From a virus (lineage: Duplodnaviria > Heunggongvirae > Uroviricota > Caudoviricetes): a DNA stretch of 15,874 bases. The DNA lies in the IMG/VR virus record IMGVR_UViG_2526164613_000013. One strand, written 5' to 3'. Shown here piece by piece: positions 1 to 15,874 of the stretch (the stretch's first letter is position 1; the number at the start of each line of letters is the position of its first letter). The notes under the pieces were generated by a model. That model was not told the DNA's origin, did no database searches, and worked only from the letters and a program-made list of their open reading frames with translations. A program made the position numbers and the translations under genes.

Positions 1-1361
1 GAGCCCGTCAATGGCCATTCTTCCGGCTCCAATCCACTCAGCCCGTGACCAGGCTGATCGCGCCTGATAAAAATCAAAACGTGCCCGTGGCGGACGAATA
101 ATCCCCCGAAGAAGTGCCTCTTCCAGCCAGCAGGAAAACATCTGCGTGGCCAGCCGGGACGCAATAAATTTTCGCCGCCCCATAAAATAGCGCCACGACT
201 CATTGGCGGATGCGCGGGCACTTGAATAACTGACCTTCGAGTAATCACGGGACAACTGTTCGTAGGAAACGCCAAGACCGGCGGCGATATACCGCAGCAG
301 CGCCTGTTCAAGCGCCGAAAATCCATTGTCTGAATCCTGCGCGGTCTGAAGTTTCAGATCATCACCGGGGAAAAGGTGCGGAATTTTGACACCGCCCAGC
401 GTCACGCTATTCGTGTCATACCAGGTGGAGAACTTATCCAGAATATTAATAAGCGGATTATCCTTCTGCCCCTGCGGCGCACCGGCGATATATTCAAAGG
501 CCTTTTCGGTATCAAGGTCACTTTCAATCGTCGCTGCATACATCGCCTTCACTATGGCCGACTGAAGCTGTGTTGCCTGCAGGGAATCGAGCATCTTCAG
601 CCGTTCCATTACGCTGTAAAACTGATTGGCCCCACGGGTCTGCCCGTCCTCCACCGGCTCGAAAATATGCAGCATGGCCGGACGCCCGGTGGGAAGTTCA
701 CGCGGGATCCGTTCCCATCGTCCACTCCCGGAGCGAGGAAAATCATCCTCACAGATATGGTACGCAACGGCACGACCATATCGATCGACCTCCACACCGG
801 CCCGCAGAAAACGGTTCCCCATACCGTGTCCTGGCGTGTCCACCCGTTTCGGACTCACGGCTTTAAAACGCGTACGAAACAGTTGCGTGCTCTCCGTATC
901 CCAGACCGGCTGCACAAAGATTTCGCCGTTAAACGCATGAACGCCCACACCTTCACGAATAAATTCCGTAAACGTGCGTTTTCCTTCCACGTCGATCTCG
1001 CCAGACATCCCTTCTGCGTATTCTGACCAGGCCGCCTCACCTCATCGACAAAACTTTTTGCCGCGGTCTCCCGCATCCCCAGCCAGCGCCAGTTCGGACG
1101 GTAGCTGATCAGAAACATATGCCCGACAATATGATCCTTATGCAGGGCCACCGCATTGGCCGCTATCCCGTTATTGCGCACCAGATCATCTGCCCGGGCA
1201 TTCCCCAGACGCAACGCAGGCAGCAGGGCTGCATCGGCACTCTGCGCCGGTGGCAACCACTCCGCCATTTGCCCGCCAAATCCTGCACCGCCCCCGTTGT
1301 AGCTGAGACTCTCACGAAGCGGAACGCCGTTCACATCAATCAGGACAGGCGTTCGTTTCAT
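1..1361 (-). CDS. B: Portal protein (lambda gpB-like); 3' end runs off the window start; apparent 1-nt deletion in a G-run near 1037-1043 splits the reading frame (possible pseudogene)
   Basis: ORF 855..1361 starts MKRTPVLIDVNGVPLRESLSYNGGGAGFGGQ, matching the lambda portal N-terminus. My translation of a second minus frame from about 1040 to position 1 gives ...HAFNGEIFVQPVWD...IPRELP...HIFEPVEDGQTRGAN...AIVKAMYAATIES...ANESWRYFMGRRKF...GRMAIDGL, collinear with lambda gpB. The frame switch falls at gag-gtg-agg where V-E-A-A-W is expected. Confidence 0.9.
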
Positions 1362-1564
1362 AACCTCACTCCCAGCGGACGACGGCGACGCCGGGTTGTC
1401 CCCAGTACCGACTCCGCATCATTGATCGCCCGGTTAAGCTCATCCAGAGAAGCCGCCGTATATTCAATTCTGCGACCATCCTTCTGGACAGACACCACCC
1501 GTTTACCGGTTAATAAATCAAGGCGCGCCTGACGCAGCGCCTGCAGTTCAGCGACTGTAACCAT
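1358..1564 (-). CDS. W: Head-tail joining / head completion protein (lambda gpW-like)
   Basis: 68-aa ORF MVTVAELQALRQARLDLLTGKRVVSVQKDGRRIEYTAASL... resembles lambda W (…LMTGKRVATVQKDGRRVEF…). Sits between terminase and portal as in lambda, with its stop overlapping the portal start. Confidence 0.9.
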   Translation of the reverse strand: MVTVAELQALRQARLDLLTGKRVVSVQKDGRRIEYTAASLDELNRAINDAESVLGTTRRRRRPLGVRL

Positions 1565-3476
1565 TCACTCCTCCGGACAGCTTCGCTGCCAGTTCTTTCA
1601 GGGTTGGCCGGGTCGTCTCTTCTTCCCGGGATTTTGCCAGTACAGCCAGATCAAGCTGCCAGCGTTGCACGGACACACGTAATGCCGCGTAGGCATACAC
1701 CAGGCAGTCCAGCGCTTCGTTACGCCGCTTTTTGTTATCCCACAGCAGACGCATCTTTCCTTTTTCCCACTTCTCCACAAGCTCTTCCGCGACCAGTTGC
1801 TGCGCCTCTGTCTGCGAAAAAATCTCCGGATCATCAGGAAAACGGATGGCATACGACGTGGCTTCATCCGCAGGCGTGGGATCGGCTTTCATACGGGCAT
1901 AGAGAATTTCTTTTGCGGTGTCCGTCCCCACTTCACACAGATACACGCCCCGCTGATTGCGGGTTTTCGGCATGGTGATCACCGGCTTGCCATAGACAGA
2001 CGCGCCCTTTACCGGCAGCACCCGGAAAACACCGTGTTTTTTTGATCTCTGATAAACAATTTCACCATCGATCCCCCGGTGTCCCAGCAGACACGGGAAA
2101 TAGTCATTTCGGTGCCATCCGCATGGCGGTATTTTTTGTTGATCGCCGCATCCACACGTAACAGCGTCTCTTCCTCATCAGGACGCCCCATAATGATGAT
2201 TTTATCCACCAGAAAGGCTTCCTCTCCCGGAGCCCATCCCCAGACATACATCTCAAAACGGTTTCGCTGCGAGTCAATGCCCGCCGTCAGATAAACCACC
2301 CGGGCAGGCACCGCCGCCGTGTAACGCACCACCTTATCCATCAGTACCTGGTGATCGAGTTTTTCGCCCCACGGCCTCTTCCCAGGTCTCGCCCAGCGTG
2401 GTGTTCACAAAGGTTTTCAGGCCGTTGGGATCTTTCAGTGCATCCAGCCAGTCATAGACAATCTGTACCCAGGTGGTGAACGGACTGTACGCCGTCCAGA
2501 TATGGAACGTGATGGAGCGCGGCGGCGGAATTTCATCACCCCGGGCGCTGAAAAACGTCAGACCGTCACGGGTCCACATGCCCGTGTTTTCACAGATCCA
2601 CCGCCCGTTACTCTGGTCAAGCTCAGACTGATGGATCACACAGCCATGATGCTCACAAAGGTAGAAAACACTTTCTGGCTTATTCTTCTCCCACTTAAGA
2701 CCGAAAGGCGAGGCATCATCGCCAAATTTCAGATACTGCTCCTCCCCACAGTGCGGACAGGGCACATAAAAACGCATGAAGTGTGCCGACTCGTTAGCGG
2801 CTTTTTCGATCTGGCAGGTGCCTTTGATTTTAGGCGTCGAGCCGCGAATGGATTTTGGCCACACCGACCCCTCAATACGCTTATCCCCCAGCAGGGTTGG
2901 CGAGCCCTCTTTTTCGACATCCGGCTCGAACGAGGAAAGTTCGTCATAGCAGACCACGTCCACGGATTTTTCACGGTAGTTTTTGGCGGCAGCGCCGCCC
3001 AGGCACCAGAAACCGACGCCCGATGAAAAGCGTTTCAGCGTGAGAGTATTGTCACGATGTTTACGACCCAGCCATGGGGAAAGGTCTTTCAGGCATGGCA
3101 CGTTCCGAATCGTCGCCTCCACGTGAGACTTCATAAAATCTTCAGCGGCAGAATCCGTGGGCTGAAAAAGCAGACTGTTTCGGGATTTATGCTCAATAAA
3201 ATACCCGACCACCCCCAGCAACATCTTTGTATAGCCAACACGGGCAGATTTAATCAGGTTAACCGTGCGAACCTGGTCGTTACCCATACAGTTCATGATG
3301 GCGATCTGGAATGGCAGCGTTTTCCATTCTCCCTCACCATATGAAGATTCTTTAGGCAGAGAATAATTTTGATCAGCCCATTCAACTGCCGTCATTGGTA
3401 CAACCCTGACCAGAGGCTGCAGCGCAACCGAAACGGCAGCCATCATATTATTCAGTTGTTGCTCTGATATATTCAT
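1548..3476 (-). CDS. A: Terminase large subunit (lambda gpA-like), interrupted by two apparent single-base frameshifts (C-run 2073-2077 and C-run 2367-2370 on plus strand); possible pseudogene
   Basis: Three consecutive minus-strand ORFs (2334..3533, 2009..2341, 1548..2021) are collinear with lambda gpA: MNISEQQLNN...TAVEWADQNY...KSARVGYTKMLLGV...CPHCGEEQYLKFGD...HIWTAYSPFTTWVQIV...TLGETWE / ...YLTAGIDSQ...CWDTGG / ...QRSKKHGVFRVLPVKGASVYGKPV...LWDNKKRRNEALDC. Start taken at ATG 3474-3476 (MNISEQ). Frame junctions were located by hand translation. Confidence 0.92.
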
Positions 3477-3957
3477 CGAGTAAATCCGGTAATTTATCCC
3501 CTGCCCGCGCACACTGGTTTGCCCCCTTAGCAATAAGGGTTTTCAGATGGTCAAGATGGCACGGTGTTAAATCAGGAAACTGTCGCTGCATGGATAAAGG
3601 GATGGAATCAAGCGTACTGGATAACGCCATTGCCAGCTTACTGAGGGCAAAAATACAGAACCCGGTGTCAATAAGTTTTCCTTTTGACACCTCATTTTTT
3701 AGCTGCTGTGTAACAGCCTGTTCTGCTGTCAGTTCCCATCTGGCAATAAGCAATTTCTCCTCATAGTCGTCTTCGCTATCGCCATCAGGCACATCGTTTT
3801 TACTTCTCCTCAGATACGATATGTAAAAATCGCGCCAGGCATCCAGATCCAGTTGCCCTCGCTTATTCGATATCGGGGCACCCGGCAATTTCTGCAATCT
3901 GCGAAGCTGGCGATCGGTCAGACTTAAATGCCTGGCAACTTCAGTCTGCGTAGCCAC
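3448..3957 (-). CDS. nu1: Terminase small subunit (lambda Nu1-like), probable GTG start
   Basis: 169-aa ORF with an N-terminal HTH-like segment (EVARHLSLTDRQLRRLQ) and a C-terminus (TGFCIFALSKLA...LSMQRQFPDL...LPDLLDEYI) resembling lambda Nu1. Lies immediately downstream of cos and overlaps the terminase large subunit start, as in lambda. Confidence 0.8.
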   Translation of the reverse strand: MATQTEVARHLSLTDRQLRRLQKLPGAPISNKRGQLDLDAWRDFYISYLRRSKNDVPDGDSEDDYEEKLLIARWELTAEQAVTQQLKNEVSKGKLIDTGFCIFALSKLAMALSSTLDSIPLSMQRQFPDLTPCHLDHLKTLIAKGANQCARAGDKLPDLLDEYIRATTE

Positions 3958-4002
3958 TCCTCACCTCAAAAACTCTCACCTCACAATCACAACAAAACCG
4001 GT

Positions 4003-4101
4003 CATGTCCGGTTTACATGTCTGTTTTTTGTTCATGTCCGGTTCACAGAAGACCTGTTTTTATATTTTTCATATAGTTAACTTGAAGAGAAACCGGACAT
4101 G
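4003..4101. repeat. cosB-like region: three copies of an 11-bp motif CATGTCCGGTT (4003-4013, 4033-4043 direct; 4091-4101 inverted), candidate terminase small subunit binding sites (R-sites) with an AT-rich segment between them
   Basis: Exact 11-mer repeats seen directly in the sequence between cosN and the Nu1 start. This arrangement parallels lambda cosB (R3, I1, R2, R1). Confidence 0.6.
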
Positions 4102-4138
4102 GATCCCGGAAAATTTTCATAAATAGCGAAAACCCGCG

Positions 4139-4150
4139 AGGTCGCCGCCC
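4139..4150. other. cosN cohesive-end site (12-nt overhang GGGCGGCGACCT on the minus strand)
   Basis: Plus strand 4125-4150 reads agcgaaaacccgcgaggtcgccgccc, the reverse complement of the lambda left end GGGCGGCGACCTCGCGGGTTTTCGCT. The following ~45 nt toward Nu1 also match my recollection of the lambda left end. Confidence 0.85.
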
Positions 4151-4356
4151 CGTAACCGGTCGGATCGCCGGAAAGGACCCACGAAATGATAATAATTATC
4201 ATCTATATAAGGTTTATCACAACATGTGTGTACGCCATCAAACCACGAGAAATAATCAATTATGACGCAGGTATCGTATTAATTGATCTGCGTCAAATTA
4301 ACGTAAAAGCAACTTCAGATAATACAAATCAGCAACACTGAATATGGGGAAACATT

Positions 4357-4542
4357 ATGTCATCAAAGAACAGAACCCGCAGAACAACAACCCGCAACAT
4401 CCGATTTCCAAACCAGATGATTGAACAAATTAACATCGCTCTTGATCTGAAAGGTTCAGGAAACTTTTCAGCGTGGGTTATTGAAGCCTGCAGAAGAAGG
4501 CTGTCAACAGAGAGTTCGGGTATGAATTACATAATTAAGTAA
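4357..4542 (+). CDS. Small phage protein, DUF3950/YlcI-like (homolog of the lambda right-end ORF); sequence pattern suggests a ribbon-helix-helix-like DNA-binding fold
   Basis: 61-aa ORF MSSKNRTRRTTTRNIRFPNQMIEQINIALDLKGSGNFSAWVIEACRRRL.... GGGGA lies about 8 nt upstream of the ATG. Position next to cos and the upstream DNA match my recollection of the lambda right end; the only plus-strand gene in the window. Confidence 0.6.
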   Translation: MSSKNRTRRTTTRNIRFPNQMIEQINIALDLKGSGNFSAWVIEACRRRLSTESSGMNYIIK

Positions 4543-4678
4543 CATGGTGTTCACAGAACACGCAGTTACCGGACACATCAGTTTTCCATTCGCTCCCCGG
4601 CAGTACAGGCTTCCCCTCTGACGGGATAGCCTGAAAAAATAACACAGAAAATTATTTGTTATAATTAATATAACTTAC

Positions 4679-4816
4679 TCAAAAAAAAAGCGACGAGAAA
4701 ATCAGCATCAACGAACAATAAGCGCCAATACGTGATAACAAATGGCAGCCATATTTATCTGCAGTATAAGCAATGGACAGGATAACCACACCAGAAACCG
4801 TCAGCATAAAATCCAT
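4679..4816 (-). CDS. Candidate 45-aa hydrophobic peptide (MDFMLTVSGVVILSIAYTADKYGCHLLSRIGAYCSLMLIFSSLFF) in an AT-rich island
   Basis: ATG start with GGGGAAG 5 nt upstream; one or two predicted membrane helices. Below the size cutoff of the ORF track. No homolog recognised. Confidence 0.2.
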   Translation of the reverse strand: MDFMLTVSGVVILSIAYTADKYGCHLLSRIGAYCSLMLIFSSLFF

Positions 4817-5172
4817 TTGAACTTCCCCGGACAAAATCGACTCATCTAAAGATTTACAGCTCTTTTTATTATCAATATGTTAAAAGTAAAATAAACAGAT
4901 GTTCAATAACACGAATACAAAAACGTGCTGAAATTCAATGAATCCATTTCTGTGTCATCAATTAATAGTGATAAACATCCGGCTTCTTCCACCATCGCAC
5001 CGGACAGGCGACTATGAGGGGACAACGCCGCGCTCCGTTAACGCGGTAAACCCCGGTGTGTATCGTTTTTGATTATCCCCGCACACTCGCGCAGAAGAGT
5101 CTCCCTGTCGGGCTGCGGTCTCTGTTAATGCAGGAATACGGCGACAATACCGCGCATGGATAATAAGGTCGC

Positions 5173-5397
5173 TCAACACACTGGCTGTAATGCAGCGGAT
5201 ACCATGCGGCATTTAGCGGCATTCATCGTACACTCCACGGTTAGCTCTTCATTCGTGGCATTCACCTGAAAGGTCCGGGAGTGTAATTGCGTACATTTAC
5301 CACTGAACGAACCTTCAACAAGAACACGACCACGCTGCAAAATACGGAACGGAATTGTTCCCTGAAAAGGTTCTACGGTTACCCGTAATTTCTTCAT
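5173..5397 (-). CDS. Hypothetical 74-aa protein, translationally coupled to Rz
   Basis: Its ATG overlaps the Rz stop (ATGA) and is preceded by GGAGGA 4-5 nt upstream. Protein [37 protein letters not shown]... has no recognisable family. Confidence 0.4.
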
Positions 5398-5888
5398 GTA
5401 TCCTCCGGATAATAAAAAGCCAGCTTAGTGCACTGAGTGCGGATATATTCCTGCGCCCCTTCCAGCTGCTTCTGCATTGTCATCAACCGTTCTCTGAGGA
5501 TGAAATAATCCCGTTCAGCGGTGTCTGCCAGTCGGGGGCCGGTTGCATTATCCACGCTGGAGGTGCCGGTGGCTTCACGCACGGTACCGGGGCAGGTGGC
5601 GTTGACCCGCAGGCGCTTACGACCAGCGGCAACATCAGCGCGCAGAGTTTCAATTTCAGCTCTCGCATCGGCTAATTCCTTCGTGTATCTGGCATCAAGC
5701 GCAGCGACATCTCGCTGGCGCTGCTGCATGTCAGTAATAGTGGCATTCGCCAGTTTCAGCTCACTGACTTTTTTATCGCGCTGCGCTTTGTAGGTGATGG
5801 CGTTATCGCGGTAATGATTCAGCCCCAGACTAAGCACACCACAGGCTACCAGCAGGACAATAATCACCACACACAGAACACGGTTCAT
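5394..5888 (-). CDS. Rz: Rz i-spanin (inner membrane spanin subunit)
   Basis: [40 protein letters not shown]...[29 protein letters not shown]...[18 protein letters not shown] is near-identical to lambda Rz. Start taken at ATG 5886-5888; the ORF-track upstream extension is not used. Confidence 0.9.
5483..5668 (-). CDS. Rz1: Rz1 o-spanin lipoprotein, embedded in the +1 frame of Rz
   Basis: [22 protein letters not shown]...[32 protein letters not shown] matches lambda Rz1 (lipobox plus proline-rich mature region) and lies entirely inside Rz. Confidence 0.85.
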
Positions 5889-5889
5889 A

Positions 5890-5976
5890 TCACCACCAAC
5901 GGATTGCCCAGACCAGAACAGCAATGGCCACAATACGAATGGCAAATGCCATTGCCCGAATAAGTTCAGCACTCAT
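5890..5976 (-). CDS. Candidate 28-aa hydrophobic peptide ([28 protein letters not shown]); its stop abuts the Rz start (TGA-t-ATG)
   Basis: ATG start, single predicted TM helix. Paralogous to the next peptide upstream through a shared RA(L/M)AFAI(K/R) core. No obvious Shine-Dalgarno sequence. Confidence 0.3.
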
Positions 5977-5987
5977 CTTTTTAAAGT

Positions 5988-6110
5988 TCACGATTTCAGC
6001 GCAATGACCAGTTTTGCCAGCCCATACAGCATCGGAGACACAGCAATACCAACAGCCACCCACTTAATAGCAAAAGCCAGCGCTCTGCTGATGTCATCAG
6101 TCACTGTCAC
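5988..6110 (-). CDS. Candidate ~40-aa hydrophobic peptide (…TVTDDISRALAFAIKWVAVGIAVSPMLYGLAKLVIALKS), probable GTG start overlapping the stop of the upstream mini-ORF
   Basis: C-terminal portion of track ORF 5988..6260, whose N-terminal part overlaps the neighbouring mini-ORFs and is unlikely to be translated. Paralogous to the 28-aa peptide at 5890..5976. Confidence 0.3.
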   Translation of the reverse strand: MTVTDDISRALAFAIKWVAVGIAVSPMLYGLAKLVIALKS

Positions 6111-6238
6111 CCCAGCAGCCCCGACGAAGACAACATCACCCAGGCGAGGGACAGAAAAAGAGCAACCAGCATTAGTGAAAATGAAATACCGACAATCACA
6201 CACAGGACCTTTGCCGGCGTTATGAGTTTGTCTGACAT
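6107..6238 (-). CDS. Candidate 43-aa membrane peptide (MSDKLITPAKVLCVIVGISFSLMLVALFLSLAWVMLSSSGLLG)
   Basis: ATG start with AAGGGG 5 nt upstream; the start is 2 nt after the stop of the preceding mini-ORF. About 28-residue hydrophobic core. Below the ORF-track cutoff. Confidence 0.35.
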   Translation of the reverse strand: MSDKLITPAKVLCVIVGISFSLMLVALFLSLAWVMLSSSGLLG

Positions 6239-6240
6239 AG

Positions 6241-6336
6241 CTACCCCTTAATTGCCACAATTAACTGGGATACTACCCATAAAAAAGGGATGCTCCAGAC
6301 CAGCAAAAATTTCCAGTTTGGTAATTGACTAATCAT
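6241..6336 (-). CDS. Candidate 31-aa membrane peptide (MISQLPNWKFLLVWSIPFLWVVSQLIVAIKG)
   Basis: ATG start with GGGAG 9 nt upstream. It is the C-terminal part of track ORF 6241..6453, whose N-terminal part overlaps the hairpin terminator and is unlikely to be coding. Confidence 0.3.
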   Translation of the reverse strand: MISQLPNWKFLLVWSIPFLWVVSQLIVAIKG

Positions 6337-6402
6337 GAGTCGCAACTCCCTAATCAGTTTGCTAAAATCAATCAAGGCAGCCTCCCATAGCTTACTGCCA
6401 TA

Positions 6403-6447
6403 AAAACAAAACCCCGCTTGCTGCCAACAAACGGGGTTTTTACTTTT
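6403..6447. terminator. Bidirectional intrinsic-terminator-like hairpin (stem aaaaccccg / cggggtttt, 15-nt loop) with T-tracts on both strands
   Basis: Perfect 9-bp inverted repeat at 6408-6416 / 6432-6440, followed by a U-run on each strand. Lies between the endolysin stop and the first mini-ORF. Confidence 0.6.
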
Positions 6448-6530
6448 ATTCACTTACGTTTCGCCAGTTCGCAGGATTTCATGTTATCCGCCCGCGTGGC
6501 CATGCCTTATTTTTCAGCAAAATATTCTGC

Positions 6531-7064
6531 TTATCTGTCGATACCCCAGCACGCCAGCGCGCTCTCCTGGTCACGACGGGATACCTGACCGTAGCAGTTG
6601 TTTGAACGAATACGGCAATCTCTGCCACCGTCCTTAATCCACCAGCGAATCGCCTCACATGCTCCCCTGCGATCACCAGCATTAATTCGTCTGTAAAACG
6701 TCGACGGGAAACACTTACCGGGACCAATGTTGTACGGACAGAATGACGCGATCCCCGCTTTCTGGGGTTCGGTCAATGGCACTTTGATGTTTTTCTCCAC
6801 CCATGCCAGCGCCTTATCACGCTCAATGGCGTTAACCTGGTCGCATTTCTCCTTCGACAACTTCATGCCCGGGACGACAGGTTTACCATCCACCAGAATG
6901 GCACCGCGACAGATGGTCCAGATACCCGCGCCATCACGGTATGCCGTGGTGTGGTTACCTTCCTTTTCATCCAGAAACTGGTCGAGAATGTCAGGCGCAG
7001 GCGCACCAGCGGCAATCAGCGCCAGAACGGCAGCCGACAGGCCGTATTTGATTTTGGTGTTCAT
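6531..7064 (-). CDS. Endolysin, lysozyme-type with an N-terminal signal-anchor-release (SAR) domain (phage 21 R / RrrD-like)
   Basis: 177-aa ORF with a weakly hydrophobic Ala/Gly-rich N-terminus (GLSAAVLALIAAGAPAP) followed by a lysozyme catalytic region (E...D...T: LDEKEGNHTTAYRDGAGIWTICRG). Paired with a pinholin, as expected for SAR endolysins. Confidence 0.85.
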   Translation of the reverse strand: MNTKIKYGLSAAVLALIAAGAPAPDILDQFLDEKEGNHTTAYRDGAGIWTICRGAILVDGKPVVPGMKLSKEKCDQVNAIERDKALAWVEKNIKVPLTEPQKAGIASFCPYNIGPGKCFPSTFYRRINAGDRRGACEAIRWWIKDGGRDCRIRSNNCYGQVSRRDQESALACWGIDR

Positions 7065-7106
7065 GGATATTTATCAGGATTTATCGGCAACAGATAACGA
7101 GCCAGC

Positions 7107-15874: not shown

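Follow-up and report, generated by a model that had tools for sequence, protein, structure and literature searches.

Most apparent frameshifts in a prophage contig of Escherichia coli DEC5B are probably errors of the draft assembly

Most of the apparent frameshifts in the window, by which is meant the whole stretch of prophage DNA analysed here (15,874 bp), are probably draft errors, since the genes are intact both in independent assemblies and in a closed genome of this strain. The original prediction listed six gene lesions and offered a choice between a defective prophage and homopolymer errors. Error is very probably the right reading for four of the six (two in the terminase gene terL and one each in the CPBP and DUF968 genes), which would be assembly artefacts with four alleles private to the draft, whereas the lesions of the portal gene and of rusA are real. 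The four indels are absent from the independent assemblies, and we infer a sequencing or consensus error in the draft as their cause.

The window is the entire contig AIFR01000027.1 of the 2012 draft assembly GCA_000249515.2, from E. coli O55:H7 strain DEC5B. Deposited proteins EHV31311, EHV31310 and EHV31307, labelled '[Escherichia coli DEC5B]' on this contig, are exact matches of the window's truncated products. The drafts of the DEC collection are presumably 454-type data, an assumption not counted as evidence. A later closed genome of DEC5B, CP038389, was produced with PacBio RSII data and Illumina/Pilon polishing; its locus at 2.12 Mb (copy 1) is the window's counterpart, and a sister prophage lies at 4.24 Mb (copy 2). 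DEC5B harbours two prophages with near-identical head modules, whose shared head genes are 99.9% identical across 6.7 kb or more. Illumina polishing could in principle move alleles between the copies of this two-copy repeat in the closed genome. Alignment of the window with the 2.12 Mb locus yields 12 substitutions and 8 indels, five of the indels lying in genes and three in non-coding DNA, and the closed genome lacks the window's indels at 2072, 2367, 3966, 8591, 12079, 13240 and 14723. In allele surveys, the terL, CPBP and DUF968 indel alleles were absent from every paralogous place in CP038389. Eight further, independent contigs were selected by the window's rare rusA allele.

The broken reading frames are consecutive pieces of single Pfam profiles for the portal protein, gpA terminase, DUF968, Rce1-like/CPBP and RusA families. 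The left end of the window comprises the following features:

1..822, minus strand: C-terminal part of the portal gene in the post-shift frame, running off the contig end; called as a 274-aa gene in the draft
855..1361, minus strand: N-terminal portal fragment of 168 aa, ending at a premature stop
877..892: six-SNP patch, six positions with copy-2 (common) alleles and not the copy-1 patch
1035..1038: portal −1 lesion, CCTCCACC to CCTCACC
1358..1564, minus strand: gpW, head-tail joining protein, intact
1548..3476, minus strand: terL, lambda gpA type, broken in the draft into three frames (380, 110 and 157 aa)
2073..2077: terL C run, C5 where relatives have C6, one base missing; probable draft error
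2367..2370: terL C run, C4 where relatives have C3, one extra base; probable draft error
3448..3957, minus strand: nu1, terminase small subunit, frame intact, with substitutions private to the draft at 3517 and 3561
3966..3967: deletion of CG (2 bp), non-coding, 10-11 nt upstream of the GTG start of nu1; probable draft error

The three pieces of the terminase gene correspond to consecutive segments of the GpA_ATPase and GpA_nuclease profiles (3-55, 70-165 and 171-287), and Pfam searches with the fragments return PF05876 (6e-57) and PF20454 with the profile order kept. When both indels are repaired, terL encodes 642 aa identical to WP_171881607.1 of closed DEC5B. The repaired reading frame is a single polypeptide of about 640 aa with an N-terminal GpA_ATPase followed by GpA_nuclease, as in gpA-type large subunits. 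The missing base in the C run at 2073-2077 and the extra one at 2367-2370 were both placed correctly by the original prediction. The C5 allele is absent from both copies in closed DEC5B; it occurs exactly in 7 of 1,570 records, from scattered strains and none of them DEC5B, and PGAP marks terL as 'frameshifted' in both of the C5 genomes that were opened (2 of the 7). The C4 allele at 2367-2370 is likewise absent from the closed genome, and none of 1,709 records matches it exactly over the full length. Compensating +1/-1 indels with a tolerated shifted segment between them are ruled out by a stop at 2334-2336, reached after about 11 codons.

The gpW product matches the Pfam gpW family and is identical to the closed-genome protein. 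One of the two draft-private substitutions in nu1 results in R133C. A third paralogous prophage was considered as the source of the substitutions at 3517 and 3561 and rejected, none of 1,218 records carrying both; these two changes look like draft errors as well. The CG at 3966/3967 is kept in both closed-genome copies, in RM12579 and in phage PhiR12_1.

In the portal gene, alignment to close relatives shows one C missing at 1037/1038; read on the coding strand this base is a G, in agreement with the missing G predicted near 1037-1043. The N-terminal and C-terminal fragments match Phage_portal_2 profile positions 2-80 and 149-354, respectively, which places the protein in the lambda portal family (PF05136), its C-terminus lying outside the window. 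This exact 168-aa N-terminal product is found on two contigs only, both from the DEC5B draft. A 61-mer spanning the lesion, however, is matched exactly by one of 611 records, and that record is CP038389 itself, at position 4238690 in copy 2, where PGAP labels the portal gene 'frameshifted'; the copy-1 portal at 2.12 Mb is intact in the closed genome and encodes 531 aa. The −1 change is, on this comparison, a real mutation of DEC5B whose place is in the sister prophage, and matching to the closed genome assigns the window's portal alleles to copy 2. The six-SNP patch at 877..892 marks a segment for which the sister prophage or mixed reads would be the source; the copy-1 version of the patch is mostly synonymous, with T158S as its sole amino-acid change. 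Since the portal frameshift sits in a sister prophage that shares 99.9%-identical head genes, the draft contig is probably chimeric at its head end.

Outside the head module the window carries both kinds of change, apparent and genuine, in the following features:

8592..8597: T run, non-coding, downstream of the esterase gene, T6 where T7 is expected; probable draft error
8599..10471, minus strand: SASA/DUF6645 carbohydrate esterase, split into ORFs of 439 aa and 235 aa by a 22-bp tandem duplication
12080..12084: A run beside a TrmB-like pseudogene, A5 where A6 is expected; probable draft error
12572..13389, minus strand: CPBP (Rce1-like) intramembrane protease, Pfam Rce1-like, split in the draft
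13241..13247: CPBP A run, A7 where relatives have A8; probable draft error
13903..14227, minus strand: rusA, with a 47-bp deletion between 14141 and 14142 flanked by a CCGCT direct repeat
14240..15288, minus strand: DUF968, draft ORFs of 214 aa and 181 aa matching Pfam DUF968 profile positions 1-41 and 30-171
14724..14725: DUF968 lesion, CC where CCC is expected; probable draft error

The CPBP gene is intact (272 aa) in closed DEC5B and in independent contigs, with A8 in the closed genome and in all eight of the independent contigs. The site lies within the poly-A/T stretch at 13232-13280 to which the frameshift had been assigned. Its A7 allele is found exactly in 1 of 568 records, that of strain 2013C-4465, in which the gene is marked 'frameshifted'. 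DUF968 is similarly intact, at 349 aa, both in the closed genome and in contigs L017 and L018. The predicted frameshift is present in the draft, but it lies at 14724-14725 as a change from CCC to CC and not in the A6/T6 run at 14707-14712; CCC is read in the closed genome and in all five independent contigs covering the site, and the CC allele has no exact match among 1,952 records.

Two changes in this part of the prophage are true lesions. The frame break predicted in rusA exists, but it is the 47-bp deletion rather than a one-base homopolymer change, and the same deletion is present in closed DEC5B. Its 88-aa product occurs on 11 contigs, the nine places shown being nine samples, two of them metagenomes; carriers were counted by exact-product look-up, a 62-nt BLAST junction query having joined the two halves in intact genomes. 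The 22-bp duplication of the esterase gene consists of perfect copies at 9170-9213. Closed DEC5B has it too, with the gene annotated by PGAP as 'frameshifted', as does OU349844.1, and among 997 complete-genome records DEC5B alone gives a full match. Genuine decay occurs in DEC5B, with lesions in the copy-2 portal, rusA and the esterase gene. The esterase duplication was overlooked by the original prediction, as were the non-coding indels at 3966/3967, 8592-8597 and 12080-12084. At the last of these, A6 is read in closed DEC5B, in OU349844.1 and in all seven other independent contigs covering the site; OU349844.1 is otherwise identical to the window across 3.5 kb. Across the surveys of 568 to 1,952 E. 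coli records, the alleles of the four gene indels are either missing or sporadic.

The overall distribution of indels also argues for error. One-base indels account for 7 of the 20 differences between draft and closed genome versus 0 of 28 between two high-quality genomes, closed DEC5B and RM12579, which over the same 15.9 kb differ by 25 substitutions, 3 long indels and no one-base indels. The excess of indels over substitutions is significant (Fisher's exact p = 0.001; pooling with contig 22 of the draft lowers this to 6e-6). When the eight contigs with the rusA allele are aligned to the copy-1-specific part of the window, the only indels are at 12084, 13247 and 14725, three positions at which these contigs agree with the closed genome. 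A second contig of the same draft, AIFR01000022 (contig 22), differs from closed copy 2 by 8 one-base indels and 2 substitutions at other sites; it covers the same terL without the window's terL indels but with others of its own. The original prediction took the survival of longer homopolymers as mildly favouring real mutations. This argument does not hold, as only 4 of about 104 runs of at least 5 bases in the window are hit, 2 of these in non-coding DNA, which is the pattern expected of random consensus errors. Several of the affected runs are very short (CC to C, CCC to CC and C3 to C4), and six of the AIFR01000022 indels are insertions outside homopolymers. From the very short runs and these insertions, the errors would not be purely of the classical homopolymer type.

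The window is best explained as a small repeat-bounded contig whose consensus would have acquired random one-base indels, mostly under-called short runs, together with a single 2-bp deletion and some base errors. The apparent frameshifts come from four coding indels (two in terL, one each in CPBP and DUF968), and three further indels are non-coding. At the left, ~4 kb (nu1, terL, W and portal) is part of the two-prophage repeat of at least 6.7 kb, where the contig is probably chimeric and alleles of the sister prophage, the portal −1 included, were presumably taken into the consensus. The true lesions in the rest of the prophage are the microhomology deletion of 47 bp in rusA and the 22-bp tandem duplication in the esterase gene.

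It is very unlikely that every frameshift was real in the 2012 culture, a decaying cryptic prophage from which the later-closed stock differs. The true prophage lesions of DEC5B (copy-2 portal, 47 bp in rusA, 22 bp in the esterase) lend this some plausibility, as does the appearance of terL C5 and CPBP A7 as annotated pseudogenes in a few other complete genomes. It would nevertheless need seven private indels in 15.9 kb, all missing from the strain's own closed genome, with the three copy-1-specific ones missing as well from the independent rusA-allele contigs and from OU349844.1, a carrier of the esterase duplication. It would also have to accommodate a second draft contig with a different set of eight indels in the same genes, the damage to non-coding DNA, and the lack of any one-base indel across the region between high-quality genomes.

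Slippage at the terL C6 and CPBP A8 runs, acting as reversible off-switches of which the draft caught an off-state subpopulation, is most improbable. Recurrence of C5 in 7 scattered genomes and of A7 in one is what such hot spots might leave, and packaging by the prophage or the CPBP gene would then be switched off in subpopulations, the few other genomes with these alleles having likewise caught off-states. The allele frequencies are very low, however (0.4% for C5 and 0.2% for A7), in the three such genomes examined the genes are annotated simply as 'frameshifted', one of these genomes having a frameshifted portal too, and at 6 to 8 bases the runs are short for phase variation. The C3-to-C4, CC, CG and non-coding indels would be left unexplained.

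That the closed genome is at fault, polishing having overwritten true terL frameshifts with reads of the intact twin, is exceedingly unlikely. Head modules 99.9% identical over at least 6.7 kb do make short-read mapping ambiguous, but the portal −1 and the six-SNP patch, lying at least ~1 kb away from the terL indels, were not homogenised, and the C4 allele is found in 0 of 1,709 records. Draft contig 22 has indels of its own over the same terL and not those of the window, and at the CPBP, DUF968 and A5 sites, which are not part of the repeat, independent contigs refute the idea. Programmed ribosomal frameshifting can be dismissed, the shifted alleles being private or nearly so (0-7 of 568-1,952 records) and the homologues single ORFs.

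Draft error as the preferred reading has precedent in early bacterial drafts with collapsed prophage repeats. As in those, one-base indels exceed substitutions, fall mostly in short runs of coding and non-coding DNA, are gone from the polished closed genome and differ between contigs over the same repeat. Unlike in those, some of the runs hit are only 2-3 bases long, and non-homopolymer insertions occur in contig 22; thin or mixed coverage of the repeat, rather than pure homopolymer mis-calling, may be the cause. Once the draft errors are removed, the head module shows no functional difference from that of phage 21 and lambda. The order nu1-terL-W-portal is the same, and Phage_Nu1, GpA_ATPase, GpA_nuclease, gpW and Phage_portal_2 are all recognised by Pfam. 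The stretch from portal to terL is 94.8-94.9% identical in nucleotides to phage 21, the match ending at 3402 and the nu1 region having diverged, and phages PhiR12_1 to PhiR12_5 are 96.3% identical over the whole 4 kb.

The late genes run in the order Q, tRNA genes (Ile2-CAT, Arg-TCG and Arg-TCT), SASA-family esterase, class II holin and lysozyme. Stx-converting lambdoid phages have the late layout Q, tRNA genes, stx, nanS-p-type esterase and holin. The DEC5B prophage keeps this order but has no stx separating the tRNA genes from the esterase, and genes for an additional CPBP protein and an AraC-type HTH protein come after Q. Like the cryptic lambdoid prophages Rac, Qin and DLP12, the prophages of DEC5B have true inactivating lesions in some of their genes. 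Classical cryptic prophages have large deletions. The prophage at 2.12 Mb differs from such elements in that its packaging genes are intact and its late region complete in the closed genome. The original prediction that the prophage, if its frameshifts were real, could not package DNA is not supported at this locus, where closed DEC5B has portal, terL and nu1 intact and no inactivating lesion was found in an essential packaging or head gene. Packaging does not require rusA or the esterase, and a packaging defect of the prophage is therefore not shown.

For users of these data, indel errors occur about once per 1-2 kb within prophage repeats, in AIFR01000027.1 as well as in one or more further contigs of GCA_000249515.2, and EHV31307, EHV31310, EHV31311 and other deposited proteins would be artefactual fragments. 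Calling pseudogenes or a "cryptic prophage" on the basis of GCA_000249515.2 is accordingly unreliable, and CP038389 is preferable. The result is mainly one of quality control, and the real biology is ordinary, with two prophages of near-identical head module and small repeat-mediated lesions in two accessory genes. Between the two prophages of DEC5B, the intact portal of copy 1 might complement the frameshifted portal of copy 2 in trans.

The window is a complete contig of 15,874 bp, AIFR01000027.1 in draft assembly GCA_000249515.2, as shown by exact matches of its truncated products to proteins named "[Escherichia coli DEC5B]" there. A closed genome of this strain, CP038389, followed later, from PacBio RSII data with Illumina/Pilon polishing (PMC9413875). 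The window matches the prophage at 2.12 Mb in the closed chromosome at 99.9%, with 12 substitutions and eight indels. The original prediction offered two readings of six gene lesions, real mutation or homopolymer error, and on comparison of these sequences each appears to hold for a different subset. Four of the six, both in terL (terminase large subunit) and those in CPBP and DUF968, are best read as errors of the draft assembly, and so are three non-coding indels; real mutation holds for rusA and, in a sister prophage, for portal. All genes of the window lie on the minus strand, arranged as follows.

From the left, minus strand: head and packaging genes, portal (cut by the contig end), gpW, terL, nu1 (terminase small subunit)
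Next after nu1, minus strand: lysis cassette, Rz-like lysis protein, lysozyme, 329-aa DUF1327 ORF, class II holin
7107-8096, minus strand: the 329-aa ORF with a DUF1327 domain, intact, between the holin and lysozyme genes
8599-10471, minus strand: SASA/DUF6645 (carbohydrate) esterase gene, followed by three tRNA genes
10472-13922: late region, with Q, CPBP protease, AraC-type HTH, tRNA genes, esterase and holin
10961-11210: tRNA genes Ile2 (CAT), Arg (TCG) and Arg (TCT)
11989-12285, minus strand: TrmB-like regulator gene
13903-14227, minus strand: rusA
Right-hand end, minus strand: AraC-type HTH gene, CPBP protease gene, Q, rusA, DUF968

Within this layout, the CAT tRNA is called Met by ARAGORN and Ile by PGAP, the annotation of the closed genomes. 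At 7107-8096 the PGAP annotation of the closed O55:H7 genomes is limited to a partial 'YdfR family' pseudogene of 336 nt, the remainder being left unannotated. A 10-bp unit (GCGGCATTTA) at 5205 varies in copy number, with two units more in the comparison genome RM12579 and the same number in closed DEC5B as in the window.

Lesions were located by aligning the window to RM12579, the related phage PhiR12_1 and closed DEC5B. The one-base events originally described in portal, terL and CPBP are seen in these alignments: a single C is absent from portal at 1037/1038, terL has C5 at 2073-2077 and C4 at 2367-2370 (C6 and C3 in relatives), and CPBP has A7 at 13241-13247 (A8 in relatives). DUF968 likewise carries a one-base lesion, but at 14724-14725, where CCC is reduced to CC; it had been assigned wrongly to the A6/T6 run at 14707-14712. 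The gene rusA is indeed interrupted, though not by a single base; the alignment shows a 47-bp deletion at 14141/14142 flanked by a CCGCT direct repeat. Each set of fragments comprises consecutive parts of one Pfam profile. Three non-coding indels had been missed, namely a CG deletion at 3966/3967, 10-11 nt ahead of the start codon of nu1, T7 to T6 at 8592-8597, and A6 to A5 at 12080-12084.

At the 2.12-Mb locus of closed DEC5B, portal, terL, nu1, CPBP and DUF968 are intact in the PGAP annotation, and once both terL indels are corrected, the window has a 642-aa ORF whose product does not differ from the closed TerL at any residue. The proposal that the prophage is unable to package finds no support at this locus, given its intact portal, terL and nu1. 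Only the esterase, rusA and TrmB-like genes are annotated as frameshifted there, and all three lesions are common to the window. Between closed DEC5B and RM12579 this 15.9-kb stretch shows 25 substitutions, three long indels mediated by repeats and no one-base indels, whereas seven of the 20 differences between the draft and its own closed genome are one-base indels (Fisher's exact test, p = 0.001; 6e-6 with a second draft contig, AIFR01000022, pooled). The window indels fall in coding and non-coding DNA alike. Intact longer runs had been taken to favor real mutations, an argument that fails: of about 104 runs of at least 5 bases, no more than four are affected, two of them non-coding. Two substitutions in nu1, at 3517 and 3561, are absent from all 1,218 E. 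coli records; one of them changes Nu1 R133 to C, and both are probably also base errors of the draft.

The second draft contig, covering the sister prophage, has eight one-base indels and two substitutions relative to the closed genome, at sites different from those of the window. On the reverse complement of AIFR01000022.1, six non-homopolymer one-base insertions, three within 50 nt, lie at 1438-2992 and split terL and nu1; such a pattern is suggestive of sparse or low-quality reads, not of classical homopolymer error.

Alleles were surveyed by counting exact matches in complete E. coli genomes. The terL C4 allele was found in none of 1,709 such records and the DUF968 CC allele in none of 1,952. 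The terL C5 allele occurs in 7 of 1,570 records from scattered strains, none of them DEC5B, and CPBP A7 in 1 of 568, the different strain 2013C-4465; three carrier genomes were inspected, and in each the annotation marks the gene as frameshifted.

Eleven contigs encode the 88-aa product of the rusA deletion (nine locations were listed, from nine samples that include two metagenomes), and therefore this microhomology deletion is a real, inherited allele, not private to DEC5B. Against the part of the window specific to the 2.12-Mb prophage, eight independent contigs with this allele show indels only at 12084, 13247 and 14725, where they agree with the closed genome. Over 3.5 kb the independent record OU349844.1 departs from the window at the A5/A6 site alone. 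This 5.4-Mb 'chromosome' record (GCA_910664835.1) is a contig scaffold with 100-N gaps that places prophage fragments beside unrelated genes, and its gene order is therefore not to be trusted.

The esterase gene is split by a perfect 22-bp tandem duplication (GCAGCAGCCTCTCCGGCTGCCG x2) at 9170-9213. This frameshifting lesion is real, because closed DEC5B and OU349844.1 have the same duplication as the window; DEC5B is the sole full match among 997 complete E. coli genome records. The TrmB-like gene bears a frameshift annotation in RM12579 as well as in closed DEC5B and is therefore an older pseudogene common to this prophage lineage.

The portal lesion is real, and the contig ties it to the wrong prophage. 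A 61-mer spanning it matches exactly 1 of 611 records, closed DEC5B at 4,238,690, within a second prophage whose portal PGAP annotates as frameshifted. Head genes are common to the 2.12-Mb and 4.24-Mb prophages over at least 6.7 kb (317-7033 of the former locus, L004, and 1-6716 of the latter, L009); the differences there are one isolated site beyond the window, the portal -1, and a mostly synonymous six-SNP patch in portal (window 877-892). At the portal indel and this patch the window has the alleles of the 4.24-Mb prophage, and its right-hand 11.8 kb is that of the 2.12-Mb prophage; inside the repeat, therefore, the draft contig is a chimera or an assembly of mixed reads. Such near-identical head modules suggest recent recombination between the two prophages, and the portal defect of one could be complemented in trans by the intact gene of the other.

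The first 4 kb of the window has 94.8-96.3% identity with phage 21 and PhiR12 phages and 98-99.8% with E. coli O55:H7 prophages, its head module being an ordinary member of the phage 21/lambda type. The late region is laid out as in Stx phages, in the order Q, tRNA genes, esterase and holin of the Stx-converting arrangement; unlike those phages, it has no stx in the interval from the tRNA genes to the esterase gene. The draft errors are an artefact of a known kind, with no new biology, and protein fragments from the draft are unfit for inference of pseudogenes or of prophage integrity.

Follow-up and report, generated by a model that had tools for sequence, protein, structure and literature searches.

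Phage lysis of Gram-negative bacteria is usually taught as a matter of holin, endolysin and spanin. In SAR-endolysin systems such as that of R21 the enzyme is released by any depolarisation, and with the S21 antiholin S71 and TMD1 of the phage 21 pinholin a single TM helix regulates the oligomerisation of the pinholin TMD2 via helix-helix contacts. Phage P2 has the gene order Y-K-lysA-lysB/lysC, and loss of LysA slightly advances lysis. Late transcription in lambdoid phages is Q-antiterminated.

Recent studies of the releasin of Mu and of Lcc6 from LambdaSo show that this scheme can be incomplete, with small membrane proteins as further participants in lysis. The phage LambdaSo, which has a pinholin and a SAR endolysin, requires the 65-aa TM protein Lcc6 at the holin step (bioRxiv 10.1101/2024.01.23.576932), and the releasin gp25 of Mu (DUF2730; PMC9239132) is a membrane protein that controls SAR endolysin release. 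The small inner-membrane protein gp15 of HK97 is a moron of the YebO family, located in the tail operon, with its own promoter and terminator and expressed from the prophage (PMC3594210). The lysis cassettes of Stx phages have been surveyed without mention of the peptides considered here (PMC8136144).

The DNA analyzed here, which we call the window, is a stretch of 15,874 nucleotides from a virus of the Caudoviricetes (IMG/VR record IMGVR_UViG_2526164613_000013). The E. coli prophage in it is degraded, with split terminase and esterase genes.

Results

Organization of the interval between R and Rz

The R gene and the Rz gene of the window, the latter with its ATG at 5888, both lie on the minus strand and are 642 bp apart, close to the figure of about 640 bp given in an earlier note on this DNA. 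This gap is occupied by a strong hairpin terminator and by four hydrophobic-peptide ORFs in close succession, all of them, like R and Rz, on the minus strand. The features of the region are listed below.

8101-8307: S21 holin (PF04971)
6531..7064, minus strand: R, an R21-type (SAR-type) lysozyme, upstream border of the gap (Pfam PF00959, 1.4e-24; PHROG endolysin; PGAP 'lysozyme')
6441..6530, minus strand: post-R spacer, about 90 nt after the R stop, common to 44 distinct post-R sequence variants
6398..6440, minus strand: G+C-rich hairpin (6408-6440) with T tail, intrinsic-terminator-like, 5' edge of the ORF1 cassette
6241..6375, minus strand: ORF1, 44 aa, MIDFSKLIRELRLMISQLPNWKFLLVWSIPFLWVVSQLIVAIKG, start TTG 6375 (phrog_6632)
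6107..6238, minus strand: ORF2, 43 aa, MSDKLITPAKVLCVIVGISFSLMLVALFLSLAWVMLSSSGLLG (phrog_4906, 4.5e-21)
5988..6110, minus strand: ORF3, 40 aa from GTG 6110, core AFAIKWVAVGIAVSPMLYGLAKLVIALKS (phrog_3246, phrog_1115, phrog_4493)
5890..5976, minus strand: ORF4, 28 aa, a short ORF3 paralogue (phrog_4493, phrog_3246)
5394..5888, minus strand: Rz i-spanin, downstream border of the gap (Pfam PF03245, 7.4e-51; phrog_13)
5483-5668, minus strand: Rz1 o-spanin embedded in Rz, an ORF with a lipobox and a proline-rich sequence

The spacer of about 90 nt is kept in all related loci regardless of what comes next. The four frames are as tightly coupled as the earlier note had stated: the ATG of ORF2 starts 2 nt after the ORF1 stop (6241-6243), the GTG of ORF3 (6110-6108) overlaps the TGA of ORF2 (6109-6107), 11 nt separate ORF3 from ORF4, and a single nucleotide lies between the TGA of ORF4 and the ATG of Rz. 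ORF4 is without a clear Shine-Dalgarno sequence, and that of Rz (GGTGG) sits within the ORF4 codons for RWW. The lengths first given for ORF2 (43 codons), ORF3 (about 40) and ORF4 (28) stand, while the 31 codons of ORF1 had to be replaced by 44 aa, because the N-terminus IDFSKLIRELR, invariant among the homologues of other genera, lies upstream of the previously assumed ATG at 6336. The start is instead the TTG at 6375, with a Shine-Dalgarno sequence GGGAGG (6381-6386) 5 nt upstream. ORF3 has alternative starts that would give 38 aa from the GTG at 6104 or, as called by PGAP, 51 aa from 6143. The GC content is 0.44-0.51 in the array, compared with 0.51-0.56 in R and 0.54-0.59 in Rz, a small difference of the kind expected for T-rich hydrophobic codons.

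Evidence for coding

The tiling of the interval with ORFs is by itself not beyond chance, as a coverage of at least 0.95 was reached in 115 of 3000 dinucleotide shuffles (3.8%), and the case for genes therefore rests on comparative evidence. Conservation of the reading frames in related prophages, on which the earlier note had made its proposal depend, was checked, and the frames are conserved. In the called frames of the four ORFs pN/pS was 0.10-0.41, as opposed to 0.7-4.5 in the other frames. The individual values were 0.41 for ORF1 (0.71 and 1.66 in the two other frames), 0.30 for ORF2 (1.07 and 1.89), 0.10 for ORF3 (0.97 and 4.47) and 0.33 for ORF4 (0.68 and 1.79), where those for ORF1 and ORF4 were computed with loci from other genera since the initial set was too little diverse. 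The frames on the opposite strand showed no constraint by the same measure. These substitution patterns mark all four ORFs as authentic coding frames, conserved and specifying predicted single-pass hydrophobic peptides.

Properties and family assignment of the peptides

The four peptides are all highly hydrophobic (GRAVY 0.9-1.6, best-window Kyte-Doolittle 1.9-2.8), as expected from the initial description of them as transmembrane peptides. In each of them one hydrophobic segment is present, this TM segment is followed by no more than 8 residues, and there is no lipobox. ORF1 combines an amphipathic basic N-terminus with one TM helix, and ORF2 has one long TM segment containing GxxxS. The peptides fall into three unrelated families, namely ORF1, ORF2 and ORF3/ORF4. 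Profile-profile comparison between the ORF1, ORF2 and ORF3 families revealed no relation (probability 1-3%), so that a common ancestor of the three is unsupported, apart from the leader and hairpin that ORF1 has in common with the long ORF3 form. ORF3 and ORF4, which had been proposed to be paralogs, both match phrog_4493 and phrog_3246 and align to each other.

The PHROG matches had E-values of 1.3e-12 for a 70-aa form of ORF1, 4.5e-21 for ORF2, 1.9e-27 for ORF3 and 3.8e-6 for ORF4. All families are annotated only as hypothetical protein or PHROG of unknown function, and RefSeq WP entries exist. The view that the peptides belong to no known family is thus correct for characterised families, as scans of the four peptides against Pfam (E <= 1), NCBIfam and PADLOC (E <= 1) gave no match, and has to be given up insofar as they are already represented in PHROGs and RefSeq. 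No peptide matched the S21 class II holin/antiholin family PF04971 (Pfam, E <= 1), each having one hydrophobic segment and not two TM segments, and the Pfam scan found no DUF2730, the releasin domain, among them. Nor do the peptides, at 28-44 aa and without a lipobox, have spanin features, and an intact Rz/Rz1 pair follows at 5394-5888. A search of positions 5800-6650 against Rfam, both at the gathering threshold and at E <= 1, yielded only a chance-level BSnc120 hit (17.5 bits compared with a gathering score of 114) and thus no known sRNA. Searching the literature by WP accession and by peptide string returned nothing on these peptides.

The hairpin and the transcription signals

The hairpin at 6440-6408 consists of a 9-bp perfect core, extended to 15 pairs when G-U pairs are counted, and is followed by a T tail, in accordance with the 9-bp stem already noted. 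Its RNA has an MFE of -24.2 kcal/mol (z = -5.2), and none of 200 shuffles folds as well. The terminator had been called bidirectional, but the scan called it on the minus strand only. It had also been regarded as odd inside a lysis operon; the ORF1 cassette, like the long ORF3 form, includes it as a conserved element in all contexts examined. The ORF1 homologues of seven genera are preceded by a hairpin at a distance of about 35-45 nt from the start codon, with compensatory changes at 6 of 13 pairs. The ORF1-family gene of Citrobacter is flanked by terminators on both sides. ORF1 and the long ORF3 form share a leader as well as the hairpin.

A sigma-70-like site on the coding strand was found neither in the window nor in two related arrays (L170 and L175); the scan was consensus-based, and weak or non-canonical promoters could escape it. 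A candidate promoter overlapping the hairpin was dropped, since by eye it was not conserved and the scan made no call there. Between ORF4 and Rz no terminator was found. The hairpin stands upstream and not downstream of the peptide genes, and it would therefore block read-through in the prophage state rather than permit expression.

Distribution of the three families

ORF1 homologues of 44-45 aa occur in Salmonella, Providencia, Citrobacter, Enterobacter, Klebsiella, Brenneria and Symbiopectobacterium, and across these genera the N-terminus is invariant while the underlying codons vary synonymously. The family is found between endolysin and spanin genes both in the S21/R21/Rz cassette of E. 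coli and in an unrelated one of Enterobacter, with a GH19 endolysin and phrog_1026/phrog_1275 spanins, but also in tail and baseplate modules of Citrobacter (L168) and Klebsiella (L169); in Brenneria and Symbiopectobacterium the gene follows that of a 965-aa protein. Throughout the seven genera the hairpin moves together with the ORF1 family into these lysis cassettes and tail modules. A scan of contigs for homologues gave only 4 loci; one search pattern probably demanded an ATG-encoded Met, while many homologues start with GTG or TTG, and the taxonomic spread is therefore underestimated.

The ORF2 family comprises 103 protein clusters, and most of its full-length members keep a length of exactly 43 aa over a range of 62-98% identity. 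In 80 loci (L085-L164) the ORF2 homologue lies 7-10 nt upstream of Rz, except in 4 that have an inserted methylase. It is directly upstream of Rz in VT2-Sakai and in 933W of EDL933, and in a Ribo-seq supplement for EDL933 the ORF2-family protein EDL933_1392 adjoins Rz. In none of about 165 loci examined did ORF2 occur outside the endolysin-spanin region.

The ORF3 family, with 93 clusters in E. coli and Salmonella, has members of 38-60 aa in which conservation is confined to the C-terminal 38 aa or so, and ORF3 of the window is an N-terminally truncated member. ORF4 aligns to the N-terminus of this family, while at its C-terminus it joins Rz through the same IRWW-stop junction as genes of the ORF1 family do, making it a 28-aa chimera. 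The possibility that the segment is a decayed remnant, raised in the earlier note, is thus borne out as far as truncation and chimerism go, and is contradicted by the purifying selection in all four frames. An ORF4 homologue abuts Rz in L175, and the IRWW-stop/Rz joint is kept whichever peptide gene precedes Rz. Genes of the ORF3 and ORF2 families also follow a GH108 endolysin, and a Salmonella prophage remnant without lysis genes holds an ORF3-family gene. The 117-nt gene X032 from EDL933 Ribo-seq, similar in size, was considered as ORF3 and rejected because its sequence is unrelated.

Mosaicism and origin of the array

S21/R21-type cassettes had been thought to run without a gap, but among 43 sampled phage records with both genes only 2 had R and Rz contiguous; the gap was about 1 kb in 34 and about 300 bp in 5. 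In the cases examined the 1-kb gap contained ant and an ORF2 homologue. This is the arrangement of most Stx phages, while Stx2c phages have only an ORF1 homologue, which adjoins Rz and has the C-terminus IRWW. The R-Rz junction accepts other cargo too, namely Ant and a DNA methylase. The number of peptide genes varies from 0 to 5 among arrays, with contiguous R-Rz relatives (H92 and H93) at the lower end, and in K-12 Qin there is neither a peptide gene nor a gap between rrrQ and the DUF2514-type RzpQ.

Of the first 84 loci examined (80 of them from IMG/VR) 77 had the identical array, as had 587 E. coli genomes, and the peptide families are at least partly present in 2090 of 5426 complete E. 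coli genomes (about 40%). Two phages known to be viable carry the array, namely PhiR5_1, which was grown on E. coli C, and vB_EcoS-569R3.

By comparison with these relatives the array is a mosaic of mobile mini-cassettes, in which ORF3 and ORF4 are truncated or chimeric copies. The loci compared show that it arose through nested recombination at a permissive junction. In the simplest relative R is followed by the hairpin, an ORF1 homologue ending in IRWW, and Rz; in the window ORF2 and the truncated ORF3 were inserted, with ORF4 retaining the IRWW/Rz joint.

Discussion

Our preferred reading, which we put forward tentatively, is that the mosaic array consists of genuine membrane micro-protein genes that are made late and act as accessory modulators of lysis. 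The lack of a detected promoter, the upstream hairpin and the stop-to-start packing make it most likely that the peptides come only from the Q-antiterminated late transcript, along with holin, endolysin and spanin. Ribosomes would initiate at the Shine-Dalgarno sites of ORF1 and ORF2 and reach ORF3, ORF4 and Rz through coupling or re-initiation. Late in infection the peptides would insert N-in into the inner membrane, where they may serve as non-essential modulators of the membrane step of lysis and shift its timing, possibly through helix-helix contact with the holin, the membrane-tethered endolysin or the TM helix of the spanin, or through a slight depolarisation. In favour of this reading are the location of ORF2 homologues next to Rz, the ORF1-family genes between endolysin and spanin in two unrelated cassettes, the genes of the ORF3 and ORF2 families after a GH108 endolysin, the carriage of the array by viable phages, and the precedent of Lcc6. 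With a copy number of 0 to 5 the peptides cannot be essential, and this variation, together with the contiguous R-Rz cassettes and K-12 Qin, counts against the reading. Since they co-occur with three different holin/endolysin types, a specific holin partner is argued against, and the ORF1-family genes in tail and baseplate modules, together with the ORF3-family gene without lysis genes, speak against any obligatory partnership with lysis proteins. A link to the missing S71 dual start in this holin allele was considered and dropped, as strain JMF1 combines a 71-aa holin with the same array.

Because the R-Rz junction accepts Ant and methylase genes, the position of the peptide genes may reflect tolerance of insertion rather than function. 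On this view, the main alternative to lysis modulation, they would be moron-type cargo encoding autonomous accessory membrane proteins, for example superinfection-exclusion factors that block DNA entry as HK97 gp15 does, or host-fitness factors, without a role in lysis. The spread of the ORF1 family, with its own upstream hairpin, through unrelated phages of seven genera, where it is part of tail, baseplate or lysis modules, agrees with this, as do the terminators on both sides of the Citrobacter gene, the extra DNA compared to contiguous relatives, which is a mark of morons in the Juhala/Hendrix definition (PMC3594210), the slightly lower GC content relative to the neighbours (0.44-0.51 against 0.51-0.59), and the example of HK97 gp15 in its tail operon. 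However, a promoter-like site on the coding strand was found in none of three arrays, the hairpin precedes the genes, which have no downstream terminator of their own, the peptide genes are translationally packed with Rz, and ORF2 is confined to the endolysin-spanin region. Taken together, we find cargo of this kind somewhat unlikely.

The packing itself could suggest that the ORFs are translated spacers, their peptide sequences loosely constrained to remain harmless helices that insert into the membrane, which couple ribosomes into Rz/Rz1 while the hairpin sets the ratio of S-R to Rz mRNA or its stability. The close stop-start spacing, the lack of a clear Shine-Dalgarno sequence for ORF4, the placement of that of Rz within the RWW codons, and the constancy of the IRWW-stop/Rz joint all fit, but contiguous R-Rz cassettes function without any spacer ORF, the purifying selection goes beyond such a need (as seen from the pN/pS of ORF3 and the invariant N-terminus of ORF1), and conservation of these peptides extends to loci in which no spanin gene comes after them, which renders the spacer role improbable. 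Membrane toxins of type I, or auxiliary pinholins that depolarise on their own and are silenced by the upstream terminator, are distinctly improbable: the peptides have no Pfam match to Hok/Gef or another toxin family, the single weak plus-strand site (2.1 expected) leaves an antisense promoter within chance, no antitoxin RNA was found in Rfam, a long 5' UTR and a stand-alone transcription unit are both absent, and the opposite-strand frames are unconstrained. This has to be held against a size and hydrophobicity like those of Hok, Ibs and TisB, a terminator directly upstream as suits the insulation of a toxic gene, and the ease with which any depolarisation frees a SAR endolysin. Highly improbable, and already disfavoured, is the notion of decaying remnants and chance frames in the DNA of a recombination scar. 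Frame-specific purifying selection in all four ORFs, the identical array in so many loci and genomes, the conservation of ORF1 across genera and the presence of the array in viable phages contradict it, even though ORF3 is truncated, ORF4 is a chimera, 3.8% of shuffles reach the same tiling, and the surrounding prophage is degraded.

A bolder extension of lysis modulation, which we consider unlikely, is that in enterobacterial phages, those of Stx type included, the R-Rz junction houses a library of hairpin-bounded cassettes, swapped by recombination, with at least five families of 28-65-aa single-TM peptides, regulating holin, SAR endolysin or spanin in trans as a plug-in lysis timer. As 933W and VT2-Sakai carry the ORF2 family, such a timer, if real, could influence when Shiga toxin is released. 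The peptide families are under purifying selection and present in prototype Stx2 phages, and none has been studied so far. If the peptides tune lysis timing, burst size and the timing of toxin release by EHEC would be affected; if they are exclusion factors, they would constitute a new family of prophage-encoded defences. For either reading, cassettes that are otherwise alike but have from 0 to 5 peptide genes provide a clean set of natural variants for direct testing.

Comparison with known systems

Among the described systems Lcc6 of the Shewanella phage LambdaSo resembles the window peptides in that it is small, has a single TM helix, belongs to no known family and occurs alongside a pinholin, a SAR endolysin and Rz/Rz1. 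It differs in being essential, in being encoded near xis and far from the lysis genes, and in its N-terminal TM helix with a 43-aa cytoplasmic tail, whereas the window peptides lie inside the lysis cassette in variable number; the likeness is one of position and physicochemistry. P2 LysA is likewise the product of an extra membrane-protein gene, placed precisely between that for the endolysin and those for the Rz-like spanins, and is itself non-essential and affects lysis timing, but with about 140 aa and several TM helices it is unlike the 28-44-aa single-pass peptides, and no homology was detected with Pfam. With S21/S71 the window shares the cassette type, an S21 holin with an R21-like endolysin; S71, however, arises from an alternative start of the holin gene, while the peptides have separate genes that also accompany other holin classes. 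The Mu releasin gp25 is larger and carries DUF2730, whereas the window peptides have no Pfam match. Type I toxins (Hok/Gef, Ldr, Ibs, TisB, ShoB, ZorO) are alike in size and hydrophobicity, but the peptides are without family match, antisense RNA and independent transcription unit. HK97 gp15, finally, is also encoded by extra, horizontally spread DNA in a late operon, and ORF1-family genes likewise occur in tail operons, but the array has no detected promoter and its hairpin lies upstream.

Prophage setting of the peptide array

All genes of the window, the late region of a lambdoid E. coli prophage of Stx-phage-like type, lie on the minus strand. Over segment 5850-6560 it matches prophages of O103:H2 12009, O55:H7 CB9615 and further EHEC/EPEC strains with 100% identity.

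Gene order in the late region (all features on the minus strand)
AraC-like gene, first in gene order
tRNA-Met, tRNA-Arg, tRNA-Arg and the sRNA STnc100
SASA/DUF6645 esterase gene, frameshifted
8101-8307: S21-type holin gene (PF04971)
7107-8096: 329-aa DUF1327/YdfR-like gene (phrog_1085), between holin and R
6531-7064: R, SAR-type lysozyme (PF00959)
R-Rz gap, 642 bp, with a hairpin (6440-6408), ORF1 (6241-6375), ORF2 (6107-6238), ORF3 (5988-6110) and ORF4 (5890-5976)
5394-5888: Rz/Rz1, spanin genes (PF03245)
5173-5397: 74-aa ORF of unknown function (phrog_2571), its ATG overlapping the Rz stop
Nu1, then a fragmented large terminase gene

The prophage copy looks defective, the peptide array being nonetheless intact. 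The large terminase gene is broken into three minus-strand ORFs (2334-3533, 2009-2341 and 1548-2021) and the esterase gene into two (9152-10471 and 8599-9306, the latter labelled frameshifted by PGAP in strain 12009). Two minus-strand genes inside the prophage look like cargo, one for an AraC-family regulator (11239-11952) and one for a CAAX-protease/Rce1-like membrane protein (12572-13279). STnc100 (138 bits) adjoins the tRNA genes Arg-tct, Arg-tcg and Met-cat (10694-11210, minus strand), a cluster that in Stx-type prophages occurs downstream of Q. The window itself contains no stx genes; in the related E. coli prophage loci L174-L176 (1-635) a gene for a pertussis/Art-like ADP-ribosyltransferase toxin (PF01375, Enterotoxin_a) lies directly 5' of the S21 holin gene, in the position of stx in Stx phages.

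The holin allele (8101-8376, minus strand) has one start only (MEKITTG..., 68 aa): the codon further upstream, from which other alleles obtain a 71-aa holin, is ATA here; strain JMF1 carries a 71-aa allele together with the same peptide array. The 329-aa gene, with its DUF1327/YdfR domain at the N-terminus, has shorter or differing versions in related loci, and since these loci differ in the holin-R insert the S-R junction is variable too. The 74-aa ORF is kept 3' of Rz in several of them.

A gap between R and Rz is the rule

The earlier note took cassettes of this kind to be normally gapless. When 60 phage records spaced evenly down 425 ranked matches were surveyed, R and Rz were both found in 43, and they were contiguous in only 2 of these, so that a gap is usual among these phages. 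It measured about 1 kb in 34 records and about 300 bp in 5; the array as in the window and a shorter array were met once each. In the examined cases of the 1-kb class a P22-like ant is followed by an ORF2-family gene ending 7 nt 5' of Rz (for example in locus L119 and in VT2-Sakai, where it is unannotated), and in EDL933 the ORF2 homologue EDL933_1392 adjoins EDL933_1393, which is Rz (PMC4765031 supplement). In the 300-bp class (Stx2c phage) there are a hairpin and one ORF1-family gene, whose ...IRWW end lies directly at Rz. Other IMG/VR loci have the order R-hairpin-ORF3 (48-60 aa)-ORF2-Rz, or have ORF2 and Rz separated by a DNA methylase gene. Two further peptide families are found in related E. 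coli loci, one of 49-65 aa (motif ...KIIAVCRG.RHILTPVAW...) and another of 50 aa (phrog_12997), giving in locus L175 the order R, 50-aa gene, ORF3-family gene, 49-aa gene, ORF4-like gene, Rz. K-12 Qin is gapless, and its rzpQ spanin gene belongs to the DUF2514 type, not PF03245. Of 5426 complete E. coli genomes, 2090 carry at least part of segment 5850-6560 and 587 carry at least 80% of it.

The ~90 nt following the R stop (6441-6530, minus strand) are kept in 44 of 44 distinct variants of related loci, whether ant, the peptide array or ORF3 in its long form comes next; with ant, another hairpin (AGGCACCgtaatGGTGCCTTTGTCATTT) comes after them. R is overlapped at its 3' end by a +1-frame ORF, which is open through this segment in most loci and stopped in the window.

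Evidence that the four ORFs are genes

ORF coverage of at least 95% was reached in 115 of 3000 dinucleotide shuffles; the tiling alone is thus not improbable, and the case for genes must therefore rest on comparison. For ORF2 we found 103 homologous protein clusters (62-98% identity, exchanges conservative among I/L/V/M), the full-length ones nearly all exactly 43 aa long. For ORF3 there are 93 clusters, from E. coli and Salmonella, with conservation limited to the C-terminal ~38 residues and varying N-termini that give forms of 38, 47-48 and 60 aa. ORF1 homologues are 44-45 aa long and share M(I/V)DFSKLIRELR as their invariant N-terminus; they come from E. coli, Salmonella, Providencia, Citrobacter, Enterobacter, Klebsiella, Brenneria and Symbiopectobacterium. 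The phrog_6632 profile spans residues 28-69 of the 70-aa extended frame of ORF1.

pN/pS in the called frame and the two other frames (Nei-Gojobori proportions between distinct DNA copies; samples are small and pairs not independent)
ORF1: called frame 0.41; other frames 0.71 and 1.66
ORF2: called frame 0.30; other frames 1.07 and 1.89
ORF3: called frame 0.10; other frames 0.97 and 4.47
ORF4: called frame 0.33; other frames 0.68 and 1.79

The meaningful result is the contrast between frames, which is weakest for ORF1 and ORF4. With homologues and this contrast present for all four, the frames are conserved in related prophages, and on this comparative evidence ORF1-ORF4 are real genes. The observation in the earlier note is confirmed with corrections, its interpretation is partly supported, and the feature is no artefact. 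The coordinates and spacings in the earlier note all agreed with the sequence and the ORF list, and the strong hydrophobicity of the four peptides was borne out. ORF1, a real gene as proposed, had been given the wrong start: its homologues begin at the position of TTG 6375, with GGGAGG as Shine-Dalgarno sequence 5 nt 5' in the window, and not at ATG 6336.

The two peptides called paralogues are so, ORF3 and ORF4 matching the same PHROGs and aligning along the length of ORF4; profile-profile comparison revealed no mutual relation of the ORF1, ORF2 and ORF3 families. That no known family was recognisable holds for Pfam, NCBIfam and PADLOC, where none of the four has a match, but not for the PHROG catalogue. 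Database names are "hypothetical protein" throughout, and a literature search found no paper naming the peptides. Run against 1.84 billion cluster representatives, the ORF1-family profile matched just 39, short proteins save one of 710 aa with six partial stretches. The peptides form narrow phage-borne micro-protein families, already catalogued and yet uncharacterised.

Hairpin cassettes and the origin of the array

The perfect 9-bp hairpin core was confirmed; it lengthens to 15 pairs with G-U and is followed by a T tail, and its RNA fold is -24.2 kcal/mol (z = -5.2 vs shuffles). The terminator scan called it on the gene strand alone, so the description as bidirectional is not established. A G+C-rich hairpin with T tail lies ~35-45 nt 5' of the start of the ORF1 homologue in every context examined (a partial Dryocola match, L183, left out), with varying stem sequences for which RNAalifold gave 13 pairs, 6 of them with double compensatory changes. 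These contexts are diverse: 3' of an R21-type lysozyme; in Enterobacter, between a GH19-type endolysin and unrelated spanins (phrog_1026/phrog_1275); in Citrobacter (L168, 2840-3200), between the lambda-like tail genes I and J; in a Klebsiella grimontii prophage whose tail genes are of baseplate type (myovirus-like), between tail and baseplate genes (L169, 2900-3140); and in Brenneria and Symbiopectobacterium, 3' of a gene for a 965-aa protein. In the ORF3 family, the 60-aa form is preceded by the same hairpin and leader as ORF1, whereas the L170 and L175 arrays, where other families come first, have no strong hairpin after the endolysin. The terminator that had seemed odd in a lysis operon is therefore the 5' end of a mobile mini-cassette and no anomaly of this operon. 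Late transcription of lambdoid phages from pR' is Q-antiterminated and passes intrinsic terminators, and the hairpin may silence the downstream peptides until Q-modified polymerase comes. In L168 three terminator-like hairpins bracket the ORF1-family gene, and the L168 and L169 leaders are near-identical (CTTTCCA.CGTT...ACGAGGAACATGTG).

From the comparison of related loci we infer how the array may have arisen. The simplest arrangement is R-hairpin-ORF1 homologue (...IRWW)-Rz. In the window the C-terminus of ORF1 differs (...AIKG) and ORF2 follows; ORF3 starts at a GTG formed at the ORF2 joint and is without the usual N-terminal extension of its family; ORF4 joins the N-terminus of 38-aa ORF3-type proteins to the IRWW-stop/Rz joint. 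In phage PhiR5_1 the hairpin and ORF1 codons 1-13 are replaced by another gene, leaving precisely the 31-aa ATG form that the earlier note had called. The R-Rz region appears to be a recombination mosaic whose pieces are still under constraint.

Possible functions of the peptides

The reading that we rank first, tentatively and at rather less than even chances, is that the peptides are made late and, as accessory factors, modulate lysis at its membrane step. ORF2 lies in the endolysin-spanin region in all loci examined, two unrelated cassette types have ORF1-family genes between endolysin and spanin, and a third endolysin type, GH108, precedes ORF3- and ORF2-family genes. The peptide genes are translationally packed with Rz, and we count for the same role that no coding-strand promoter was detected in the window, L170 or L175 arrays. 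Precedent is published: LambdaSo, a phage with pinholin and SAR endolysin, requires the small TM protein Lcc6 for the holin step (bioRxiv 10.1101/2024.01.23.576932). A GH108 locus (L170 2307-2961, E. coli prophage) has holin_8, holin_3_7 and the endolysin, then genes for a 65-aa TM protein, a 38-aa ORF3-family peptide, a 44-aa ORF2-family peptide and a 51-aa lipobox protein (phrog_7528), with no recognisable Rz ahead of the terminase gene.

Moron-type functions of autonomous cargo, such as superinfection exclusion, come second and strike us as less likely. In their favour, the ORF1 family is found in tail modules, the ORF3 family in a Salmonella remnant without lysis genes, peptide copy number varies, and the same junction takes Ant and methylase insertions. 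Readings as translational spacer, toxin or junk rank lower than both. A type I toxin-antitoxin system is disfavoured: the peptides match no toxin family, and there is no sign of an antisense promoter or RNA, or of an independent transcription unit.

With this feature, the question whether pinholin/SAR-endolysin phages, Stx phages included, have more lysis factors becomes a simple deletion experiment. Rather than something categorically new, the feature is a variant of a known theme, that of extra membrane proteins in the lysis cassettes of phages; it is widespread and uncharacterised, its micro-genes being organised as shuffling cassettes bounded by hairpins.
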